Shown here: one piece after another, positions 1 through 64,000 of the stretch
Layout: each line of letters begins with the position of its first letter
How positions within the stretch are numbered: position 1 is the first letter of the stretch
Sequence record: MH494197.1
Reading direction: 5' to 3' (one strand)
DNA from: Escherichia phage CMSTMSU
DNA length: 64,000 nt
Translations under genes and position numbers: made by a program
Notes under the pieces: generated by a model
The model's input: the letters and a program-made list of their open reading frames with translations, nothing else
The model's database searches: none
Told to the model about the DNA's origin: nothing

Positions 1-66
1 TCTTCTGAATCTTCATACCAACTTCTTGTGCACATACTGGGAGGTTAACATACCAATCCAGTACTT

Positions 67-551
67 TTACCGAATCTTTTTAATTGTATCTGGGAATTCC
101 ATCCAACGTTCAATGTCAGCAACCATATCACATTCAGGATCGATAGGTTTCTTCTTAAGAACAATAGGAGCCGGAACTTCTGGTGAAGTAGCTACTGCTG
201 CCATGTTTGGACGAAGTTTGCCTTCCTTCCAGTCTCGGTACTCCTTCTCTAACGGAGGAATTGGGAGATCTGGAACGATTCTCACATTTGAGAAATGAAT
301 TTTATCTTTCATCAAATCCATTACCTTCAAACGGCGATTATCAAAATAGATCTCGTCGAGTGAAAGTGAACGGGTGTCGAAATGTGGATTTCCCAATGAA
401 TCGTATGTTCTGTCCACAACAATGGTATACATATATTTTCGATTCGATGAACGATCATACTGTTTTAACAGTGAGTTAAGAACGTAGTTGAAGTTAAATT
501 CTTTGATTTCAACTTCTTTGCCGTTGTCAATGAAAAATATTTTCCTTTCAT
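67..551 (-). CDS. hypothetical protein (~160 aa)
   Basis: ORF 67..432 extends upstream in frame (IFFIDNGKEVEIKEF...) to an ATG at 549-551 preceded by GAGG; the ATG is out of frame by 1 nt within an A-run, suggesting a homopolymer indel. Confidence 0.45.
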
Positions 552-735
552 TACTAACCTCTTAATTAATTAAAATTGATACGATACGTACATTCTACAT
601 ACACACGATGTATTTGTCAAACCATTTTTAAAGAAAAAAGGACGCACCTTAGTGCATCCTTTTGTTACTCTTGTCCTTGTACCACACAAATGTTTTACTG
701 GTGGGTACTTTTCATTCTTTGGTGGTTCCGGCATA

Positions 736-1457
736 TCATACACAGTTGCATTTCTGAATTTTAAAATGTATGAATCCATTAAACGAATTATACAATAGTT
801 CATGCACTTTTGTGCACGTTCTTTCAAAATGTTTATATGGTTCTGGACACCCAAGATAATCCAATTTGTACATACCCATAGCAGCTTGCATAAAGCGTTG
901 AGCAGAGAACTTACGCTTGTCTACCTTACTAGCTCGATGCTGGTCACATGTCCAACTAGAGATACGGAGATGACAGAATAAATCAAAACTCACCATACTA
1001 TCAAAGTACTTGTTATGACCGTTCAACTCTCCATAAAATACCGCTTCGGAAACAGTTTCATATAGTGAGTAATTTGTATGTATATGTTCATTGTCAAATA
1101 TAGCTTTTAGATCTTTGTAAGTTTCTGGTACTGGTGGCTCTGGTAAAACTTCACCGAACGTCTCTAAGCACCAAATCTTCCACAAGCCTTTCGTAAATTT
1201 TACTTCAAGTTCTTTATCGCTGTCAATATAAAAGTTTTCTCATTGATAAAACTTTTCGTGCCATGTATGCTTTGAATACCGCATCAGGGTCGATATCTTC
1301 ACGCTTGATATCGTCCATCCTTTACCGATTCGAGAAATTTCGAATCGTCTCATATACATCCTACATGCCAAATCTTTGTTGTACTACGATGATACTTGTC
1401 GTCTTGGTGAAGTTTGGTAGTCTCATGGAGAGATTTAAGCATGTTTAAAATTCTCAT
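736..1457 (-). CDS. hypothetical protein, interrupted by frameshifts
   Basis: ORF 736..1185 plus upstream fragments in three frames (MRILNMLKSLHETTKLHQDD.., MDDIKREDIDPDAVFKAYMARK.., ENFYIDSDKELEVKF..) ending at ATG 1455-1457; no recognised domain. Confidence 0.35.
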
Positions 1458-2131
1458 CGTAACACCAAATACTTCCCATCTTTGCCTACTACATACTGAT
1501 TACCGCTTCGTAGGACGCTATAACTTTCACCTAGTACCGAACTTAAACGAGATGTATCTACCTGCGTATCGTTCGATAGAAGCTGTTTTACGTATGCTTC
1601 TGACACAAAGCCACTACCAGTACTGTAATGTAATTTACCATATGCAGTGTTTAGTGCAAGCATGTGACCTTCTTTAACAACTGATACTCCAGCAAAGTCT
1701 AAAAATTCACTGATGGATTTAGGAATACCCAAATCGATACGTTGTTGAATTTCATCAAAATCAACATCAATCGGATCATTCACACCATAAAGCTGAATCT
1801 TCCAGCGATTTGGGCAAATGTTTTCAATAGTTTTGATAAGACGAAGTAGGTTTTCTGGAAATTCCGCATCACGTTCCATTTCTACGAATACCTGATAACG
1901 ACCATCCAGATTAGGTGTTTCAGCAGCTTCCGTATCAACTGCATCAATTGGTGACTTCTCAATAAAAGATGACAGGTCATATGCAGCATCAAAGTTGTTT
2001 AGTACTTGAAACATAACAACGATATTACTATCTTCAATCTTAGGAGTATATTCATCTACACTAATAATAGGATGAATCAAATCCTTTAGTACTTGTGGAC
2101 GTAAACCTTGTTCATTTAGTTTCTTTTTCAT
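1454..2131 (-). CDS. hypothetical protein (225 aa)
   Basis: intact ORF, ATGA overlap with the next gene; no recognised motif. Confidence 0.5.
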   Translation of the reverse strand: MKKKLNEQGLRPQVLKDLIHPIISVDEYTPKIEDSNIVVMFQVLNNFDAAYDLSSFIEKSPIDAVDTEAAETPNLDGRYQVFVEMERDAEFPENLLRLIKTIENICPNRWKIQLYGVNDPIDVDFDEIQQRIDLGIPKSISEFLDFAGVSVVKEGHMLALNTAYGKLHYSTGSGFVSEAYVKQLLSNDTQVDTSRLSSVLGESYSVLRSGNQYVVGKDGKYLVLR

Positions 2132-2692
2132 TGCATACCACCTTGTTGTACATCATCAGATACTTCTACATCTAAATCAACATCTTCACCAGTAATTGGT
2201 TCATCTGATGGTTCTTGTGCATTCATAGGATTACTATTGAACTCTGAAGCCATTAGTTTGTATTCATCAAAACTTTCAGGGTTAATTAAGTTTCTAGGAA
2301 TTTGTACACGAACCAATAGAACTGGAATTCGTTCATTTTTGGAATACGAACAGAACCAGATTGCGTTGCCACACTCTTCATATCAGCCTGACGGTTAGGA
2401 TCTTGAATAGGTGTAATTTCATAATCTGCTTTCACATATACCTTAGTTCCGTGCTTCTCAAGAATTGAGAATGCAGTAGGATCAGGAAATTCTCACGATA
2501 GTATTTGAATGTCACAGTACACCAGTACTTACTAACAATCGGACCTTCAACAAGTTCACCTTCGATAATACCATGATATGCGTACAAATCATTATCATCA
2601 AAATATTTTTCAACAGCCAGAAGTATATCAAGCATACCGCTGTTATCATACAACTGCTGGACTGCATTATCTGTATAATCTAAATCATCCAT
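2128..2692 (-). CDS. hypothetical protein with acidic C-terminal tail, frameshifted
   Basis: ORFs 2432..2692 and 2128..2316 joined through an intermediate frame (EFPDPTAFSILEKHGTKVYVKADYEITPIQDP..); C-terminus EDVDLDVEVSDDVQQ. Confidence 0.35.
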
Positions 2693-2786
2693 GTTTTATA
2701 TTATCCTTAAAAACTAGCACATATAATACTATTTACTACTTTTAAAAACAATAAAGGGATTAAATAATCCCCATTGTTTTACTATA

Positions 2787-3411
2787 TTATTGGTAATATT
2801 TCGACAGTACTGAATAGATTTTCAAACGTAGTTCATCCCAGTTGTTAACATAGTCATACCCATAACCATTTTTATACATATGATTGTGGGACGCTCGCAT
2901 CATAACTGATGGGATACCCAATTCCATTGATGTTTCAATATTATTGATATAATCATCAATCATCAGTTTTACGTCATATCGTTCTTTTAATTCTACTAGT
3001 GCTTCATGCTTAGATTCATTCATTTCAACAATGATGATTTCATCAAAACATGTCTCACCAAATACATGCATAAGATTAGTATTGCGAAGTACCTCGCTAT
3101 AACCTTTCTTACCACACTTAGTCAGTACTATGAATTTTTCCTTGTAAAACGATCACGCAGTTCATGCATAATACTTACAGTGTTAGTTTCTACAGGTTTT
3201 AGTAATCCAAACATATACGAACGTTGATTGAATTCAGTAATGATCTCTTGAACTTTTTTCGTGAAACACCAAACCATTCGGATAAATCGTATGCGAGTGG
3301 GTATGGTGTTGTTGGGTTGATATCATATTGGAGTTTTGCGTATTCTCCTAATGAACCAATGTGATCTAGTAGTACTTCATCACAGTCGAATACAATACAA
3401 CGGTCTTTCAT
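2787..3411 (-). CDS. HAD-superfamily 5-prime-nucleotidase-like protein, frameshifted
   Basis: N-terminus MKDRCIVFDCDEVLLDH resembles the DxDxV HAD motif of deoxyribonucleotidases; fragments 3199..3411 and 2787..3071 joined via a third frame. Confidence 0.45.
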
Positions 3412-4362
3412 TACATGTTCCCCGAACAGATTAGGTCAATCTCACACAGTAATGCACTGAGATTCATTTCACGGTCAGACACAGTAGCTTGTTTAACAAC
3501 AGCGTCACGAATCTTAACCTTAATTTTCATTAGAGTAATTTCATCAGTACTGAACATTTCTGCATTACGATACAGATAAGAGAAGAATGCATCCATCTCA
3601 TCATCAGGAATGTTTTGCACGATCTGCTCACGCATTTGACGAATGTTACCAGCTTTTAGTGCATCAACAATGGCAGTACGATACCCAGCAGAGTTCTCAA
3701 TACTGTCTTCAAGTTTTACAAGTTTACCATCGACTACTGAACTTTGCAATACGTTTAGCGTTTTGCGGAAATCAGGATATGAAGCATTGATGTATTTTTG
3801 TACTTGTTCAATACTTTCATCAGTACTTAGATCTACTCCTTCTGCCAATAGTACGTTGTAGATGCGTGACATGAATTGTTCCATATCATGCTTCTCAATG
3901 GTGATGACCTGAACACGAGAGATAATAGGTTTCTGAATCTTATGTGGTTCATTACTGGTAAGAATGAAACGAGCATTTTCATGGTAATCTTCCATGACAC
4001 GTTTCAAGCTACCCTGTGCTTTGTGGTTCATTTGTTCCATTTCTTCCAGAACAAATACACGATAACGACCAAAACATGATAGTTTTGCTGCTGCGTCAAT
4101 TTTATCACGAACAGCATCGATACCTTCATCTGACATATTCAGTGTTGTTACATCACTAGGGTCAAGGTGTCCGTTAGCTTCCAGACCATTCAGTAGTACT
4201 TTGATTGCTGAAGTTTTACCTGTCCCTGCTGGTCCAAAAATCCAATATGTGGATATCACCAGTACGAATCCATTCTTCCATCTTCTGACGTAGGGCTTCG
4301 TTCTTAGATACATAATCTTCCATAGTTTGTGGGCGGTATTTTTCAGTCCATAATGTAGTCAT
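3411..4362 (-). CDS. gp44: clamp loader large subunit (T4 gp44-like AAA+ ATPase)
   Basis: Walker A GPAGTGKTSAIK, FVLEEMEQM Walker B-like, ARFILTSNEP sensor; true N-terminus MTTLWTEKYRPQTMEDYV at 4360-4362 is in another frame, shift inside a T-run near 4265. Confidence 0.8.
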
Positions 4363-4709
4363 GTTTTATTTCCTTGTATATTAGGTGTTTATGAAATCCA
4401 ATCTGCATAATCATACAACAATGCAGTGAATAAGTCTTCTGTCATTTCAAGTTGATTAAACAAAAATTAAATGAGTTTGCTTTGTTCTTCACACCCATTG
4501 CTTCGGCCGGCTGATACGATAAGTAAGTACTTAAACATATCATGAGAAACTTCATATACGTACTTCGTGTTAGTTCTATCTTCAAACATAAATCGTCCAT
4601 TTTAGAAACTAACGTAACGTCAGAAAAACTATATTTTCCATCATCAGTTATCATGTATTTTCATCCAAATAAAAGCCCAGATAATATATCCGAGCTTTAG
4701 ATTTATGTT

Positions 4710-5036
4710 TTAACGACCAAATGTTTGAGCAGAGATGCGTGGATCAGTGTCAGATACCAAACTTACTGCTGCTGGATAATCCACAAGATTCATTTTAATA
4801 CCATCAATCTCAATAGTTCTCGACCAACGACCGTGGTCAATTAGAATCCATTGTCCTTCTTTGATATCGGTAATGTCTTCACCAACAGAATATACTTTAG
4901 CCCAACGACAACGAATACCACGTATCTTACCATCATCACTTGTCAGTACAATTCCACCTGCGGTTTTACGCTCACCATGTTCTAGCTCAGTTACAATAAC
5001 TTTACCTTTACAAGCTGTCATTACTTTATTGGTCAT
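4710..5036 (-). CDS. Cpn10-like co-chaperonin (T4 gp31 / GroES-like)
   Basis: 108 aa; KGKVIVTELEHGERKTAGGIVL and KVYSVGEDI...GQWILIDHG match the GroES pattern. Confidence 0.5.
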   Translation of the reverse strand: MTNKVMTACKGKVIVTELEHGERKTAGGIVLTSDDGKIRGIRCRWAKVYSVGEDITDIKEGQWILIDHGRWSRTIEIDGIKMNLVDYPAAVSLVSDTDPRISAQTFGR

Positions 5037-5039
5037 GAA

Positions 5040-5384
5040 TTACTCCTGATCTTTAGTTTTTGCTCGGCGTGGAGCTTTCTTCTCTTCAGATACTTCAACT
5101 TCTGGTTCTTGTGGTTGAACTTCAAAGCTTTCATCATCCCATACTTCTTCAGTACTATATTCAGCACTGTGAAGTTGGTGTTCAGGAATGAAATCAGGAA
5201 TTTGCATTTCACGTTCTTTTTCTTGGATTAGTTCTTCACGGGTTTTAATGACCGTACCACCTGAACTAATCTTATCACCACGAGCATTTAGGTTTGCATT
5301 ACCTAGTGCTACTTGGTGCTGGTTTTGATACTTTAGCATATCCATATCAATGGTGGTTCCACGATAAGTTGTGTGTTTTGACAT
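5040..5384 (-). CDS. hypothetical protein (114 aa), acidic C-terminus
   Basis: intact ORF; no recognised domain. Confidence 0.4.
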   Translation of the reverse strand: MSKHTTYRGTTIDMDMLKYQNQHQVALGNANLNARGDKISSGGTVIKTREELIQEKEREMQIPDFIPEHQLHSAEYSTEEVWDDESFEVQPQEPEVEVSEEKKAPRRAKTKDQE

Positions 5385-5619
5385 ATAAAAATCCTTTTTC
5401 TATGTGAGTGATATAACGCCTCAAACAACATTATATCACATGTTTTTCTACCATTTCAAAAATTCATTTACATCTAGTTTATACTTCAAAGAATCAACCA
5501 TATGCAAATCAATCAGGAACAAACAATACGAAGCCACTGAACTACCACGCCCAAGACCCCAAAAATATTGTGCTCTTCCATATAATCAACTAACCAGATC
5601 ATACATCTTAAAAGCTTAG

Positions 5620-5962
5620 TCATGTTGTAATGTTCAAACAAATCAATCTCATACATTACACGTTCACGGGCTTCATCCGATGTACATTTCTGTAAAAGTA
5701 CTCACGCAAGTTGATGTTATCGTACACTGGATCATAACGCCATAGCTCATGGTTTTATCATGTTCTATTGTATAATCCAGCATACGCTGTTCTAAACCAA
5801 ATTTTTACAATTATCGTTAAATTTCAATCGTTCCGGTTCATCAATCTCCTGTAGCTGTAAGTACTGAATATCTGCACCACAGTTGATTGCATACACGACT
5901 GCATTAAGGTTACATTTTACATCACCATTGGGACTTATAAATCTGTTTCCTTGTACTTTCAT
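5620..5962 (-). CDS. hypothetical protein, frameshifted
   Basis: ATG at 5960-5962 (MKVQGNRFISPNGDVKCNLNAVVYAINCG..) followed by fragments in other frames; no ORF of 60 aa survives. Confidence 0.25.
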
Positions 5963-6004
5963 TTTTCTTCTTCTGATCCTCTTCGTTATCCGTTAAGTAA
6001 GAGT

Positions 6005-6202
6005 TCATGTCAAATATACATGGGTCTTGTTCATCATAGGAGGTTTTTCTTTTTGTCCCTGACGAATCTCTAATTCAGCATAGCACTGATTCAGAACGGT
6101 TTGCATGTTACCAACAATCATATCACTCATACCTGCTGCACGAGCAGACGTAATACGCATCGATTGTTCGTTAATTTTCAATTGTAACTCTTTCTCGGTC
6201 AT
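6005..6202 (-). CDS. hypothetical protein (65 aa)
   Basis: ORF only. Confidence 0.3.
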   Translation of the reverse strand: MTEKELQLKINEQSMRITSARAAGMSDMIVGNMQTVLNQCYAELEIRQGQKEKPPMMNKTHVYLT

Positions 6203-6232
6203 GGTTGATGGATCAAAAATGGATTGAACATA

Positions 6233-6786
6233 TCATCCTCCTAAATTGCTGTTTTGTAATGAAATCAAAAATGTATCATGAACGTAGTTTTCGAATTCAT
6301 GTGCAAAGAATCCAAACTCAACTCCTGTGATTTCAAACTCAACACCAACCATCTTACCATGTTCATTGTTCTGAAGTAAAGTGTTAAAGAATGCTTCGCC
6401 CTTTCCGTGCACAATATGCAACTGGAATGATTGGCATAAATTTCTTTTCAACTCCATTTTCTTCGTATGGGTGATTCATGAAGCGAGGAACAGTGTCAAG
6501 CATCTCATCAGAAATTCCGTATAGCATCTACATACAAACCACGGTTCTGTAAATCAGTTGGGTCTTTCACAAGGTTAGTTGTGTCTTCGCCAATTGCTGC
6601 AAAAATATTTTGACGCAAGCCAAATATTTCACCGAGTGTTCCGTTATCAATTTGCGTGTAACTTCTTGGATTCTTAGAAACTGACACCAATGAACCTGCT
6701 GGTAAAACTTCACGGTATAATATATCATACTGCAAGTTACCTTGGTTGTCAAGTGCTGACATTACTTTATAGTTTCCCATTACCAT
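6233..6786 (-). CDS. one or two hypothetical proteins
   Basis: ORF 6508..6786 followed by MLYGISDEML.. and ORF 6233..6457 in a shifted frame. Confidence 0.3.
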
Positions 6787-6879
6787 TCTAAATTTTCCAT
6801 CAGGTATAGTTGCACCAGTTTGGTTTATGATATTTTCCCTAAGTACTTTTTAATATCACTCAACGTAGTGTAAGTATAG

Positions 6880-8638
6880 TTCTGACTCAAAAGTTTTCTT
6901 TTAATAAAATACGTGGTACTTTTTGTAACCCGTATCTATCATCTGATTGACGATGGAAAGCTTGATTTGTAAATGATGGTGTACTAATACACTTAAACCA
7001 TTCACGTTCAAAATAAACAGAAGGTACAATATGTGCACTTAAGTAGTTTTGTCCAAAACCACGTACAATTTTAAGTTTAAATAACTTGGACGCAACACCA
7101 CCTTCAGTGTCATATGCTTTGATGTTGAATTCTAAATTTATATCATCATTTGCACTGAAATCTAAACTTTTGCATATGCCGTCCCGACCAAGAACCCATC
7201 TGCGGTGAGGTCCAAACCATATTTGCGAATATCATCAGGTCCACCATCTAATACATAAGATACCTGATTAGTACTGGTAGTTTGTATTTGTGGATAAGTA
7301 CTGTGACCGAAATATTCACCCACATGAATACTACCTAAATCACTATCAGTTGTGAAGTCTATTGAGTTTCCTTCTTCTGCGTTCACTAGAACACGGAACA
7401 TCTTCTCTTCACCTATAATATTCTCACCTAAGCTTGAATCATAATATCCTAAATCAATCCAATCTGAACTTTTAAACACTGGCTTTGTTTCACCTAGATC
7501 ATATTCACCAGAGATTACATATGGATATACAACGTTATCTTTCAACTGATACAAATGATTAGGTAAAGGTTTATCACCATCAGCGTATATACCATCTACA
7601 TTGTCTGGACATACCCACATTTGATATGCTTTGAAACGTTGGTTTATAGCGAAGCGGTCAGTGTCATAACTATATGTACTCAAAATATCAACAATTTCAA
7701 CTTTGAAATATGCATCACATGCATCAGAGTCATATAGGAATGTTTGCAGAAATTGTCCATTTGGGTTGAAAACCAATCCTGAATCTAGTAACTCCCCAGA
7801 GCTAGTTTGAATATTAACCTTAATTTCTTTATTAATACCAAATACAGGCCATATATTATCAATAGGACGTAGGATTGCATAATCATCAGTAATGTGGCGA
7901 GCAGGAACTTCTGCTGGGGTCATATCGAGTAGACGATACGCTGGATAAAATACTCTAGGAGATAGGTCTGTTGATGTATCAGTTCCTAAAATAAATGGAC
8001 GACGGCGACCAAATCCCTGTACAAATAAAGTACTGTTGGAACCGTATTCAATATCGCCAATACAATATAATTTGTCATCATCACCGATTTCGATTCCGGA
8101 GTAACCCACACTTCCTGACTATCATATTCAATTGTTACTTCATTTGAACCAATTTCACCACTAGGGAAATGTTACCATAGTACATAACATTTACTGCTTG
8201 AAGATAAAAGTTAATCTGTTCAGAGTTGTTAAATGTACCATCATCTTTACAATGCAATTTAATAAAATAAACATCTTCGGTATTAGTGCTTGCCGATAGA
8301 TCAAATTGAGTTTTATCAATTTTACATTTGTGCTTACCATTAATCAACTTGTTACCAGTAATACCTGATGATATAGGTGTGAGATTAGATTCATCATTTC
8401 CAACATACACTGCGTAGTGATCTTCTGGTTGAAATACTGCATCAGAACTGTCCAAACCCTGAATAGTTAGAATCATCTCTAAGTATTCGTTTTCATTAAG
8501 TATATAACTATCATCCGTTGTGGTTTCTTTGTTGATACTCAAACGCACAAGAATGTCTTGTCCTTCTTGTATATATCGAGCATCGGCTTTTATATCCCAT
8601 CTAGGGTAAAAGTTGTCATTATAATTCTCCATAGCCAA
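6880..8638 (-). CDS. large hypothetical protein (~580 aa), possibly virion-associated, frameshifted
   Basis: ORFs 8135..8638 and 7162..8109 plus an open frame continuing to ~6880; TATAAATA box just upstream at 8658-8665. Confidence 0.4.
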
Positions 8639-8649
8639 GCTACCATTAT

Positions 8650-10119
8650 CTATAGATTATTTATATAAAGGACAAGGAAGACCCACAAAGGTCTTCCCTG
8701 TTTATAATCAATCTTCAGTTTTGGCGTGAAGTCAATCTTACGTAGTTCTTTCAACTCATCTTTATAGATGTTCCAAATCAAATCATGATTCGACAGGAGA
8801 TTGTTATATTCATCCATTAAATCCAAGTTATGTTGAATATCAGCTAGTACTGATTGATAATTGTCTTGGGTCCAACGATATGATGGGAAGTTTACGATGC
8901 TTTGAATATTCTCATCGGTTGCTTCGATTTCAGTGTTTAATGATTTAACAAACTCAACCATTTCTGAACGGTTAGCAAAACCCTTAACCTTAGCAATCAT
9001 ATCATTATCAAAACATTCTTTGATTAGAATCTTATAACGTACTTCAGCAGCACAATCATCAAGTTTCTTCTCATAGCGTTTCACATAGTATTTGAAACGG
9101 AATTCAACAAAGTCCTTAATCAAATCCATTGTGTTATCATAGACTTTAACCTTACCATTCTCACCTAGAACAGTTAGGATTTGTGTCATCTTCTTATGAA
9201 TGCCAAAGTATTCAATTACATCTTTCTCCACCCATTTAGCAGATGTTCCGCGTGGTAATTTGATTGTAATATCAATAACATCAGTACTATCATTATCATA
9301 ATCACGAATATCACCATCATCGCTCATCTTAATGAGTTTCTCGATGAATTTCTCAATACTGTAGTTAGGTGGTAGACCTGTTACTTTAACAGTACTGGCA
9401 TCAATTACTTGTGCTTTACCATAGAACTCATATTTGTTTTCATCAAGCTTAGTTACGATATCACTTGCACCACATGAAACATAGTATGGAGTCATTTCTT
9501 TTAATGGTTTTTATCAATAGCACGAATACAGTTATCAATAACATCTTCAATCTTATGTGGTAGAATTGTACTCTTATAACCTACTGACATACTATCGTTA
9601 CCAAACAAAGATAGTGGGATAATAGGTAAAAAGAAACTTGGTTCCATTGTAGTACCATCATAGTTCTCTTTCATTGGAATAATGTCAGAGTCACGCAGTA
9701 CTAACATTTCAGTACTTTTATTCTTTTAACATAAGTATAACGAGCAGAAGCTGGAGTACTGTTTACTTGTGTACCAAAACCACCACGTTTACCAATGAGT
9801 GGGTAGTTGTTTACTACTGGTGATGCTAGGTTCTGGAGAGTTCCAGATGCAGATGTATCACCGTGTAGATAGATACCATCACTAATCATTTTACCAGCAC
9901 ATGATACAGTTTTGATTTCACCACTAACTTTTGAGAGGGTGAAGATTGCTTTACGTTGTGAACTCTTAAGGCCATCAATCCCGGGATTGCACGGTCTAGT
10001 GTGTACATTGAATATTCTAGTGATGTGGTATTCACATAATCAGAACTGTTATAATCTAGTAGAGTTAGTGTTTGGTTATCGATGCTTTGATTTTCGGTTT
10101 TTACTTTTAGCCATTCCAT
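8650..10119 (-). CDS. gp52: DNA topoisomerase II medium subunit (T4 gp52-like, GyrA-type)
   Basis: YSMYTLDRAIPGLMALRVHNVK at N-terminus; fragments 9886..10119, 9701..9889, 9501..9707, 8650..9495 in different frames. Confidence 0.8.
8658..8665 (-). promoter_or_regulatory. T4-type late promoter TATAAATA
   Basis: exact TATAAATA on the minus strand about 20 nt upstream of the start of gene 6880..8638, just downstream of hairpin 8676-8697. Confidence 0.4.
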
Positions 10120-10133
10120 TGTCTCTTTGTAAA

Positions 10134-10165
10134 GGGAACACCATGTTCCCCATTAATCTATATTA
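10134..10165 (-). repeat. repeated intergenic element, copy 1: TATAGATTAAT box plus GGGAACA/TGTTCCC hairpin
   Basis: minus-strand sequence AATATAGATTAATGGGGAACATGGTGTTCCC in the 44-nt gap between the two topoisomerase genes. Confidence 0.6.
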
Positions 10166-12158
10166 TTCCATCCAGTTCTTACGATCATCAGCACGTTTCT
10201 TGTTGAAAATCAAATCAAGAGTTTCACCAAGGCGACCATCATCTGTAATCGCTACTGCAACACTGTTAGTGAATGCATCACGGAAGTTTGCTTTTTCTAA
10301 CGTACCCAATCCTTTCGCACGGGTTGCTTTCCAACCTTTCCAATCATCTGGGTTGTATTCATGTACATCATGACCATAGTAGTACTTGGATTCCTTACCT
10401 TTCTCTAGAATGATGAATGGTGTTTTGAATATATACACAAATGGATTCTCTGGGTCTTGGAATAGTTCAGGCCAGAATTTGTATAGGAAGTTACATACTA
10501 AAGCACCAATGTTCTTTCCATCCTCATCTTCGTCGGCACAGATATAAAGCTTACCATAGTTAAGGTCTGCTCTTTCCGCTTTTACACGGAATCAGGTTGA
10601 TACTCGCCATTATATCATGCAATGCCATTGAATCCATTAATTCTTTGGTTTTCTCATTACCACTGACGTTCATAATTTTACCACGCAATGGTAGAATACC
10701 ATGAACTTTAGGATCACGAGCACTCGCCATGTTGGAAATAGCAGAATCACCCTCAGCAATTAGTAGGATGCATTTGGAACGATCCGTACCTGTACTGTCC
10801 AATAGTTTTGCAACTTTACCTTTCAGTAGTTTTTAGCTAGACGGCGATCTTCTTCTGCATCTTTCTTGTTGGTACGAGCAGCACAGCGTTCAAAAATTTC
10901 ATCAATCCACTCTTTGTTCTTCTTGACTAATTCATCGAACCATTCAGAATTCATCGCTTGTTGAATTGGACGAATAACGTTTTCGTTGGTTAGTTTTGAT
11001 TTAATCTGTGAGTTGAATGATGGTGCTTTCATCGTTGTTACGTTATAAATCAACAGACCTTCTTCAATATCAGAGCGGTTAGGTTTCATCTTGCGTTTCT
11101 TTGATTCTTTCTCTAGAGCAGTTCCTACTCCTAATGAGAAGAATTTCTTGAATGTATCAAGATGTGTACCACCATCAAATGCTGGGGCATTGTTAACCAA
11201 ACCATGCATATGGAAGTTATTGTTCATACCCGATACTGCATTAGGAACAATGTAGAAAGTACTGTTAAAGTTGAATGATTCATCTTTAACGTTCAATTGC
11301 ATCAGTTTAGATGCGTTGAATAGTGCTTTTTCGGTAGTTCCTTTAATTGCAATACGCTTACCGTTAAGGAAAATCTTATAGGTAGGGTTAGCAGCAGACA
11401 TTTCTTTCAAAATACTGTATAGCAATTCGGTTGGTAGTTTACGGTTCGGAAATACCTCAGAACTCAAAGTGAAGCGAATTGTTGTTCCAGTCTTATCTGC
11501 TTGAACCTTACGAATAGTTGGTTCATGTACATGAAGTTCAGGAAACATAATAGTTCCTTCTTCGAACTTCTGATTGAACTTATAAAACCGTCATAACCGT
11601 CATTGCTACTTTGTGTTTTATACGGGCGACCTTGGCGATGGATTTCAAGTTCAGCTTTAGAACTTACAATCATTGCAACTGAACCACCCAAACCATTCTG
11701 ACCGATTGTTTCATCACGCTTCGAATCATCAAAGTTACGACCAGTTTTAGTTTCAGTCATTACCATTGTACATAGGTTTTTCTGATACTCAGGAACATAG
11801 TCAATTGGAATACCACGTCCATTATCACTGATCTCAAAGGATAACTCTTCCTCATTGAAATCAACTTTGAGTACTGGCTCTTTTGTACCAGCTTTTTAAA
11901 TTCATCTAAGCTGTTATCGATAATTTCACGAGTAGCAGTTAGAATTGCAGGAACCCACTCAACGTTTTTAACTTCATATCCAGACTCACCAAAGATCAGT
12001 ACTTGACTTTCGTGAACAGAACGTGAACCCAGATACATCTCAGTACGCAAGCGAGCATGTTGATAATCGTTTAGACGTTGTACATCATGTTCCTGAAGAA
12101 CAGCACTTTCTTTCTTAGCCATTTGAATTCCTTTTAATGTCTCTTTGTCATGCAACAT
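10163..12158 (-). CDS. gp39: DNA topoisomerase II large subunit (gp39 plus gp60 equivalent in one gene, GyrB-type)
   Basis: GHKL ATPase region, Toprim ILLIAEGDSA, C-terminal RAKGLGTLE; five fragments 11760..12158, 11464..11766, 10823..11548, 10560..10802, 10163..10438 in shifted frames. Confidence 0.8.
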
Positions 12159-12191
12159 TGTATCATCAATGCTTTGTTTGTCTCAAAAATA

Positions 12192-12212
12192 TCGGGACAT
12201 TAAATGCCCCGA
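12192..12212 (-). terminator. rho-independent terminator
   Basis: CGGGACAT-TAA-ATGCCCCG hairpin followed on the minus strand by ATATTTTTGAG. Confidence 0.45.
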
Positions 12213-12218
12213 CAATTA

Positions 12219-13010
12219 TTATTTTACCAGAAGTAATTGTAATTCAGCACTAGGACTAAATTCATCATCACTCCAGTACTTGTGAACCTTCTCTGGACTA
12301 GCCTTAGCCAGTACTTCACCACCACCAACAATGTAGACTTGGTGTGAACCAATCAAACGGGTCCAGAATTTAATTGCATCATCAGTGTGAAGACTGTCGC
12401 TTAGTACTTTAATACCATGAGCAACCATATCCATAAAGATATTATAGATGATACCTTTAGTACCAGTTTTGGAGGCCGTAGCAGCAATCTCAAACACTTG
12501 TGGTACACCTACCACCGCATCATTAGACAAATGTCCACTAACGATAGCAAGCTGTTTACCAGCCTTATCATATGCAATAAACCCAGTACCATTCTTATTC
12601 ATAAACACATCATAATCTTTGTGTTCTGCGAACTTGACCATGTTGTGCTTACCTGTCATCTCGGCAGTTTTATCAACGAACTCATCACGGTCTTGGCCTT
12701 GGAAACTATCGAAACGTTGTGGCATTTCTTCCAATTTCTCTTTATGTTCTTCTTCACATGAATCCATTATATCACTAGTTCTGTCTTCTGTATCAGCTAA
12801 TTCTGCATCTTGTACAATATCAACCAAACCACGCATACTAGATTCTTTTACCTTATTAGGGAGTTTTGAACCTTTCTTAAGATTTCCCGCTTTTCGTCGG
12901 CGGCATTCCACTCTTTAGCTGCACTTTGTGAAATCCCTGCTTTTTGGCGAATTCAGGATTATGGCAGCAGCAGCGAAGAATTTCGCTTGGCTTTTACTTT
13001 TACTTGGCAT
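12219..13010 (-). CDS. hypothetical protein with DUF3008-like N-terminus, frameshifted
   Basis: ATG near 13010 gives MPSKSKSQAKFFAAAA, then shifts into ORF 12219..12911. Confidence 0.35.
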
Positions 13011-13058
13011 TATAAACTCCTAACTCTCTTCTCATCTTAACAATTGAGATATCTTGAT

Positions 13059-13715
<657 letters not shown>

Positions 13716-13728
13716 TTATATAAAGTAC

Positions 13729-14540
<812 letters not shown>

Positions 14541-14563
14541 TAATGATAGACTCCTGTAATTGA

Positions 14564-15147
<584 letters not shown>

Positions 15148-15176
15148 CTAATCTTGGAGTTTTAGGTTATATACTG

Positions 15177-15737
<561 letters not shown>

Positions 15738-15763
15738 TTACTTTGACAGTACAGGTTACCTTT

Positions 15764-16233
15764 TTACCCGAATTCAACTTTCTGGACATACGTTACGTTA
15801 CCCAAACGACGAACGAATGATTCCATTGCATCAACGTTGTTTTGGATAACAGTTGCGTTTGTGCCGCGACCTGTAGTTTTCATTACAATGTGTACTTGCT
15901 TACCTTCTTCTAAGAACTTACCTGCACTTTTCGCTTTAATAAGCAAATCATGCTCTTGAGTTCCGAAGTTGAATTGAATCTCTTTAGTACTAACAGTGTT
16001 TTGACGCTGTTTCTTCAAAGAGGCTTTTTCAGCCTGTTTCAATTCGTATTTGAATTTGTTCAGATCAGTGATTTTAACAGCAGGTTCATCACCTGCTCCA
16101 ATAACCACCAAATCCAGACCTTCAGTTTCTGCTAAAGCAAGTGCTTTAGAGATTGCCATGACTTCACTTTTACCTTCCGTAACTAGACGGACAGTTTTGC
16201 GGTGATTTCGTTATTGGCAATAATAGATTTCAT
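15764..16233 (-). CDS. infC: translation initiation factor IF-3-like protein, frameshifted near N-terminus
   Basis: ALALAETEGLDLVVIGAGDEPAVKITDLNKFKYE and KEIQFNFGTQEHDLLIKAKSAGKFLEEGKQV parallel both IF3 domains; N-terminal MKSIIANNEITAK(TVRLVTEG) is shifted by one base. Confidence 0.6.
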
Positions 16234-16256
16234 GTAATAAAAGCTCCGATATGGTT

Positions 16257-16496
16257 TTAATGTTCAATTCGATAGTAATTATAGCTAAGAACTAATGTTC
16301 TGTCAAGCACTATCATTATGTTTTTAATTGCTTCACAGATTGCTTGAACTTGCACTAGATAAGTTTTAGCAAACTCTGCTTGAGTACGCACACGTGGATT
16401 TGGTGCGTCTTTGATCATAAGTTCTAAATCATAAACTACTTTATCGAAAACACCCTTGTCTTCAATAATACGATCATAAAAGGTTTTGTCAGTCAT
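16257..16496 (-). CDS. hypothetical protein (79 aa)
   Basis: ORF only. Confidence 0.4.
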   Translation of the reverse strand: MTDKTFYDRIIEDKGVFDKVVYDLELMIKDAPNPRVRTQAEFAKTYLVQVQAICEAIKNIMIVLDRTLVLSYNYYRIEH

Positions 16497-16519
16497 GTCA
16501 AGAACTCCATGTGGTTAAA

Positions 16520-17086
16520 TTATAATTTTACGTAAGAAACTACAGCAGCATCAGTTACAGAAGGTACGTTTAAGTACACATTCTCGTACTCAATGAAATC
16601 AACAGTGGTAGTAGATAGTGCATCTTTAACACGTTGGATTGTTTTCTGTACAGAAATTTCTTGATTCTCAATTGCATTAGTACCATCACCTTTAAGTGAT
16701 TCGTTTAACAATTCTTGAATAACTTCTGCTGCTTTAGCAGTTTTAAGATCAACAGTGGTTAGTGCAGCTTGTTCTTCAACGCTTAGAGTGCTTAGGAATG
16801 GCTCGTAGCTGATATAACCCACATTGATGGTTGCACCAGTTGGAATAGTTGCTGCTGTGCGGGTAGCAAATTCAACAGTACAATACACTGGGACAGAATA
16901 AGTTGATAGTAGGCGTGTAACCTGTAGGTAACGTAGTAGTGCTACAGACTTGTCAATTGTTTGTTGGTCGGTTGGTGCAGTTGTTGGGGAAGATGAATCA
17001 TAATCTTCATACATATAATAAGGAATATTATCTAGATTTGTCCCTGCAACTTCAATTTTGAATACTTGTAGTAAATTGTTCATTGT
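16520..17086 (-). CDS. hypothetical protein
   Basis: ORF 16520..17107, likely start MNNLLQVFKIE. Confidence 0.4.
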   Translation of the reverse strand, partial: TMNNLLQVFKIEVAGTNLDNIPYYMYEDYDSSSPTTAPTDQQTIDKSVALLRYLQVTRLLSTYSVPVYCTVEFATRTAATIPTGATINVGYISYEPFLSTLSVEEQAALTTVDLKTAKAAEVIQELLNESLKGDGTNAIENQEISVQKTIQRVKDALSTTTVDFIEYENVYLNVPSVTDAAVVSYVKL

Positions 17087-17166
17087 ATATTCTTCTCCAT
17101 AATACAAAACACTTTTGATTATTTATTGTTAAGAATCAAAATTATTTATGTATATCATTTAGTCTA

Positions 17167-18501
17167 TTAGAATCGTGCATTCTGACGCAACATAACATTG
17201 TAACGCGGTCGTGTCATAGCAGTGTATAGGATTCTGCATTTTGTATCGTTAGTTCCGATACGCTCAATAAAATCAGTATCAAACCAGATGTTATCGAATG
17301 TACTTCCTTGTGATTTGTGAACAGTTGTTGCATAAGGATAGTTGATAATATGTAATTTGTTTTAATCACATAGTAATCTTGCCACATATATGGTTTCTTT
17401 GTCAATGGGTTGATTTCTTTTTCTCAATGTTTTAACTAGTTCATCGAGTTTAGCTTCCATTGCAATTCTCGTTTCTGGTCCTACACCTAAGATGTAGCTA
17501 CCATTTGGTAAACGGAATTGCCAACAATCAATACCCATGAAACTTTCGGTTTTCACATCAGGACATTGGATGATTTGCTGAACCACATATGGACTGTTCT
17601 CAGTGATGCTTTCAAAGACAATCGGTTCACCTTTTGTGAATTCCTCTGGTACTTCAAACAATTGGCTACGAATGTAGATGTTAGCCAAGTTCACACGGTA
17701 GTTGGTGTATGCCAAGATTTTATTTTCATTAACAAAATCAAATATCTTCTTAGCTGAACCTTTGTTCTCCATAATGAATTCACGGTAAACTTCCAAGAAA
17801 AGATCTTCATCTTCAATTGGTGTAATAGTACTCAGACCATGTGTCTGGTGCATAATATCAAACGGGTTCTTGGAAGTACCTATGCACTCGCGGATTGCAG
17901 TTGCAATTGCAAGTATAGGGTTATCCAACGCTTGACGTAAAACTTCTGTTAATTCATATTGTACTGGAACATCAAAAGTAGGGGAAAGCTTAGTTTCTCC
18001 TATTGTTCCTTCTGATTCAACTGGAGGCAACTGACAGCGATCACCGATGAATAAAACCGCTCGGCGAACACGCCACAATTGATCCTGAATGTGTTGAAAC
18101 AGTTCTTCTGAAATCATACTACATTCATCGACAATTAGAATATCAACATTAGTATTACTAACTTTACTTTGTGGGTCATGCTTCAGTACTTGACGATTCT
18201 TTTCATATACTAGTTTTAAACCTAGAAATGAGTGAATAGTACTAACCTGTGCATCTTCTTTAGTTAACCCAGCATTGTTGATTAGCATATTGCGAATAAC
18301 AGAGTTTGCCTTGTGTGTTGGCGATGTTACTGCAATATTGTAATTTTACATAGTGCTTTAACAATCTCAGCAGTAGTGAATGTTTTACCTGTACCGCTGG
18401 TGCTGACAGTACTGATATAGTTTTACCTGCATAATTATAAACACGATCTACAAAATTATCAAAATTTCTTGTTGCTTATCCGTAAGCTTAATTTTACTCA
18501 T
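17167..18501 (-). CDS. dda: Dda-like SF1B DNA helicase, frameshifted
   Basis: Walker A SGTGKTFTTAEIV (shifted frame near 18400), ILIVDECSMIS, LFIGDRCQLPPV, C-terminal ATTVHKSQGSTF..TAMTRPRY in a third frame. Confidence 0.8.
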
Positions 18502-18526
18502 CGTTCCCTCGACTGATTATTACACT

Positions 18527-19819
<1,293 letters not shown>

Positions 19820-19841
19820 TTATTACTTTAACTCCATATAA

Positions 19842-22395
<2,554 letters not shown>

Positions 22396-22522
22396 TTAAG
22401 TGTTCGATTGGTTCTTTTCACATTCGACTTAGGAAAATTCTCATTAATTTTAGACAATATATACTGCATCATCAATACCTCAATTATTTGCGGTTTGCTT
22501 TTTAGACTTATTAGCCATTTTA

Positions 22523-22741
<219 letters not shown>

Positions 22742-22776
22742 TCATTATAGCACAGTTCTGGTGTTTGTCCTAAATT

Positions 22777-23031
22777 TTATTCGGTTGGTACAAACATGAC
22801 AATGTGTGCCTGAACAACTCTAGTACCATCTACCAGCACAAGACCATTTGGACAAACATCAGATACTGCACCAGTCACCTTAAATCCACCAGTTAGGTAG
22901 AAGTCATAGATAACATTACGCTCAATTGTAAAAATATCACTCATATAAATTCCATAAGAAAGGGATTCATAGAATCCTGTTAGTTTTATTTTATAGTTTA
23001 AATGGCGAGAATGTATCTCCTTGGATATCAT
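22777..23031 (-). CDS. hypothetical protein (84 aa)
   Basis: ORF only. Confidence 0.3.
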   Translation of the reverse strand: MISKEIHSRHLNYKIKLTGFYESLSYGIYMSDIFTIERNVIYDFYLTGGFKVTGAVSDVCPNGLVLVDGTRVVQAHIVMFVPTE

Positions 23032-24110
23032 TCACAATACCACCAATGATATAAGAACTGATTTCAGTTTCTTGTGGTGCTACCTGTACAGAACTACCAC
23101 TTACCCAGTGTTCAGTCCACGGTAGTGGGTTACTCTTGGATACAGTATATGGACATTTGATACCAAGTGCCGTCATACGCTTAGAACCAATCCATCGGAC
23201 ATACTGTTTAAGAATTTCAGAGTTCAATCCAATAATAGAACCATCTTTAAAGAGGAAATCTGCCCATGCTTCTTCTTGGCGAATAGCAGACATAAACATT
23301 TCCAGTACTTCATCATAGCACTCTTCGGCAATTTTTACCATATCTGGATCTTCTTTCTTTAGAAGACGTAAAATCATTTGTGTTGCTGCGAGATGAAGGT
23401 TTTCATCACGACAAATTAGACGAATAATCTTTGCATTACCTTCCATGAGGTTGTTCTCTGCAAATGCCCATGAACAAGCAAAACTAGCATAAAACGAACA
23501 CCTTCAAGAATGTTAATACTATTCAAACATAACCATAGTTTTTCTTTAGATCATACATATTAATTTCAATAGTTTTACCATTAACAGTATGAGTGCCTTC
23601 ACCTAATGCACGATACAATGTTCCTAGTTCATCAAGGTCATCATAGTATTTTGAAATATCAGCAGCACAATCAGTGATTTCTGAAATGTCCAACATAGTA
23701 TCAAAAACTTCAGATGGATTAGGATAAATGTTACGAATAATATGTGTATATGATTTACTATGAATAGCACCTTCAAAGAACGCCCATGTTTCAATAAAGT
23801 TTTCAAGTTCAGGTAGAGATGCATATGGAAGTAGCATTAGATTAGGACCACGACCTTGAACTGAATCAAGAAGGATTTGACGTTTTAAGTTTGATGTAAA
23901 GATATGCTTCTCAGAATCATTGAGGTTAGCAAAATCAATTTTATCTTTAGATACGTCAACTTCACCGTGTCCAGAAGAAACTTTTCTGTTGTTCAGTTAG
24001 TTTTTCAAGTGTAGAGTATTTGTTACTTTCAAAGCGTTGAATATCAACACTTTCATCAAAAACATATTCTTTTCTAGGTGAGACTTCTCATTAATTTTGA
24101 AAACTGACAT
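22991..24110 (-). CDS. nrdB: ribonucleotide reductase small subunit NrdB, frameshifted
   Basis: WAFFEGAIHSKSYTHIIRN and CRDENLHLAATQ iron-centre motifs; three fragments in different frames. Confidence 0.85.
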
Positions 24111-24130
24111 ATATATTCCTTTATATTTGG

Positions 24131-24146
24131 AAAGATTAATCCGCCG
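24131..24146 (-). promoter_or_regulatory. intercistronic hairpin between nrdA and nrdB
   Basis: ATCCGC-CGAA-GCGGAT stem-loop between the nrdA stop (24161) and the nrdB RBS. Confidence 0.35.
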
Positions 24147-24160
24147 AAGCGGATCTTTAA

Positions 24161-26471
24161 TTAGATCTTACAACTATCACAATCACCTTCATCTAAGTCA
24201 GGTAGTGTAGGTAACACAAACTGTCCAGATTCTGGTTTTGCAGCTTCTTTTAGTACTTTCTCAACATCCACTTCATCAGAACCATCATTAGTATTATGAT
24301 AGTACAGATTTTTCAAACCAACTTTGTATGCATACATTAGTTCAGTTAGTAGTGTTGACATTGGCAACTTACCATCAGGAAGTGTGCTGGATTGTAACTG
24401 GTATTCACACTAATACTTTGGTCAATGTATTTCTGAAGAACACCACAGATTTGTAGATAACCGATGTTATCTTTCTGATCCCATAGTAAATCATATTTGT
24501 TTTTCAACTTATTGATTTCAGGAACGACTTGTTTAAGAATACCATCTTTAGATAGTTTCTTAGTTACAAGTGAACGAGGTTTCTCAATACCATTAGTACT
24601 GTTACTGATTTGTGCACTAGTTTCTGCTGGCATCAGTGCCATAGTTGTTGCGTTACGAATACCATATTGTTTGATATCCTGACGCAATGTTTCCCAATCT
24701 TGTTTTAGTTCAGGAGATACCAACGCATCAATATCTTCTTTATAGGTATCAATTGGTAGAATACCTTTAGCATATTTTAGTGTGTCAAAACCTTCACACT
24801 TACCTTTCTCTTTAGCAAGCTGTACAGAAGATTTAATTAGATAATAAGACCATGCTTCAGCCCACTCGTTAACTGTTTCCAATGCAGCTTCATTGTAACG
24901 CAAACCACGTTTAGCAAGGAAGTATGCAAAGTTAATGATACCAACACCTAATGGGCGATACATTTTAGTTGCACGGTCAGCATGAACTACTGGGTAGTCT
25001 TGATAATCCAATAGAGAATCAAGAGCACGTACAGAAAGATCACATGCAGTTTCCATATCTTCTGGACGATCAAAGTTGCCCCAGTTGATTGCACTCAAAG
25101 TACATAGACTAATCAAACCTTCACCAGTATTAATATCATCAAATGGCACAGATGGTAGTGCGATTTCTTGACACAAGTTGGATTGTTCAATTGGTGCAAT
25201 TGATTCAATAAAGGTTGAGTGTGTGTTTGCATGGTCAATGTTTTGAATATAGATACGACCAGTTTCTGCACGCTCAGTCATTAGAGTACTGAATACTTCA
25301 ACAGCAGATACAGATTTTTACGAATGCTTGGGTCAGCTTCATACTTCTTGTATAGCTTTTCAAATTCTTTTGGTTAGAACAGAATGCTTCATATAGTCCG
25401 GAACTTCATTAGGACTAAAGAATGTAATATTCTTGCCATCAACTAAACGTTGATATAGTGTTTTGTTCACTTGGAAACAATAGTCAAGTTGTCGAACACG
25501 GTTGAACTCAGTGCCTTTGTTATTTTTCAGTACTACAAGATTGTCAAATTCCAAATGCCACAATGGGAAGTGGACGGTTGCTGCACCACCACGTACACCA
25601 CCTTGAGAGCAGCTTTTAACGGTCTTAGCAGTTGATGCAATGAAAGGAATCAAACCAGTGTGTACTGCATCACCTGAACGAATCTCGAGTCCAGAGCACG
25701 AATGCGGCCCATATTGATACCAAGTCCAGCTTTACGGGAAATATAACGTAGGATAGCGTGGTTAGAAGAACCAATACTATCTAGACTATCTCCAACGTTT
25801 AGTACTACACAAGAACTAAACTGACGTGTATTGGTACGTAGACCAGCCATGATAGGAGTCGGGAGACTGATATCAAAGTTACTAACAGCATCATAAAACT
25901 TCTTAACATAAGACATACGTACAGAGCGATCATACTCCATAAAGATGATTGCTGCAATGGTCATATATGCCATTTGTGGAGTTTCGTAGATTTTCTTAGT
26001 TACGCGATTCTTATATAGATACTTTCCTTCCCACTGACGCATAGCAACATAAGTGAATTTATCATCACGTTTATGTTTGATGTAACGTCCAAGCTCTTCA
26101 ATTTCTTGAAGTGTGTATTTCTCAAGAATTTCTGGATCATAGATTTTTGTATCTACCATTTCTTGTAGATGTGCAGTGTATTTGATAGGGTCATAGTCGC
26201 CATACACTTGCTTACGGATACTATAATTTAGTAAGCGACCAGCAACGTATTGGTAGTTTGGTGTATCTTCAGAAATAAGTTCTGCTGCTGATTTAATCAG
26301 AATATCATGAATAGTATTGGTTTCAATACCTTCAAAGAATTGAAGTTGTGCACGAATTTCAATTTCGGAAACAGATACACCACTCAGCCCTTCGGCAGCA
26401 AAAATAAAATTTGATGGATCTTATCCAAAGATAACGGTTCTTTTTTCCATTACGCTTGGTTACGTTAATCA
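24161..26471 (-). CDS. nrdA: ribonucleotide reductase large subunit NrdA, frameshifted
   Basis: N-terminal MINVTKRNGKKEPLSLDKI, GRIYIQNIDHANTHSTF, SNLCQEIALP, C-terminal DEGDCDSCKI; fragments 25650..26207, 25360..25653, 24346..25281, 24161..24367. Confidence 0.9.
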
Positions 26472-26521
26472 TGTGTCATCCTTGTTATTTTGTTTATACA
26501 GTTCTTAAATTTTGTGGAAGA

Positions 26522-26540
26522 AAAAGGCGGGACGCCTTTT
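26522..26540 (-). terminator. rho-independent terminator
   Basis: AAAAGGCG-GGA-CGCCTTTT hairpin overlapping the stop of gene 26539..27119, about 50 nt upstream of nrdA. Confidence 0.55.
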
Positions 26541-27119
26541 AAGGTTTGTCCCACCCACGATATACAAATTCTATGTGGTATCCTGAATTTAAATAATCCG
26601 CATTAACTATGTCAAATTGCATATTTCCAGTACTTGAATCATAAACTGGATTACTAAACAGAATAGATAAAATTGCATCAGTACGACTTGTGTTATTCGA
26701 CTGTGCAATCATTGTTGAAGAACCAGCAGCAACAATTTGCACTGTACCTGATTCTAAAATAGTCTCATTGCTATTATACGCGATGTAGTCGATGAATACA
26801 CGACTTTCACTTTCAATAATAACTTCAACACTCTCTTGGTTTTGTGGAATGTCTACTTCAAATGGACGGTTGATGATTTTTGATACCGTTCTCCACGGTG
26901 AGAATTCGGTAATTATTTCCACGTTCTCTTTACCAGAGTTTGGATCAGTTTCCATGTACGCCCAGCAACTAAGCTTGCTGGGTCTGATGAGGAAGGTAGG
27001 CCGATGAATACACGACCCACATCAGTACTGAATCCTATCTGGCCTTTTTCCAACGCGTCTGGTAAGTCACGTTGCTTACCAGTTCTTACTTGCTGTAACG
27101 CAATTTGTTGTTGTGCCAT
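26539..27119 (-). CDS. hypothetical protein with tail-fibre-like N-terminal motif, frameshifted
   Basis: MAQQQIALQQVRTGKQRDLPDALEKGQIGFSTDVGRVFIG resembles conserved fibre N-termini; continues into ORF 26539..26955. Confidence 0.3.
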
Positions 27120-27276
27120 AAAACTATCTCCTATAGTATTATAGGATTATTTAGCGTTTTCTTTAACTTCAGCAATACGCTCATTGATTAGTTGAGATAC
27201 AACAGAGCTATCAACGGAAGAAAGAATTGATTCAGGAACTAGGGATTTCAAGTGTTTTACATAGTTTGCAACACTT

Positions 27277-27720
27277 TTAGTTCTTTGGTTTTAGTGCTTC
27301 TTTGATAATATCCAAATCTTCTTTTGAAGCTTCAACACGTTCAATAACAACAACGTCTTCTTCTTCAACAACAGGTGCTAGTTCTTCAGCGATTACTTGT
27401 ACTTCTTCAGATACTTTAATTTGTTCTTCAGTATCTACTACATATGATTCGATTACTTCTGGTGCAACATTACGAGATACTTCGTCAACACTAATATCTT
27501 CAGCAATTTTCTCTTTGATTACTTCTACTGGTTTTGCACCGCGAGATTTATAATCTTTAATATTAACTAAAAGTTTATTTGAAAGTTGTAGTTTGTCAAT
27601 TTCTTCATCACTTAGTTTGATTACTTCATCTAAGGAGTAGCCTTTACTTTCTAGTGCACGAATTGTATATAGGTCTTGTTTCATTTGTTTATGCTGTTCC
27701 ATTTGATTCAATTTCTCCAC
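27277..27720 (-). CDS. acidic hypothetical protein
   Basis: ORF 27277..27789, likely start MEQHKQMKQDL; Glu/Val-rich C-terminus. Confidence 0.4.
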   Translation of the reverse strand: MEKLNQMEQHKQMKQDLYTIRALESKGYSLDEVIKLSDEEIDKLQLSNKLLVNIKDYKSRGAKPVEVIKEKIAEDISVDEVSRNVAPEVIESYVVDTEEQIKVSEEVQVIAEELAPVVEEEDVVVIERVEASKEDLDIIKEALKPKN

Positions 27721-28262
27721 GTAAAATATAGTATTGCTCAACTCTACCAATCCACATATCAACCGCATCTTTGAAGTCTTGTCCTTCAATAACGAATTCT
27801 TGATATTGTAAATTGTTAGGATCTTTTCTTACACAGATGAAAATTACACCACGCTCAATATTTGTTCCAAACATTTGATTATGCGATAGTGCATATGCAG
27901 CGATTTGCATACGGTAATTTTCGATATGTTCCCATGTCTTTAATTTACGGGAATTCTTATAGTCCATGATAGAAGGAATCCATCATGAACCCCAACTAAG
28001 TCAGTTGTTCCAGCCCATAATCCTTCATAGAATAAAGGAACTTCCTGACCCACACTTCATTGATTCTAGGCCATGCTTCTTCTTGAATTTTGTCAGCCAT
28101 TTTACGTGCCAGAACTCGTATCGGCATACCACCTTGGTGGTCAGGCTTTCCATCCAGACGATATTCTAAGTTCTCGTGCATAAAAGTACCAACAGTACAT
28201 GCTTCTAATGTAATCTCATTAGCTTTCTCTTCACCAACAAATTCTCTCCATTTTTCAACCCC
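27689..28262 (-). CDS. PD-(D/E)xK-type nuclease (tentative), frameshifted
   Basis: GTFMHENLEYRLDG, TDLVGVHDGF, KLKTWEH, QIAAYALSHNQ across three frames. Confidence 0.4.
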
Positions 28263-28417
28263 TCATTGTCAGAGGTGGCACTAAGAATTGTTGTTACTGA
28301 CGGCAGATTCCTGTTGGAGTTGAATAAAGGCGACCTTCGGGGCCGCCTTCAATTCTTTGTAATCAACGTATGTATATCTGCTAACAATTGGTGGTGTGTA
28401 CATCCGTGTACTCCTAA

Positions 28418-28772
28418 TTATAGCATCGTATTTTTGTTTGTCTCAGTTTTATTGCTTATTTGCTGCAACAGCAGCTTTTGTTGCCAATCTTCAACTTGGT
28501 CTTCAGAGTTCTGTTCAACTTCACCAGTACTTTCTGAATCATTACCAGTAAATGTTACAACATCCGAATTCGCATCTTGCACAAATGGCAAAGAGTTTAG
28601 AATATCCATCATAACATTATAAGGAACATCAATGTTGGTTCGCTTTTGATTTCAGCGATTAAAGATTGTAGGTTCACTTCTTCGCGACCCGATGATACTA
28701 AAGACAACGCAATAGTAGTAATCATATTGCGTATGTCTTTACCGAGCCTCTTCTGTAAGATCTTGAAATCTC
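28418..28772 (-). CDS. hypothetical protein, frameshifted
   Basis: ATG near 28772 (MRFQDLTEEARKD..) then ORF 28418..28612. Confidence 0.3.
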
Positions 28773-28851
28773 ATTTAGATTCATCCTTAATTATTTTTAA
28801 CGTATCCTAGTACACGTTTAACTTTCTTCTCGTTCTCAGATAGCCAAGTTT

Positions 28852-29400
28852 TCATTTCTTCTTTGTTTTGAAGAATTTAGTACCTACAGTACCGCGAACA
28901 CTTTCCATCTTAATACCAATTTGAGTTGGTTTTACAGATTCTTTCATTTCACGTTCAGTTGGTACTGGCTCAGAAATAATATCTTCTTCGAAATCAGCAT
29001 CAGCACCCATGTCGAACGTTGGGGTGTCAGCAGCAATGTCGATATCAACATCTTCACTACCAATATCAGAAACTGCTGGACCATCAGTGATATCACCAGT
29101 TAGTTTTAAAGTTTCAGTACTGATTTTGTCTTTAACATCCATTAGAGTAGTAACTGCATGTTGAAGTAGGTGGCGAACGCTATCACTAAAGTTCTGTGCA
29201 GCATCAAGACCTTGTTCCGCTTTGATACGGTCAAGTAGTGGGCCTAGAACGTCAACGCCCATGTTGTTGATTACTTCAGACTGACGTTGTAGTTTGTCAA
29301 CGATTTCACCTTTAACAGAGAGAACGATTTCAGCTTTCTCAATATTAGATTCGTTCAATTTGATGAACTTCATTGCTTCAACACGTGAAGCAGATTCCAT
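28852..29400 (-). CDS. hypothetical acidic protein (182 aa)
   Basis: intact ORF. Confidence 0.4.
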   Translation of the reverse strand: MESASRVEAMKFIKLNESNIEKAEIVLSVKGEIVDKLQRQSEVINNMGVDVLGPLLDRIKAEQGLDAAQNFSDSVRHLLQHAVTTLMDVKDKISTETLKLTGDITDGPAVSDIGSEDVDIDIAADTPTFDMGADADFEEDIISEPVPTEREMKESVKPTQIGIKMESVRGTVGTKFFKTKKK

Positions 29401-29453
29401 TAGTTTTTGTAGTTAGACATTTGAATTTCCTTATAAAATATCACTAAATTTAT

Positions 29454-29744
29454 TTACTTTATATAACCTTCACTCTTTAGAAAGTTCAGTACACGCTCTT
29501 TGAGTTTGTATGCTTCAGCTTTCTTTTCAGCGATGATGATATCTAAATCTTTTGCTTCATCGTACTTCGACTCATTCAGAACACGTTGACGTTTCTGTGC
29601 AGCCTTCAATGCTTCGGTAATTACATTGGTGTATTGTAAACCGGAACTGATGATACCAAGAACTTTTGCATCTGTCAACATTCTTCCTTCGTTGAGAAGG
29701 TTTACTAGTGTTAGTGCAGCTTCATACATCATAATATTATTCAT
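29454..29744 (-). CDS. hypothetical protein (96 aa)
   Basis: ORF only. Confidence 0.4.
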   Translation of the reverse strand: MNNIMMYEAALTLVNLLNEGRMLTDAKVLGIISSGLQYTNVITEALKAAQKRQRVLNESKYDEAKDLDIIIAEKKAEAYKLKERVLNFLKSEGYIK

Positions 29745-30130
29745 GATAACTTGAGAACTATGATTACATTTAACACTGTATACTTTTGTTGATTTAGTAC
29801 CTTGAATTTTTCTTCTACTAAACTCCAGTTAGTTTTAGGTTTAGCAGGTGCACGTTGTACAACAGGTTGTGCTGGTTGGTGACCAAGCATGTGTTCATTG
29901 TATGGGGCGTGGAATGGAACAACATGTGGATGAGCCTGTTCTGGATCAACACCATAATTCATACCAGCTTCATTTAATGATGTCAATATGTCGGTCATTG
30001 CACCGATATCACCACCTGACTTGTAAGGAACACCAGACGCATTATGGGTTGCACCAGCTTCAATGTCATTCAAACCGCTTAACAAATCAGCCATCTGATT
30101 AACTGATTGTTGATCGTACTCGTAATTCAT
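29741..30130 (-). CDS. hypothetical protein (129 aa)
   Basis: ORF only. Confidence 0.4.
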   Translation of the reverse strand: MNYEYDQQSVNQMADLLSGLNDIEAGATHNASGVPYKSGGDIGAMTDILTSLNEAGMNYGVDPEQAHPHVVPFHAPYNEHMLGHQPAQPVVQRAPAKPKTNWSLVEEKFKVLNQQKYTVLNVIIVLKLS

Positions 30131-30751
30131 TTATTACTCCTAACAGTTGAATACTCTTCAGTACCGTCATCTTTCTCAACAATATTTAGGACTCCACGAG
30201 ATACCATTTTATCCGCTAGTTCCTGATAGTATTCGTTTACTTTTCAACTGGCACGGAACCTCGTGCCTTAATTTTCTGTAATAGTCTGTATTCTTCGTTG
30301 GAAACCATAGTGTTGTGACCATGAACATTAGGTACAGTTCTCATTATCGGCCTCGCATACGGTGACAGAAATCAATGATTTGATCTACCATCTCATCATT
30401 CTCTTGTTGTGCAGAGTTTGCTATTACACTTTCATCACCATAGATATCATCTTCTTTTCGATATCAGCGATTGCATGAATCATTTCACCCATACCGGTGC
30501 GTGTTGTGTTAGTGGAGATGGTGAATTTGGATTACCGTCTGGTTCCATACCGGCTCACCCATCACTTCACTATTAATTTCTTGTGGTGATTTCTCTTCAC
30601 GAATTGTAGTACTTTGATTTTGATTGTCAACTGGAGTTACATCATCCAAAGGAAAACATTCAATTCGTTTGGCTTAGTGCCACTTTTAGTTACTACTAAA
30701 GATTGCTGTGGGTTTTGTCCAGCATCGATACCAACAACAGGTTCAATTGAA

Positions 30752-31294
30752 TCAGTACCGCTTTGATTCCGGGCTAACTTTAATGTTATTAGCATTACGT
30801 TGTAGTTCTGCTTGTTTAAGTTTAGCTTGGGTTTGTGGGTTCACTTGCTGTTGTTGCTGTGACACATTCATTTTAGCAATCTGTGTAGATTTTAATTGAT
30901 TTTCTGGATTTTCCAAATTAGAGGATAAATCTTCAAACACAATAGTTTTTAATTCTTGAATACTCAACTTAGAAACATCAGAGTATGTGAAGTTACTTTT
31001 GTATGCTTCAACTAAGTCTTTCATTGTCATAGAATCAACTGTCTTATGCCAATCAGAACTTTCAACAATATGTTTAGTTACATTGTCAGTACTGAAGTAT
31101 GAGAAACTTTCACTCATTTGTGCTTTGTACTTTTGTAGAATTTGAAAAATTTCACGGTTATCTGAATTATCCATAGCGGCATTTAGTGTAATGAAATCAC
31201 CCGCATCCATATTATCCAGTACAACAGAAACATCAACATTCAAATTATGTGCGTCAGCAAACTTCTGTAGCTCCGCTGCTGTTTGGTTTATATC
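30752..31294 (-). CDS. hypothetical protein with poly-Gln stretch
   Basis: ORF 30752..31351, likely start MDINQTAAELQ; QQQQQ near C-terminus. Confidence 0.4.
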   Translation of the reverse strand, partial: DINQTAAELQKFADAHNLNVDVSVVLDNMDAGDFITLNAAMDNSDNREIFQILQKYKAQMSESFSYFSTDNVTKHIVESSDWHKTVDSMTMKDLVEAYKSNFTYSDVSKLSIQELKTIVFEDLSSNLENPENQLKSTQIAKMNVSQQQQQVNPQTQAKLKQAELQRNANNIKVSPESKRY

Positions 31295-31740
31295 CATAAT
31301 TACTCCATATAAAATAAAAAGACCTCTGTCTTGCTTTATGATATTTATCACAATTAAGAAAAGGTCTGTTTGCTGATGCTAATATTTGTATCATTACCTG
31401 TTGTGATAAATTTTGTAATTCTTTTACCATTTAATTCTGTAGGTAAAACTAATGGTATTCCATTCAAACGCAAATCAACATCCATTGGTATTGCGAATTT
31501 GAAAGTACTAAGAGTACATTTACCCCATGAAACTGGAAGATTATAGAAAGATGCATTGTTATCTTTATATAGATCTATTTCAGTTTTACTACACTTACCA
31601 TCATGGGATAATCATGTACCATAATAGCCTCCAACAATCTCGACAAATTCATAGCACCTGTGAACTTAGAATCGATGATTGTTGGAGTTTACCATCACCT
31701 ATATCTACAACAGTATTAATTGTGTAGAAAGTATATGGTT

Positions 31741-31938
31741 TCATTCATTATCCTTATTTTTAGTCTCAACAACTTTATATCCAAAGAAATTTGTAGGAGG
31801 CATTCTTCGAAGTAATGGGTAATTTAATCCAGTACTGACTGATGCTACTGCACCTGCTGATGTTGCACCAGCAGAAGCATTTTCTTTTAGTTTAGTTTTC
31901 TTCTTCATATCAATTCCCTTTATTACGTTTTTCATCAA
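31741..31938 (-). CDS. hypothetical small protein
   Basis: ORF only. Confidence 0.3.
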   Translation of the reverse strand: MMKNVIKGIDMKKKTKLKENASAGATSAGAVASVSTGLNYPLLRRMPPTNFFGYKVVETKNKDNE

Positions 31939-32173
31939 GTGCTATGTTCTCCAAGCCCTTCTGAAACTTTTTATAATCTCGGTTCTTAATACTAAGAAAT
32001 AAACGTTTCTTCAAATCTTCAGCATCAGTTTGGTTAAATTCATCTTCGATACTCTCCAATAAATGAATAACAGAGTTGATTGCATGATCTGCACGATTAC
32101 CAAAACTCTGTAACGTATCTTTCTCTGGTGTATAGTCAACTATACTATCAAGTAGATTCTTTTATTGGATTTA

Positions 32174-33698
32174 CTAGACATTCATTATTTCCTTTGATTT
32201 AACCATTGCTTCATTGCATTTACGATCAGTACCAATGTGAGGCTGTTGAGGCTGGGATTCAGTTTGTGTAGAAGTGATTGGATCACTATCTGTATTTAGT
32301 GTTACGCTTTCAACACTCGGTGTAGTGCTTGGTTTAGGAGCACCAGAAAGCGTATGACGCAGTGTTTGCATTGTACTTGGTGGCATTGCCATGTTACCAC
32401 CGCCGACCTTAGAGATGCCACTGTGACGGAATCCTGACCCATCAGTTTCGAATTGTTGGATTGTGGTTGCGTGGTCTAGTACACGAAGTGAGTCGATATC
32501 ATATGACATACGCAAACGTGAACCAACTGCACTACTGTTACGTGTTTTCTGGAAGTCAAACCAAAGTTCGCCAGTTTCTTTACGTGCTTCAATGTAGATA
32601 ACGTTATCCGCAGTATAGATTTTAGAAATACCACCAGCAATCTGACTTTGACTTTTCTTATCTTCATCCATACCACTACGGTTAAACTGTGACGCAGTGA
32701 ATACGGTCAAATCCATTTTGGTTGCTAGTGCACGCAATTCTTCAGATACAAATTTATCTTTTGTAAATGTATTAGATTTATCATTAGGACCAAGACGATT
32801 TGATGTTAATAGGTCAAGGTAGTCCACACAAACATAATCTAATTTGACTTCCATTTTAATTTGCAATTCACGAAGATAACTTTCAATATCATCAGTGGTT
32901 GTTACGGATTCTGGTAAACGTTTAATACGCAATATACCACTATCCTTGCCTTCCATTTGAACTCGTAGACCAATCTTTTCAGCTTCGTTCTTAACGTTAC
33001 TTAGCTTAGATTCAGTCATCATACCATAGATACGAACGGCTACCAACTCTTCTGCTAGTTCTAGTGAAATGTATGCACCATTCATACCAGCCTTAGCAAA
33101 GTTAACTGCTAAGTTCTGTAGTACTACTGATTTACCACCACCAGACGCTGCTGCAAAGATTTCAAGTTCACGGCGACCAAAACCACCGAATAGTTTATAG
33201 TCAAGGGTTTCCCATCCACTCTTGAATGAACCTTGCATCGTGCTCAATGAACGAATGGTATCTTCTGGATTTTCAAAGATATCAAGACCAACTCATTCTG
33301 TACAGATACTAACATAGCTTCACGAATGAGTTCTTCGATGCCACCATATTTTTCTGATGTACTAATTCCATACCTTTCTCTGCTAGAGCTAGAGCTTTGT
33401 GACGGCAAAACTCACTACAGGTATCCAGTACTGCCTGTTTATGAAGTTCTTGTACTTCATAATGATCATACTGATAACCACCTTTCACTTCGATATCTTT
33501 CAGTGTAGGGGATGAACTATATTTTGCTGCATAATCATGAACGTACTGAATACTTTCATGAAATGTTTTATCAAAATATTCTGGCTTTAGAATATTTTTA
33601 CAACGTACAAATAAATCTGGATTACTGAAAACTTGGGATAGTAAGTATTGTTGTGCATTAATCCCATACTGTTTGACGTCCACTGTGCTTTGAATCAT
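32174..33698 (-). CDS. gp41: replicative DNA helicase (T4 gp41-like, DnaB family), frameshifted
   Basis: Walker A AAASGGGKSVVLQNLA, DnaB-like RecA core, N-terminal domain in ORF 33309..33698. Confidence 0.85.
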
Positions 33699-33724
33699 TT
33701 ATGTTCCCTCATTTATATCCTGTG

Positions 33725-34773
33725 TTACATCCACTTATCCGTTTGTGCTTTAATATAGAAAGGCTCGTCAACTATACTATCATGTATCAGTTGTAAACAA
33801 AATAATCTTCCAAATCTAGCACATGCTTCGTCAAAATCTTTAATGTGACGTATAGTACTTCCAACACGTACTGCCCCAAAATCTGGGAAAGAAACACTAA
33901 ATCCATATTCTAGTGCTTGTTCTATTGTTTGTAATCCATCCTTATCACGGTCAGGTACGATAACAATCTTTTTACCTTTTTCTTGTGCAGCTTTAAGTAC
34001 ATCTATTTGTACTGCTGACAATTTAAAGTTATTTGCAGAAACACCACCCATTAGTGCTGCATCCATTGGACCTTCACAAACTAATATAGTTTTAATTCGT
34101 TCATCTTGTAACAGATCATAATTATATAGAATATTAGTACTGACCTGATTAATAAAACGATAGGTACTTCCGGTCTTTAAGTTTGTGTCTAGCAGTATAT
34201 CCGATAATTTTACCGTTCATAACGTATGGTATGATAAATCGGTCATACATTTTATGTTCTTTAGCTGGACTCAATACAATTCTAAATCTAATAGATATGG
34301 ATTTCGCTCATTCACATGATTCAGAACACTAATAAATTCTTGTGGTATTTGCTCTTCTGGTAACGATGCCCATTCCCAGAATGTTTTTGAGTTCGGTGGT
34401 AATTCACGAACAGTTACACGTTGATATAGTTTAGATGCAGTAGTTTCTTGTTCTGCAAAGTCTCCACTATCAACCATTTCTTTAATGTAAAATTTAGCTA
34501 GTTCTATTTCCTTATCCTGTGCACCAAAGAAATGAGCAAAGACTCCATATCTTTGCTCATATATTTTCCAGTTGCCACCCAGTTTTTAGACTACAGTTAA
34601 AACAGTTATAAGAAACAGAACCATCTGCATTAAACATATGATTGCCGCGATTTTTAGTATCGGGGCGTGAATGACCACGGAACACACAAGCAGGACAATT
34701 GTGATGTGTCCACATACCAATTCGGTACTGGGTCATTCATGATTTGTGCCATGATGTTTTGTACAGCGTTCAT
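33725..34773 (-). CDS. gp61: DNA primase (T4 gp61-like), frameshifted
   Basis: N-terminal zinc ribbon HHNCPACVFRGHS..NCFNCSLKTGW in a shifted frame; Toprim IVIVPDRDKDG in ORF 33725..34066. Confidence 0.75.
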
Positions 34774-34828
34774 AATTTAATCCTTGTTATTTCTCACAAA
34801 TGATTATAGCACAAACACTTGTTTTGTC

Positions 34829-35500
34829 TCACCTGCGAATCAAAATTTTAGGAACTGACAGTAGTGGGTCATAGACTTTTCTTACTGCCGCATAGTCATA
34901 AGGAACTGGAACGATCTTAGGATGAATACAAACAACCAATCGCAACCACATGTAATTACCTTTAAAATTAAATGCTTGAATCCCATCTAACGCTTTAGGG
35001 AATCCATTTTCATCAATATCATTTTCGATATATTCTTTACCATCCAATTTAACAATAAACCATTTATAGTTTTCGTTATCAGTTGGTACGTTATTACACA
35101 AACATCCTTGTAATTGAATTCTACCAATAAATTTATCAAAGTACATTGCAATAGTACTAAGACCATCAACTAATCCGTACTGCATTTGTGCAGGAAGGGA
35201 GATGTTGCCATTATATCAAATTCACCAATAACGCCACGAGCGATTGGTTCATGATAAAGCGTTTGATGGTAGTCCATGCTGGGTTTTATTAACAGATACT
35301 TCAATACTTGGCACAAACACAGGAGCAGCTTGGTCGGAAATGATCAATTCAGCAGAGGCTTCATAATCAAGACCAGTGTATAAGTACTGTGTAGGTTCAA
35401 TCAAGGAACCATCCATTGTTACTTTAGTAATACTCCATCTATATTTTGAACGGGACTAGTATCCTGAATTACACCAGCAGGAACAATACATCCATAATAT
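34829..35500 (-). CDS. hypothetical protein, frameshifted
   Basis: ORF 34829..35185 plus upstream open frame. Confidence 0.3.
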
Positions 35501-35515
35501 ACTTTTTACTATTAC

Positions 35516-35801
35516 CTAATGTTTGTCTTGCTTGTCCACTTTCTGATAGCCATGATGGTTTTGTTTATCCAGAACTACATCGAATAATTTAGTATTGTTT
35601 CTAGCATCAAAAATCATGAATGTTAGATATTCGTTATCTTTTAGTAATGTATATTTTCCATCAGCATTATGCACAGTGAATGATAAATTGTTATTTGCAC
35701 CTCTGTATATTGTAAGTTTCTCATTGCTGTATGGCATATTAAAATTGCCCAATGATACTTCTTGGTTATAAGGGTACATAAACACGCCGTGATGAGCCAT
35801 A
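35516..35801 (-). CDS. hypothetical protein
   Basis: ORF 35516..36034, likely start MAHHGVFMYPYNQ. Confidence 0.3.
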
Positions 35802-36192
35802 GTTTTTCCTTCCATAAATAATAGGTATAAATTTATACTAATATTTATGGAACTCATATGAATCAATATAATACTATTCCACCATTTATCACGGTAGTTC
35901 AGTGTGATGGTAAAACTTTCATTGGTATTATCAAGATAAAAAGTAAACAGTATACTACTCTTTACTGCTTTGATGATATGGATGAACCAATGCAAGATGA
36001 ATTGTTGGGTATAGCACATGATTGGTGGTGGCAAAGCAACAGGTCAATTCCAGTCTGTCTATTCTTCCAAGAAGAGATGGAGAAATTTGAACCTTACACA
36101 CAGAGATTCGATACCTGCGGTGAATTTCGTTTGTGGTCCAGTAGTTTCTTTATGATTTGCCACAAAACGCATCAAGCGTCGTAATGTGGCTC

Positions 36193-36826
36193 TTAAGAAG
36201 AAGTAAGATGTTCAACTAAAGCGTTAAGTTGAACTACAATCATTAAGCTGTATGCATACGCATGTGGCTTTTTGAAATATCGTAACTTATTTCCTGCTTG
36301 GTCTGTGCCAATAGTACTGTAATCCCATATAGTGGATTCAACTTCACTCCATGTATTCATACTTTGGCACTGCCTTTTCAGACGAATCATTGCAATAAAC
36401 ATTGCAAGTTCATCAATGGATTTAGGTTTCCACACATTTAATAATGTAACGTGTTTTTAATCTGTGAAAGATGTTCAACTATTTCTGGTTCTAACAGAAG
36501 ATCCCAATTAGGTTCCTGATTCATTAGTTCTTTTAAATGTGCTCTATCACGAACATACTGGTAAGCCGATTGTGACAGGATATCTACCTTTTGATATCCC
36601 AAGCGTTCGGCTTCTTTATATTGTATGCTGGCTAAACCAGTGATAGGGTCAATTGGTATATTATCAAAATGAACACCACTGTTATGGGGATTAAACCATC
36701 CTCCGTAATTTTTCTGTACTTCGCACACAAGGAAGCTGTGCAATCACTGACTTACTATCTTTAAAGTCAATGTCGATATCTGTTCGTGCTTTACGGTACG
36801 AATTAGAATTTGTCGAATCCTGCATT
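36193..36826 (-). CDS. hypothetical protein, frameshifted
   Basis: ORFs 36438..36743 and 36193..36435 plus upstream MQDSTNSNSYRK. Confidence 0.3.
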
Positions 36827-36882
36827 TTTGATTTGCTCCTGCAATTTGTTTACAGTGTTAGATAATTTGGTTACCTGATTTT

Positions 36883-37131
36883 CTAACATTGTACACTTTG
36901 TTTGGTCTTTGACAACTCTTGACTTAGACCAAAGAATCTTTCCTCATGTCTTTCAACCATACTGATAATTTTTTCTACACGAACAGGATCGTGCACCTGA
37001 AAGGTTTTACCATCAAGTGTAATTTCAGTTATAGAACCCTGTCTAAGCAATGATAAAGATTTAGATTTATCTGCTTTTGGCACAGGTACATACCCTTCTG
37101 GTATTTTATTATATATACTTTTTCCATTCAT
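36883..37131 (-). CDS. hypothetical protein (82 aa)
   Basis: ORF only. Confidence 0.4.
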   Translation of the reverse strand: MNGKSIYNKIPEGYVPVPKADKSKSLSLLRQGSITEITLDGKTFQVHDPVRVEKIISMVERHEERFFGLSQELSKTKQSVQC

Positions 37132-37683
37132 AATCCAGCCTCACGTAGCATACTTTTTATTTCATCACATTCCTTTTTGTACTTTATAGTTTTAACCTCA
37201 AAGTAACTAGGATCAATGTATTTAAGTATATACTCGATTTCAGAGTTAGAGAGATTCTTGAAAAACTTATTAGTACTTTCTTTTGGTGCTAACCAGATAA
37301 TCCAAGGTGAAATCTTACCACTCTCAATCCATGCAATTGCACGGGCAGAACTAACATTGGAAAAAACTTATTCCACTCCAAGTTCAGATTCTGACCCCAT
37401 TCCACCATCGCAACAACACTACGGAAACCGCAGCATTGGGAGATTCAGAACGAATACAATCTAATATCCATTCATCCTTTGCTTTATAAGTACTCCATTC
37501 CATAATAGGACGGTTTCTTACAATTAGACTTTTTACAAAACCATCAATATCTAAAATATCACGGTTGTTCAAATAATAAATTGCAAAATCATAAAAATCA
37601 CTAAAGTACTTTGATTTTATAAAAGCCATTAATGGTTCAACACCCTTCTTGAAAGGGAAATGGTTTAACTCCATGAATTGCAT
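37131..37683 (-). CDS. hypothetical protein, frameshifted
   Basis: ORF 37384..37683 plus downstream frame IAWIESGKISPWIIWLAPKEST. Confidence 0.3.
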
Positions 37684-37684
37684 A

Positions 37685-37843
37685 TAATGCGAAAAGCCTC
37701 CCTCATGGGGCGGCTATCACGATCTTCGTAGCGGTCACGTTTAACACACTTATGTGTGTTAACTGTGTCTTCGCGTTTAAATTCTTTATCACAGAACTTA
37801 CATTTGTATACGGGACTACTTGATTTCTTTGCCATATTTCTTA
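37685..37843 (-). CDS. small zinc-finger-like protein (~52 aa)
   Basis: MAKKSSSPVYKCKFCDKEFKREDTVNTHKCVKRD (C-x2-C ... H-x-C). Confidence 0.35.
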
Positions 37844-37895
37844 CATTCTTCTTTAAATAATTTCATCATTGATTTCATTTCTTTCTCTTGTAAAC

Positions 37896-38659
37896 CTATG
37901 TCTTCAAGGAAAGACTCGAATGTTTTTTGTTATATTGCAACAAAACAATTTTATATTCATCTTCGTTCATTTGAGTTGCGATTGAATCTGGCTGTGTACT
38001 TTTAATGAGTTCAAATAATTCATTATTAGCACGCTTAAAACTCTTGGAAAAGTTTAACCAGTTTCGTGGCAATTCCTTACCACCCAACATATCATGAACA
38101 GAACATAGTAGTTGATATACAAGTTCAGGGTGTTCTTTCATGTCCCAGAACCCATCATTAACCATATCATTCAACATAATCAACTGATAACGTACAACGT
38201 CACTGTCAACCAATGAGATGATCTGTCCACCAGCAATACTAAATTCAGTCATTGCGGCAATCAACTTGTTAGCATCATCATTGCTTTGTACGGCAAACTT
38301 GATACGCCAATCATAGTCACTGTGACAGTACTTAGTAACTGATGTTACATTAACACCAGTACTATTGAGTTCTTTGACAAGTTCAGTGAGTGCTTCTTTG
38401 CCACCAGCTTTCCACTTACCAAATACGTTTTCCACTTTACTACTAGGAAAGTTACTTGAAGTGAGTCATCAAGTGAACTTACCCAACGAAGTACAGTATA
38501 AGGCGTAAATTCCTTACGCTCATCTTCGGTCATGTCATTATAGTATTTGTAATCTGCACGGTCAATATGTTTTAGAAATTCAGCAATAGAAAATGTATGC
38601 TGGGTTGGTTTATCGTTTTCGTCTACTGACTTAGCTTTAATATTACTGAAATCTAACAC
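37896..38659 (-). CDS. hypothetical protein, frameshifted
   Basis: ORFs 38345..38659 and 37896..38435. Confidence 0.35.
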
Positions 38660-38669
38660 TATTACACTC

Positions 38670-39158
38670 CTAGATACAAATCTTGAATTTTCTCGTTCTC
38701 ATCTGCAAAGTAAACACAAGGTGGATTGTCACCACTGTGCAGAGGAACACATAGTAAGTTCTTCTTAGGCAACATAGGATCTGCCATTTAGTAGTGAGTG
38801 CGAATACACGCAGCACTTTTACAGGTTCGAACTTAGGATACATTGAGCGGATTGGATTGTAAACAAAAGCTTTAGGTTCTTTCATATTAAGAATGTTTTC
38901 AATGGTACACATCTCAACCATACCTGTCTCTTCATCACCCAACATGATTTGCCAACCCAATGGTACTTGGATAATCTTTTCACCAATCTGCAAATCAGCA
39001 CTGATACTATTAAATGACACAGTGTTTAAAATGTGGCGAAAATAAAAGTCAGAGTCACCGTTTGGACTCAAATCTAAAACACAATACATTTCTGATGGAA
39101 TGTGTTCAGTTACTAAATCCATATCAAATGAATTATTTTCTGGGGTTAATACGTTCAT
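38670..39158 (-). CDS. hypothetical protein (162 aa)
   Basis: ORF only. Confidence 0.4.
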   Translation of the reverse strand: MNVLTPENNSFDMDLVTEHIPSEMYCVLDLSPNGDSDFYFRHILNTVSFNSISADLQIGEKIIQVPLGWQIMLGDEETGMVEMCTIENILNMKEPKAFVYNPIRSMYPKFEPVKVLRVFALTTKWQILCCLRRTYYVFLCTVVTIHLVFTLQMRTRKFKICI

Positions 39159-39167
39159 CTCATCTCC

Positions 39168-39593
39168 TTAGTACTGGGAATCTTCATCTTCATCGTAGTA
39201 ATCTTCTTCATCTTCATCGGATGTACCATAGAATTCAAGACCATACGTTTCACACATTTCTTGAATCTTATCAACATCAGTATCTAAGTAAGAATCAAAA
39301 TTACCACTAAGACTAACAACATCAATAAACGTTGTAGTATCAGTACTTGCATAGATGATATCATATTTTAATGATTCAACTTTCGAGTCAATTCTGGTTT
39401 GCAATTCATAGATATTAATCCATGAATTAGTGTCAATATTACATCTCCAAACATTAGTATCGTCAGTTTCTAGTTCAGGTATATAGTCAAGTGAAGATAC
39501 CATGTCATCCATAATACCATCATTCAACAATACATCAATTACATCTAACGTTTCTTGGTCACAGATAAAAGCAATACTAGATCTTAATTCCAT
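39168..39593 (-). CDS. acidic hypothetical protein (141 aa)
   Basis: intact ORF, DE-rich C-terminus. Confidence 0.45.
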   Translation of the reverse strand: MELRSSIAFICDQETLDVIDVLLNDGIMDDMVSSLDYIPELETDDTNVWRCNIDTNSWINIYELQTRIDSKVESLKYDIIYASTDTTTFIDVVSLSGNFDSYLDTDVDKIQEMCETYGLEFYGTSDEDEEDYYDEDEDSQY

Positions 39594-39648
39594 TTTTATT
39601 TTACTTCCTTGTTGTTGTCATACGACACATTATATCATGCACAGCGGA

Positions 39649-41125
39649 TTATCCCGCTGTATTTTCCCAATCCTTAACATCTATGATACTATGAGGATAT
39701 TGTGCTTCCTTGTAGTATTGTAAACGTTCACGTAAGTGTTTTGCACTATATTTGTTTGTACCACTGATATCAAAGATTTCCACGTGGTCTTTGTCTTCTG
39801 CTCGACGCAACCCACGACCAATGGACTGTATGGTACGAACGAAGCTCTTTCCGGTTCGATTAGAACAACATTATACAAACGAGAAATACTGATACCAGTA
39901 CTTGCTACCCCATAGGTTGCAATGAGTATTTTGTTATCAGCCCAGCGAATTTCACCATATGAAGATTCACGATCTTTCTTTTGGTTTCACCACGAACAAA
40001 TTCTGACTTAGGAATACCCAAAAATTCACAAAGTAATTCACCAGCTTCAAGTCTATCAACCAGTACTAAAGTGTTTCCAGATTCTGCTAACGCACCTATC
40101 AGTGATGCTACATATGCCATTCTATCACGGTCAGTAACTAAGTACTTCAATTCTTCTGCATATGACGCGAACTTTAAATTACTTTTAAGTTTAATACAGT
40201 TCACATTACATGTGCTTAGTATTTTTTATCTTGTAATTCTTTAGCTGTGATTTTAAATATCACATCGCCAACGTTACATTTAATCTTCGCAGCGACAACT
40301 TGGTCTTTAGGATTGTACCAGTTAATCCCCAGCGAAGTGGGACGTTATTCATAACTTTAGAGAGTACTTGAACTAATGCATCACCACCAGCACCTTGACA
40401 CTCATCAACAATCACACAAACCACACCATCAATAAAGTCATGAACGTCTTGTTCAGTCAGTTCAATTTCACCTTTCTTTGTTTTCTTCCACAAAGAGTTG
40501 AATGACTGCCGTAGTGATTGTGTGTTGGTGACCAAAGTCTTTCTGTGCACCATAGAACACTCCAGTGTCAAGACCACACATAACATAGTCATCATATGTT
40601 TGCTGCACCAAATCAGTACTGGGTACGATAATCACAGAACGTCCATACTCCTGTACCTTCTTGGATAATGCTGCTGTGATGAGCGTTTTACCAGCCCCTG
40701 TAGCTGCTAATAATAAACCATGTGGGTTTGCAAGGCAAGCATTAACTGCGTTCACCTGATGCTCTCTGAGCTTGATTGACTTACCTTCCATGTGGTGTCC
40801 AGCACCAAACACAACATCACTAAAAATATCTTCATCAATTGGTTCAAAATTGAATCCGTAATTGACACGATGATCTTCAAGTTCAATATCAATTTTGCTT
40901 CATCTAAGATTGGCAACAACTTATCCAACATGTGGTAGTAAGTACTGCCACCTAAGTTCATAAACTGTACCTTACCATCCCAACGACCAATACGACCAGC
41001 AGGGGTGAACTTAGCGTATGGAAGTACATATTCTGTTGCACGAATCATCTTCTGACGAATTGAGGATCTAGTCCCTCAAATTTACAATTAACCTCGTCCA
41101 GTAAGGTTAGCTTACAAGTTTTCAT
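39649..41125 (-). CDS. uvsW: UvsW-like SF2 DNA helicase, frameshifted
   Basis: N-terminal RIGRWDGKVQFMN, Walker A LAATGAGKTLI, VIVDECQGAGG, motif VI QSIGRGLRR; five fragments. Confidence 0.8.
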
Positions 41126-41140
41126 CCATGAATACCTTTA

Positions 41141-41959
41141 TTAATTAGTTCGAGTATTATATTCGTACTCAAATGTATATACTAAATCTTTATCACAGTT
41201 TGGGTTACTTGCATCAAGAATATCACTGTTAGTAATCATCCATTCAATATAGTTCAATGGAACAGTTTCCATTGGTTCGCCTTTGTGTTTACCAAATGGC
41301 ATGAATTTATAACGCATTGGTGTATTACAGAATGTTACGATTTGTTCACCAATGTCACCATTAGGGTCAATATGTCCACGTTCAATCGCAACTTCAATCA
41401 ATTTGATTAGAACTTGATAACACATAAACACGTCATCTTTTGCTGCGTGAGCATTGACTGCACGATGTACATCACGATAGCAACCAAATTTATACCACAA
41501 ATAACTTAGAGTTAAGTTTTTGAATTCAGTGTCTTCTGCAAACATCTTCTTAGCTAAACGAAGGGTACAAATCCATTTATCTTCATCGAGCAAGTACTGC
41601 GAAACTGAGTTACGATATTTATATTCGTTATCTACCATCATTCGGCGGTCAAATTGAACGTTGTGTCCAATAAAATAATTACGACACCCCATTAGTGCGT
41701 CAATGTTTTCTAAGTCATCTTTATATCCAATGCAGTTTGCTACATCTTCAGTACTGATAAAATGCACAGCACTTGCTTCTGGTGGTATATCTTTTAGTGG
41801 TTTATAACGCAAAGTGTAGTTATCAATAGTATCAATATTCTCATGTGCACCGTGAGGATATGAAATACTAAATTCAATAATATCATCTTCACTTTCTACA
41901 CCAGTCGTTTCGGTGTCTAGTACTGATACGTTTGATAGGAACTCATCTAATTTTGTCAT
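41141..41959 (-). CDS. DnaQ-like 3-prime to 5-prime exonuclease (DEDDh family, DexA-like)
   Basis: LDTETTG, GHNVQFD, HRAVNAHAAKDD; intact 272-aa ORF. Confidence 0.7.
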   Translation of the reverse strand: MTKLDEFLSNVSVLDTETTGVESEDDIIEFSISYPHGAHENIDTIDNYTLRYKPLKDIPPEASAVHFISTEDVANCIGYKDDLENIDALMGCRNYFIGHNVQFDRRMMVDNEYKYRNSVSQYLLDEDKWICTLRLAKKMFAEDTEFKNLTLSYLWYKFGCYRDVHRAVNAHAAKDDVFMCYQVLIKLIEVAIERGHIDPNGDIGEQIVTFCNTPMRYKFMPFGKHKGEPMETVPLNYIEWMITNSDILDASNPNCDKDLVYTFEYEYNTRTN

Positions 41960-42460
41960 TTTATTCTCGATAGAAAAGGACGCGTAATGCGTCCTTATGG
42001 ATAGTTATTCTAAACGTGCATCTTCAATACCCGCAGCACGTAGTCTCACAATATTGTTTAACTGAAAAGCTTTCATCTCTAAGGATTTAACAATACTGGA
42101 AAACGTATTACGGATATATGATACTTCATTTATTAGTTCGGATAATTCACAAACTTCTTTATCACCTTCAACATACTTTTACAGTCAGAAGATGATAGTG
42201 CTCGACGATATGCTTCAAGGAAATATTTAAACTTTTCAGCTTGTAGTTGACGCATTTCAATTTCTAGCATTTCAAGTACCGCTTTAGTTCTTGAAGCTGA
42301 CTGAGACGAGTCTCATGCCAGCCGAATCTCCTGAGCAATCTTTTCAATGATGCCAATCTTTTTAACTTCACGACGAGCTTCTTCAGTTTCTTTTTCGAAG
42401 TGTTCAATCATGTCGATTATTTTAGATTTATCATCTTTGATGATCCAATGCCAAGGTTTC
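41960..42460 (-). CDS. hypothetical protein, frameshifted; UvsY-like only by position
   Basis: MKPWHWIIKDDKSKII.. with downstream fragments; lies between exonuclease and UvsX; sequence similarity not established. Confidence 0.25.
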
Positions 42461-42461
42461 A

Positions 42462-43579
42462 TTATTCCTCACTACTTCCAATATCAGTACCAAATGATTC
42501 ATCACCTTTTTCTTCTTCTTTGACTTCTTCAATCAAAGGGTGACGTTTGAATTGATTCATAACTAAATCAAGACAAGAATCTTCGTTACGCATCCATTCT
42601 TTACGATATTTTAGAATCTGTTCACCAGTGTCAATATCAACGTACATTAGACGTTACCCGATTTAACGATAAGTTCATATTTCTCGAACATATCTAGTAG
42701 ACCACTGCGTGGGTCCATACCTTTATCCCAAGGAATTTTAATCTCAACATCTTCAAATGGTTTGTTGTAACGAGTCTTCATGACTTTACATTTAGAACGA
42801 ATACCACTTACATCTGAAGTCTTGTTGCCTTCTTCATCTTCTTTAAGTTTTAGTTTACCCATTGCGATAACCATAGAAGATGCATAAATCAAACCACTAC
42901 CACCAGATACTTTTGGATCAGGGTTGAACATATCTTGGGATTCATAACTATGGTTTACACAAACCATACCAATGTTAAGTGAACCAATCGAGTTTACGCA
43001 GTTGGTGATGTAAGCTTTAAGCTGTTTAGGTTTGTGACCCATATCACCTTTCAAGTTACCAGCTTTCATCTGGTCATTAGCAACTTCAGTATTCAACATA
43101 CCAATTGAGTCGATAATGAATAATACTTTTTGACGTTCTTCTTTAGGAGTATTTTCGTATTCTTTACGATACCCTTCGATGAACTCATAGGTAAATTTAG
43201 CAACATCACCAATCATACCCATGTTTACTTTTAGTAGTTTTTCTTCTGAAGTGTCTACACCTAGTGCTTGTAGCCAATCTGAATCCAATGCGTTCTCGGA
43301 ATCAATCATAACAACAAAGATACCTTGTTGTTGTGCTTCACGGGCGATGTTTCCAGAAACGATAAATGATTTACCAGAACCAGATTCACCAGCAAACATT
43401 GTTACTTTACCCAGTGGAATACCACGGTCAAAATAACCACTAATACGATAGTTCAAAGCAAAGTTACCAGTACTAATCCATGTATCAGGATCATGAAAGC
43501 CTACGCTAACACCAGTATTCTTTTTAACGCTACCAGTACTATTTTTTAGAATGTTTGCAAAACCACTTGTCATTTTCAT
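42462..43579 (-). CDS. uvsX: UvsX recombinase (RecA family)
   Basis: Walker A FAGESGSGKSF, FIIDSIG, KGMDPRSGLLDMF; C-terminal tail in ORF 42462..42647. Confidence 0.85.
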
Positions 43580-43643
43580 AATTCGCTCCTTGAATTTTAT
43601 GAATAAAACCGCAAACTCCGTTGCCCTTAACTTTCAAATACTA

Positions 43644-44687
43644 TTACTTACCTTGTTGTTTCAAACGAGCAACTAGTGCAGATGCAGAAAGTTGTTCTTT
43701 TGGAGCTTCAGCTACTGGTGCTGGTGCAGCAGCTACTGGTTCAGCAGCAGGAGTAGGAGTAGCTACTGGTGCTTGCGGTGCAGGAGTTTGTGCAGGAGCA
43801 GGTTGTTGTACTGGAGCTTGTGGAGCAGGTTTGTTTTCACTAATAGTACCAGTTGTTGGTTTTGTACACCTGCTGGACGGTAAGCGAAAGCCCAACGTGC
43901 AGGGTCATAAGGTTTACCATCAACAGATGCTTCGAACATTTCTTCGATAGCTTTTAGTTCTTCTGAGTTGGTTGTTTTGGCATAAAATCATTTAGATTAT
44001 ATAGACCAAACTTTTCAATCGCTGCCAGTTCTTCTTCATTGAGTGGACGCTCTGACATGGAGAATTGAGACATGTCATAGCTATTGTAACCACCACCATT
44101 CTTAGTTTTAACAATACCAAAGTCACGACCGTGAATGTAGTGAGTTGGTAGTTCTTTGATGCCCGGTTTAGCAGGATAGATTTAACTTTATCAAAGATAT
44201 CTTTGTTAGCTAGGATACGACGGATTGGGTTTTCTGGAGCAATATCGTCTTTTACTGCTACGCTATCAGAGCAACGAAACATTGCATTAGATAGGTTTTC
44301 TTTTCCAGTAACGACCAGCCATTGCTTTCAGTTCTTCGTTTCCAGTTTCATTCGCACTTTGGAACCATTGACGTACTTCTTTAAGAATTGGACATGATTT
44401 AGGAACCCACATTTCGTTACATGGTACTTGAACGGTAACTTTATCGGTGTGCATACCAACAATACCTTGGAACGTTAGGTTGATCATATCACGTTCACGC
44501 CAGAAGAATGGGTTAGACTCATCAGCATCTGGTAGAAAACGTAGGTTTAGTGGTTCATTGTAAGGGACATTCCAGAAAGCTAGGAAAGAATCGGCTTTAC
44601 GTTCACCTGTAAATGTACCATTCTTCTGTGCTTCTGCTTTTCTTGTTCAGCTTTTAGTTTTGCACGAATTTCAGCTAGAGTTTGCAT
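43644..44687 (-). CDS. gp32: single-stranded DNA-binding protein (T4 gp32-like), frameshifted
   Basis: FLAFWNVPYNEPLNLRFLPDADESNPFFW core; Pro/Ala-rich C-terminal repeat PAPQAPVQQPAPAQTPAPQAPV. Confidence 0.75.
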
Positions 44688-44841
44688 ATTGGGCTTCCTT
44701 GTCATTAGTTTGTTTGTTAAGTTTTAACGGGCTATTAACGTTGATTTGTCTTCATTGACTCATCAACAATTTACATTATATCATGGGATTTTTAACCGTC
44801 CCAAGGTTTTTTACTCTGTTTGTCAAGGCTCATTGCCCTGA

Positions 44842-50045
<5,204 letters not shown>

Positions 50046-50076
50046 TTATAGCACATCTTTAATCACTTTCCCAGAT

Positions 50077-50152
50077 TTGATAAATAATATCATAGAGATC
50101 AGGGAATATTGCCTTAAATTTAAATGTGGTTTATATTTTTGATAAATAATAT
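50077..50152. promoter_or_regulatory. divergent promoter region with two copies of TTGATAAATAATAT
   Basis: exact 14-nt direct repeat at 50077-50090 and 50139-50152, the second 44 nt upstream of the ATG at 50196. Confidence 0.35.
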
Positions 50153-50195
50153 TAAGCAGGGTGTTCCTGCACAAAATTTGACAAGGAGATTTTTA

Positions 50196-50792
50196 TGAGT
50201 CTTAATTCTTTTAACCGTAACTATGGTATGTCTGCTACTGCTCGTGAATACTGGGTGGTAACAATGGTTTCGTAACCATCGTTGTTGATCTACCAGCAGA
50301 TGTTGAAGTTGGTACTACCGCTGTTACTTCTGACGGTTCCGAAATTCAAGATGAAGCACTACAAACTGCAATCAGCAATGCTCAATACAACCAATTCATG
50401 ATTACCCAACTACTACAACAACGTGCAGTACTAGTTACTACTTCCGTACTAGCTCTAGACACCGCTGTTGTTATCCCTGCTGACTTTAAAACCGTTGGTG
50501 GTAACGTAATCGCGTTTGGTACTAGTGGTGCTGATGTTGCAGGTGGTGCTGGTTCTGTTGCTCTAACCTTCATCTGTGAACGTCAAGACGTATTTGACAA
50601 ACAAGAAGTTCGCCCGTGCTGCTTACTCTGTTCCAGTTGATCCAACTGTTGAACTAGCTAAAGCTATTGCACAAGCTAAATTCTTCCGTACCAAATCTTA
50701 TGTTGCTCTAGGTACTGATGGTGTTGGTGATGCTGCTGCCGCTGACGCTGTTGCAATTAAAGTTCGTGCTGCTCTACCAGTACAACTATAAT
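50196..50792 (+). CDS. probable abundant late protein, paralog A (unknown function), frameshifted
   Basis: AAGGAGA RBS 7 nt upstream of ATG; gct/cgt/act/cta codon usage matches the capsid gene; LLQQRAVLVTTSVLALDT...FICERQDVFDK. Confidence 0.5.
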
Positions 50793-50805
50793 AGGGGACT
50801 ACAAT

Positions 50806-51494
50806 ATGTCTAATACTAATACTTCTTTGAACGTATCAATGGTTATTCCTTTGATAAAATTCTAGGTTACTTCTGTGGCAAAAACGCCCTAGCATCTATC
50901 GCAATTAGTAAAATTGGTAATGTTAACGTGCGTGTTACTGGTGCAGTTGGTTCTTTCGCTGGTCTACAACGTTTCCTAAACACTGACGTAGCTGATGAAA
51001 TCGTTGCATATCTAAACGAAAAAGGTATCATCCGTATCGATGGTACTCCATTTGAAGCAGCAACTCTAGAAGCTGATTATAACGCTGCTTACGCTGCACA
51101 AACTAACGTTAAACGTATCGTTGATGTTGTTCAACAACGTGCAGTTATCATCGCTACTTCCGAAATCGCTGGCAACGACGCTGAACCATTTGCAGTTACT
51201 GGTTTTACCAACGCTGCTGACGGTATCCTAAGTGTTGGTGCTGTTGATATCGCTAGTGCTTCAGTAGTTACTTTCCTCGTTGAACGTGCTAACGTATTTG
51301 ATAAAGATATTCAATCTTTCCAAGGCGTTCCAAGTACTGAAATCGAAGAAGGCCGTCTACTAATCGATGACCTAACCGCAGTTCCACTACTTGCTAATGA
51401 TGGTGTTACTGAAGTTGTTCTACGTTCCCAAGCTGCTGATGCTGCGGGTGACTTCGGTATCAAACTATTCAAATTCATCCCAGCGATGGTTTAA
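50806..51494 (+). CDS. probable abundant late protein, paralog B, frameshifted
   Basis: ORF 50928..51494 plus N-terminal MSNTNTSLNV; VVQQRAVIIATSEIAGND...FLVERANVFDK parallels paralog A. Confidence 0.5.
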
Positions 51495-51511
51495 TAAATT
51501 AAAGATAAAAG

Positions 51512-51540
51512 AAAAGGAGAGCTTTTGCTCTCCTTTTTAT
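51512..51540. terminator. strong bidirectional rho-independent terminator
   Basis: AGGAGAGC-TTTT-GCTCTCCT hairpin flanked by A-run and T-run, between convergent genes. Confidence 0.75.
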
Positions 51541-51689
51541 TTGTATGAACGAAACCCTTCAGGTAAACCGTAGATTCTCTAACCCTTCGTTCGCATTCAC
51601 TAGCTTTACGTCATAATCATCACTGAAATCATCCGTAGCTAGTTTACGCCCCATGTCTCTAACGAAGTTGTCAATAATTTCTTCTTCGT

Positions 51690-52250
51690 CATTGCGGATG
51701 ACCTTCCGCTTTTAACTTTTTCCAAAAGTATTCATTATAATCAAAACAAATTCAACTTCATTTGTTTCTGGATTAAGTACTACATCCAAATCAATCCAAG
51801 GTTCTTTACGTAAAGTAAAGATTTCCTTTGAATACTCTTGTTGTGTAATCTCTTCATAACGATATGCAAACTCGATAGCTTTAAGACGTTTGTCATCACC
51901 ATCAGGCATTAGTTCGATTACTTCCATATCATACTCTTTTGAGTAATTGCACCAGTACTTAATTTAGCATCAAGTAATTTTACATTATACTCATCACGGG
52001 TAATCTTGGAATACTTCAATTGTACATCTGCCTGTGCTATTAGATAATCAAGAGTTTCTAATACATTGTATTTCTTTTGATATCCAACTGTGCTATATCA
52101 ACTTCATATGGTGTTAGATATGTAAGTTCTGCAACTAACATATCAGCTTCATAATCATCGTTATAGTAGTATGCTTTCGCAATCTCTTTCGCTTTACCAG
52201 AAAGTCCCCAGTGAGCGGGACCATCCAGAAAGGAATAAACCTTTTTTAGC
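51690..52250 (-). CDS. hypothetical protein, frameshifted
   Basis: ORF 51712..51927 plus upstream frame MAKKVYSFLDGPAHWGLSGKAKEI. Confidence 0.25.
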
Positions 52251-52261
52251 CATTTGATTTC

Positions 52262-52547
52262 TTACCAAAATTTCTTCAATTTTCATCACATAATATGTGT
52301 CTTCACCACCACCAAGATCTTCAGTGATAGGAGTGTTTAGTGATGAACGACCAAATACAACCATATCACCAACACAAATATTATGTTCTGCAATTTGTCC
52401 ATTAGGTAGTACTTTACCTTCACCAACTGAAATCACCATACCAACACATGGTGGTTCAACGTTTCCTAGGATAATACCACCAGTACTTTTGTTCTGTGCT
52501 TCAATTTGACGAACCAGTACATAATCGTTAATCATTTTAATTTTCAT
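52262..52547 (-). CDS. groES: GroES-like co-chaperonin (Cpn10)
   Basis: MKIKMINDYVLVRQIEAQNKSTGGIILGN...VGDMVVFGRSS..YYVMKIEEIL; the listed ORF 52194..52631 has extra N- and C-terminal residues. Confidence 0.6.
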
Positions 52548-52785
52548 ATCAGTAACCTCCAGTGTTTGCAAACCATTTACCACGGAAATAAAGATTAGCA
52601 CCTTTATCACGGGTAAAACTTCCAACTTCATAGTCTTCTCACCATTACATTGTGGACAATCATGAGGTTCTTCACGATTGGCAATTTTACAATCTTTTCT
52701 AAACTGTGTTTACATTCTTCTTTTCACAACGATATGTATATAATGGCATTTTTGTCTTCCTTTACTTATTTTTAAATCAAAATTT

Positions 52786-52817
52786 GGGGAACTCCATGTT
52801 CCCCATTATTTATATTA
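52786..52817 (-). repeat. repeated intergenic element, copy 2: TATAAATA box plus GGGGAAC/GTTCCCC hairpin
   Basis: minus-strand sequence ATATAAATAATGGGGAACATGGAGTTCCCC, near-identical to 10134-10165. Confidence 0.6.
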
Positions 52818-53544
52818 GCAACCAGTTACGTAAATCTTGTATACTGCAATACCAGTGTCTAGAGTTACGTTTAGCATACCAGTTTTGGTAATACCTAGGG
52901 TAACAGATTCTGCGTTAGAAACGCGGGATAGAGCTTGTAGAACACGGTCAATGTTATAACCAAAACCAAGACCTAGTTCACCTTCAGTTTTAGAGAATGC
53001 TAGTGCACCAACGTGGTTACTTTTGTTCTTCTCACCAACGTGGAAGTAAAGAGTATCACCTTCAGTGTATGGAGTTACTAGAGAACTGAAAGATTTAAAC
53101 ACACCAGAGAAGCTTTTAGTTCCTGAACTTTAGCTGCACTAGGTGTAACCTGTACGTCATATGGTTGTTCGTGGAAACGAGGCTGGGCTGGAATTAGTTT
53201 TTCTGGTTGAACCATGAAAGTAGTGCTTGCATCTTCTGCTTTGAATGCTAGGCTCTTAACTGCACCATCTTTCAAATTAGAAGTGATAGTAGTTCCTTCA
53301 GTACTGTAAGTTTTAGAGACATTAGACCCTGTAGAAGACCTAGGTTACCAAGACCAAAACGACCTTGAACTTCTGGTACGTCTTCTTTAGTGTGAGCACG
53401 CATAACTAGGGTGCGGTCATCGGTGTATGCTTCCATGTAAACACGCTGTCCATCACCACGGTCTTCACTGCTAACTGCGATACAAGAAAAGTCGATGCCG
53501 TTGGTAGTGTTAACTAGGTCACGTAGTACGTTGCGTAGATCCAT
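52815..53544 (-). CDS. probable sliding clamp (T4 gp45-like), frameshifted
   Basis: about 240 aa in three fragments; N-terminal LRDLVNTTNGI resembles T4 gp45 LKNFATINSGI; size and location next to DNA polymerase fit. Confidence 0.4.
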
Positions 53545-53645
53545 TATATAATTCTCCGTTTTATTTGTTAATCAAAAATGTTTTGTATGCTTCAGATTAC
53601 TACAAGCACCATTATATCTCGTGAATGATGCTTGTCTCATTTTTA

Positions 53646-54089
53646 TCAGTATTTTGTGTTCCAACGTTTAAGGTACGGCTTATCAGCGTTTGCACCTGCA
53701 CCAATGTTGAATTTGTAACGTAGATGTTCTAAGTCTTTTAACGTGTTAACATCTTCAACAATGACAACTTTGCGTTTCTTTTCAATAGAATAGACGTCAA
53801 CAATCTCACCGTCGATTTCAACAGAACCAGTTCTGGTGAAACCAGCAGACATTAGAACAACTTCATCATCATTATTGTATGCAAGTACTGAATTTACGAT
53901 AGTACTATCTTCCAGTACTGCACCAACACGCTTATAGATATTTTCCATATTACTCTCCTTGGGATGCACTCCATAAAACGTACTGTTCCACGCCTCGTTA
54001 ACACTGTCCTCAGACAGTGCTAGTGATTCATCAGAGAATACGTCATTTACTTCGTCATATTTTAGTTTAGTTTCGTCTGCAATAATCAT
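53646..54089 (-). CDS. hypothetical protein (147 aa)
   Basis: intact ORF, ATGA overlap with the polymerase end. Confidence 0.4.
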   Translation of the reverse strand: MIIADETKLKYDEVNDVFSDESLALSEDSVNEAWNSTFYGVHPKESNMENIYKRVGAVLEDSTIVNSVLAYNNDDEVVLMSAGFTRTGSVEIDGEIVDVYSIEKKRKVVIVEDVNTLKDLEHLRYKFNIGAGANADKPYLKRWNTKY

Positions 54090-57000
54090 AATATTTTCCT
54101 TACGGTGAAGAATCCGTTATTAACGGCTGCTGTACTTTTCTCATGAATACCAATATCCATATCCAGAATACCAAAAATGTTTTCTAATTTTTAGTTAGAA
54201 CTATTTCTTCCATTTTCTCTGTATCAAATGGTAGTTCTAGGAACCATTCAGGTAGATATTCCACACAGTCAATTGGATAACCTACTGCTTTGATACCCAT
54301 CGGGTTATCTTTTAAGTTACATACAATTACTTTTGTACCGTCAGTTACTTCAGGTACAGTTTTGTCATCATATACTTCACGTAGACGGTTCCATTGAATA
54401 CCTGCTAATACATGACCAACTTTACATTTACCAGAAACTTCATATTCTGCTTCTAAGTTGGTATAGTTCTTAACAGTTTTCGGTGAACCTTTTTCGTGTA
54501 CTGGCATGTCTTTAAATACCTCTTTAAAGTCACGTACACGCTGTTTAAGTTGAGCTTCAGACTCACCCACCAGCAATGCAATTAGAGTCTCTTCTAGGAA
54601 GTTCTGGATGTATTTTGGCGTGTCTGAACGTTTAATTTCAAGACCCATCGCTTTAATTTCACCGGCTTACCATCAACATCTTTACGGAAACCATCTTCCC
54701 AGTACTTGAGAATTGCATAACGCTTTTCTTCAGGAATAGACCACGGAACCGACCATCTCTAAGTCTGCACCAACAATCTTACCTTTCTCAATACCAGTAT
54801 TGAACATTTCGTTCATGAATGAAGGGAATGATTCGCCAACTTCATCACCGATTTTGATATACATGTCAACGATTTCTTCTTTAGAAAGATTATATGGAAT
54901 ACCTTGTTCTTTCAGGTAATGAGTTACACTGAAGTAAACGGAGTCAGTATCACCGTAAATCACAGAGCCACCTTGATGATTATAAACACCAGTAGTGATT
55001 TCATTGATACGGCTTGCCATATGTTTAGTCATAGAACGACCAGTTAAGGTAACGGACTGACCTAAACGCTTATCAAAGAAACGTGAACCTTTGTTCAATA
55101 GTGCACCATATAGACTGTTTAGAAGAATCTTACGAATTTGCTGGTTCTGTTTCCAGAATGCACTTTGCTGTTTGAAGTAATTCTTATCTTCCGGTGCACA
55201 GAAAATACGACCATCTTTCAGTACTAAACCATTTTCCACAATGAGTTTTGCAACTTCTTCCCATTGACCTTTACCAATAGCAATACGTAATAGATAAACA
55301 GGATCATTGTCATGTAAGTTTGTACGGAACATTGTACCACTTGTGTAGTTAGATAGCAAAGGTTCAACCTTCTCAGAACCATTGAATTCCCACCCATCAC
55401 TGTACATGTGTTTGTAGTCGATTACCATTTTTGTTGTGCTTTACGCTCAGAATACCATTGAGTAAGAATATCTGGAATTACACCATACTTAGACTTATCA
55501 AAAAGTGTTCCGTTAGCACTTAGTACAATAGTACTGTCTTCAGCAAAGATAATATCATACAATTCTTTACCAGTTGCATTGAACGAACTACCATCTTCTA
55601 AATCAACAATCAAAGTTTTGTCAGATTTTTCATGAACCATTGTAAATTCTACAGCAGCAAATAAACCATGCCATGCTGCGGTCCAATCAGGTTCAAACGC
55701 TTTAGATTTGGATTTAGCTTTTTGTTCTTGTACTTTAGCAGCAAGATATGCATCAGTGTAGTCTTGACGAAGTTGTCCAAGAATACATTCAGTACTCATG
55801 CCAAGTGTACGTAGTACAGTTGGATACAATGAGTTAAAGTCTGTACATCCCAAATCGCTAACAAGGCCAAGAACTGGATCTTGAACCCATGCACCAGCAG
55901 CTTTTGCACTGATTTTCTCATCTTCTTCATCACCTTCTTCACCATAGTACTCCATCTCTGGATCTAACTCAAAATCATCCTTCGGTGCTTTGTTAAAACA
56001 ACTTCACCGCGTGAGTGAGCGAGGTTGATAATAGCAGTGTCGATTAGTGCAACAGAACCCATTGTGGTACTAATTAGTACACATTCTTTATGAGCAAGAC
56101 GGTTATGCAGGTTGATAAAGTCACATTTAGCATCAATTTTCTTTAGAAGAATACTATCCTGCTTAGAATAACGCAAGAATGTAATGTAATCTTCTCGGTA
56201 TAATTTATCCAATGAACCTTCATAGGATACTTTGTTTTCTTTAGTTACTTTTTCAGCAATATAATCTAGTTTGTACGACTGTTCAACTTGACCAGCATGT
56301 TTCTTATAAAGAGCAAGATAGTCTAAGTGTACGCGACCAATAAGATCATACGTTACTACAGTTTTACCAAAGTTATCAGCTTCACGAGCATTTGGTTTTT
56401 ATTCCACAAGCACCAACGAGCAGTAGTTGCTTCATTGAAGATTTTCTTGGTACGGTTTACCATATATGGAATATCAAAGAATTCACTGTTCCAACCTGAA
56501 ATTACATCAGAGTCATCGATTAGACTAAAGAACTCCATAAACATTTCTTTCTCATCCGTATAAAGGATGACAGTACTGTTAGGTCGTTAGTTTCTTCGTT
56601 TAACTGACGAACAATATCTTGTGCTTCGTACATTTCCATATCAGTTGGTGGTAAAGTCAGTACATAATCCTTACCAGTCCATGATTGATATAGAGAAATT
56701 GCAGTTACACGGTTGAATGGATCTGATGGTGGAGCATAACCAAACTTCTTATGGAAGTCGGTTTCGATATCGAAAAATGCTACGTTCAAATCCGGCGAAC
56801 CTTTACCCATGTATTCTCTAGCCAACGTTTTGAAGGTAATGTTGCAATCACTTTCAAAAATACGTAGACCTTCATTTTTATGTTGCTCAACGCTTTTATT
56901 CATCTGTGATTGAGTTTCAAACTCCAAATGCTTTGCGTTGGTTCCATAAATTGTTTTGTGTTCACCAGTAGGAGATTCAACATAATATTCATATACTGGG

Positions 57001-57094
57001 TCCAACTGACGTAGAATACGTTTACCGTTTTACGTTCTGCTACGTGCAAAATATCACCAGTACGTTTACGTTCCATATAAGCATCGATATACAT
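54086..57094 (-). CDS. gp43: DNA polymerase (family B, T4 gp43-like), at least five frameshifts
   Basis: exo motif FFDIETD, motif A DFNSLYPTV, motif B KILLNSLYGAL, motif C IYGDTDSVYF, KRSDTPKY, C-terminal NIFGILDMDI clamp-binding-like tail. Confidence 0.9.
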
Positions 57095-57178
57095 CGTTTG
57101 TATTCCTTTACGTTTATTAAGTTAAAAATAAAGCCCCATTCATTGGAGGCTATAAAGTTTAGTTTTAGTACTTATTAG

Positions 57179-57477
57179 TAATCGTCATCTGCTTGTGGCA
57201 AATTGTTAGTAACACTTAGGATAGTTTCGATGTTATCGAGTTTGTTTTGTTTGTCAAAGTAATCGCCTTTGTAGATACGTTGAGCGGCTTGTTTGATATC
57301 GGATGCATCAATACCTAGTTCATCAGAGATGGAACTAATGAAATCTGCATAGGATGCTTTGGTGTCGTCAATAAAAGTAAGTTGTACTACTGCGTTGTTT
57401 AGTGCATCACCTAGACGTTTACGTTGTTCATCATTTAGGTCACGAATTTCAACTTTAACTTCTTTTTAGCTTTTGCC
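57179..57477 (-). CDS. hypothetical small protein, frameshift near start
   Basis: MAKAKKEVKVEIRDLNDEQRKRLGD.. recovered by a 1-nt shift in an A-run. Confidence 0.35.
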
Positions 57478-57659
57478 ATTTGTTTGCTTCTCCATGTGTT
57501 TTGAAAAAATGTCATCTCACAACCGCTGTAAGATGACTACATTGTATCACTACTTACGATTTTGTTCCAAAAACTTTTAAACAGGTTTAACAGGGAACGA
57601 AAACTTCTTCTTACTAAATTCAGATGTTGTTAGAGATGATAGCTCAAGAACATATGCTT

Positions 57660-58022
57660 TCAACTTAGAAACAGTTCTATTTCATAATCAGTTGCTACCT
57701 CAAGATCTATCGCCATCTTAATGTTATTCAACTCATTAATTGCTACGGTTCTTAATTCTTGGTGCTCAGATGATAGACGTTTGATCTTTTCATCAGTAGA
57801 TTCAACATAATCAGAAATTTTACTTCCATCATAGATTTTACCAACTACTTCATCTTCATCTCCATCATGCTCCAACTCAGAAACACTGTATCCATACGGT
57901 ACTAACAATGTTACATCATATGATGCTTGTGCAATATATCCATCGTCAGAGTACTGAACTTTTAAAGTATCTTGTCTGAATTCGCTTTGACAATCATACC
58001 AGTCAATACCCTCATCTGACAA
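57660..58022 (-). CDS. hypothetical acidic protein (120 aa)
   Basis: intact ORF immediately downstream of the fibre gene. Confidence 0.4.
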   Translation of the reverse strand: MSDEGIDWYDCQSEFRQDTLKVQYSDDGYIAQASYDVTLLVPYGYSVSELEHDGDEDEVVGKIYDGSKISDYVESTDEKIKRLSSEHQELRTVAINELNNIKMAIDLEVATDYEIELFLS

Positions 58023-58092
58023 TAGATAAAGAACATTATCGCCATGTTTTTTCTACTGGGATATATTTTTGAAATTTTTATACGTTTTCATA

Positions 58093-59717
58093 TTAAGACT
58101 CCACTACTACGTTAGTCCATACACCATTTACTAGTTTTTGTGTATATCTCCAACTCAAACCTTCAACGTGTGTACCTGAACTACCATTTACTGAAATAAA
58201 CAACCCATCCAGTGTAGCACCTTCTGGTACATAGTTCCAAGAAGAATCAGGAACATTTCGCGTAGTTGTTCTTTTACTTAAACGAACATCTTGTACAGCA
58301 CCTAGTGTTAAAGTTACGTTACCGTTTGCATCAGCGTTGTTACCGTTAATAGATCTGACGATGTTTTTACTAGCAACAGTTGCTGTGTTTCCAGAAATAG
58401 ACAATGATGCACCAGTTACTGATGGAGCATAAAGTACACCAGAAGAGTTAATTGTAACTTCAGAACCACCATTACTTCTCAAACGTAATGTATTTGTTGA
58501 TGAACTGTGATAAATTGCTGCACGTTCAGTAGTTCCTGCCGCGTTACGGAAGTAAAGTACCAAAGATGTGTCGTCTGAACGAATTGTTGCACTGTTAGCA
58601 ATACTCAATGAACCAGACATTGTATCACCAGTTTTCAGTACATAACGGGTGTTTGCAACTTTTCACTCAACGCAACGTTGGACTCAGCAATGTTATATAA
58701 GTATGCCACATTGAAGTGTGGTACGTCAATATTACTAATTCCGTGGCTGTGTGCTTGACCACTACCAACAGTGTTCGTAGAGCCACTGAAACTATGCACG
58801 TGATCAGGTGCTTCGTTAATGTTATTAATTACAGTTGGGATTCCGTTGTCGTTACTGGATGTTAACGCATTAAGACCACTTCTGTCCATACCTTTAGTGC
58901 CTGACTATGACCATGACGACCAGCAGCACCAGTAGTTCCACTGAAACTAAATGAGTGCGGTGGAAGTTGAGCAATTGATATAGCAGTGCCACTAATTGAT
59001 GCACTACTTGCAATCACACTATCAGTTTTAGTTACGCCTGATGTGGTAATGCCTTTCAAGTATGCTTCTTGGTTAAGATTTGGAACTTGTTTTGTGATTG
59101 TACCATTTTCACCAGCCCATGTCCACCACATTCCATCAGCAAAACACCAACCATCAGAAGTTTTCCACGGAGAACCTTGTGAACCATTACGACCACTTTG
59201 ACCATTAGTTACACCAGACATCTGTTCACGAATACTAGCAACAGTTTGTCCAGAAGTCAATGAGTACTGGTAATTGCACGGGCTTCATTGAAGTATAAAG
59301 ACCTGTTGGGCCAGTACCGCTACTTGATGGAATAGGGAATACGATATTTAAATTCGTACCACTAATGCTCGCACTTGGAACAGCACTACTACTATATGTT
59401 ACTGTTTCAACTTTTAAATTCAGTTTACGGTTCACTTCATCGAGTGAAATACGGATTGGTTCAAGAATTGTATCAGTATCATATACTGCAATCCAACTTG
59501 TACCGTTGTGGTATTTTAACACCAACTCATTTCTATCAAATACCATCGCACCTTGCTCACCTGCTGGCAATGCCTGTACTGGTAAAATGACAGAAGATGA
59601 ATTAAAACGAATAGGTCTTGGATTAGTTGGTGTACCACCAAGCACTATTAGTTCTAAAGATCCATTAGCACCAGTACTAGTCATAGTATCCAGTGGGTTA
59701 TTAAAACTTATGCTCAT
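58093..59717 (-). CDS. tail fibre protein (T4 gp12-like, collar-type His-rich motifs), frameshifted
   Basis: LPPHSFSFSGTTGAAGRHGHSQ and HVHSFSGSTNTVGSGQAHSHG repeats, RYVLKTGDTMSGSL fibre motif; four fragments. Confidence 0.55.
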
Positions 59718-59758
59718 GTATAAATCCCTTTAATGATTAATATATACTATATTTATTA

Positions 59759-60082
59759 CTATAGCAAGTCGTTTTCCATATCGTCAAGAACAGAATCAAC
59801 GATGTTCGCTGCTATCTTCTTAGGCATCTTGAACCACTCGGTGTTAGGTTGCCTTACTGCGTTCATTTGTTTTAGTCTTTTGTGAATTTCTTTCTCTGCT
59901 AAACGTGCATCTTCAAAGTGTACTTCATGGTATACCACAAAATCTCTAAAAGGTGTAGCAGTTTGATATGTCCTTAAACGCTCTGTCATTTCAGATTTAC
60001 TGGTAAATCCTATCTTAACATAATCAGGCCATGCATCATTTACTATAACATAACATATCTGTGACATAGAAAATATCTCCAT
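59759..60082 (-). CDS. T5orf172-domain protein (GIY-YIG-like)
   Basis: CYVIVNDAWPDYVKIGFTS...RLRTYQTATPF...EWFKMP is the typical T5orf172 pattern. Confidence 0.55.
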   Translation of the reverse strand: MEIFSMSQICYVIVNDAWPDYVKIGFTSKSEMTERLRTYQTATPFRDFVVYHEVHFEDARLAEKEIHKRLKQMNAVRQPNTEWFKMPKKIAANIVDSVLDDMENDLL

Positions 60083-60134
60083 CAGTAATATGAAGATATT
60101 TATTAATCAAGTAATTCGGAAATTTACCCCAGCA

Positions 60135-60341
60135 TCAATTAGGCGTTGGAATGGGTTTGTGGCTCGAATTCAGAAGGAGTTTTGAAATGTTCAGTACTGG
60201 AGCATCAGCATGTAACTTTGACATACGTTCTTTGTACTTATCTAAGTATTCTTCATATAACATATCTTCAGTGTTACTATTAAGTATGTCTTCGATAAAT
60301 GAATCAATACTATAGTCCAGTCTATCATCATTATAATACAA
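60135..60341 (-). CDS. hypothetical small protein
   Basis: ORF only. Confidence 0.3.
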   Translation of the reverse strand: MYYNDDRLDYSIDSFIEDILNSNTEDMLYEEYLDKYKERMSKLHADAPVLNISKLLLNSSHKPIPTPN

Positions 60342-60499
60342 AGTTTCACTAGCTTCATCATAACCAACTAAAGTTCCGTATGGAACATTAATCTCAATTT
60401 TGAGTACTGACTCTTTAAGTACTCTTCTTTCTTAAAATGTATACAGTTAACATTGGTATCCTCCATAGTTTTATGTATTTAGAATTTTAGTCAAAGAAA

Positions 60500-60516
60500 A
60501 GGACTCGAAGAGTCCC
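60500..60516 (-). terminator. rho-independent terminator after the capsid gene
   Basis: GGACTC-GAA-GAGTCC hairpin followed on the minus strand by TTTTCTTTG. Confidence 0.5.
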
Positions 60517-60559
60517 TATTGTTTTAATTTCTTGATTAAATCTTTTAAATCGATTACAA

Positions 60560-61732
60560 TTACATGAAAGTAACGTTTTTGATAGCGATTTTGCTGTAGT
60601 AGTCAGCAGCGTTACCAAGAGATGAAGTACTATCAGTCAATTGTACATAACCATAACGAGTGAGGAAGGTTGTGACCAATTCACCAGTGTTAGGGTCCAT
60701 TACAGTACCGGAAGCCATTAGTGGGATGTATGGGCAATAGAACACACCAGCATCAGTTTCAGCGTTACCTTTGTAACCAATTAGGATATCTTCAACATCA
60801 CTTGCATAGGTATCAACGAAGATACGCATGGTGCTGTTTAGAGTACCAACAAATTTAACGTTAGTTGGAGCTTCGAAAGTACCTTCAGTAGTACGTGCAA
60901 AACTAGAAGTAGTTGCAGACTGTAGAATGGTTAGAGCGGTTGGAGAAACAACAGCCCAGTTCGCAGCACCACGTTTGGTACGACGAGCAACTTCGTTCGC
61001 TTGACGGTTGATTAGGGTAGCTAGAGCAGCGTGCTCGTCACCAACGAAGGTCGCAACACCAGTAACTTTAGATTGGTCATAAGTTACAGCAGCAGCACCG
61101 TAGTGCACGTAGACGGCTTAGTAGCTCTTGGTCGATTTCAACGGTAACTTCTTGAGCGATTGCAGCCATTAGTTCAGCTTCAACGTCGATACCATGTTGG
61201 GATTGTGCATCTTGTGCAGATTCAACAGTCCAACGTGCAGATAGACGACGAGATTTCGCTTCAACAGTTTCACGTAGAATACGGATGTTAACGCGACGAC
61301 CCATAGTACCTTCTAGTTGGCTAGTAGGAGCAGCTTGTGGGTTGCTGTTGTCTGCGTTTAGGTCACCAGTATAAGACTTAGCGATTTTGTATGGAGAAAG
61401 CATTTCTTCACCAGCGATAACACCGGAGCGTTGTCAGCATATTGAACACGTAGGGTGTGGATCTGACCAACTGGGCCAGTCATTGGCTGAACACCGATGA
61501 TTTCGTTAGCGATTACGGTTGGCATAACACGACGCATAATTGGTAGAATCACTTTGTTTAGAGTAGCGATGTTACCAGCAGTGGTTGCACCAGAAGTAGC
61601 AGATTCGTTTAGCATTAGTTTACGATGGTTATCAAGTACGGTTTCCATTACGGACTTACGAGTACCTTGTAGACCTTCAACTAGTTTCTCTTTAACTGCT
61701 ACCCATTTGGATTCATTTAGTAGTTGTGACAT
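60560..61732 (-). CDS. gp23: major capsid protein (T4 gp23-like), frameshifted
   Basis: VIANEIIGVQPMTGPVGQIHTLRVQY matches the T4 gp23 IAFDICGVQPMNSPTGQVFALRAVY region; three fragments; late-gene codon usage. Confidence 0.85.
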
Positions 61733-61776
61733 TATTATCTCCTTAAAGATGTTATATTCGTTTTTCAGTATGATAT

Positions 61777-61784
61777 TATTTATA
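61777..61784 (-). promoter_or_regulatory. T4-type late promoter TATAAATA upstream of the capsid gene
   Basis: exact TATAAATA on the minus strand 45 nt upstream of the gp23-like start. Confidence 0.5.
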
Positions 61785-61803
61785 GAACTGAAAAATTTGA
61801 TTA

Positions 61804-62931
61804 TTAAAATGCTTTAAAATGTTTATTTTTATTGATACCAGAAAGAACATCGAGTTCTTTTAGGAATGCCATATCGTCAGCGGTCATTTCTTCGCTTTCA
61901 ACAATAGCCTGACGGTTGCCAGTGATTACTTTACCTTCTGCAAGAGTTCTCTTAGCGGAAGACTGAACTGCTTGACGAGTGGTAGCAGATTCATTTACTT
62001 TAGTACCGTTAAGTACTGACTTATGGTACTTGCTGAAATCGTCTTTAAGCTTTTCTGTAGGAGAAGTAGCTAGAAGGGATTCCATAATTTGTTTCTGTTG
62101 TGTAGTTAGTGGCTTAACTAGTTCAGACATAATCGCATTACGAGCTTGTGAATCTTCCATAATACGTAGTTTGGTTTTAGCAGCTTTAACTTCACTTACA
62201 GTTTCATTTAGTTCTTTCTTAACTTGAGCAATTTCGTCTTCTTTAGACTTGATTGATTCAGTTAGGGAACGTAGTAGTGAATTCTCATTAAATTGTTTGA
62301 CATTAAACTCTTGAGCAAATGCTTCAAAGATTTTACGACCAAACATATTTTGTTTTGCTTCAACAAGATCTTCTTTCAAAGCGTATAGGTTTTTCTGAGT
62401 AGTTTCTGCAATATATTTAGCAGCACTTTCAGATGTACGTTTGATGAAGTTGTTACGTGCTTCAGCAATTTGACGGAGCCTTCAGCTAGTTTAACGCGAG
62501 TTTCAACTAGTTGACGTTTCTCGATGTGGAATTCTTTTAGCTCTTCTGCTAGGATACCGTTAGAGAAATTAACGAATTTATCCATGCATTCTTGAAGATG
62601 CTTACGTTCTTTACGCATTTGTTTAACTTCTTCAGCCAAAACAGAGTTAGAAAACGCAGAGAAATTACTTAGGGTTTTGCGGAGAGTTACACGATCTTCT
62701 ACAAGACGTTTTTCTCTTCATATACTGCACCCATTTCTTCAGCGATAACTTGAGTAACCATAGTATTTAGACCTTCGGTTAGCTCAGACAAATCTTGTTT
62801 GTAGCGGCCTTTCATTTCTTCACGCATTTCTGCGGCAAGTGTGTTTTTTCTTCATTCCATGCTTCCTGAATTAGCTGTTTTGCCTCATCAGAAAGAGATG
62901 ATTCTTTTAGAAGCTTTTCTAATTTAGACAT
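61804..62931 (-). CDS. gp22: prohead scaffold protein (T4 gp22-like), frameshifted
   Basis: coiled-coil-like Glu/Lys-rich protein between protease and capsid genes; AAGGAGAG RBS before ATG at 62929-62931. Confidence 0.55.
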
Positions 62932-62978
62932 TCGTTCTCTCCTTTAAGTACTGAAATATCTGTACTTCAACATACAAA

Positions 62979-62986
62979 TATTTATA
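62979..62986 (-). promoter_or_regulatory. T4-type late promoter TATAAATA upstream of the scaffold gene
   Basis: exact TATAAATA on the minus strand 48 nt upstream of the scaffold start. Confidence 0.5.
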
Positions 62987-63105
62987 TTTTTAAAATGTTA
63001 ACCTTTTAATTTCTTGAAAAAATCGTAAATTTCAGAATCTACATTATTTACTGTTTTAGATTCTGTGATTTTTTAGGACTATTACAAGGTGATCCGTACT
63101 ACTCA

Positions 63106-63615
63106 TCAGAGATTCAAAACCGCAGTAGGGTATGCCTCTGGAGCACTAGGTTGAGCAACAATATCAATTGTGATAATTTCAAAATCAGAAACTATTCCAT
63201 TGTAATCCACGTTACCGGAACCACGAGAACTTACACCAAGTTTCACACCAGCTTCTAGCATTTTACGAATATTAGTACCATGAGCAGTATCAAGTAGTTT
63301 GATTTCTGCCATGCCGTTAGCACCTTCCATCCAGACCTTAGTAATCATTGCTGCTACACGGTCAAGGTTAATTGTTAGTGTTTCAGGGTGGTCACATTCA
63401 ACTAGAATACTTTCACCTTTAGCCAAACGTTGAGCCATATTATTAACAGCTTTAGTAATTTCGGCTAAAGGGTAAATTCTCTCATTTAAATTTCTTTGAT
63501 CGGCTTGAATAGCAATACCACGAAGATAGCAATCACGCCCACCAAGTCCATTATCACGATGTTCCAAAACAACTTTAGAATCATTGAATGAAGACCATTC
63601 ACGAATCATACTCAT
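63106..63615 (-). CDS. gp21: prohead core protease (T4 gp21-like)
   Basis: intact 169-aa ORF; GVKLGVSSRGSG matches the T4 gp21 GWIPGVSSRGLGS active-site region. Confidence 0.8.
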   Translation of the reverse strand: MSMIREWSSFNDSKVVLEHRDNGLGGRDCYLRGIAIQADQRNLNERIYPLAEITKAVNNMAQRLAKGESILVECDHPETLTINLDRVAAMITKVWMEGANGMAEIKLLDTAHGTNIRKMLEAGVKLGVSSRGSGNVDYNGIVSDFEIITIDIVAQPSAPEAYPTAVLNL

Positions 63616-63636
63616 AATGATCTCCTTTCCTTTTCT

Positions 63637-64000
63637 TTATTTAGTGTTAGATTTTTGGTTGTGATTTTGGTAGTGGAGAACGAGATTTAGAAGCGGTATT
63701 TTTGGCTTCGCAACATCTTTCATTTCGCCACGAGCATTTTTACCTAGGTCTTCATCAGTGTGGGACATAGCATCTTCGTTTTCAAAATCATAATCTACTT
63801 GTTTTTCGGAAGCTTTAGCGAATTTCACTGGAGCAACACCTTGAACTGGAGATTTAGCTTCTGGAGCAACTGGGGACTTGGTATTAACGCCAGCTTTTTC
63901 TTTCTTATCAACCGCAGCAACTTGCTTAAGTTTGAAAGACTCACCAACTTTCTCATCACCGAATTGTACATCAGCAAATTCGTCTTCAGATTCTTCACCA
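63637..64000 (-). CDS. prohead core-type acidic protein, partial (runs off window end)
   Basis: open frame from the window edge to 63637; acidic, upstream of the protease as T4 gp67/gp68 are. Confidence 0.35.
   Translation of the reverse strand, partial: GEESEDEFADVQFGDEKVGESFKLKQVAAVDKKEKAGVNTKSPVAPEAKSPVQGVAPVKFAKASEKQVDYDFENEDAMSHTDEDLGKNARGEMKDVAKPKIPLLNLVLHYQNHNQKSNTK

Follow-up and report, generated by a model that had tools for sequence, protein, structure and literature searches.

A conserved late operon for two paralogous, abundant virion proteins of RaK2-like jumbo phages, possibly accessory components of the capsid shell

What do two adjacent plus-strand genes, set among opposite-strand replication genes of Escherichia phage CMSTMSU, contribute to the phage particle? 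The genes, here called A and B, lie in a 64,000-nt stretch of sequence record MH494197.1, which was analyzed as a whole and is referred to below as the window. A first-pass annotation, made from the letters alone, had placed two neighboring plus-strand genes here and quoted a peptide string from each; the genes are present at that place (Table 1), and both strings were found in the sequence. The pair is already known: it was reported in 2013 for phage RaK2, where the products, termed 'two distantly related', were recognized as abundant in the virion and a tail-tube role was proposed (PMC3622015). One of the two proteins appears to rank second in abundance in the particles of RaK2-like jumbo phages. 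More than ten years later its only label is 'virion structural protein', and the one function proposed in print, that of a tail tube, probably does not hold; neither the paper on fEgEco12 nor the JP4 main text deals with the pair specifically. Assigning A and B would make the list of structural proteins more complete for a phage group that is under development for therapy against E. coli and Klebsiella. Our best explanation, a late operon of two paralogous, abundant virion proteins that would belong to the capsid shell, has in our judgment an even chance of being right.

Table 1. Coordinates of the gene pair and of its expression signals in the window, in order along the plus strand.
Feature	Position	Strand	Remarks
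Distal late-promoter-like motif ATAAATAATATCATA (T4-type TATAAATA class)	50080..50094	+	
Proximal late-promoter-like motif GATAAATAATAT	50141..50152	+	
Shine-Dalgarno AAGGAGA of gene A	50183..50189	+	from the sequence; 5 nt 5' of the ATG at 50195
Gene A	50195..50791	+	repaired product 199 aa, 20.7 kDa
Shine-Dalgarno-like AGGGGA of gene B	50793..50798	+	weaker; AGGGGGA in relatives, one G missing here
Gene B	50806..51494	+	repaired product 229 aa, 24.3 kDa
Bidirectional intrinsic terminator	51511..51538	.	12-bp stem, 4-nt loop, T-runs on both strands

Neither A nor B can be read as one open frame in the window. The first-pass annotation must have silently crossed three frames without noticing the frameshifts, and had put the start of gene A at 50196, one base late. 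Comparison with relatives that are 98.5% identical locates the lesions: gene A is broken by deletions after 50252 (1 nt, GGGG to GGG) and after 50615 (2 nt, CCAGG to CCG), and gene B by a deletion after 50825 (1 nt, TTTT to TTT). Gene A thus measures 597 nt rather than the 600 nt of intact relatives, and gene B 689 nt rather than 690 nt. In the list of open reading frames of the window, the pair appears only as fragments of 80, 71 and 188 aa. The 188-aa remnant of gene B (50928-51494), which has the exact sequence of a CMSTMSU protein, is the only annotated protein found for the pair in the CMSTMSU record.

Reading both proteins from the window as given takes three frame changes, as would be the case if the genes were decaying pseudogenes in this phage or if they required programmed frameshifting. 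We regard such a reading as hardly credible. Over 22 kb compared with phage fEgEco12, the window carries 100 deletions and 0 insertions, about one lesion every 220 bp, essential genes included; 77 of the 100 fall in homopolymers and 16 at CCWGG sites, i.e. 93% in one or the other. Intact genes of 600 and about 690 nt are present in nine close relatives and in all more distant ones, with frames uninterrupted at the affected positions in every case. The CMSTMSU genome, published in 2018, is a MinION assembly made with Albacore and Canu for which polishing is not reported (PMC6256653). Given errors that are deletions only, intact relatives and an unpolished MinION assembly, the broken frames in both genes are nanopore basecalling deletions and not biology; programmed frameshifting and pseudogene decay were rejected on the same grounds, the three lesions in the pair being deletions of exactly this kind. 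Because the window comes from an error-rich nanopore assembly, its other frameshifts, split genes and short open reading frames are likewise presumed to be artefacts unless relatives share them. All statements on A and B below refer to the repaired products.

The proteins are rich in Ala, Val, Gly and Thr, a composition already noted on first reading and borne out by calculation, and acidic, with pI values of about 4.4-4.5. They are true paralogues. The similarity seen between them at the outset is real: they align by BLASTP with E=1e-6 and 35% identity over 83 aa, both match PHROG 9326 over its full length (A, E=2.8e-82, residues 1-199 on profile positions 1-195 of 195; B, E=3.5e-80, residues 4-229 on positions 2-195 of 195), and their predicted structures have a common layout. 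PHROG 9326 ('virion structural protein') is confined to RaK2-like jumbo phages. The orthologues of A are RaK2 gp107w, 121Q gp618, phAPEC6 gp210 and CBB_271, those of B are RaK2 gp106w, 121Q gp617, phAPEC6 gp211 and CBB_270, and further orthologous pairs are GAP32_265/264 and JP4_CDS0720/0719. Identity between orthologues is 72-99% within the group of coliphages and Klebsiella phages and 55-64% in Mimasvirus, Eneladusvirus and phage XaC1. When related genomes were searched for the same pair, A and B were found in tandem between the RNase H gene and virion-protein/GroES genes at 18 loci, covering Asteriusvirus, Alcyoneusvirus, Mimasvirus, Eneladusvirus, phage XaC1 and Vibrio phage 2.275.O. The RaK2 pair and its orthologues have the same sizes, tandem order, neighbors and promoter/ribosome-binding-site/terminator layout as the pair in the window; there is no biological difference between them, only the sequencing deletions in the window copy.

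Beyond this family, neither protein could be connected to anything characterized, in line with the initial remark that no motif could be placed. Pfam scans of A, B and all 71 family members gave no consistent match, which leaves the label 'hemagglutinin repeat-containing protein' of the phAPEC6 orthologue of B unsupported. Searches of PDB sequences with each protein and with the family profile yielded chance-level matches only, and no clear HMM match to a well-characterized family was obtained. When 1.8 billion cluster representatives were searched exhaustively with phmmer, 17 matches were returned, and a profile search of a 5.8-billion-protein set retrieved the same family only, with no more distant named relative. 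The AlphaFold model of B (pLDDT 80, pTM 0.77) shows a mixed helix and sheet fold with one 26-residue helix. In Foldseek comparisons of this model with the PDB there was no match at E<0.05 and none with a TM-score above 0.2, and among the predicted viral structures of BFVD only family members and a few unnamed uncultured-phage proteins were found.

Together with their signals, the two genes make up a late operon that is self-contained and very highly expressed. Transcription would most likely start at the two tandem motifs of the T4 late-promoter type. The distal 15-mer ATAAATAATATCATA occurs exactly twice in the window, the second copy being located at 61769-61783 on the minus strand, upstream of the ATG of the capsid gene. 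An ATAAATA at the distal position, 115-128 nt 5' of the start of gene A, is found in 14 of 15 related phages; the proximal ATAAATA core, which lies 53 nt 5' of the ATG in the window, is present 52-63 nt 5' of the start in all 15. The gap between the proximal motif and the ATG is about 38 nt, compared to 37 nt at the capsid gene, and the late promoter published for CBB and GAP32 has the same consensus (PMC5259590). The AAGGAGA ribosome-binding site named by the first-pass annotation is indeed there, and AGGAGA is kept in 15 of the 16 regions upstream of gene A that are listed. The terminator, positioned between gene B and a convergent minus-strand gene for a virion protein, had been called the strongest in the window; it does rank first in a window-wide scan, if narrowly (-18.8 vs -18.2 kcal/mol for the next). 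Its hairpin is kept in all relatives with compensatory changes in the stem (GGAGAGC/GCTCTCC, GGAGAAC/GTTCTCC, GGACGC/GCGTCC and GTCCGC/GCGGAC), and the layout of promoter, ribosome-binding site and terminator is conserved in 15 phages. Transcription ends at this strong bidirectional hairpin, and the arrangement as a whole insulates the operon from the surrounding opposite-strand genes for RNase H, GroES, the sliding clamp and DNA polymerase.

Translation is aided by the strong ribosome-binding site together with the optimal codon set of the capsid gene. In the error-free relative fEgEco12, codon usage correlates with that of the capsid gene at 0.95 for A and 0.93 for B, the top of 20 genes. 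In 121Q, the corresponding values are 0.91 and 0.90, compared to 0.82 for the sheath, 0.69 for the tube candidate gp552 and 0.59 for the portal. The capsid-like bias proposed on first reading was therefore confirmed, whereas its description as 'late' codon usage was not: the bias is shared by the genes for a gp32-like protein (0.90), the sliding clamp (0.86) and RecA (0.83) and is absent from low-copy late genes such as that for the tail fibre (0.49), indicating that it marks high expression and not late expression. No tRNA that would account for the preference for CTA as leucine codon was found in the window.

The prediction of 'abundant virion or late proteins' agrees with published virion proteomes. 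Orthologues were detected by mass spectrometry in purified virions of four phages, with B at or near the top. In RaK2, the two proteins form visible gel bands at their predicted sizes (PMC3622015). In CBB, their sequence coverage is 91.3% and 56.4%, the former being the highest of 55 proteins (PMC5259590), and in phAPEC6 it is 69.8% and 69.9%, compared to 74.9% for the capsid protein (PMC7247149). In JP4, the abundance value of B is second after that of the capsid protein, and N-terminal peptides of both proteins were recovered that lack only the initiator methionine (PMC12648861 supplement). These published data on orthologues show that both proteins keep an intact N-terminus in the particle.

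To estimate copy numbers in JP4, we used the sheath as a ruler, taken as 150 copies in 25 rings of 6 (PMC7247149). Scaled in this way, the single unreplicated label-free dataset gives normalization-dependent values of 1580-1840 copies of the capsid protein, where 1620 are expected, 430-660 of B, 120-140 of A and 60-75 of the tube candidate gp552; division by the number of quantified peptides gives about 315 copies of B and about 210 of A. We would thus envisage several hundred copies of B per particle and fewer of A. The ratio of B to sheath is 2.1-4.4 under normalizations that reproduce the capsid-to-sheath ratio.

These numbers bear on the tail-tube proposal of the RaK2 authors, according to which one of the two proteins would form the stacked hexamers inside the sheath. 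The sizes (21-24 kDa) and the abundance fit, as they resemble those of a T4 gp19-type tube protein; the raw JP4 ratio of B to sheath is about 1.1, and in 2013 no tube protein was recognizable by sequence (PMC3622015). As the ratio is 2.1-4.4 after normalization but 1.1 in the raw data, comparison with the sheath is only suggestive. In 121Q, the genes directly downstream of the sheath gene, gp552-554, are annotated as tail tube; their profile matches are phrog_4542 (E=5e-86), phrog_13438 and, weakly, the general tail-tube family phrog_45 (E=5e-4). A and B match neither phrog_4542 nor phrog_45, and no tail-tube profile in Pfam or PHROG matches them. Tube proteins have a beta-sandwich fold, unlike the mixed helix and sheet of the B model, whose listed structural matches include neither a tube protein nor Hcp or gpV. 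The position adjoining the sheath gene is filled by these other genes and not by A and B, which lie tens of kilobases away; going by the coordinates of the 121Q and phAPEC6 records, the distance is about 80 kb. The codon bias of the pair exceeds that of the sheath and tube candidates in 121Q. Finally, between fEgEco12 and 121Q protein identity is only 80% for A and 82% for B, as opposed to 97% for tube gp552, 93% for the sheath, 99% for the capsid protein and 88-95% for neighboring genes, making A and B the fastest-evolving among the structural proteins compared. The genomes that carry the pair contain separate gp19-like genes next to the sheath gene, which makes the proposal unlikely; the pair has a different predicted fold and diverges much faster. 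On these three grounds the tail tube was rejected as the leading idea, and we regard it as highly improbable. Of the suggestion in the first-pass annotation that A and B are a 'decoration or tube-type pair', the tube part fails for the same reasons, and decoration remains the plausible part.

A related idea is that A and B coat the tail, as a decoration of the sheath surface or as anchors of the hair-like tail fibres of RaK2-like phages. Tail fibres and, at two levels of the tail, a decoration protein are present in phAPEC6, 121Q and CBB without gene assignment, and the estimate for A (120-210 copies) is near the 150 sheath subunits. Against this, the tail decoration of phAPEC6 comprises a few rings only, too few copies for the 70-91% sequence coverage, and the estimated copy number of B is 2- to 4-fold that of the sheath. 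The pair is also strictly conserved despite very different tail appendages in RaK2 as compared to CBB and GAP32. A tail coat is therefore improbable in our view.

Internal head proteins deserve more weight. Both phAPEC6 and 121Q contain an inner body of 91 x 18 nm for which no proteins have been identified (PMC7247149), and A and B could be components of it, or be packaged with the DNA and possibly ejected. By our estimate from these dimensions, the volume of the inner body is large enough for several hundred copies of a 24-kDa protein, and the copy numbers, in the hundreds, would fit. The inner-body proteins of phiKZ are likewise abundant tandem paralogues. The internal proteins of T4 and the inner-body proteins of phiKZ are, however, targeted and trimmed by the prohead protease, and neither shows detectable sequence similarity to the pair. 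The phage encodes a T4 gp21-like protease, yet the N-termini are kept in JP4 virions and the RaK2 proteins are full-size, so that the published data on these orthologues show no removal of an N-terminal targeting peptide. In RaK2, the capsid protein appears slightly smaller on the gel than predicted, a difference that the authors took as possible cleavage (PMC3622015). Rapid divergence would be less expected of a protein protected inside the head than of an exposed one, and the acidity of both proteins gives no obvious affinity for DNA. Taken together, an internal location appears unlikely.

The reading that we prefer, with a confidence that approaches but does not reach even, is that A and B belong to the capsid shell as accessory components. 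In this role they would explain the densities without a gene assignment on the outside of the T=28 capsids of 121Q and phAPEC6, namely a network of ridges and a protein at the center of each hexamer that anchors fibres; 10-Å maps describe these outer capsid proteins as not assignable to a gene (PMC7247149; PMC5646251). The rapid divergence of A and B is as expected for exposed proteins. With respect to the ridges, a protein equimolar with the capsid protein would amount to about 1620 copies, 2.5- to 5-fold above the estimate for B, which argues against that location, and the phAPEC6 authors consider the ridge density possibly a domain of the capsid protein itself (PMC7247149). The cryo-EM structure of phiKp24 shows a different capsid, with T=27 and a single capsid protein.

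Decoration proteins such as T4 Soc and Hoc, lambda gpD, phage L Dec and T5 pb10 provide a plausible parallel. Like them, A and B appear to be small, acidic, very abundant and unprocessed late proteins, encoded outside the core head-gene cluster, evolving faster than the capsid protein and present in copy numbers between tail and capsid stoichiometries. The T4 soc gene offers a lead of the same kind, as it is a late gene that stands alone in early-gene surroundings. The likeness does not extend to sequence or fold, as no homology to Soc, Hoc, gpD, Dec or pb10 was found in the Pfam, PDB sequence and Foldseek searches, and here there are two paralogues instead of one protein; this speaks against membership in those families, but not against a similar mode of action. 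If A and B are indeed abundant, surface-exposed and unprocessed, they would offer a natural site for display or engineering.

Attachment to the capsid could occur via the N-terminal arms of both proteins. Among 13 phages, 18 of the first 26 residues of A are invariant, compared to 45 of 173 in the remainder. In the AlphaFold models, the pLDDT of the conserved N-terminal residues of A is about 30, and residues 1-20 of B score 48-55. Arms that are nearly invariant yet predicted to be unstructured in isolation suggest that they fold only against a partner. The two proteins may also contact each other: a model of A fused to B through a linker reached a pTM of 0.61, with 78 of 458 residues disordered, where we would expect about 0.4 for independently placed halves, the A half being derived from 13 sequences only. 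Unpaired A-type sequences, which had aligned to the B half in a MAFFT trial, were left out of the alignment for this model.

Capsid accessory proteins of this kind could take a more specific form, which we put forward as a rather speculative refinement: A and B together may be the unassigned outer capsid proteins of the T=28 RaK2-like capsid, with a fold unlike that of any characterized phage decoration protein, and may form a small hetero-oligomer at the center of each of the 270 hexamers, docking through their invariant N-terminal arms and anchoring the capsid 'hairs'. The combined estimate of about 440-870 copies of A and B corresponds to 2-3 for every hexamer, and the density seen at the hexamer center in published maps is dimeric to trimeric.

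Two paralogous plus-strand genes had been proposed at 50196-51494 in the first-pass annotation; the feature is real and was rightly read, but three-frame translation shows that each gene is readable only across frame changes, two in the upstream gene (A) and one in the downstream gene (B). The ORF list of the window holds only fragments of them. Nine Asteriusvirus-like jumbo coliphages (BF17, fEgEco12, Ecwhy_1 and others), 98.1-98.6% identical to the A-B region, carry both genes unbroken (600 and 690 nt), as does phage 121Q at ~81.5% identity. Base-by-base alignment with BF17 located the missing bases and showed more bases absent from non-coding homopolymers; restoring those within the genes yields full-length proteins A and B.

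Coordinates of the gene pair, its missing bases and its expression signals, with neighboring features
Feature	Position	Strand	Remarks
Gene A, bases restored	50195-50791	+	199 aa, 20.7 kDa
Gene B, bases restored	50806-51494	+	229 aa, 24.3 kDa
ORF fragment	50398-50640	+	80 aa
ORF fragment	50576-50791	+	71 aa
ORF fragment	50928-51494	+	188 aa, remnant of B
Missing G	after 50252	+	GGGG to GGG, vs BF17
Missing AG	after 50615	+	CCAGG to CCG, vs BF17
Missing T	after 50825	+	TTTT to TTT, vs BF17
ATAAATAATATCATA	50080-50094	+	upstream of A
ATAAATAATATCATA	61769-61783	-	37 nt ahead of capsid gene ATG
ATAAATAATATCATA, one mismatch	46177-46191	-	just upstream of structural gene, ortholog of fEgEco12 g370
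Core copy GATAAATAATAT	50141-50152	+	upstream of A; motif-ATG spacing nearly equal to that of the capsid promoter
Terminator hairpin	51511-51538	both	12-bp stem, T-runs on each strand
Ortholog of 121Q gp616 and RaK2 ORF105	about 51600-52330	-	converges on the terminator
Large terminase, extra base	47547-47569	-	one base more than 121Q

Comparison of 22 kb of the window (40000-62000) with fEgEco12 gave 100 deletion events and no insertions, the deletions being 1-4 nt long and spaced ~220 bp apart; in 77 of the 100 a homopolymer has lost bases, and another 16 are located at CCWGG, the target motif of Dcm methylation. The pattern probably extends across the whole window. Adjoining essential genes are equally damaged, the RNase H gene, for example, appearing as three ORFs. 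Loss of homopolymer bases and miscalls at Dcm sites are faults typical of MinION R9.4-type chemistry. For the CMSTMSU genome, R9.4 MinION data were processed with Albacore 2.1.3 and Canu, no polishing being reported (PMC6256653), and one of this phage's recorded proteins matches the 188-aa remnant of B at every residue. Judged from these alignments, the frameshifts in A and B are sequencing errors. A programmed frameshift or a pseudogene is ruled out by the deletion-only pattern at homopolymers and CCWGG, the damaged essential neighbors and the unpolished MinION assembly, because the errors match the known faults of that chemistry. Most genes in 40000-62000 are split into fragments by the systematic deletions, and any ORF-level oddity in the window should first be checked against relatives. 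The CCWGG errors further suggest Dcm-type cytosine methylation on the phage DNA; phAPEC6 reportedly encodes a C-5 cytosine methyltransferase (PMC7247149).

Only A and the capsid gene are preceded by the exact 15-mer ATAAATAATATCATA, which has no third copy in the 64-kb window. Among 15 phages, a proximal ATAAATA precedes A in all, 52-63 nt from the ATG, and a distal one in 14, at 115-128 nt. For CBB and GAP32, the identical consensus was published as a putative late promoter and likened to T4 TATAAATA (PMC5259590). The capsid gene, the g370 ortholog and gene A share a T4-like late-promoter motif, ATAAATAATAT.... The strong ribosome-binding site and the strongest terminator of the window, both claimed earlier, were confirmed: AAGGAGA lies 5 nt upstream of A's ATG, and no terminator-like hairpin in a window-wide scan is more stable than the one behind B, whose structure is kept in relatives through compensatory stem changes.

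Codon usage of A and B correlates with that of the capsid gene at 0.95 and 0.93 in fEgEco12 and at 0.91 and 0.90 in 121Q, the top values, all three genes favoring CTA, GCT, CGT, GGT and GTT. The bias is also found in the scaffold protein and a gp32-like protein (both 0.90, 121Q) and in the clamp (0.86, fEgEco12), and is weaker in the sheath (0.82), the 121Q tube candidate gp552 (0.69), the portal (0.59) and the tail fibre (0.49). Because the clamp and gp32-like protein have it and tail fibre and others have less, it reflects expression level, roughly following copy number; the capsid-like bias noted earlier therefore holds, but not as a marker of late genes. CTA is a rare codon in E. coli; as a fraction of Leu codons, the capsid gene, A and B use it at 0.81-0.92 and low-copy genes at 0.05-0.3 (fEgEco12, 121Q), and no tRNA genes were found within the 64-kb window. 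The gp616-type gene converging on the terminator has ordinary codon usage (0.57-0.59 with the capsid gene). Several relatives label its product a virion structural protein, but the phAPEC6 virion list lacks it (PMC7247149), and the case for a structural role looks weak.

A and B are paralogues, in line with the internal similarity first noticed. BLASTP aligns them at E=1e-6 with 35% identity across 83 aa, including the QQRAV...ER..VFDK core, and both match phrog_9326, a PHROG family of RaK2-like phages labeled 'virion structural protein', end to end (A, E=2.8e-82; B, E=3.5e-80); inside any single genome their identity is 27-35%. By tblastn, B was found in 73 phage records, all RaK2-like jumbo phages, with hosts in Escherichia, Klebsiella, Salmonella, Erwinia, Yersinia, Serratia, Cronobacter, Pectobacterium, Xanthomonas and one Vibrio. 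An exhaustive search across 1.8 billion cluster representatives returned 17 clusters only, and a profile run against 5.8 billion proteins the same family only, its members unnamed or labeled 'structural protein'. The pair recurs in identical arrangement in 18 of 18 loci examined: RNase H (-), A (+), B (+), a virion protein gene (-) and GroES (-). Vibrio phage 2.275.O carries a third tandem copy, the A-like NVP2275O_488 (E ~1e-13). Its three tandem members (L010 1131-3202) encode 227, 184 and 234 aa; an ATAAATA of its own lies 63 nt upstream of the start in each of the first two, and a hairpin follows the first. From this triple array, the family can grow by tandem duplication.

Consistent with the earlier remark that no motif could be placed, Pfam and PDB sequence searches gave no match above chance or consistent across the family for the single proteins, all 71 family members and the family profile. 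GenBank calls the B ortholog phAPEC6 gp211 (L003 4001-4690) a 'hemagluttinin repeat-containing protein', a name that Pfam scans of every family member did not support. In AlphaFold models, A and B follow one layout: an N-terminal arm lacking structure, a strand, a helix of 26 residues, a mixed sheet that includes a short helix at the ER..VF motif, and a C-terminal strand; B differs by two additional helices ahead of the long helix. B modeled alone (71 sequences) reached pLDDT 80.2 and pTM 0.77, and the A half of a fused A-linker-B run mostly pLDDT ~70-89. Foldseek found no meaningful match in the PDB, and in BFVD (predicted viral protein structures) family members and unnamed proteins only. 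The predicted fold would be a common alpha/beta core plus family-specific additions, with no direct word on function; as modeled, it clearly differs from the tail-tube, HK97, Ig, beta-tulip and jellyroll folds.

That the pair encodes abundant virion proteins is borne out by orthologs in four virions. In RaK2, gp106w (B) and gp107w (A), termed 'two distantly related proteins', are among the few labeled virion-gel bands, with sizes as predicted (PMC3622015). CBB_270 (B) has 91.3% coverage, the top of 55 CBB virion proteins, and CBB_271 (A) 56.4% (PMC5259590); in phAPEC6, gp210 and gp211 reach 69.8% and 69.9%, the capsid protein 74.9% and the sheath 68% (PMC7247149). In the RaK2-like phage JP4, B is second in abundance (1.37e8) to the capsid protein (6.55e8), followed by sheath (1.21e8), A (2.6e7) and tube candidate gp552 (1.3e7) (PMC12648861 supplement). 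Scaling JP4 to 150 sheath copies (25 hexameric rings), with iBAQ-like (division by expected tryptic peptide number) and per-length normalisation, gave 1580-1840 capsid protein copies vs 1620 expected, 430-660 of B and 120-140 of A. Division by quantified peptide number gave ~315 and ~210; by raw values B roughly equals sheath, the same values underestimating the capsid protein twofold. The JP4 N-terminal peptides of A and B lack the initiator methionine alone, so both N-termini are intact in particles. The literature and PHROGs already list the pair as an uncharacterised family of virion proteins; new here are the diagnosis of the frame breaks as artefacts, a description in numbers of the dedicated late operon and how it is conserved, evidence that speaks against a tail tube and a reasoned, unproven case for a capsid-shell role.

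A tail tube, proposed in 2013 and again, as a possible tube-type pair, in the first-pass annotation, is unlikely, with a very small probability: gp19-like tube genes lie directly after the sheath gene, the predicted fold appears unsuitable, and between fEgEco12 and 121Q A and B are only 80-82% identical vs 97% for tube, 93% for sheath and 99% for capsid protein. A place on the tail surface has a low probability. Internal proteins are possible at a modest probability, since an inner body exists (PMC7247149), against which stand the intact N-termini and fast divergence. Best fitting, at close to but short of an even chance, is association with the capsid as accessory proteins, favored because the copy number exceeds tail stoichiometry, the codon bias is second only to the capsid gene, and A and B diverge fast and undergo no proteolytic processing. 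A's N-terminal arm is its most conserved part (18/26 invariant residues vs 45/173 elsewhere) and is predicted to be disordered in isolation (fused run), as expected of a segment folding only against a conserved partner, which also favors the capsid. Two independent low-resolution reconstructions likewise show outer capsid proteins that could be matched to no gene, as ridges that run between the capsomers and as a fibre anchor, dimeric to trimeric, in the middle of each hexamer (PMC7247149, PMC5646251). Set against 270 hexamers, the estimated 440-870 copies of A+B would correspond to 2-3 per hexamer, which is numerology, not evidence. The pTM of the fused chain (0.61) hints at a possible A-B contact. 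Some other role takes the remaining probability.

A separate frame anomaly was seen in the large terminase gene, annotated as two CDSs. Compared with 121Q, the window, L001 (433-455) and fEgEco12 (L005, 7590-7612) have one extra base, a C that follows CAG ATG and falls right on the Walker A codons. Read in the zero frame, the gene soon stops; skipping the C (+1 shift) restores a 121Q-like reading. The stretch has equal length in all nine close relatives, which were assembled independently, so the extra base is not a nanopore error. By its reading frames, the terminase could use a programmed +1 frameshift or be a genuinely split gene.

Follow-up and report, generated by a model that had tools for sequence, protein, structure and literature searches.

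The textbook example of viral re-tooling of the host's GroEL cage is bacteriophage T4 gp31. The bacterial co-chaperonin with which it is compared, E. coli GroES (Cpn10; PF00166; PDB 1AON), is a barrel of ~100 amino acids with a roof beta-hairpin and a mobile loop that carries a Gly-Gly-Ile-hydrophobic-Leu motif, while gp31 (PDB 1G31 and 2CGT; phrog_931) is roofless and has a longer loop. Passages of a published account describe the RB49 protein CocO as a phage-encoded roofless co-chaperonin that also uses the host GroEL (PMC5649160, citing Ang 2001), and state that the lack of the roof hairpin in gp31 and CocO probably makes the folding chamber larger (PMC5649160, citing Ang 2001 and Bakkes 2005). 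A further passage reports that in E. coli both proteins can stand in for GroES (Keppel 2002, cited in PMC5259590). Finally, in regards to systems with more than one such protein, the chloroplast Cpn20/Cpn10 system (PDB 7EKQ) has several Cpn10 paralogues, including tandem-domain proteins.

The DNA analysed here, called the window throughout, is a stretch of 64,000 nucleotides from Escherichia phage CMSTMSU (sequence record MH494197.1). It encodes two Cpn10-family genes, both on the minus strand, which we designate P1 and P2:

52246..52547, minus strand: P1, GroES-type co-chaperonin gene, recognised by Pfam Cpn10, phrog_3188, AlphaFold2 and Foldseek
52194..52631, minus strand: the mechanical P1 ORF of the window, its stop lost through a 1-nt deletion
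4710..5036, minus strand: P2, gp31-type (roofless, long-loop) co-chaperonin gene, 108 aa, intact

A preliminary description of this DNA had reported two Cpn10/GroES-like genes without naming a strand, and both ORFs are real and have Pfam and PHROG matches. The coordinates that it gave for P2 are exact. For P1, placed there at 52262-52547, the start and the quoted strings are correct (YVLVRQIEAQNKSTGGIIL and VGDMVVFG are both contained in the translation), but 52262 is not a gene end and the implied 286 nt are not a multiple of three.

Both ends of the window match Rak2/121Q-type jumbo E. coli myoviruses over their full length, with ~98.5-98.9% identity between the window and phages WPEC3, BF17, EC.P1, fEgEco12, Ecwhy_1 and TH47, the genomes of which are 350-384 kb. 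Read through the annotated fEgEco12 genome, the gene content identifies the window as a module for replication and nucleotide metabolism from a Rak2-like jumbo E. coli myovirus, with genes for DNA polymerase, sliding clamp, clamp loader, gp32 and RecA/UvsX as well as helicases, primase, RNR, topoisomerase II, IF3 and terminase. Nearly every gene of the fEgEco12 counterpart module lies on one strand. The window is shorter than every relative, and the region 48000-58000 contains 48 indels that are present in the window only (a gap against both WPEC3 and fEgEco12). Single bases account for 38 of these 48, and 28 of those 38 fall in homopolymer runs of 5-6 bases. Because these 48 indels are confined to the window and lie mostly in such runs, we attribute them to a sequencing or assembly artefact. 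Homopolymer under-calls are systematic in 48000-58000, and apparently throughout the window, and many ORFs of the window are therefore broken. Two replication genes are examples:

52815-53544: sliding clamp gene, broken into three ORFs by indels
3411-4362: clamp loader gene, broken into two pieces by indels

P1 is affected in the same manner. Its start at 52547 has a GGAGG Shine-Dalgarno sequence 7 nt upstream, but one T is absent from a T5 run (52270-52267), so that the frame in the window continues to 52194. The WPEC3 gene is 303 nt long and codes for 100 aa with the C-terminus EEIFGKKSNG, the (I/V)FGKK motif recurs at the C-terminus of nearly all 24 members of the P1 family, and the true P1 stop maps to window positions 52248-52246. 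A real extension, as the 145-aa ORF with its odd C-terminal tail might suggest, is ruled out by WPEC3, the family alignment and the indel pattern, which identify it as a frameshift artefact. P1 is 99-100% identical to its orthologues in fEgEco12, BF17, EC.P1 and TH47.

P1 matches Pfam Cpn10 (PF00166) with an E-value of 4e-16 and 59.3 bits, where the cut-off is 21.1, and its PHROG match is phrog_3188, 'co-chaperonin GroES' (E 1.2e-25), as compared to E 0.037 for phrog_931. Its PDB sequence matches are co-chaperonins throughout, Chlamydomonas Cpn20 being the best, with Hydrogenophilus and Thermus GroES and also E. coli GroES (E 2e-9) among them. The AlphaFold2 model has a mean pLDDT of 77.2, with low values in the mobile-loop region and the tails only, and in a Foldseek search against the PDB its top 33-36 matches are all of GroES/Cpn10 types (GroES, Cpn10, Hsp10, Cpn20 and gp31). 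Specifically, P1 matches E. coli GroES over its whole length, with the same barrel and about the same size, and shares its loop motif in the form GGIIL, in which G24 and I25 are invariant in the family. The roof hairpin is also kept (GEGKVLPNGQIAEHNI) and occupies residues 45-53 of the predicted model, with strands at 45-46 and 52-53 and pLDDT >90. However, there are several differences. Identity to E. coli GroES is 29%, the mobile loop of P1 is two residues shorter and has a conserved EPPC motif, the C-terminus has a conserved FGKK tail, the coliphage lineage carries a 4-residue GGGE insert, and P1 is encoded by a phage. Thus, the earlier wording 'near-canonical GroES' suits the architecture of P1 but not its degree of identity, its loop length or its EPPC motif. 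A recent capture from the host was also considered for P1 and is ruled out by the 29% identity to E. coli GroES and by the best PDB matches (Cpn20, Hydrogenophilus and Thermus), which are no closer.

The P2 protein is 100% identical to its counterparts in fEgEco12, BF17, EC.P1 and TH47. Its score against PF00166 is marginal, with 22.6 bits just over the cut-off of 21.1, and its residues 1-78 match phrog_931, 'head morphogenesis', with an E-value of 3.7e-20. The same PHROG family is matched by T4 gp31 with an E-value of 3.7e-50, the gp31 query being 99% identical to a protein that a database lists under the name head assembly chaperone. When family profiles are compared with each other, the P2 family aligns with the T4 gp31 family with 94.4% probability (E 8.7e-8), an alignment that covers P2 residues 1-69 only, and with the P1 family with 88.6% probability (E 2.7e-6), and the P1 and gp31 families align with 68.5% probability. 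By this measure the gp31 family appears to be the nearer relative of the P2 family, and the P1 family the more distant one, though the profile differences are modest. Note that an hhalign comparison of the P2 family profile with the single gp31 sequence is weak (15% probability), and only the family-versus-family comparison is informative. A sequence search of the PDB with P2 returned only a weak match to Cpn11 (E 0.14) and no gp31. In contrast, the AlphaFold2 model of P2 (mean pLDDT 82.4, with low values limited to the mobile-loop region and the tails) has exclusively GroES, Cpn10, Hsp10, Cpn20 and gp31 as its top 23 Foldseek matches in the PDB.

P2 and gp31 belong to the same PHROG family, are both roofless with a loop longer than that of GroES, and both have a hydrophobic tripeptide after a Gly. 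In P2 this GroEL-docking motif reads GGIVL, with G28 invariant and I29 present in at least 90% of the family. The likeness to CocO is by description only. Several features set P2 apart from gp31: the two proteins are 19-23% identical, the extra loop length of P2 lies after the tripeptide and not before it, P2 has family-specific motifs (the invariant RW pairs R44-W45 and R70-W71, and HGRWSR), and its presumed client, the capsid protein, is smaller. Homology in the C-terminal third (gp31 residues ~75-111) was not found in the PHROG and hhalign alignments, which end at P2 residues 69-78, and the last 40 residues of P2 form a C-terminal extension that is unalignable with gp31. The earlier assignment of P2 as gp31-like thus stands for the missing roof hairpin, the longer loop, the phrog_931 membership and the better match to the gp31 profile, but does not extend to these last 40 residues.

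The roof and the loop are where P1 and P2 part most clearly. Aligned with either GroES or P1, P2 lacks nine residues at precisely the position of the roof hairpin, a gap that is absent when P2 is aligned with gp31. The spacing between the VG and (V/E)G(D/Q) landmarks is 16 residues in both GroES and P1, 9 in gp31 and 7 in P2, which places the roof hairpin in P1 and leaves P2 without it, as is the case for gp31. After the hydrophobic tripeptide, there are 10 residues in P1, 12 in GroES, 13 in gp31 and 16 in P2, and the loop between strands 1 and 2 (DSSP, on the predicted models) has 16 residues in P1 and 27 in P2. The comparison of mobile-loop lengths that the preliminary description had called for therefore yields a loop that is longer than that of GroES in P2 and shorter in P1. 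The same text had held that its view of two Cpn10 proteins would fail if one of them did not fold as Cpn10; both predicted models have a single-domain beta-barrel Cpn10 fold and match Cpn10-type PDB structures, with low pLDDT in both mobile loops. Taken together, the sequence matches and predicted models identify P1 and P2 as genuine Cpn10-family co-chaperonin homologues with different lid geometries.

Both genes are already labelled as co-chaperonins in GenBank relatives and the pair is not peculiar to the window. The same two genes are gp58 and gp615 in 121Q, where they are labelled '58: chaperonin' and '615: GroES-like protein', and g361 and g423 in fEgEco12, both of which are labelled 'co-chaperone GroES'. 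PBECO4, RaK2 and K64-1 use the labels 'head morphogenesis' and 'co-chaperonin GroES', and Erwinia phage pEa_SNUABM_12 has three genes called 'putative co-chaperonin GroES'. In phage CBB the gp31-type gene is recorded as a 'hypothetical protein', while CBB_131 and CBB_268 likewise carry Rak2-like GroES-type annotations and are the two genes counted in the CBB paper (PMC5259590), in one sentence that is the only published remark we found. CBB_131 is a third, GroES-like copy beside TyrRS, and CBB_268, at ~193 kb, is by its position most likely the P1 orthologue; the published remark therefore excludes the gp31-type gene. A literature search found no experimental work on any of these proteins. With the genes already public, what they offer is a question of function rather than a discovery. 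Some labels in this group need care. In WPEC3 (PV611058.1, locus L001) the GenBank product names at 6320-9325 and in the neighbouring genes look shifted, in that a 3006-nt DNA polymerase CDS is named 'co-chaperone GroES' and the true GroES gene is a 'hypothetical protein' with a 'GroES superfamily' note, and in CRJP21 the GroES position carries the label 'terminase large subunit'.

We also surveyed how the two genes are distributed among phages. In tblastn searches, P1 and P2 orthologues co-occur in Rak2-like phages, in the same 33 Escherichia, 8 Erwinia and 4 Yersinia records, and the pair is also present in Rak2-like phages of Klebsiella, Salmonella, Serratia, Cronobacter, Pectobacterium and Xanthomonas. 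Since the pair is kept in all Rak2-like groups, we argue that there is selection for keeping both genes. Outside these groups, P2-type genes without P1 were found by tblastn in PA5oct-like Pseudomonas phages, Agrobacterium phage Atu_ph07, Sinorhizobium phage Phosso and a Vibrio jumbo phage. When 1.84 billion representatives were searched with a profile, 603 P2-family clusters fell within E <=1e-3 and 279 within E <=1e-10. There is a third Cpn10 gene in CBB, GAP32, BF and the Erwinia and Yersinia relatives; it shares 46-47% identity with E. coli GroES and lies directly upstream of a phage tyrosyl-tRNA synthetase gene (3001-3279 of locus L011 in pEa_SNUABM_12; 1501-1782 of locus L012, which is CBB_131). 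A search with E. coli GroES did not find this third gene in E. coli-infecting Rak2-like relatives. Overall, there are 1 to 3 Cpn10 copies per genome across the wider jumbo-phage clade.

E. coli GroES as query matched 33 Escherichia records, the same number as the Rak2-like records that have P1 and P2, and those listed are these phages. It matched no GroES-type gene in T4-type coliphages, which agrees with the earlier claim that T4 carries only gp31. A tblastn search with E. coli GroEL returned no Escherichia phage among its counts by genus, which went down to 7 where 33 such records exist. Since no GroEL homologue was found in the E. coli-infecting relatives, the partner chaperonin of both proteins is likely the host GroEL.

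The reading that we prefer, with a probability of roughly 0.55, is that P1 and P2 are two Cpn10 lids of different geometry that work on host GroEL and serve different sets of phage proteins. Each of the two proteins would assemble into a heptameric lid on host GroEL, docking through the Gly and hydrophobic tripeptide (GGIIL in P1 and GGIVL in P2) as is the case for GroES and gp31. The two lids would then produce folding chambers that differ in size and openness, and different phage proteins would be processed in them. P2 probably does a gp31-like job, and P1 may supply or replace GroES-type capacity during infection. The preliminary description had suggested that P1 and P2 divide their labour between the capsid protein and other clients, which is plausible as a hypothesis. 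Counting against this reading are the marginal Pfam score of P2 and the lack of an alignment between its last 40 residues and gp31.

The size of the capsid protein also has a bearing on what the P2 chamber would be for. T4 gp23 has a mass of 56 kDa. In phAPEC6 and 121Q the major capsid protein has only 42 kDa (PMC7247149), and an enlarged cage is therefore not obviously needed for it, so that the bigger-cage rationale of T4 is not automatically transferable. A clade that stably keeps GroES-type and gp31-type lids side by side, with a third or fused copy in some of its members, offers a natural experiment in how the geometry of a lid governs which clients a chaperonin takes.

The two proteins could instead be ordinary GroEL lids with overlapping clients, the extra copies raising the supply of co-chaperonin or capturing GroEL after host shut-off. 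The number of copies in the wider clade, 1 to 3, is consistent with this, in that P2-type genes occur alone in PA5oct-, Atu_ph07- and Vibrio-type phages and CBB-type phages have three copies, which indicates that copy number is flexible and that an effect of dosage or redundancy is possible. The ability of gp31 and CocO to replace GroES in E. coli, given in the cited passage (Keppel 2002, cited in PMC5259590), points in the same direction. However, the differences in roof and loop are kept across all Rak2-like genera at 50-90% identity, and because two architectures are preserved over such distances, pure redundancy is disfavoured and we regard this explanation as unlikely.

A different arrangement is suggested by fusion proteins among the metagenomic relatives of P2. 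P2 itself lies among early replication genes, as the second gene of a compact pair that is flanked by a gene with a DNA_pol3_alpha domain and by the clamp loader gene:

5040..5384, minus strand: partner gene, phrog_14844, 114 aa, directly upstream of P2, with its stop 3 nt before the P2 start
5430..5459, minus strand: sigma-70-type promoter-like site (TTGAAA, 18-nt spacer, TG-n-TATAAT; 11/12), a consensus match only
4667..4698, minus strand: terminator-like hairpin and U-tract (-14.6 kcal/mol, z -4.26, then UUUUAUUU), just past the P2 stop

The promoter-like site has an extended -10 element and stands upstream of the pair. Distant metagenomic contigs keep the same order of genes, a DNA_pol3_alpha fragment followed by the partner gene, the P2-type gene and an AAA+ clamp loader gene, and the phrog_14844 protein may be a functional partner or a client of P2. 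Homologues of the partner protein are 114-137 aa long and are encoded directly upstream of the P2-type gene (563-925 in locus L006, 5047-5400 in L008 and 7598-8011 in L009); their first 50 residues are conserved (…DMD…A.GN..NARGD…) and their tail is charged and of low complexity. In L009 the clamp-loader gene beside the Cpn10 gene appears to be split (8697-10943), the flanking pieces having faint matches to intein-splicing domains and the middle piece having a weak match to a TnsA-like endonuclease.

A scan of 149 listed representatives from the P2-family profile search showed two or three Cpn10 domains in six:

Loci L006-L010: P0140, P0141, P0142, P0150, P0186 and P0225, metagenomic tandem Cpn10 proteins at the same locus

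Half of these six join a GroES-type domain to a P2-type domain, with the GroES-type domain first in P0150 and P0225 and the P2-type domain first in P0186. The P0150 gene belongs to an orthologous locus (DNA_pol3_alpha fragment, partner gene, Cpn10) and has a further, stand-alone Cpn10 gene immediately before it. One of the six, a protein of 362 aa, has three P2-type domains. By the usual logic of gene fusions, a protein that contains both domain types implies that the separate subunits may share one oligomer, as in chloroplast Cpn10/Cpn20. By this analogy, P1-type and P2-type subunits would co-assemble into one hetero-oligomeric, heptameric ring on GroEL and so tune the size of the cage and the opening of its roof. 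The occurrence of GroES-type/P2-type fusions in both orders and the position of P0150 are consistent with such a mixed ring, as are a 200-position 'GroES' family in PHROGs, which suggests that tandem forms exist in isolated phages, and the 1-3 Cpn10 paralogues per genome in the jumbo-phage clade. If true, this would give these phages an adjustable folding chamber, a viral counterpart of chloroplast Cpn10/Cpn20. However, tandem and triple fusions are a feature of P2 relatives, whereas P1 and P2 are separate single-domain genes. A distance of ~47.5 kb separates these two genes, which belong to different transcription units, the fused GroES-type domains are nearer to bacterial GroES than to P1, and every GroES-type/P2-type fusion is known from a single short metagenomic contig. 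A mixed ring is, in our estimate, unlikely.

At the P1 locus, the sliding clamp gene comes first, then a terminator-like hairpin and then a Zn_ribbon_8 gene that ends 1 nt before the P1 start, and a virion structural protein gene follows P1:

52549..52749, minus strand: Zn_ribbon_8 (FmdB-like) small gene, PF09723 E 6.4e-11, g360 in fEgEco12, frameshifted in the window
51530..52253, minus strand: virion structural protein gene, phrog_13349, 241 aa in relatives, fragmented in the window, 3' end approximate
52785-52814, minus strand, in the gap that separates the Zn-ribbon gene from the end of the sliding clamp gene: TATAAATA motif, and immediately after it a GC-rich hairpin (GGGGAAC…GTTCCCC) with a T-rich tract

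The P1 stop overlaps the start of the virion structural protein gene (ATGGCTAA in relatives; window 52246-52253, minus strand), an arrangement that suggests translational coupling of the co-chaperonin with the structural protein. It is very improbable that one of the two proteins, in which case most likely P1, is no chaperonin lid but a GroES-like barrel reused for example as an assembly factor for the overlapping virion protein. This overlap, the shorter loop and the family-specific EPPC motif could be read in that manner, but the roof hairpin, the GGI(I/V)L motif and the match to GroES along the entire protein are conserved, and the low pLDDT of the loop would fit a flexible GroEL-binding loop.

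The TATAAATA motif upstream of the Zn-ribbon/P1 unit was considered as a T4-type late promoter and is given no weight, since this motif is not enriched in the window, where it occurs 5 times versus 7.5 expected. The element at 52785-52814 may serve as a terminator or may regulate the unit formed by the Zn-ribbon, P1 and virion-protein genes.

Follow-up and report, generated by a model that had tools for sequence, protein, structure and literature searches.

The closest described counterparts of the element treated here are the predicted Rho-independent terminators of Rak2-like jumbo phages, found at orthologous positions in CBB (Torf265; PMC5259590), G17 (157680-157700 and 114836-114855) and Munch (201030-201054). 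They lie directly past the clamp stop codon or, in the case of the other hairpin treated below, past the stop of the topoisomerase II large-subunit gene, and share with the window (the whole stretch of DNA analysed, 64,000 nucleotides of record MH494197.1, Escherichia phage CMSTMSU) the GGGGAAC/GTTCCCC stem, either the same or changed in a compensatory manner, at -11 to -13 kcal/mol. However, the T-run of the window is displaced by 3 nt and an exact TATAAATA is found between the stop codon and the stem. The same word is the box of the T4 late promoters, which involve gp55, gp33 and the gp45 clamp, and the likeness to them consists of the identical 8-bp box, an encoded gp55-like sigma factor and the avoidance of the word in coding DNA. 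The putative promoter of the window differs from those of T4 in that the DNA downstream of the box is G-rich, in that it stands before a stable hairpin and in that most relatives lack a box at this place. There are also the intercistronic C(UUCG)G hairpins of T4, stability elements that protect the 3' ends of mRNAs. Like them, the window has a short GC-rich stem-loop past a stop codon between two cistrons, and the XbC2 orthologue even has a C-UUCG-G tetraloop, whereas the window has the 5-nt loop ATGGA, which is not an exceptionally stable tetraloop.

The reading that we favour, with a probability of about 0.7, is that the hairpin past the clamp gene is a conserved stem-loop of the Rho-independent terminator type that would close the clamp transcription unit (promoter 53639-53611, clamp, hairpin). 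We prefer it because of the conservation of the hairpin in 15 of 15 genomes, the compensatory stems, the adjacent T-runs, the existing annotations and the middle-type promoter upstream. The site would then show where, at the 3' side, the transcription unit of the clamp ends in a lineage of jumbo phages that is poorly annotated.

The hairpin past the clamp gene

The region around the element is 98% identical to Escherichia jumbo phages of ~350-380 kb (Turkey3, WPEC3, fEgEco12 and Ecwhy_1), while identity to the Asteriusvirus phages 121Q, PBECO4 and G17 is ~84%; GAP32, CBB, Serratia BF, Munch and others are more distant kin. What the window contains is a 121Q/Rak2-like jumbo coliphage, in an assembly rich in indels. 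Over 7 kb (window 50000-57000) it differs from fEgEco12 by 70 substitutions, 36 deletions of 1-2 nt and one insertion, and nearly all the deletions fall in A/T/G homopolymers or CCWGG (Dcm-site) contexts. Because they lie almost entirely in such contexts we take them as sequencing errors and not as biology; the pattern looks like uncorrected nanopore-type error. The genes of the clamp, the DNA polymerase and the topoisomerase are fragmented by the indels into ORF pieces, and errors reach the element itself, the true tail at the clamp gene (copy 2 of the hairpin) being AAATTTTTGATTT and the true copy 1 GGGGAAC ATGGT GTTCCCC TTTT, as read in the closest relative. The features of the clamp junction are the following.

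53611..53639, minus strand: site resembling a middle-type promoter (TGAGAC-N17-TATAAT), ahead of the clamp gene and of the class of CBB Porf_265
52815..53544, minus strand: gene annotated in related records as the sliding clamp (gp45-like), in three ORF pieces through indel errors (mapped from fEgEco12 g359)
52817-52815, minus strand: clamp stop codon TAA (from the sequence)
52814-52807, minus strand: exact TATAAATA box, the T4-type late-promoter word (8/8 match), a possible weak late promoter
52786-52804, minus strand: whole hairpin GGGGAAC-ATGGA-GTTCCCC (from folding and conservation)
52804-52798, minus strand: 5' arm of the hairpin, GGGGAAC (from the sequence)
52797-52793, minus strand: loop of the hairpin, ATGGA, 5 nt (from the sequence)
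52792-52786, minus strand: 3' arm of the hairpin, GTTCCCC (from the sequence)
52785-52774, minus strand: tail AAATTTTGATTT (AAATTTTTGATTT in the closest relative), a T-rich tract 3 nt off the stem
52547..52749, minus strand: zinc-ribbon (CxxC_CxxC_SSSS) gene, its ATG at 52749-52747, 57 nt past the box
52246..52547, minus strand: GroES-like co-chaperonin gene (homologue mapping)
51537..52253, minus strand: gene for a virion structural protein, homologous to fEgEco12 g362 and last of the downstream cluster (homologue mapping)

The original prediction had placed an exact TATAAATA directly against the clamp TAA, followed by a hairpin, and the minus strand reads precisely so. An AT dinucleotide separates the box from the 5' arm, and the hairpin begins 10 nt past the TAA in the orientation of the clamp gene. 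Its stem counts 7 bp, five of them G-C, and is extended by a closing U-A pair (52805/52785), with a folding energy of -11.2 to -12.9 kcal/mol (about -11 to -13). A GGAAG Shine-Dalgarno lies between the tail and the zinc-ribbon ATG, and the virion structural gene is the third of the cluster downstream of the box. Sequence searches of Pfam, NCBIfam and PDB, a 10-sequence profile included, found no match for the clamp protein, and its AlphaFold model (pLDDT 37) was too poor for a structure search; we have therefore taken its identity from the annotations of other authors.

The junction past the clamp stop codon was extracted from 15 genomes, and in all of them a GC-rich hairpin was found 7-12 nt past the stop, with energies from -9.4 to -16.2 kcal/mol. 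The stems include GGGGAAT/ATTCCCC in ph0011, AGGGAGC/GCTCCCT in CBB, AGGGAAC/GTTCCCT in XbC2, GGGAGAT/ATCTCCC in EJP2 and CAGGGGAT/ATCCCCTG in Hallingskeid, all of them compensatory, and an unguided alignment of 14 orthologues had double changes in six of the eight stem pairs. Since the stems change in a compensatory way, the alignments show the clamp-gene hairpin to be under selection, and the earlier argument that such conservation speaks for function and not chance is upheld to that extent. The loop is unconserved across relatives (ATGGA, ACTAT, AAGTT, GTAAT, TTAAT, TAT, TTCG and others). The hairpin is also kept where the downstream gene differs, most genera having a phosphoesterase insertion there.

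All nine relatives without the box have the anatomy of textbook terminators at the tail, with a T-run 0-2 nt from the stem (for example GTTCCCC TTTTTTATATGG in GAP32), as against 3-9 nt in the box-bearing lineages; the types are represented by TTTTGGTTTT in A4, TTTTTTAT in GAP32 and AAATTTTTGATTT for the window. There the T-tract is offset by 3 nt, AAA being followed by T4 (T5 in fEgEco12), and despite this offset the scan tool calls the site terminator-like, with an 8-bp stem. Previous annotations coincide with the hairpin in several records: the G17 orthologue is annotated as an ARNold terminator (-13.3), the Munch record has a terminator at the orthologous hairpin, and in CBB it is listed as Torf265, AGGGAGCGTAATGCTCCCTcTTTTTATTTGGAT, -11.7 (Table S8; PMC5259590). 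The equivalent promoter upstream of the clamp gene is Porf_265 of the same study (Table S6; PMC5259590), and the clamp gene looks like a promoter-gene-terminator unit. Compared with these records, the clamp-gene hairpin is an already annotated feature of an ordinary kind. A scan of the whole window against Rfam at gathering thresholds gave no family match, and a literature search for transcriptome, start-site or transcript-end data on 121Q/Rak2-like coliphages found none, the RNA-seq of PA5oct concerning a distant relative and having no site-level data.

The reverse complement of the hairpin also scores terminator-like in the scan tool, and it might serve transcripts of the plus strand. Against this, the bidirectional terminator at 51511-51538 already closes the nearest plus-strand genes, and a T-rich tail on the antisense side is found only where the box is. 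Two further candidates were rejected: a mini-ORF of 11 aa through the hairpin (ATGGGGAACATGGAGTTCCCCAAATTTTTGATTTAA), which has no Shine-Dalgarno and whose ATG is lost in G17 (ACGGGG), and a RegB-like GGAG target in the loop, loops being unconserved among relatives.

As a separate observation, GAP32, CBB, BF, Munch, XbC2, Hallingskeid and EJP2 have a phosphoesterase gene of ~620 bp that separates the terminator-type hairpin of the clamp gene from the zinc-ribbon gene and is missing from the window clade and the 121Q-type phages (compare window 52750-52815). The boundary of this indel falls directly past the hairpin. Klebsiella phage fENko-Kae01 has a near-identical gene start there, annotated as a much longer hypothetical protein.

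The putative late-promoter word in the genome and at the clamp junction

In the closest complete relative, fEgEco12, the product of g336, which adjoins the gp47/gp46 homologues, matches phrog_12791 (1.4e-152) and phrog_234, 'late sigma transcription factor' (1.5e-16); Pfam, NCBIfam and single-sequence PDB phmmer searches gave no match for this protein, so that its putative identity as gp55 comes from the PHROG profiles and a published CDD match. A gp55-like protein has been described in CBB as well, and for both CBB and GAP32 an ATAAATA motif that precedes structural genes has been proposed as a late motif (Table S7; PMC5259590). By count TATAAATA is not over-represented, with 5 sites in the window against 7.5 expected, and its intergenic raw count is not enriched either, ranking 31st among the 56 8-mers of the same composition. 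Its coding count, at 2 against a mean of 24.7, is the lowest of these 56, and its intergenic fraction (78%) the highest. Such avoidance in coding DNA is, as sequence statistics go, the signature of a sequence harmful if misplaced. Nine sites were found in 250 kb of fEgEco12, eight of them sense-oriented and 12-60 nt upstream of a gene start, and seven of these eight precede capsid, baseplate or other virion genes. The gp55-like sigma factor, the coding avoidance and the placement before virion genes make TATAAATA a plausible late-promoter word, and it is probably the T4-type one in this phage. Coding avoidance and the extended form NTAAATA-N3-4-TATA support, at the level of sequence, a T4-like late transcription system in 121Q/Rak2-like phages.

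In the putative late promoters (fEgEco12 100-350 kb; window 61777-61784 and 62979-62986) we have observed the form (A/C/T)TAAATA-N3-4-TATA, set in flanks rich in A and T. Coding DNA avoids ATTAAATA nearly as much as TATAAATA (4 and 2 sites, respectively, against the mean of 24.7).

The site before the major capsid gene is placed as follows.

61777-61784: putative major-capsid late promoter, TATAAATA box

What seems plausible for the word genome-wide holds less well for the box of copy 2, the flanks of which are atypical. In T4, late promoters require the DNA just past the box to be AT-rich and easily melted (PMC2988020); past the copy 2 box stands the G-rich ATGGGGAACA. From 29 NTAAATA sites upstream of structural genes, which have AT-rich flanks and often the form NTAAATA-N3-4-TATA, we built a flank PWM with leave-one-out scores; the copy 2 box scored -4.75, below 28 of the 29 putative late sites and below 70% of the NTAAATA sites of coding regions. 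Other late boxes in the genome lie past terminator hairpins (for example upstream of g420 and g555), an order that is reversed at copy 2. At the clamp junction the box stands in four Asteriusvirus sublineages (window clade, 121Q/G17, UE-S1 and Turkey5); ph0011 has a degenerate form of it (TATATATA), A4 and eight other genomes lack it, among them all other genera, and in eight relatives NATAAATA was found nowhere from the polymerase gene to the structural gene. The 10-nt spacer with TATAAATA is identical in the four sublineages, where loop and tail vary, which hints at selection on the box; the T-run moved 3-9 nt away from the stem in box-bearing lineages also speaks for a function. An exact-pattern scan of IMG/VR for TATAAATAAYGGGGAAC returned 121Q and unrelated phages; in unrelated metagenomic phages (L027 7059-7092, L029 9750-9790) TATAAATAA(C/T) is followed by GGGGAAC-loop-GTTCCCC and a T-run past a stop codon. 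The same leader-plus-stem thus arises independently in ordinary terminators, which weakens the promoter reading.

The T4 late box sits about one helical turn upstream of +1 (PMC2988020). With that geometry the start would be expected 6-7 nt past the box, at the fourth G or the next A of the 5' arm. RNAs that start at the fourth G or later lose the stem upon folding (-2.1 to 0 kcal/mol), while a start at the second or third G leaves a 5' stem of 5-6 bp (-5 to -9 kcal/mol). As initiation would fall inside the 5' arm, a transcript from the box would lack the 5' hairpin and escape termination, contrary to the earlier proposal of a hairpin at the extreme 5' end. In this genome the presence of an exact TATAAATA does not by itself justify the call of a late promoter. 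Real late-promoter activity of the copy 2 box appears to us possible but doubtful, and it would be at best a weak, lineage-specific late promoter.

The topoisomerase II junction and competing explanations

The other copy of the hairpin is located directly past the stop codon TAA of the topoisomerase II large-subunit gene.

10133..10162, minus strand: copy 1, TATAGATTAAT followed by GGGGAAC-ATGGT-GTTCCC(C), where the gene of the large subunit of topoisomerase II meets that of the medium subunit

With up to 3 mismatches allowed, a 21-nt match was found at two places in the window where 0.00 would be expected, the two copies agreeing at 19 of 21 positions over ATGGGGAACATGG[A/T]GTTCCC[C/T] and having a similar A/T-rich leader past the TAA. 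The claim that the same element stands at two junctions holds for the hairpin and fails for the box, since copy 1 has TATAGATT in its place, with 2 mismatches to TATAAATA; no TATAAATA box precedes its orthologues in any relative, of the window lineage or beyond, and in the other genera nothing there resembles one. The conserved 'same element' is for this reason the hairpin and not a promoter with a hairpin. The copy 1 orthologues are compensatory too (GGGGTAC/GTACCCC in BF, CBB and GAP32). In these three phages the two hairpins differ from each other (GGGGAAC against GGGGTAC stems, and also loops and leaders), which makes the near-identity of the copies specific to the E. coli lineage. From this comparison copy 1 is a separate hairpin, conserved at an orthologous position of its own and built on the same common GGGGAAC/GTTCCCC stem. 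Around 70 distinct intergenic GC-rich hairpins were found in 250 kb of fEgEco12, mostly with T-runs, and some are reused at several junctions (GGTTGACTTCGGTCAACC ~8 times, GCCAGTAC...GTACTGGC ~12 times, and also AAAAGGAGAGC...GCTCTCCTTTT); in CBB, Torf8, Torf18 and Torf338 are other GGGGAAC...GTTCCCC terminators (PMC5259590). Similar hairpins at two unrelated junctions are not special. The spacer between the large and medium subunit genes (window 10112-10165, minus strand) is conserved across genera as hairpin, AACAAAGAGRCAA and ATGGA-ATG.

The composite originally proposed, in which the gp55-RNA polymerase would start at the box of both junctions and the 5'-terminal hairpin would stabilise or regulate the late mRNA, accounts for the exact 8/8 box in a phage that encodes a gp55-like sigma factor, for the avoidance of the word in coding DNA and its placement before virion genes, for a downstream cluster that ends in a virion structural gene and for the conservation of the box in the four sublineages; a start at the second or third G would even spare 5-6 bp of the stem. 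We nevertheless regard it as quite improbable, the hairpin being present past the clamp gene in every relative, box or not, and kept with the anatomy of a terminator in ten relatives without the exact box (the nine boxless ones and ph0011 with TATATATA). To this are added the TATAGATT of copy 1 with nothing box-like in other genera, the lack of NATAAATA between polymerase and structural genes in eight relatives, the flank score of -4.75 where T4 needs an AT-rich segment (PMC2988020), the position of other late boxes behind and not before terminator hairpins, and an initiation expected inside the stem. A late promoter nested in a terminator would act as a temporal switch: middle transcripts of the clamp gene would meet the full hairpin and be stopped or trimmed there, and gp55-dependent late transcripts would start in the 5' arm and read into the zinc-ribbon, GroES and virion-protein cluster. 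The gain of the box in part of Asteriusvirus would then have been coupled to the displacement of the U-tract, the terminator being remodelled into a promoter/terminator hybrid. We hold this to be unlikely; if true, it would provide compact temporal control through start-site choice.

Some features fit termination less well. The T-run is not adjacent to the stem in the window lineage, for which the canonical definition predicts weak termination, and copy 1 orthologues in distant genera are without a T-run, which may speak for a role other than termination. One could also see the hairpin mainly as an RNA-level signal, be it a site of processing, a barrier to nucleases or an operator bound by a protein, by which neighbouring cistrons would be expressed in a given ratio (clamp against downstream genes in one case, topoisomerase large against medium subunit in the other). 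Copy 1 is compensatory in BF, CBB and GAP32 yet has no T-run there, and stands at a fixed spacer of ~9 nt with AACAAAGAGRCAA upstream of the next start codon (longer in EJP2), while at copy 2 the displaced T-run and the C-UUCG-G loop of XbC2, like that of T4 intercistronic hairpins, point in the same direction. The unconserved loop argues against sequence-specific recognition by a protein, most copy 2 orthologues have textbook terminator tails and no Rfam family was matched, all of which leaves such a signal as a rather improbable main role of the element. For copy 1 on its own, the lack of a T-run past the hairpin outside the E. coli phages suggests that it may have an RNA-level role (processing, translational coupling) rather than one in termination. 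The 19/21 match and the similar leaders past the TAA could also be due to a dispersed mobile or repeat element or to an assembly duplication, the latter having been offered as a refutation of the element. A repeat would be expected in variable presence and in many copies, but there are only two GGGGAAC-ATGG(A/T)-GTTCCCC copies in 250 kb of fEgEco12, both in unique flanks and both fixed at the same orthologous junctions in every relative, independently sequenced and of several genera, and the two hairpins of GAP32, CBB and BF are not alike. As far as sequence comparison goes we have rejected this origin, which retains next to no credibility.

The sequence, its fold, conservation and covariation, the published annotations of the orthologues and the behaviour of TATAAATA across the genome are what the analysis shows; that transcripts do end at the hairpin, that the promoter fires and where it starts is inferred. 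Under the terminator reading, transcripts initiated upstream would contain both arms and fold into a hairpin of ~-12 kcal/mol. The clamp transcripts would either terminate at it or be trimmed back to it, and the hairpin would at the same time be a protective structure of their 3' end. The 3-nt offset of the U-tract probably makes termination incomplete in the Asteriusvirus lineage of the window. The TATAAATA between stop codon and stem would be a lineage-specific feature of an A/T-rich spacer that may fire weakly, in a gp55-dependent manner, for the zinc-ribbon, GroES and virion-protein cluster; if it fires, the start inside the 5' arm would yield a late RNA without the hairpin that would not be terminated there.

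Recurrent hairpins and motifs

Several other recurrent sequences were observed. In fEgEco12 between 307 and 327 kb the hairpin AAAGGGTTGACTTCGGTCAGCCCTTTTT occurs ~8 times, often directly followed by GCTATAAT, and these repeats look like terminator-promoter cassettes between small early genes. At 330-347 kb of the same genome, hairpins of the GCCAGTAC...GTACTGGC family stand between paralogous genes, ~12 in number, for a 'chromosome condensation regulator'. The bidirectional terminator of the window at 51511-51538 is a strong one (GAAAAGGAGAGC-TTTT-GCTCTCCTTTTT) and lies between convergent virion-protein genes, with a near-identical copy of its hairpin at position 170370 of fEgEco12. The promoter-like motif TGAGACA-N~13-TG-N-TATAAT recurs upstream of replication genes, always on the minus strand; its counterpart in CBB and GAP32 is the class called 'promoter 1', TGAAACG...TATAAT (PMC5259590).

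5430-5458, minus strand: TGAGACA...TATAAT motif
12157-12185, minus strand: TGAGACA...TATAAT motif
28417-28445, minus strand: TGAGACA...TATAAT motif
34803-34831, minus strand: TGAGACA...TATAAT motif
44775-44803, minus strand: TGAGACA...TATAAT motif
44850-44878, minus strand: TGAGACA...TATAAT motif
53611-53639, minus strand: TGAGACA...TATAAT motif, the site upstream of the clamp gene
57541-57569, minus strand: TGAGACA...TATAAT motif

Another word, TTTCAGTWC, is found 11 times in the window against 2.4 expected, a number reached in none of 100 shuffles; seven of the sites are on the plus strand and the others are the following.

51334-51342, minus strand: TTTCAGTWC
53083-53091, minus strand: TTTCAGTWC
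61785-61793, minus strand: TTTCAGTWC
62948-62956, minus strand: TTTCAGTWC

In three cases TTTCAGTWC abuts a late box, as in the TTTCAGTTC-TATAAATA that precedes the major capsid gene.

Follow-up and report, generated by a model that had tools for sequence, protein, structure and literature searches.

The DNA analyzed here, which we refer to as the window, is a 64,000-nucleotide stretch of Escherichia phage CMSTMSU (sequence record MH494197.1). The program-made list of its open reading frames includes a 107-amino-acid ORF on the minus strand at positions 59759 to 60082, located between the major capsid gene and the tail-fibre gene (Table 1). This position had been given in an earlier sequence-only reading and was upheld with one amendment, which is that a small gp605-like gene separates the ORF from the capsid gene. 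The surrounding region was 97 to 98% identical to that of Asteriusvirus-like jumbo coliphages (fEgEco12, vB_Ec-M-J, Ecwhy_1, and others) and approximately 87% identical to that of 121Q/PBECO4. Over 8 kb, the window was compared to fEgEco12, whose reference was sequenced with Illumina, and was found to differ by 112 substitutions and 39 indel columns. All 39 of these columns were bases missing from the window, and they fell at A/T homopolymers or CCTGG/CCAGG sites. The capsid gene was divided into three ORFs and the tail-fibre gene into four, and the gp605-like and DNA polymerase genes were also broken. Because every indel was a window deletion at such sites, these frameshifts appear to be artefacts, and the window itself appears to be an error-laden assembly with the pattern of unpolished long reads. 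No indel was found inside the T5orf172 ORF in the 8-kb alignment to fEgEco12.

The ORF was matched by the Pfam family T5orf172 (PF10544) with an E value of 3e-13 and 50.6 bits over profile positions 2 to 99 of 101, and by the sister family MUG113 (PF13455) with 48.8 bits; the gathering cutoffs of these two families are 20 bits and 22.3 bits, respectively. It was also matched end to end by phrog_15085 (E = 2.8e-56), and in the PHROG search the protein matched the nuclease part of phrog_681 with an E value of 3.8e-6. At the level of profile matches, membership of the ORF in Pfam T5orf172/MUG113 was confirmed as real, and with it the earlier statement that a small free-standing T5orf172 ORF of the GIY-YIG superfamily is present in the late structural block. 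The real start is probably the ATG at 60067, the sixth codon of the listed ORF, which gives a protein of 102 amino acids, because relatives annotate a gene of 309 nucleotides, a GGAG sequence is found 9 nucleotides upstream, and the MEIFS extension is not conserved. Residues are numbered here from the methionine at 60067.

The 102-amino-acid protein consists of the nuclease domain from end to end, with no other Pfam or NCBIfam match and no DNA-binding module, and searches of these two collections provided no helix-turn-helix or zinc-finger match. No canonical GIY-YIG family was present among the Pfam matches returned at E values of 1 or below, and the 64-kb window contained no second T5orf172 domain and no paralogs. 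In tblastn searches, the protein was 100% identical in eight deposited phages, with fEgEco12 g352 among the identical ones, and 99.1% identical in a ninth. The identical proteins have been deposited as "GIY-YIG nuclease family protein," "T5orf172 domain protein," and, in one record, "homing endonuclease," and in our view the last of these labels is wrong. The protein is thus already known in GenBank under the same domain label and as a discovery is ordinary.

Table 1. Features of the capsid to tail-fibre region, in positions of the 64,000-nucleotide window
Feature	Position	Strand	Evidence or remark
Tail-fibre gene (phrog_13229)	58093..59717	-	four consecutive ORFs, profile positions 1-541; deletions at 59280, 59271, 58896, 58664
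Second TAATAAATAT, late-promoter-like site of tail-fibre gene	59749..59758	-	~30 nt upstream of tail-fibre start
Stand-alone T5orf172/GIY-YIG-superfamily nuclease-domain gene (probable start)	59759..60067	-	102 aa + stop; Pfam, PHROG, aa identity to fEgEco12 g352; translation verified
Conserved acidic C-terminal tail, residues 91-102, DSVLDDMENDLL	59762..59797	-	attached to basic core
E77-W78 codons, T5orf172-specific 'EWF' motif	59834..59839	-	100% conserved in 137 and 116 representatives; codons verified
E58 codon, predicted catalytic glutamate	59894..59896	-	99% conserved in 137 representatives; aligns to Odn E180; codon verified
R30 codon, predicted catalytic arginine	59978..59980	-	99% conserved; aligns to Arg of Odn EKR stretch; codon verified
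Y6 codon, tyrosine of 'GIY' strand	60050..60052	-	99% conserved; beta-strand 1 of model; codon verified
GGAG ribosome-binding site	60077..60080	-	9 nt upstream of ATG 60067; sequence read directly
TAATAAATAT with ATAAATA late-promoter-like core	60096..60105	-	~30 nt upstream of T5orf172 start
gp605-like small gene (phrog_15724), usual upstream neighbour	60107..60453	-	E=8e-23; single-base deletions at 60438, 60402, 60184, 60159; boundaries verified
Empty homing-endonuclease insertion site	60454..60498	-	between capsid terminator and gp605-like start; junction sequences compared
Intrinsic-terminator-like hairpin after capsid gene	60499..60517	-	terminator scan; terminator annotated at same place in Munch
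Major capsid protein gene (gp23-like)	60560..61732	-	Pfam Gp23 on three adjacent ORFs; deletions at 61425, 61100; start and stop verified

When 1.84 billion representatives were searched in full with a profile, 2,340 members of the T5orf172 family were returned, while a word-indexed search returned 23 close homologs, all of which were 100 to 109 amino acids long. Of the best 150 representatives of the 2,340 family members, 113 had an N-terminal extension, with at least two CxxC motifs in 59 of those 113, and 30 consisted of a stand-alone domain. Residues Y6, N10, K18, G20, R30, P39, E58, E77, and W78 were conserved in 97 to 100% of 137 domain representatives and all were kept in the window protein, in which only G3 was substituted (by Q), a change specific to its own clade. 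Sequence searches of the PDB with an ortholog profile, a broad profile, and the single sequence yielded no meaningful match, and because no T5orf172 structure was found there by sequence, the residues were mapped via Odn, a T5orf172 nuclease of phage ICP1. The E180A mutant of Odn is inactive both in vivo and in vitro, E180 has been equated with E75 of I-TevI, and Odn is reported to keep the catalytic Arg and Glu (PMC8263062). When Odn was aligned to the family profile, in a weak alignment of 18 bits, its E180 fell on E58 and its Arg, Tyr, and Gly fell on R30, Y6, and G20. Judged by conservation, the catalytic set of the window protein appears to be intact, and the check for GIY-YIG catalytic residues proposed in the sequence-only reading was borne out, with catalytic-type residues retained and E58 placed on Odn E180. 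The canonical tyrosine of the 'YIG' motif is absent; placed by spacing from the motif glycine and by motif order, the residue found there is a lysine (K18), which is Lys in 99% of the T5orf172 family. The lysine in place of the second motif tyrosine therefore appears to be a family-wide trait and not a defect of the window protein.

An AlphaFold2 model made from the ortholog alignment (pLDDT 88.7, pTM 0.79) contained a three-stranded sheet flanked by helices, similar to solved GIY-YIG domains, and the fold of the window protein is thus predicted to be GIY-YIG-like. When this model was used in Foldseek, small stand-alone UPF0213 GIY-YIG proteins, Slx1, and UvrC were weakly listed, and SLX1-type GIY-YIG nucleases provided the best structural match, itself weak. 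HHpred, as run by the authors of the CBB study, likewise matched SLX1 (PMC5259590). Profile alignment to the I-TevI catalytic domain, for which an approximate query sequence was used, gave an uninformative probability of 0.3% and played no part in the residue mapping. The core of the protein has a pI of 9.1, compared to a pI of 4.05 for its acidic tail. The tail follows the pattern DDxExxLL, with D92, D96, and D97 unchanged or almost unchanged among orthologs, and the last 14 residues carried a net charge of -3 to -6 in 22 of 22 orthologs.

Synteny was read in 11 annotated records from at least six genera. The gene order of capsid, variable slot, gp605-like, T5orf172, tail fibre, assembly protein, small ORF, and DNA polymerase was kept in fEgEco12, vB_Ec-M-J, 121Q, A4, and phAPEC6 (Asteriusvirus), in Munch, and in GAP32 and CBB (both Mimasvirus), as well as in Serratia phage BF (Eneladusvirus), Erwinia phage Hallingskeid, and, with one extra gene, Xanthomonas phage XaC1. 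In metagenomic relatives whose T5orf172 proteins were 49 to 56% identical, the gene was still found between the capsid and tail-fibre genes, and L014 to L016 kept T5orf172 without a gp605-like gene. Orthologs of at least 60% identity were present in 62 phage records, and the next-best matches, at most 44% identical, were in T5-like phages. The 62 records comprised all 61 of the non-Klebsiella DNA-related records plus Klebsiella phage fENko-Kae01, and no presence/absence polymorphism of the T5orf172 gene was detected among these records of the ortholog-bearing lineages.

The gene was absent from the Klebsiella Alcyoneusvirus lineage, where the corresponding slot in KP13-7 was filled by an unrelated 244-amino-acid ORF, and it was also absent from Pseudomonas phage MIJ3 and Agrobacterium phage Atu_ph07. 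We considered whether the KP13-7 ORF was a divergent T5orf172 protein and rejected this, as hhalign, Pfam, and PHROG found nothing. Its absence from Alcyoneusvirus demonstrates that the T5orf172 gene is not universally essential. In a rough neighbor-joining tree of a single protein, the capsid protein, calculated without support values, L014, which has the gene, branched outside KP13-7, which does not, a pattern suggestive of a single old gain of the T5orf172 gene and a later loss. The comparison with relatives lacking the ORF that had been proposed as a check for a mobile insertion did not support one: the gene was present in all 62 relatives' records outside Alcyoneusvirus, in the same slot wherever the annotated order was read, and absent from the whole of that lineage.

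Between the T5orf172 genes compared, pN ranged from 0.07 to 0.20 and pS from 0.64 to 0.84, with synonymous sites saturated, and omega was 0.05 versus 121Q and 0.085 versus BF. The length of the protein was 96 to 109 amino acids across orthologs, and all motif residues were kept down to the 67% capsid divergence level. Across genera, the amino acid identity to fEgEco12 was 86 to 92% for the capsid protein, 69 to 77% for T5orf172, 43 to 61% for the tail fibre, 31 to 37% for the gp605-like protein, and 21 to 32% for the tail-fibre assembly protein. For the gp605-like protein, the XaC1 values (gene XaC1_336) are to be disregarded, the phrog_15724 member in that phage being XaC1_335. T5orf172 was therefore better conserved than every neighbouring gene except that for the capsid. 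By these comparisons, the T5orf172 gene is under strong purifying selection, vertically inherited, and fixed. The possibility that the nuclease lies at a boundary of genetic exchange was also considered and rejected: the steep drop in identity occurred in the C-terminal half of the tail fibre and in the assembly-protein gene, not at the ORF.

Judging from its occupants, the slot that directly follows the capsid terminator is a homing-endonuclease hotspot. In 121Q (gp604), vB_Ec-M-J, A4, phAPEC6, Munch, and KP13-7, it was occupied by a gene for a protein of 304 to 408 amino acids with treble-clef zinc fingers (DUF4379/DUF723/CapR) and a sub-threshold T5orf172/MUG113 match (phrog_681). GAP32 carried a 77-amino-acid remnant of a gp604-type gene, L017 and MIJ3 carried an unrelated HNH-type endonuclease gene, and the slot was empty in the window, fEgEco12, CBB, BF, and Hallingskeid. 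At the insertion site, the endonuclease gene accounted for approximately 1.1 to 1.2 kb in 121Q, vB_Ec-M-J, A4, and phAPEC6. The sequence-only reading had sensed a mobile endonuclease at this locus, and this was correct for the many relatives with a gp604-type gene after the capsid gene and incorrect for the window, in which that slot is empty.

The gp604-type gene served as the positive control for a co-conversion tract. When fEgEco12, with an empty slot, was compared to vB_Ec-M-J, with a filled slot, the two were 99 to 100% identical across the block except at the 3' end of the capsid gene. Their capsid genes differed by 29 synonymous and no nonsynonymous codon changes, and 27 of the 29 were in codons 305 to 373 of 391. 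Such clustering marks a co-conversion or target-site tract. Around the T5orf172 ORF, where these two phages were 99 to 100% identical, no co-conversion tract was found. Zinc fingers of the CapR/DUF723/DUF4379 type are carried by 87% of T5orf172 homing endonucleases, and the phrog_681 architecture is as described in the same study (PMC10448857). The small ORF and 121Q gp604 had no direct similarity by BLASTP, and their relationship was visible only in profiles, through phrog_681 and the sub-threshold Pfam match. Taken together, the T5orf172 gene lacked all four of the testable hallmarks of a free-standing homing endonuclease gene: a targeting domain, polymorphism, a co-conversion tract, and relaxed selection.

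Exact copies of TAATAAATAT occurred only twice in the window (Table 1). An ATAAATA-type core was present upstream of T5orf172 in eight of nine relatives, the sequence in XaC1 being CTAAATA, and upstream of the tail-fibre gene in nine of nine, and a TATAAATA box was located approximately 45 nucleotides upstream of the capsid gene start. ATAAATA has been proposed as the late promoter of CBB/GAP32 (PMC5259590). For CBB, that study gives Porf_260 (ATAAATATTTCTAT) at the corresponding tail-fibre site, no late promoter for CBB_259, and, ahead of the gp605-like gene, a TGAAACG...TATAAT promoter named Porf_258. Our scan for sigma-70 promoters gave counts no higher than those in shuffles. It is probable that the T5orf172 gene has its own late-type (ATAAATA) promoter, and in the GAP32/CBB group it might also be read from the TGAAACG...TATAAT promoter upstream of the preceding gene. 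Neither CBB_259 nor phAPEC6 gp222c is among the virion proteins detected by ESI-MS/MS, although these lists reach down to 4.7 kDa and include the flanking capsid protein (CBB and phAPEC6) and the CBB tail fibre. Because these analyses found the neighbours and not the T5orf172 protein, we conclude that the protein is non-structural, even though its gene is inside a structural block.

The explanation that we consider fairly probable is that the ORF encodes a domesticated, non-virion, stand-alone T5orf172 nuclease that is fixed and vertically inherited in the 121Q/PBECO4/GAP32/CBB ('Rak2-like') jumbo phages and is not mobile. The protein would have descended from the lineage of homing endonucleases combining zinc fingers with T5orf172, having lost its targeting domain (or never had one), and its conservation predicts that the gene has been retained as the phage's small Mg-dependent DNA endonuclease or nickase. 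Because it has no sequence-reading domain, the enzyme would be structure-selective or non-specific, as is SLX1, or would depend on a partner to reach its substrate, and the acidic C-terminal tail on the basic core is a candidate docking or auto-inhibitory element. A more specific version, which we offer tentatively and regard as possible but doubtful, is that the nuclease domain of a homing endonuclease lost its targeting module, became fixed at an early date, and now serves the phage as a partner-recruited or structure-selective enzyme, with the DDxExxLL peptide either docking to the replication, recombination, or packaging machinery or acting in auto-inhibition. An endonuclease-VII-like role in packaging is less likely, because CBB encodes its own endonuclease VII homolog, CBB_248 (PMC5259590), and with this the clearest reason for a further branch-cutting nuclease falls away.

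Each of the other explanations for this gene was weighed against the same data. The sequence-only reading had raised the possibility of a mobile insertion like the seg/mob genes. In its full form, this would be a homing endonuclease gene that is active and free-standing, entered between the capsid and tail-fibre genes, and spreads by cutting genomes that lack the ORF. Homing endonucleases of the T5orf172 type are an established phage group whose genes tend to lie close to those for capsids and other essential functions (PMC10448857), the window protein keeps its catalytic residues, and one record calls an identical protein a homing endonuclease. Nonetheless, this proposal is very unlikely, given the lack of a targeting domain compared to the zinc fingers in most of that class (PMC10448857), the same slot in every ortholog-bearing relative examined with no presence/absence polymorphism among the 62 records, strong purifying selection over deep divergence (omega of approximately 0.05 to 0.09), and the lack of a tract at the ORF when the neighbouring mobile gene leaves 27 clustered synonymous changes. 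The pattern named beforehand as speaking against mobility was conservation of the ORF in all relatives together with missing catalytic residues, and only the first half of this was found: the gene was conserved, but its catalytic residues were intact. A functionless relic of an old homing endonuclease, in the course of decay, would account for a nuclease domain that stands alone as if truncated, and a true 77-amino-acid remnant of another endonuclease does exist nearby in GAP32. This idea is extremely improbable and, on the selection data, already refuted, as omega was 0.05 to 0.09 with saturated synonymous sites, the length was held at 96 to 109 amino acids, and all motif residues were kept. 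T4 endonuclease II (DenA) is a small stand-alone GIY-YIG enzyme, and the window protein, with the same small stand-alone architecture and intact residues, could similarly degrade host or competitor DNA. Its absence from virions would agree with this, as would the occurrence of the domain in the PADLOC candidate defence proteins PDC-S57 (E = 1.3e-15) and PD-Lambda-1 (E = 7e-4). However, we found no evidence of own-DNA modification, fEgEco12 DNA has been used for ordinary restriction mapping, and a late-type promoter provides the wrong timing for host shut-off, making such a role distinctly unlikely.

The sequence-only reading had also raised the possibility of a DNA-binding regulator, and the InterPro name 'T5 Orf172 DNA-binding' points the same way. 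Such a protein, nuclease-dead or with an irrelevant nuclease, might control, for example, late or tail-fibre transcription; the gene is directly upstream of the late-promoter-like motif of the tail fibre, the core is basic, with the pI given above, I-TevI doubles as a repressor, and CapR, a relative of the T5orf172 endonucleases, has been domesticated as a capsid-gene repressor (PMC10448857). But CapR and I-TevI repress through a DNA-binding domain (PMC10448857), from which CapR derives, and the window protein comprises just the nuclease domain and gave no match to a helix-turn-helix or zinc finger. In addition, all of the family-wide nuclease residues were kept, including the Glu that is essential in Odn, which is unexpected if catalysis is dispensable, and we therefore consider a regulator to be improbable. 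Alternatively, the ORF could be the catalytic half of a split endonuclease, with DNA recognition provided by the gp605-like protein or by some other protein of the phage. The gp605-like gene adjoins T5orf172 in most relatives, ICP1 provides examples of endonuclease genes that are split or frameshifted (PMC10448857), the conserved acidic tail is a possible docking peptide, and SLX1, the best structural match, requires SLX4 for activity (PMC4407285). Conversely, the gp605-like protein lacks Cys and zinc-finger motifs and matched no family, Alcyoneusvirus KP13-7 keeps it in the absence of T5orf172, and L014 to L016 keep T5orf172 in its absence. With no Cys motifs, and with each gene occurring without the other, the gp605-like protein was rejected as an obligate DNA-binding partner, and a split enzyme is, overall, unlikely.

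Should the gene prove to be a domesticated nuclease, it would be a clear case in which the catalytic half of a selfish endonuclease was domesticated, a counterpart to CapR, in which this happened to the DNA-binding half. It would also provide a small and tractable protein, of 12 kDa with one predicted essential Glu, for the study of targeting-free GIY-YIG function. These results correct a mis-annotation, as the protein called a "homing endonuclease" in several deposited genomes behaves as a fixed, selected gene. Within 1.5 kb, a selfish T5orf172-type gene undergoing gain, decay, and loss is found beside a related nuclease domain that has been retained over a long stretch of evolution.

The Seg (GIY-YIG) and Mob (HNH) proteins of T4 have DNA-binding regions, and their presence varies from one T-even phage to another. 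The window ORF resembles their genes in being a small nuclease gene flanked by essential genes, in a large lytic phage whose core genes are T4-like, but it is not variably present, and its Pfam matches at E values of 1 or below include no canonical GIY-YIG family. The UPF0213 (YhbQ-like) proteins are stand-alone domains of approximately 95 amino acids, as is, at similar length, the window protein. No sequence similarity was detectable between the window protein and SLX1, HIGLE, or UPF0213, from which T5orf172 differs by its Lys for the second motif Tyr and its extra invariant 'EWF' motif, and SLX1, unlike the window protein, carries a RING domain and needs SLX4. With the T5orf172 homing endonucleases of ICP1, T5-like phages, and others (PMC10448857) and with 121Q gp604/phrog_681, the window protein shares the domain family (PF10544/PF13455) and the same invariant residues, as well as a gene position in the vicinity of the capsid gene that is typical of them. 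The window gene has no zinc finger, is fixed, has no co-conversion tract, and is under strong purifying selection, whereas the gp604-type gene is the opposite on each count. Odn (Gp88) of ICP1, at 226 amino acids, has an N-terminal RepA_N DNA-binding domain that gives it sequence specificity, which the window protein does not have. Odn is nonetheless a T5orf172 nuclease that has been co-opted against PLE satellites and is kept for the benefit of the phage (PMC8263062), and its catalytic Glu, Arg, and Tyr align with those of the window protein.

A homing-endonuclease hotspot lies directly behind the capsid terminator. Many relatives carry a gene there that belongs to phrog_681, the mobile endonuclease family of the 121Q gp604 type, and HNH-type genes fill the same slot in L017 (a further relative's locus) and in Pseudomonas phage MIJ3. 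Among the relatives compared, the slot was without a phrog_681 gene in fEgEco12, CBB, BF and Hallingskeid, as it was in the window. The short GAP32_251 ORF, judged from its partial match to the family, is apparently a decayed leftover of a mobile phrog_681-type gene in this slot.

The capsid genes of fEgEco12, which lacks the endonuclease gene, and vB_Ec-M-J, which has it, were found to differ at 29 synonymous and 0 nonsynonymous codons. Twenty-seven of these 29 differences fell within the last ~70 capsid codons, adjoining the insertion, and outside the capsid tract the two genomes were 99 to 100% identical. From its sequence pattern, this cluster is likely to be a co-conversion or target-site tract.

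Coordinates of features in the window and in relatives' loci (L001, fEgEco12; L002, vB_Ec-M-J; L004, GAP32; L005, Klebsiella phage KP13-7; L010, Xanthomonas phage XaC1; L019, phAPEC6; L003, L011 and L012, further relatives)
Feature	Position	Strand	Remark
ATAAATA core	window 61777-61784	minus	T4-late-promoter-like, upstream of capsid gene
ATAAATA core	window 60096-60105	minus	T4-late-promoter-like, upstream of T5orf172 gene
ATAAATA core	window 59749-59758	minus	T4-late-promoter-like, upstream of tail-fibre gene
phrog_681 genes	L002:2505-3602, L003:2505-3602, L012:2492-3598, L011:2631-3545, L005:7291-8517, L019:2005-3102		post-capsid slot; zinc-finger (DUF4379/DUF723/CapR) + T5orf172-like
Empty endonuclease site	window 60454-60498
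GAP32_251, 77-aa ORF	L004:3256-3489		matches phrog_681 family C-terminal 50 residues only
Clustered-difference tract	L001:3252-3458		capsid codons 305-373, compared with L002; window equivalent about 60617-60823
244-aa ORF	L005:8927-9661		T5orf172 slot; Alcyoneusvirus
Additional 154-aa ORF	L010:4391-4855		between T5orf172 and tail fibre
Two small genes	L010:3258-3958		upstream of T5orf172
T5orf172 C-terminal tail	window 59762-59797		residues 91-102, DDxExxLL

When the 8 kb at 56000-64000 were aligned to the Illumina-sequenced fEgEco12, all 39 indel columns were deletions in the window, falling on A/T homopolymers and on CCTGG/CCAGG (Dcm) sites. These deletions split the capsid gene into three ORFs and the tail-fibre gene into four, and likewise broke the gp605-like, assembly-protein and DNA polymerase genes. 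This part of the window looks like the product of an unpolished long-read assembly, and the pattern probably extends over the whole window.

In KP13-7, the slot held by T5orf172 in other lineages contains an ORF that matched none of the Pfam families, PHROG families and profiles compared, and that could be a replacement or non-orthologous substitute for T5orf172. XaC1_335 is the only one of the two small XaC1 genes ahead of T5orf172 in the gp605-like family, phrog_15724. The T5orf172 protein itself joins a basic core (pI 9.1) to an acidic tail with a hydrophobic end (net charge -3 to -6) that is conserved in 22 of 22 orthologs, and acidic C termini were also present in its nearest stand-alone outgroup homologs (P0024-P0027).

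Within the block, variation was greatest in the C-terminal half of the tail-fibre gene together with the assembly-protein gene (L001/L003/L012; window about 57577-58900), at 50 to 70% nucleotide identity, with the same phages' capsid genes at about 93%; the megablast match to the PBECO4 group ended at window about 58413. From these sequence comparisons, this part looks like host-range cassette exchange. The phAPEC6 record MK817115 annotates only a 150-nt ORF (gp221c) in its tail-fibre region (L019:3865-5480), and its tail-fibre gene is therefore either unannotated or disrupted.

A TGAAACG-N17-TATAAT promoter precedes the gp605-like gene in GAP32, CBB and BF. Upstream of T5orf172, XaC1 has CTAAATA instead of the ATAAATA-type core that was found at equivalent positions in 8 to 9 of 9 relatives; these cores, which resemble the T4 late promoter, stand at a fixed spacing ahead of the capsid, T5orf172 and tail-fibre genes.

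Follow-up and report, generated by a model that had tools for sequence, protein, structure and literature searches.

The major capsid protein gene of the Escherichia phage CMSTMSU (record MH494197.1) raises the question of why its product is so short. Within the stretch of 64,000 nucleotides analyzed here (hereafter the window), the first-pass annotation had placed a gp23-like gene of only about 390 codons at positions 60560–61732, and it offered two explanations for the difference from T4: either the insertion domain or propeptide of T4 is missing from the capsid protein, or frameshifts caused a portion of the gene to be overlooked. The boundaries of the gene proved to be exact, and the product comprises 391 aa after repair of the reading frame. 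As argued below, it is very likely that the locus is a full-length, single-copy major capsid gene of the Asteriusvirus type encoding a 391-aa product of the gp23 family, and that the frameshifts interrupting it are sequencing errors.

As read from the window, the gene extends on the minus strand from an ATG at 61732–61730 to a TAA at 60562–60560 and is made up of three overlapping ORFs in the ORF list (61732–61358, 61403–61077, and 61108–60560). When the repaired protein is compared with the window by tblastn, it maps to frames −1/−3/−1, i.e., the first and the last ORF pieces lie in one frame. A three-way DNA alignment with the phages fEgEco12 and PBECO4 reveals only two gaps inside the capsid gene. 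The first is a 1-nt deletion in the context GCTCC[T]GGTGTT, which shifts the frame at codon 103/104, and the second is a 2-nt deletion in the context CTAC[CT]GGTGCT, which brings back the original frame at codon 211/212. The features of the locus are collected in Table 1.

Table 1. Coordinates of the features at the capsid locus (numbering of the window).
Feature	Position	Strand	Details and basis
gp23-family major capsid protein gene	61732..60560	minus	1173 nt as given; 1176 nt (391 aa) with three bases restored
Shine–Dalgarno sequence AAGGAG	61744-61739	minus	6 nt upstream of the capsid ATG; read directly
Predicted N-terminal propeptide, residues 1–43, ending L41-N42-E43	61604..61732	minus	motif alignment
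E-loop/insertion-domain remnant, residues 99–147	61293..61438	minus	alignment gap, model
Lesion 1	61423..61426	minus	CCGG vs. CCTGG in relatives; T lost between 61425 and 61424
Lesion 2	61098..61100	minus	CGG vs. CCTGG in relatives; CT lost between 61100 and 61099
Terminator-like hairpin 3′ of the capsid gene	60517-60499	minus	damaged by homopolymer deletions in comparison with relatives
Putative scaffolding protein gene, gp22 position (fEgEco12 g349, 371 aa)	61823..62931	minus	4 frameshifting indels in the window
Prohead protease gene, T4 gp21 family (Peptidase_S77)	62998..63615	minus	PF03420, E about 1e-20; truncated by 3 frameshifting indels

Both fEgEco12 and PBECO4 carry the homologous gene as an unbroken ORF of 1176 nt (391 aa) annotated as the major capsid or head protein, and the three-way alignment shows that its start and stop are those of the window gene. 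The repaired translation of the window is 100% identical to the fEgEco12 protein XBS49432.1, without any amino-acid change, and differs from the PBECO4 protein in five residues.

Both lesions in the capsid gene destroy a CCTGG sequence, that is, the Dcm motif CCWGG. The entire 64-kb window contains no CCWGG site, as compared with about 41.5 matches expected from shuffles and with 46 sites in the collinear 66 kb of fEgEco12, whereas GATC counts in the two stretches are alike (109 vs. 108). At 44 of the 46 fEgEco12 sites, including those of capsid lesions 1 and 2 (reference sites 3048 and 3375, respectively), the window bears deletions of 1–3 nt, and the remaining two sites differ by substitution and not by deletion. 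Altogether, the window and fEgEco12 are separated by 299 indel events, all but one of which (298) are deletions in the window; by class, homopolymers of at least three bases account for 215, Dcm sites for 47, and other places for 36. Outside the indels, the DNA is approximately 98.5% identical to that of viable phages, and a part of the 36 other indels and of the substitutions (about 1%) may represent real strain differences.

It has been documented that the dominant errors of nanopore consensus sequences obtained from native enterobacterial DNA fall in the Dcm motifs CCAGG/CCTGG and, after these, in homopolymer length (Wick, Judd & Holt 2019, PMC6591954). The window matches both of these error classes and the deletion bias as well, with nearly every Dcm site affected. 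Because the deletions concentrate at CCWGG and in homopolymers, in agreement with the documented nanopore errors, the split ORFs are read as an artefact. Judged from this sequence evidence, the frameshifts in the capsid gene are products of sequencing and not of biology, and we infer from the error signature alone that they stem from an unpolished consensus of the nanopore type. Avoidance of EcoRII/Dcm sites was considered as a cause of the CCWGG lack and rejected: the relatives keep 46 sites, and the changes seen in the window are frameshifting deletions. Moreover, since 44 of the 46 Dcm motifs carry deletion errors, it is suggested that the sequenced phage DNA contained 5-methylcytosine at CCWGG, i.e., was Dcm-methylated.

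Two biological explanations of the broken gene should be weighed against these data. The first is that the frameshifts are real and mark the capsid gene as a pseudogene of a phage genome that is defective or undergoing decay. The window as given indeed cannot encode an intact capsid protein, and frameshifts are found in 32 of the 34 large genes, including those for DNA polymerase, terminase, RNR, topoisomerase, and helicases. However, genes broken to this extent are not biological because no viable phage could carry them and because neutral decay would not target CCWGG, where (along with homopolymers) the breaks cluster, almost all of them as deletions. The high identity to viable phages outside the indels and the restoration of the capsid protein without a single replacement also speak against decay, so that a pseudogene is extremely improbable. 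The second explanation is programmed ribosomal frameshifting or another kind of recoding that would join the three ORFs. In its favor, the second shift (−2 nt) makes up for the first (−1 nt), leaving the first and the last pieces in a common frame. Nevertheless, a slippery heptamer is absent at both sites, the close relatives all read through with CCTGG in both places, and like lesions occur in nearly every gene of the window; the probability of recoding is vanishingly small. Sequencing errors thus remain the preferred explanation, and it follows that, whenever a gene of the 64-kb window looks frameshifted, split, or "short", this should be weighed against a background of about one deletion per 215 bases. 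Other findings in the window that are based on broken ORFs are probably due to the same artefact.

Does the correction of these errors change the length of the protein? If the true capsid protein were of about 500 aa, like T4 gp23, the additional coding sequence would have to be hidden by the frameshifts or to lie upstream or downstream of the gene. Two frameshifts do exist, and in this respect the suspicion voiced in the first-pass annotation was justified, but they are not the cause of the short length, as their repair adds just 3 nt. The intact 391-aa ORF of the relatives has identical ends. Further, the ATG has a strong ribosome-binding site in front of it, and the ORF list of the window shows no in-frame start codon further upstream; the scaffold gene ends about 90 nt before the capsid gene, and a terminator-like hairpin follows the stop codon. 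Finally, the homologous proteins form at least 120 clusters with identities of 67–99% and lengths of 386–395 aa (one 409-aa entry excepted), and the capsid protein of phage 121Q has been published as a member of the T4 gp23 family with 391 residues and a mass of 42.2 kDa (Hua 2017, PMC5646251). A corrected product of about 500 aa, which the first-pass annotation had named as the refuting outcome, did not result; the corrected protein is the 391-aa one, and any hidden coding length is exceedingly unlikely.

By blastn, the region is 98.8–98.9% identical in DNA sequence to fEgEco12 and WPEC5 and 93.4% identical to PBECO4; a query coverage of at least 80% is reached by 73 records, and the jumbo coliphage genomes at 93–99% identity number 70 or more. 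From these identities, the source of the window is evidently an E. coli jumbo myovirus of the Asteriusvirus (121Q/PBECO4/fEgEco12) group. The gene, the 391-aa length of its product, and the neighborhood are the same as those of the Asteriusvirus major capsid protein genes (121Q, PBECO4, phAPEC6 Gp225, and fEgEco12). The sole difference is that the sequence of the window copy has two artefactual deletions at Dcm sites, amid about 300 deletion errors in the surrounding 64 kb. Many of the homologue clusters come from contigs of 300–360 kb (the largest being 361 kb), and the hosts of the corresponding phages include Escherichia, Klebsiella, Yersinia, Xanthomonas, and Vibrio, with further members derived from metagenomes. 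As judged by the homologue lengths, the shortness of the capsid protein is fixed in the RaK2-like jumbo clade.

No second copy of the capsid gene (the gene together with its flanks) was found within the 64-kb window. An initial blastn search had given two places per record, but the second place was not reproduced by the protein-level search. The codon bias of the capsid gene is extreme: CTA is used for 25 of 31 leucines, CGT for 19 of 21 arginines, and GGT for 24 of 26 glycines, and the GC content amounts to 44% vs. 37% in the DNA polymerase gene. CTA is a rare leucine codon in E. coli. tRNA genes that might explain the CTA-Leu bias were searched for in the window, and none was found.

The assignment of the repaired protein to the gp23 family is supported at several levels. 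It matches the Pfam family PF07068 (Gp23) with E = 9.5e-90 and 302.1 bits at a cut-off of 24.4, and PHROG 138 (major head protein) with E = 6e-98. In a phmmer search against PDB sequences, T4 gp23 chains were retrieved with E ~ 1e-39, the other match being arginine kinase at chance level (E = 0.82). No structure of a RaK2-like capsid was found in the PDB by sequence or fold search, T4 gp23 being the only sequence relative there; phiKp24, a candidate for such a structure, was discarded as its 597-aa capsid protein is unrelated. An AlphaFold2 model was built from a 36-sequence alignment and has a mean pLDDT of 69.6 and a pTM of 0.63, with values of 75–87 in the core blocks and below 50 in residues 40–72. 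When this model is searched with Foldseek, T4 gp23 chains occupy all of the top ranks (E = 2e-20, TM about 0.56–0.61), ahead of T4 gp24 (1e-10 to 4e-14) and then of other HK97-fold capsids. T4 gp23 (521 aa; PDB 5VF3, 6UZC, and 7VS5) and the phage protein share the Pfam family and an HK97-type core (P domain, spine helix, and A domain), as well as the L-x-E propeptide motif; in both cases there is also an S77 protease of the gp21 type, and the gene is directly preceded by a scaffold gene. The nearest aligned gp23-family protein from outside the RaK2-like clade is that of cyanophage Syn9, with 33–35% identity.

The T4 head contains a second protein of this type, gp24 (427 aa), and it should be considered whether the gene is a vertex (gp24-like) paralogue and not the gp23 orthologue. 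An alignment with gp24 can be obtained (21–22% identity, BLASTP E = 3e-07), but gp23 is far closer (34% identity over 235 aa, E = 2e-35), and the gene is found in the gp21-gp22-gp23 order. Besides, it is the sole gp23-like gene detected: tblastn of the repaired protein revealed no second gp23/gp24-like gene in the window at E ≤ 10, and in 50,697 phage records it gave, at E < 1e-5, 2,593 places in 2,590 records, nearly always one each. In the related genomes, no gp24-like vertex paralogue was detected at E < 1e-5, a threshold that a very divergent paralogue could escape, and the phAPEC6 study did not identify any vertex (penton) protein in silico (PMC7247149). According to the same study, phAPEC6 and 121Q have an identical capsid protein, which in phAPEC6 is the most abundant protein of the virion, with 1620 copies in a 10-Å map (PMC7247149). 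The vertex assignment is therefore very unlikely, and the gene is treated below as the gp23 orthologue.

With the length established, it remains to be asked where the 130 residues that distinguish the 391-aa protein from the 521-aa T4 gp23 have gone. Pairwise and multiple alignments place residues 42–114 opposite gp23 75–146. Immediately after this block, residues 115–146 (32 aa) stand opposite gp23 147–248 (102 aa) without similarity, which gives a deficit of about 70 residues. The break is located similarly by phmmer and BLASTP, from 114/137 to 147/148 of the phage protein (gp23 146/169 to 249/250), and the multiple alignment agrees. The other deficits are smaller and concern the propeptide (~22 aa), the mature N-terminus (~11 aa), a loop of the A domain (~14 aa, gp23 about 308–330), and the C-terminus (~14 aa); the listed deficits sum to match the overall difference. 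Thus, the alignment to T4 gp23 and gp24 after frame correction, which had been proposed as a check, places the main gap exactly where the insertion domain of gp23 is situated and gp23 nearer than gp24.

In T4, the I domain is a globular element inserted by long linkers at the position of the E-loop; it rests on the neighboring subunit and interlocks the capsomer (PMC9546572). In the AlphaFold2 model, residues 99–147 form the 49-residue tip of a hairpin between the strands 88–98 and 148–158, whereas the T4 counterpart of this tip comprises about 118 residues (132–249), i.e., two linkers and the globular I domain. The modeled tip consists mostly of coil with two 4-residue helices at a pLDDT of about 56–73, and structure prediction, also suggested in the first-pass annotation, hence reveals no folded domain in this place, although at such moderate model confidence the absence of a small folded element should not be taken as proven. 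Several positions of the tip (G108, E110, A111, P114, Y121, G123, L140–G142, and G145) are conserved in the clade according to the 36-sequence alignment. Since the remnant is well conserved across the clade, it is probably functional.

The protein is therefore shorter than T4 gp23 mainly since the globular insertion domain is absent and only linker-like sequence is left. Of the two losses proposed earlier, that of the insertion domain holds, while the propeptide is shortened but not absent: T4 gp23 possesses an I domain and a 65-aa propeptide, and the Asteriusvirus protein has no I domain and a predicted propeptide of 43 aa. Among gp23-like proteins, E-loop insertion domains of reduced or minimal size have been described before in the Sinorhizobium phages PhiM9 and PhiM12, and reduced domains also occur in cyanophage Syn9 (457 aa) and Salmonella phage Vi01 (440 aa); within the gp23 lineage, no other part varies as much as the I domain, which can shrink to a minimum (PMC4621102). 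Compared with these reduced-domain proteins, that of Asteriusvirus, at 391 aa, is even shorter, and the shell is much larger (T = 28 vs. T = 16 or 19).

The presence of a propeptide is predicted from a motif alignment. L41 and E43 are invariant columns of the multiple alignment and coincide with the L-T-E65|A site of T4/T2 gp23 and the L-R-E10|S site of gp24; none of the 36 sequences of the capsid alignment deviates at E43. If the protein is cut before S44, the calculated mass falls from 42.26 kDa for the precursor to 37.30 kDa for the 348-aa product, in agreement with the published behavior of the 121Q capsid protein, which migrates in SDS-PAGE at 37 kDa instead of 42.2 kDa (Hua 2017, PMC5646251). 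For RaK2 as well, the capsid protein was seen to run lower than expected from its calculated mass, and the authors of that study proposed cleavage (PMC3622015). From the motif alignment and the SDS-PAGE mass, we infer that a gp21-type protease would cleave at E43|S44.

The gene neighborhood is consistent with such processing. In fEgEco12 and PBECO4, the gene order is portal ... prohead protease–scaffold-position gene–capsid–small ORF–GIY-YIG-like–tail fiber–DNA polymerase. A gp21-gp22-gp23-type order (protease–scaffold–major capsid) is thus present, with the S77 protease gene two genes upstream of the capsid gene and the scaffold assigned from its position and from published annotation, phAPEC6 Gp226 being annotated as the scaffolding protein (PMC7247149). 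Pfam gave no match for the protein in the scaffold position, for fEgEco12 g347 (a structural protein encoded upstream), or for the small ORF that follows the capsid gene.

Two further observations concern the gene content around and beyond this locus. A small T5orf172/MUG113 (GIY-YIG-like) gene is located on the minus strand at 59759–60082, two genes downstream of the capsid gene; among the genes checked, just two, this one included, are free of frameshifts. It may represent an element of the homing-endonuclease type. At about 24121–24161, at the junction of the genes for the RNR large and beta subunits, a segment of fEgEco12 of about 790 bp is missing from the window. It contains g398, a hypothetical gene for 257 aa without a Pfam match, and this nrdA-nrdB presence/absence polymorphism may reflect a mobile gene.

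Taken with published cryo-EM data, these features outline a probable assembly pathway. The capsid protein would be made from a gene downstream of those for a gp21-like serine protease and a gp22-position scaffold, and it would assemble on the scaffold core. After removal of the 43-residue propeptide at L-N-E43|S44, the mature subunit would measure 348 aa (37.3 kDa), and 1620 copies of it would build a T = 28 shell that is covered by a lattice of separate decoration proteins, as seen in the 121Q and phAPEC6 reconstructions. For both of these phages, a T = 28 dextro capsid has been reported (PMC5646251, PMC7247149). In phAPEC6, the second layer is formed by an elongated decoration protein arranged in a hexagonal network (PMC7247149), and decoration proteins are considered likely in 121Q (PMC5646251). 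In contrast to the prolate T4 head (T = 13/Q = 20), the shell of the Asteriusvirus group is isometric with T = 28 (PMC5646251). The decoration lattice presumably reinforces the contacts between subunits, as the I domain and Soc do in T4.

Neither the capsid gene nor the error signature is new, each having been described in the literature. The biological weight of the short length is accordingly little: the 391-aa protein, its processing to about 37 kDa, the T = 28 capsid, and the variation or loss of the I domain have all been published. A broader and tentative reading, to which we assign somewhat less than an even chance, is that the RaK2/Asteriusvirus protein would represent a minimal subunit of the gp23 lineage, in which the I domain was lost or never gained and the conserved remnant at residues 99–147 would dock the lattice of decoration proteins that is visible at 10 Å on 121Q and phAPEC6. 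If this is true, the interlocking of capsomers in the T = 28 shell would be outsourced to accessory proteins.

Follow-up and report, generated by a model that had tools for sequence, protein, structure and literature searches.

ATAAATA boxes before the capsid and scaffold-like genes of an Asteriusvirus-like jumbo coliphage as probable late promoters of the gp55 type

Late promoters of T4-like and RaK2-like phages

Late promoters of phage T4 carry TATAAATA at -13 to -6 and are served by the sigma factor gp55, the co-activator gp33, and the sliding clamp gp45 (PMC2988020, PMC7892883). Of 50 T4 late sites, 32 show the complete 8-mer and a further 9 carry A at -13, numbers that we take as published for our comparison (PMC2988020). 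Many T4-like phages keep the T(-13) only poorly (Nolan et al. 2006, PMC1524935), the divergent T4-like phages RB49, KVP40, S-PM2, and 44RR have late promoters, and Aeh1 uses CTAAATA (PMC1524935). All five are Straboviridae with a recognizable gp33 and gp45 and a clamp-binding tail on gp55 (PMC2988020), unlike the phage described here. An in silico analysis of the RaK2-like jumbo phages CBB, from Pectobacterium, and GAP32, from Cronobacter, reported both a gp55-like sigma and the ATAAATA motif, with 35 sites in CBB (Buttimer et al. 2017, PMC5259590). The RaK2 paper is without promoter analysis, the PA5oct transcriptome paper gives sigma-70-like promoters only, and our literature search for Asteriusvirus transcriptomics gave nothing useful.

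The DNA analyzed here, which we call the window, is a stretch of 64,000 nucleotides from Escherichia phage CMSTMSU (MH494197.1), an Asteriusvirus-like jumbo coliphage with 98-99% identity to phage fEgEco12. It carries ~360 single-base deletions, apparently sequencing errors. Genome-wide motif counts refer to the fEgEco12 genome (353 kb) and use a simple gene caller whose calls agree with the annotation for 82 stops and 71 starts out of 86 each. Although the window phage belongs to a different genus from CBB and GAP32 (PMC5259590), it shares with them the same 7-mer followed by an A/T-rich stretch before structural genes, with 35 such upstream sites in fEgEco12, which encodes both a gp55-like and an RpoD-like sigma. 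The boxes agree with the late-promoter class described for CBB and GAP32 in consensus, position, number (a few dozen per genome), and the presence of a gp55-like sigma. As the motif and a gp55-like sigma were already predicted in these sister genera, no new principle emerges here, and only one question reaches further, namely whether these phages still need the sliding clamp for late transcription.

The boxes before the capsid and scaffold-like genes

An earlier sequence-only reading of the window had placed exact T4-type late boxes, TATAAATA, 45 to 48 nt before the capsid and scaffold starts, and both are there on the minus strand. The first (61777..61784, putative functional core ATAAATA at 61777-61783) lies 45 nt before the ATG of the major capsid protein gene (61732), and the second (62979..62986, core 62979-62985) lies 48 nt before the ATG of a scaffold-like gene (62931). 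The capsid gene, of the gp23 family, was located by mapping (60560..61732, minus strand); it is split into three ORFs in the window because of single-base deletions, and its fEgEco12 ortholog matches Pfam Gp23 with E = 9.5e-90. Directly past it, an intrinsic-terminator-like hairpin is followed by a T-run (60499..60517, minus strand), and the same hairpin is found in fEgEco12. The scaffold-like gene (61823..62931, minus strand), frameshifted in the window, sits between the prohead protease and capsid genes. Its product belongs to PHROG 10922, a family of unknown function, and we infer a scaffold function from the syntenic order protease-scaffold-capsid and from an ortholog labeled 'scaffolding protein' in MH791411.1.

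Both boxes are conserved while their flanks diverge. The capsid box is kept at 44-50 nt in 15 of 15 relatives with a capsid-protein identity of at least 80%, and the ATAAATA of the scaffold box is kept in 15 of 15 related loci, in most of which the protein is 59-74% identical; the relatives in these counts are close kin and thus non-independent samples. At the capsid promoter, all relatives outside the fEgEco12/121Q lineage have G before ATAAATA; within that lineage, a T completes the 8/8 match to T4. A palindrome, TCTGTAC-N7-GTACAGA, is also conserved in relatives 3′ of the scaffold box.

In silico, ATAAATA is non-random in placement and orientation, depleted elsewhere, conserved, and associated with structural genes. 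The genome-wide count proposed as a check on the sequence-only reading found 49 copies in fEgEco12, compared with 124-234 for other A5T2 words, and 35 of the 49 lie upstream of gene starts against a background of 9% (P = 5e-26). By upstream bias, the motif ranks first of 128 A/T-only 7-mers and second of all 7-mers, after the sigma-70-like GTATAAT, and it is also the top upstream-biased 7-mer across 65 distant loci. Control words of the same composition are upstream in 9-21% of cases, except TAAATAA, which overlaps the motif. Of the 35 upstream boxes, 22 stand directly before a gene annotated as structural in fEgEco12, among them genes for sheath, tube, baseplate, capsid, fibers, and virion proteins.

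The 35 sites also define the shape of the promoter. From -40 to +25, an information content of 0.45 bit or more is reached only within the box and at the 6th and 7th bases past it. The 6th base is A at 24 sites and G at 6 (P = 2e-5, in silico), the five bases preceding it are A/T-rich, and the distance from box to ATG is fairly fixed at 30-48 nt. Hexamers resembling a -35 element occur at 9 of the 35 sites compared with 45 of 175 controls, which is no enrichment, and no TG signal of an extended -10 rises above control. The boxes therefore have neither the pair of TTGACA-like -35 and TATAAT-like -10 elements at 16-18 bp nor the TG-extended -10 of sigma-70-type promoters. Early and replication genes are marked by a separate, sigma-70-like class (TGTATAATG / TGCTATAAT, TTGACA-N17-TAGAAT).

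Compared with T4, positions -12 to -6 are identical, a -35 element is likewise missing, the box runs into an A/T-rich stretch, and at most sites a purine stands 6 nt past the box, where T4 transcription starts. As in T4, boxes precede genes for capsid, tail, and baseplate whichever strand these are on, and the placement before structural genes of both strands agrees with the late-gene placement of the T4 type. Unlike in T4, the base before ATAAATA is unconstrained (A11 G9 T8 C7), so that T(-13) is found at just 8 of the 35 sites, and the variants CTAAATA, GTAAATA, and TTAAATA show an upstream bias too. This resembles the divergent T4-like phages, whose boxes vary at the first position and, in some lineages, may have C at -12, matching the use of ATAAATA and CTAAATA here. 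The sequence-only reading was thus right in allowing for a relaxed consensus and in calling both sites exact matches, but the label 'exact T4-type' misleads, since the T4 type fits the ATAAATA core without a -35 element and not the strict 8-bp box including T(-13), as the G at the capsid box of relatives outside the lineage also illustrates. In terms of sequence, the signal is ATAAATA with a TAAATA core, and the two 8/8 matches to T4 are coincidental because the base at T4 -13 is unconstrained in this phage. For Asteriusvirus-like jumbo coliphages, we therefore propose to define late promoters by ATAAATA after any base, the lack of a -35 element, and an A 6 nt past the box as the probable start; the exact T4 8-mer is the wrong search criterion.

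The gp55-like sigma, the clamp, and the proposed reading of the boxes

We consider it likely that the two boxes belong to a late-promoter class characterized by ATAAATA and the lack of a -35 element and read by a gp55-like sigma. A gp55 homolog and a PCNA-fold clamp are both present. In fEgEco12, the homolog is encoded by g336, ~10.5 kb past the right end of the window, and matches PHROG 234, 'late sigma transcription factor', with E = 1.5e-16, while its family profile matches T4 gp55 in PDB 7D7C with E = 1.2e-7 and an hhalign probability of 92%. Residues N13, F86, Y97, and T99 of T4 gp55, which belong to the pockets that take up A(-12), A(-9), and A(-8) (PMC7892883), are identical in the g336 alignment; L54, R57, and H95 are replaced by I, K, and F, respectively. 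The gene adjoins gp47/gp46-like genes, as T4 gene 55 does, and is preceded by TGCTATAAT.

The homolog differs from T4 gp55 in its length of ~280 aa, with an insertion of ~125 residues, and in its C-terminus. The hydrophobic/acidic clamp-binding motif (SLDFLYEAND in T4) is absent from g336 and its enterobacterial relatives, whose last residues are ...ERKNEDGSI or ...NGTV. Family members at a greater distance have ...FDFGD or ...LFDWLG at this end, and with FDFGD-type tails in these distant members, a loss of the tail would date to within the enterobacterial clade.

The window itself encodes the sliding clamp (52815..53544, minus strand), frameshifted, whose PCNA fold was recognized with AlphaFold2 (pLDDT 91.9) and Foldseek, which matched it to PCNA in the PDB with E = 1e-10 and a TM score of ~0.7. 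A clamp-loader gene is annotated as well, so that, as in T4, both clamp and loader are encoded, but unlike in T4 the clamp has no detectable sequence similarity to gp45, and neither single-sequence nor profile searches gave it a sequence-level match. Single-sequence searches of the g336 protein and the clamp against PDB sequences returned nothing meaningful. With phmmer, T4 gp55, gp33, and gp45 had no significant match among the six-frame ORFs of fEgEco12, gp55 included. In contrast to T4, gp33 was not detected among these ORFs by phmmer and a 26-sequence HMM (best E 1.1), a search of low sensitivity in which gp55 itself was missed by the single-sequence approach, and tblastn with T4 gp33 had only T4-like (Straboviridae-type) phages among the matches listed. 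Iyer et al. described a gp33 ortholog in group 2 jumbo phages, among which the Asteriusvirus-like clade is not named (PMC7824862). On a purely speculative level, a scan of C-terminal tails for motifs resembling clamp-binding ones picked out the polymerase (...NNGFFTW), the RpoD-like sigma (...GYEFEDF), and a 41-aa ORF (LFDWLMGE). The proposal of gp55-type late transcription made in the sequence-only reading is thus borne out as far as the boxes behave as a T4-related late class and fEgEco12 encodes a gp55 homolog, but that gene lies outside the window, gp33 was not detected, and the clamp-binding tail is lacking.

In the mechanism that we propose, the host RNA polymerase, carrying either sigma-70 or the RpoD-like sigma of the phage, would first read extended -10 promoters of the TGCTATAAT type, one of which would drive the gp55-like gene that it fronts. 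The gp55-like protein, a minimal sigma, would then displace sigma-70 from the E. coli core enzyme and flip the A bases of ATAAATA into the pockets conserved with T4 gp55, and the resulting holoenzyme would transcribe capsid, scaffold, tail, baseplate, and fiber genes on either strand. Transcription would be late, might be coupled to the clamp, and would probably start at the A 6 nt past the box, leaving a leader of ~25-45 nt before the ribosome-binding site. A further, more tentative idea is that late transcription in enterobacterial RaK2/Asteriusvirus-like phages is a rewired T4 system that kept the ATAAATA pockets, gained the ~125-residue insertion, lost the tail, and has no recognizable gp33, so that late promoters might fire without the sliding clamp or through another adaptor.

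Among the alternatives, the one that survives best, although we regard it as unlikely, is that the boxes are late promoters with another reader, either the RpoD-like sigma g519 or host sigma-70 with a phage activator, and that the gp55-like protein serves other promoters. The g519 product has sigma-70 regions 2 and 3 and an aromatic/acidic tail, KGYEFEDF, loosely like the clamp-binding tails of T4 that the gp55-like protein is without, and ATAAATA is two or three changes from a TATAAT-like -10 element. However, the early and replication genes have their own, far more sigma-70-like class, neither a -35 nor a TG signal exceeds control levels at the ATAAATA sites, g336 conserves the residues with which T4 gp55 binds the A bases of the motif (PMC7892883), and the authors of the CBB study assign their second class a different motif, TGAAACG...TATA (PMC5259590).

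We give less weight still to the possibility that ATAAATA is an mRNA-leader or DNA site, for instance for processing, for translation, or as an operator bound by a late regulator, with transcription starting elsewhere. The fairly fixed distance to the ATG would fit a leader element too, and the palindrome 3′ of the scaffold box could bind a protein. Nevertheless, no sigma-70-type promoter was predicted on the minus strand near the capsid and scaffold-like genes, leaving no alternative promoter detectable upstream of them, and several boxes come directly after a terminator or gene end. The motif is also strongly avoided elsewhere, genes included, as is usual for promoters but not for RNA elements, and it is identical to the experimentally proven late promoter of T4.

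Other boxes in the window

ATAAATA is depleted in the window, with 16 copies compared with 28.4 +/- 5.5 expected, and 15 of the 16 are followed within 29-109 nt by a start on the same strand, in most cases that of a structural gene (P = 3e-15, background 9%). We thus mapped 15 candidate late boxes, which head 12 gene starts. Besides the two described above, the minus strand has boxes preceded by T at 8658..8664, 39 nt before the virion structural gene g420, and at 52807..52813, 58 nt before g360, the head of g360-g361 (GroES-like)-g362 (virion protein). Boxes preceded by G are found at 15134..15140, 29 nt before g415, which heads the virion-protein block g415-g416-g417, at 31342..31348, 45 nt before the structural gene g389, and at 46185..46191, 30 nt before the structural gene g370 and within the 3′ end of the terminase gene. 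Those preceded by A are at 17120..17126, 37 nt before the hypothetical gene g411, at 59750..59756, 33 nt before the tail fiber gene g353, and at 60097..60103, 30 nt before the T5orf172/GIY-YIG nuclease gene g352. A second copy near g411, preceded by C (17143-17149, minus strand), is specific to the window. On the plus strand, GATAAATAATAT occurs twice, with boxes at 50080..50086 and 50142..50148, 109 and 47 nt before the virion structural gene g364; the sequence-only reading had noted both copies correctly, with a gene start one base off (50196, where the ATG is at 50195).

The full 8-mer TATAAATA occurs 5 times in the window, all on the gene-rich minus strand, and for 4 of the 5 copies a start follows after 39-58 nt (binomial P = 3e-4). 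The only orphan copy (41616..41623, minus strand) is inside the exonuclease gene g374, with the next start 491 nt away, and is probably a chance occurrence or an internal promoter. It is very improbable that the two matches before the capsid and scaffold-like genes are a chance A/T-rich word in A/T-rich intergenic DNA, for although the count of the 8-mer in the window does not exceed expectation (5 observed compared with 7.5 +/- 2.7 from shuffles), most copies of ATAAATA are rightly oriented and placed in both window and genome, words of the same composition other than the overlapping TAAATAA are so placed far less often, and both sites are conserved amid diverged flanks.

Also rejected is the suggestion, made in the sequence-only reading, of strand-specific classes with TATAAATA for minus-strand late genes and G/T variants for plus-strand ones. 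All five exact 8-mers of the window are on the minus strand and both g364 boxes begin with G, but ~90% of genes are on one strand anyway, and the bases preceding the minus-strand boxes of the window are mixed (T, 5; G, 3; A, 3; C, 2), with G at 15134, 31342, and 46185, A at 17120, 59750, and 60097, and C at 17143 and 35842. The two strands of fEgEco12 are similarly mixed, one having A7 T6 G5 C4 and the other A4 G4 C3 T2.

Variant boxes may add to this set. CTAAATA at 63638..63644 (minus strand), which precedes the ATG of the prohead protease gene (63615) by 23 nt, may be a weak or variant box and is not kept in most relatives. GTAAATA at 19864..19870 (plus strand) precedes the ATG of the plus-strand holin gene (19968) by 98 nt and may be the late promoter of the holin operon. 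TTAAATA at 20625-20631, within the TTAAATAAAAG that the sequence-only reading had listed upstream of 20645, is present as described but was rejected as a promoter. It ends 14 nt short of the ATG at 20645, shares bases with the stop codon of the preceding holin gene, and enters the ribosome-binding site, and it is most likely the junction of stop codon and ribosome-binding site between two genes.

In fEgEco12, the endonuclease VII homolog g339 has a box as well. The box definition also aids annotation, for example at a divergent gene pair at 35.8 kb that is mis-annotated in fEgEco12. Here, a plus-strand box (35814..35820), 38 nt before a plus-strand ORF (ATG 35858, PHROG 11637), faces a minus-strand box preceded by C (35842..35848), 42 nt before the corrected start (35800) of the virion structural gene g383, a correction based on the alignment to PHROG 14467, which begins at residue 1 of the shorter gene model.

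Predicted late boxes of the capsid and scaffold-like genes

The TATAAATA box, an 8-mer of T4 late type that the sequence-only reading had placed 45 and 48 nt before the capsid and scaffold-like starts, was borne out at both distances on the minus strand, at 61777-61784 (45 nt upstream of ATG 61732) and at 62979-62986 (48 nt upstream of ATG 62931), and a GGAG ribosome-binding site precedes both ATGs. The first ATG starts the major capsid protein (Pfam Gp23, E = 9.5e-90) and the second a 371-residue protein, encoded between the prohead protease and capsid genes and annotated as 'scaffolding protein' in one relative, for which synteny suggests a scaffold function. No terminator was detected in the stretch that separates the scaffold-like gene from the capsid promoter, so transcripts from both boxes may cover the capsid gene. 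A strong intrinsic-terminator-like hairpin lies directly 3' of the capsid gene (60499-60517, minus strand).

Gene starts were taken from the annotation of Escherichia phage fEgEco12 (PP777464.1, 374.7 kb) and mapped onto the window, as the window's own genes are broken by what looks like sequencing error. The final 4 kb of the window match fEgEco12 at 98.8% over their full length and PBECO4-group phages (genus Asteriusvirus) at ~90%, and fEgEco12 202462-267598 is the counterpart of the entire window in reverse orientation (98.2-98.6%). Of the 362 indels that separate the window from fEgEco12, 361 are single-base deletions in the window and 1 is an insertion, with 248/362 in homopolymer context. 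This excess of deletions carries the signature of sequencing error and looks like uncorrected error, not real pseudogenes. Most long window genes are split into short ORFs, including those for DNA polymerase and the clamp, and single-base deletions explain why the capsid (60560-61732) and scaffold-like (61823-62931) genes are seen as strings of them. The fEgEco12 gene g398 (774 bp, hypothetical, no Pfam match for its protein), located between two ribonucleotide reductase subunit genes, is missing from the window at 24124-24138 and may be a mobile insertion.

Across 15 IMG/VR loci with a capsid protein at least 80% identical, ATAAATA stands 44-50 nt upstream of the capsid ATG in 15/15, within differing flanks, and the base before it is G in all except the 121Q/fEgEco12 lineage. 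The scaffold-gene box is likewise kept in 15/15, mostly preceded by T. In more distant relatives (capsid identity 63-72%) the capsid gene follows its upstream neighbour with almost no gap, and hence there is no separate capsid promoter; ATAAATA is the top upstream-biased 7-mer in their loci as well. Directly after the scaffold-gene box, relatives (L006-L015) share the palindrome TCTGTAC-N7-GTACAGA, which overlaps the predicted start site. Its left arm is degenerate (TTTGTAT) in the window, at about 62953-62978 (minus strand), and the palindrome may be an operator or due to chance.

Distribution and shape of the ATAAATA motif

Counted by position relative to gene starts, the motif is clearly non-random. 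In the window, 15/16 ATAAATA copies are placed 29-109 nt ahead of a start codon on their own strand (P = 3e-15, background 9%), the sole exception being an exact TATAAATA within an exonuclease gene, at 41616. The 8-mer TATAAATA is not enriched (5 copies vs 7.5 +/- 2.7 expected), and ATAAATA is an avoided word, with 16 copies vs 28.4 +/- 5.5 in shuffles, 100/100 of which had at least 16; the informative word is the 7-mer, not the 8-mer. Two of the window boxes are intragenic by the fEgEco12 annotation of g382 and g383 (window 35798-35860; fEgEco12 230411-230822), which is wrong: the PHROG profiles point to a virion gene with a later start and to an ORF on the opposite strand. The virion protein family aligns only from residue 74 of annotated g383, which places the shorter gene's start at ATG 35800 (minus), and the unannotated ORF (ATG 35858, plus) matches PHROG 11637 along its whole length. 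The correct arrangement is a divergent gene pair with one box per gene. The 57 bp between the two genes hold the boxes face to face, with predicted transcripts overlapping by ~10 nt.

The test was extended to the assembled fEgEco12 sequence (370 kb), with counts on 353 kb after exclusion of the right-end copy of the terminal repeat and genes called by a simple ORF and ribosome-binding-site rule that agrees with 82/86 annotated stops and 71/86 starts. ATAAATA occurs 49 times, vs 124-234 for other words of the same composition, and 35/49 copies are found 15-120 nt ahead of a start on the same strand, a placement shared by 9% of all positions (P = 5e-26). For control words the share is 9-21%, except for TAAATAA, which overlaps the motif. 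Box-to-ATG distances cluster at 30-48 nt. The genes behind the 35 boxes include tail sheath, tail tube, baseplate wedge and hub, tail tip, capsid, scaffold-like, tail fibre and many 'virion structural' genes. Among all 16,384 7-mers, ATAAATA ranks second for upstream bias, behind GTATAAT, part of a sigma-70-like TGTATAATG class.

The suggestion of a relaxed consensus holds, and that of strand-specific promoter classes is refuted: the base 5' of the 35 boxes is A11, G9, T8, C7, mixed on both strands, so T4's T(-13) is outside this signal. CTAAATA (18/35 copies upstream), GTAAATA (15/31) and TTAAATA (18/70) are also upstream-biased, standing before neck, tail tube, long tail fibre and other virion genes, which makes TAAATA the hard core. 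From -40 to +25, information is found only in the box and in the 6th-7th bases after it; the 6th is A in 24/35, G in 6/35 and C in 0/35 (P = 2e-5), and as the T4 box spans -13 to -6 (PMC1524935), this A falls at exactly +1. Two GATAAATAATAT copies noted before a plus-strand virion gene (ATG 50195) are real. As for TTAAATAAAAG, proposed as a variant upstream of 20645, its end is only 14 nt away from the ATG and it shares bases with the stop codon of the holin gene, and we rejected it as a promoter; for that plus-strand operon, GTAAATA at 19864-19870 makes a more convincing candidate.

Similar signals have been described. In CBB, ATAAATA followed by an A/T-rich stretch occurs at 35 locations before structural genes and was likened to the T4 late promoter, with the same description, by reference, for GAP32 (Buttimer et al., PMC5259590). 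Many T4-like phages show poor conservation of T(-13), and Aeh1 uses CTAAATA (Nolan et al., PMC1524935), while in T4 itself 32/50 late sites are perfect matches and nine have A at -13 (PMC2988020). The late motif and a gp55-like sigma had already been predicted for CBB and, by reference, GAP32; we found no promoter analysis for Asteriusvirus phages in the literature.

Sigma factors and a second promoter class

The inference of gp55-type late transcription is well supported in silico, and we regard the boxes as late promoters of the T4/gp55 kind with a relaxed ATAAATA consensus. No sigma gene lies within the 64-kb window; ~10.5 kb past its right end, fEgEco12 g336 matches PHROG 12791 and PHROG 234, 'late sigma transcription factor', and its family profile (34 sequences) matches T4 gp55 in PDB 7D7C (E = 1.2e-7; hhalign probability 92%). 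Like T4 gene 55, g336 adjoins gp47/gp46-like genes. In the alignment, g336 shares N13, F86, Y97 and T99 with gp55, has conservative replacements of L54 and R57 and carries F in place of H95; by cryo-EM, these gp55 residues build the pockets that hold A(-12), A(-9) and A(-8) (PMC7892883). Such a pattern fits a conserved ATAAATA with indifference to -13. The main rival explanation is that an RpoD-like sigma, also phage-encoded (g519, fEgEco12 306080-307048), reads ATAAATA instead of the gp55-like protein; -35-like hexamers near the boxes are no commoner than in shifted controls.

The likely true start of g336 (MTNRPKRKKYLNN...) has TGCTATAAT upstream (fEgEco12 191007-191015), an extended -10 type also found before replication genes, which is consistent with a cascade that passes from early or middle to late genes. 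This second, sigma-70-like class (TGCTATAAT / TGTATAATG) stands before replication and nucleotide-metabolism genes and before the single gp55-like gene, for example at 50046-50054 (minus) and upstream of starts at 34773, 28403, 22714 and 5384 in the window, whose left end has TTGACA-N17-TAGAAT before the start at 551. Beyond the window, at fEgEco12 330398-348760, most of ~12 tandem minus-strand genes annotated as RCC1-like ('chromosome condensation regulator') carry a near-identical TTAAATA-tag-TATAAT 26-27 nt before the ATG, a composite of a late-box variant and a perfect -10 hexamer.

Comparison with T4

Unlike T4 gp55, g336 carries an insertion of ~125 residues that separates the N-terminal helix from the sigma region-2-like domain, and it has no clamp-binding-like tail: gp55, gp33 and gp43 of T4 end in SLDFLYEAND, TLDFLL and SLDFLFG, whereas the C-termini of g336 and of its enterobacterial relatives read ...ERKNEDGSI or ...NGTV, and those of more distant family members ...FDFGD or ...LFDWLG. 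A clamp gene is present in the window (52815-53544), recognisable only by its predicted structure (pLDDT 92, PCNA matches E = 1e-10). Searches for the co-activator gp33 with tblastn, phmmer and an HMM, which are insensitive, gave no homologue; for CBB, a gp55-like sigma was reported and gp33 and gp45 homologues were not found (PMC5259590). Late transcription here might, though with lower probability, have become uncoupled from the sliding clamp, a point of some interest. Tails loosely like the clamp-binding ones of T4 occur on g519 (KGYEFEDF) and on a 41-residue ORF (g279, fEgEco12 120365-120490; LFDWLMGE), and the DNA polymerase (fEgEco12 209404-212409) ends in NNGFFTW.

Endonuclease VII and T5orf172/GIY-YIG nuclease genes are among those behind the 35 boxes, and this predicted late nuclease expression parallels T4. 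The T5orf172/GIY-YIG gene lies between the capsid and tail-fibre genes and has its own ATAAATA box (window 60067-60103, minus strand; fEgEco12 195109-195637).
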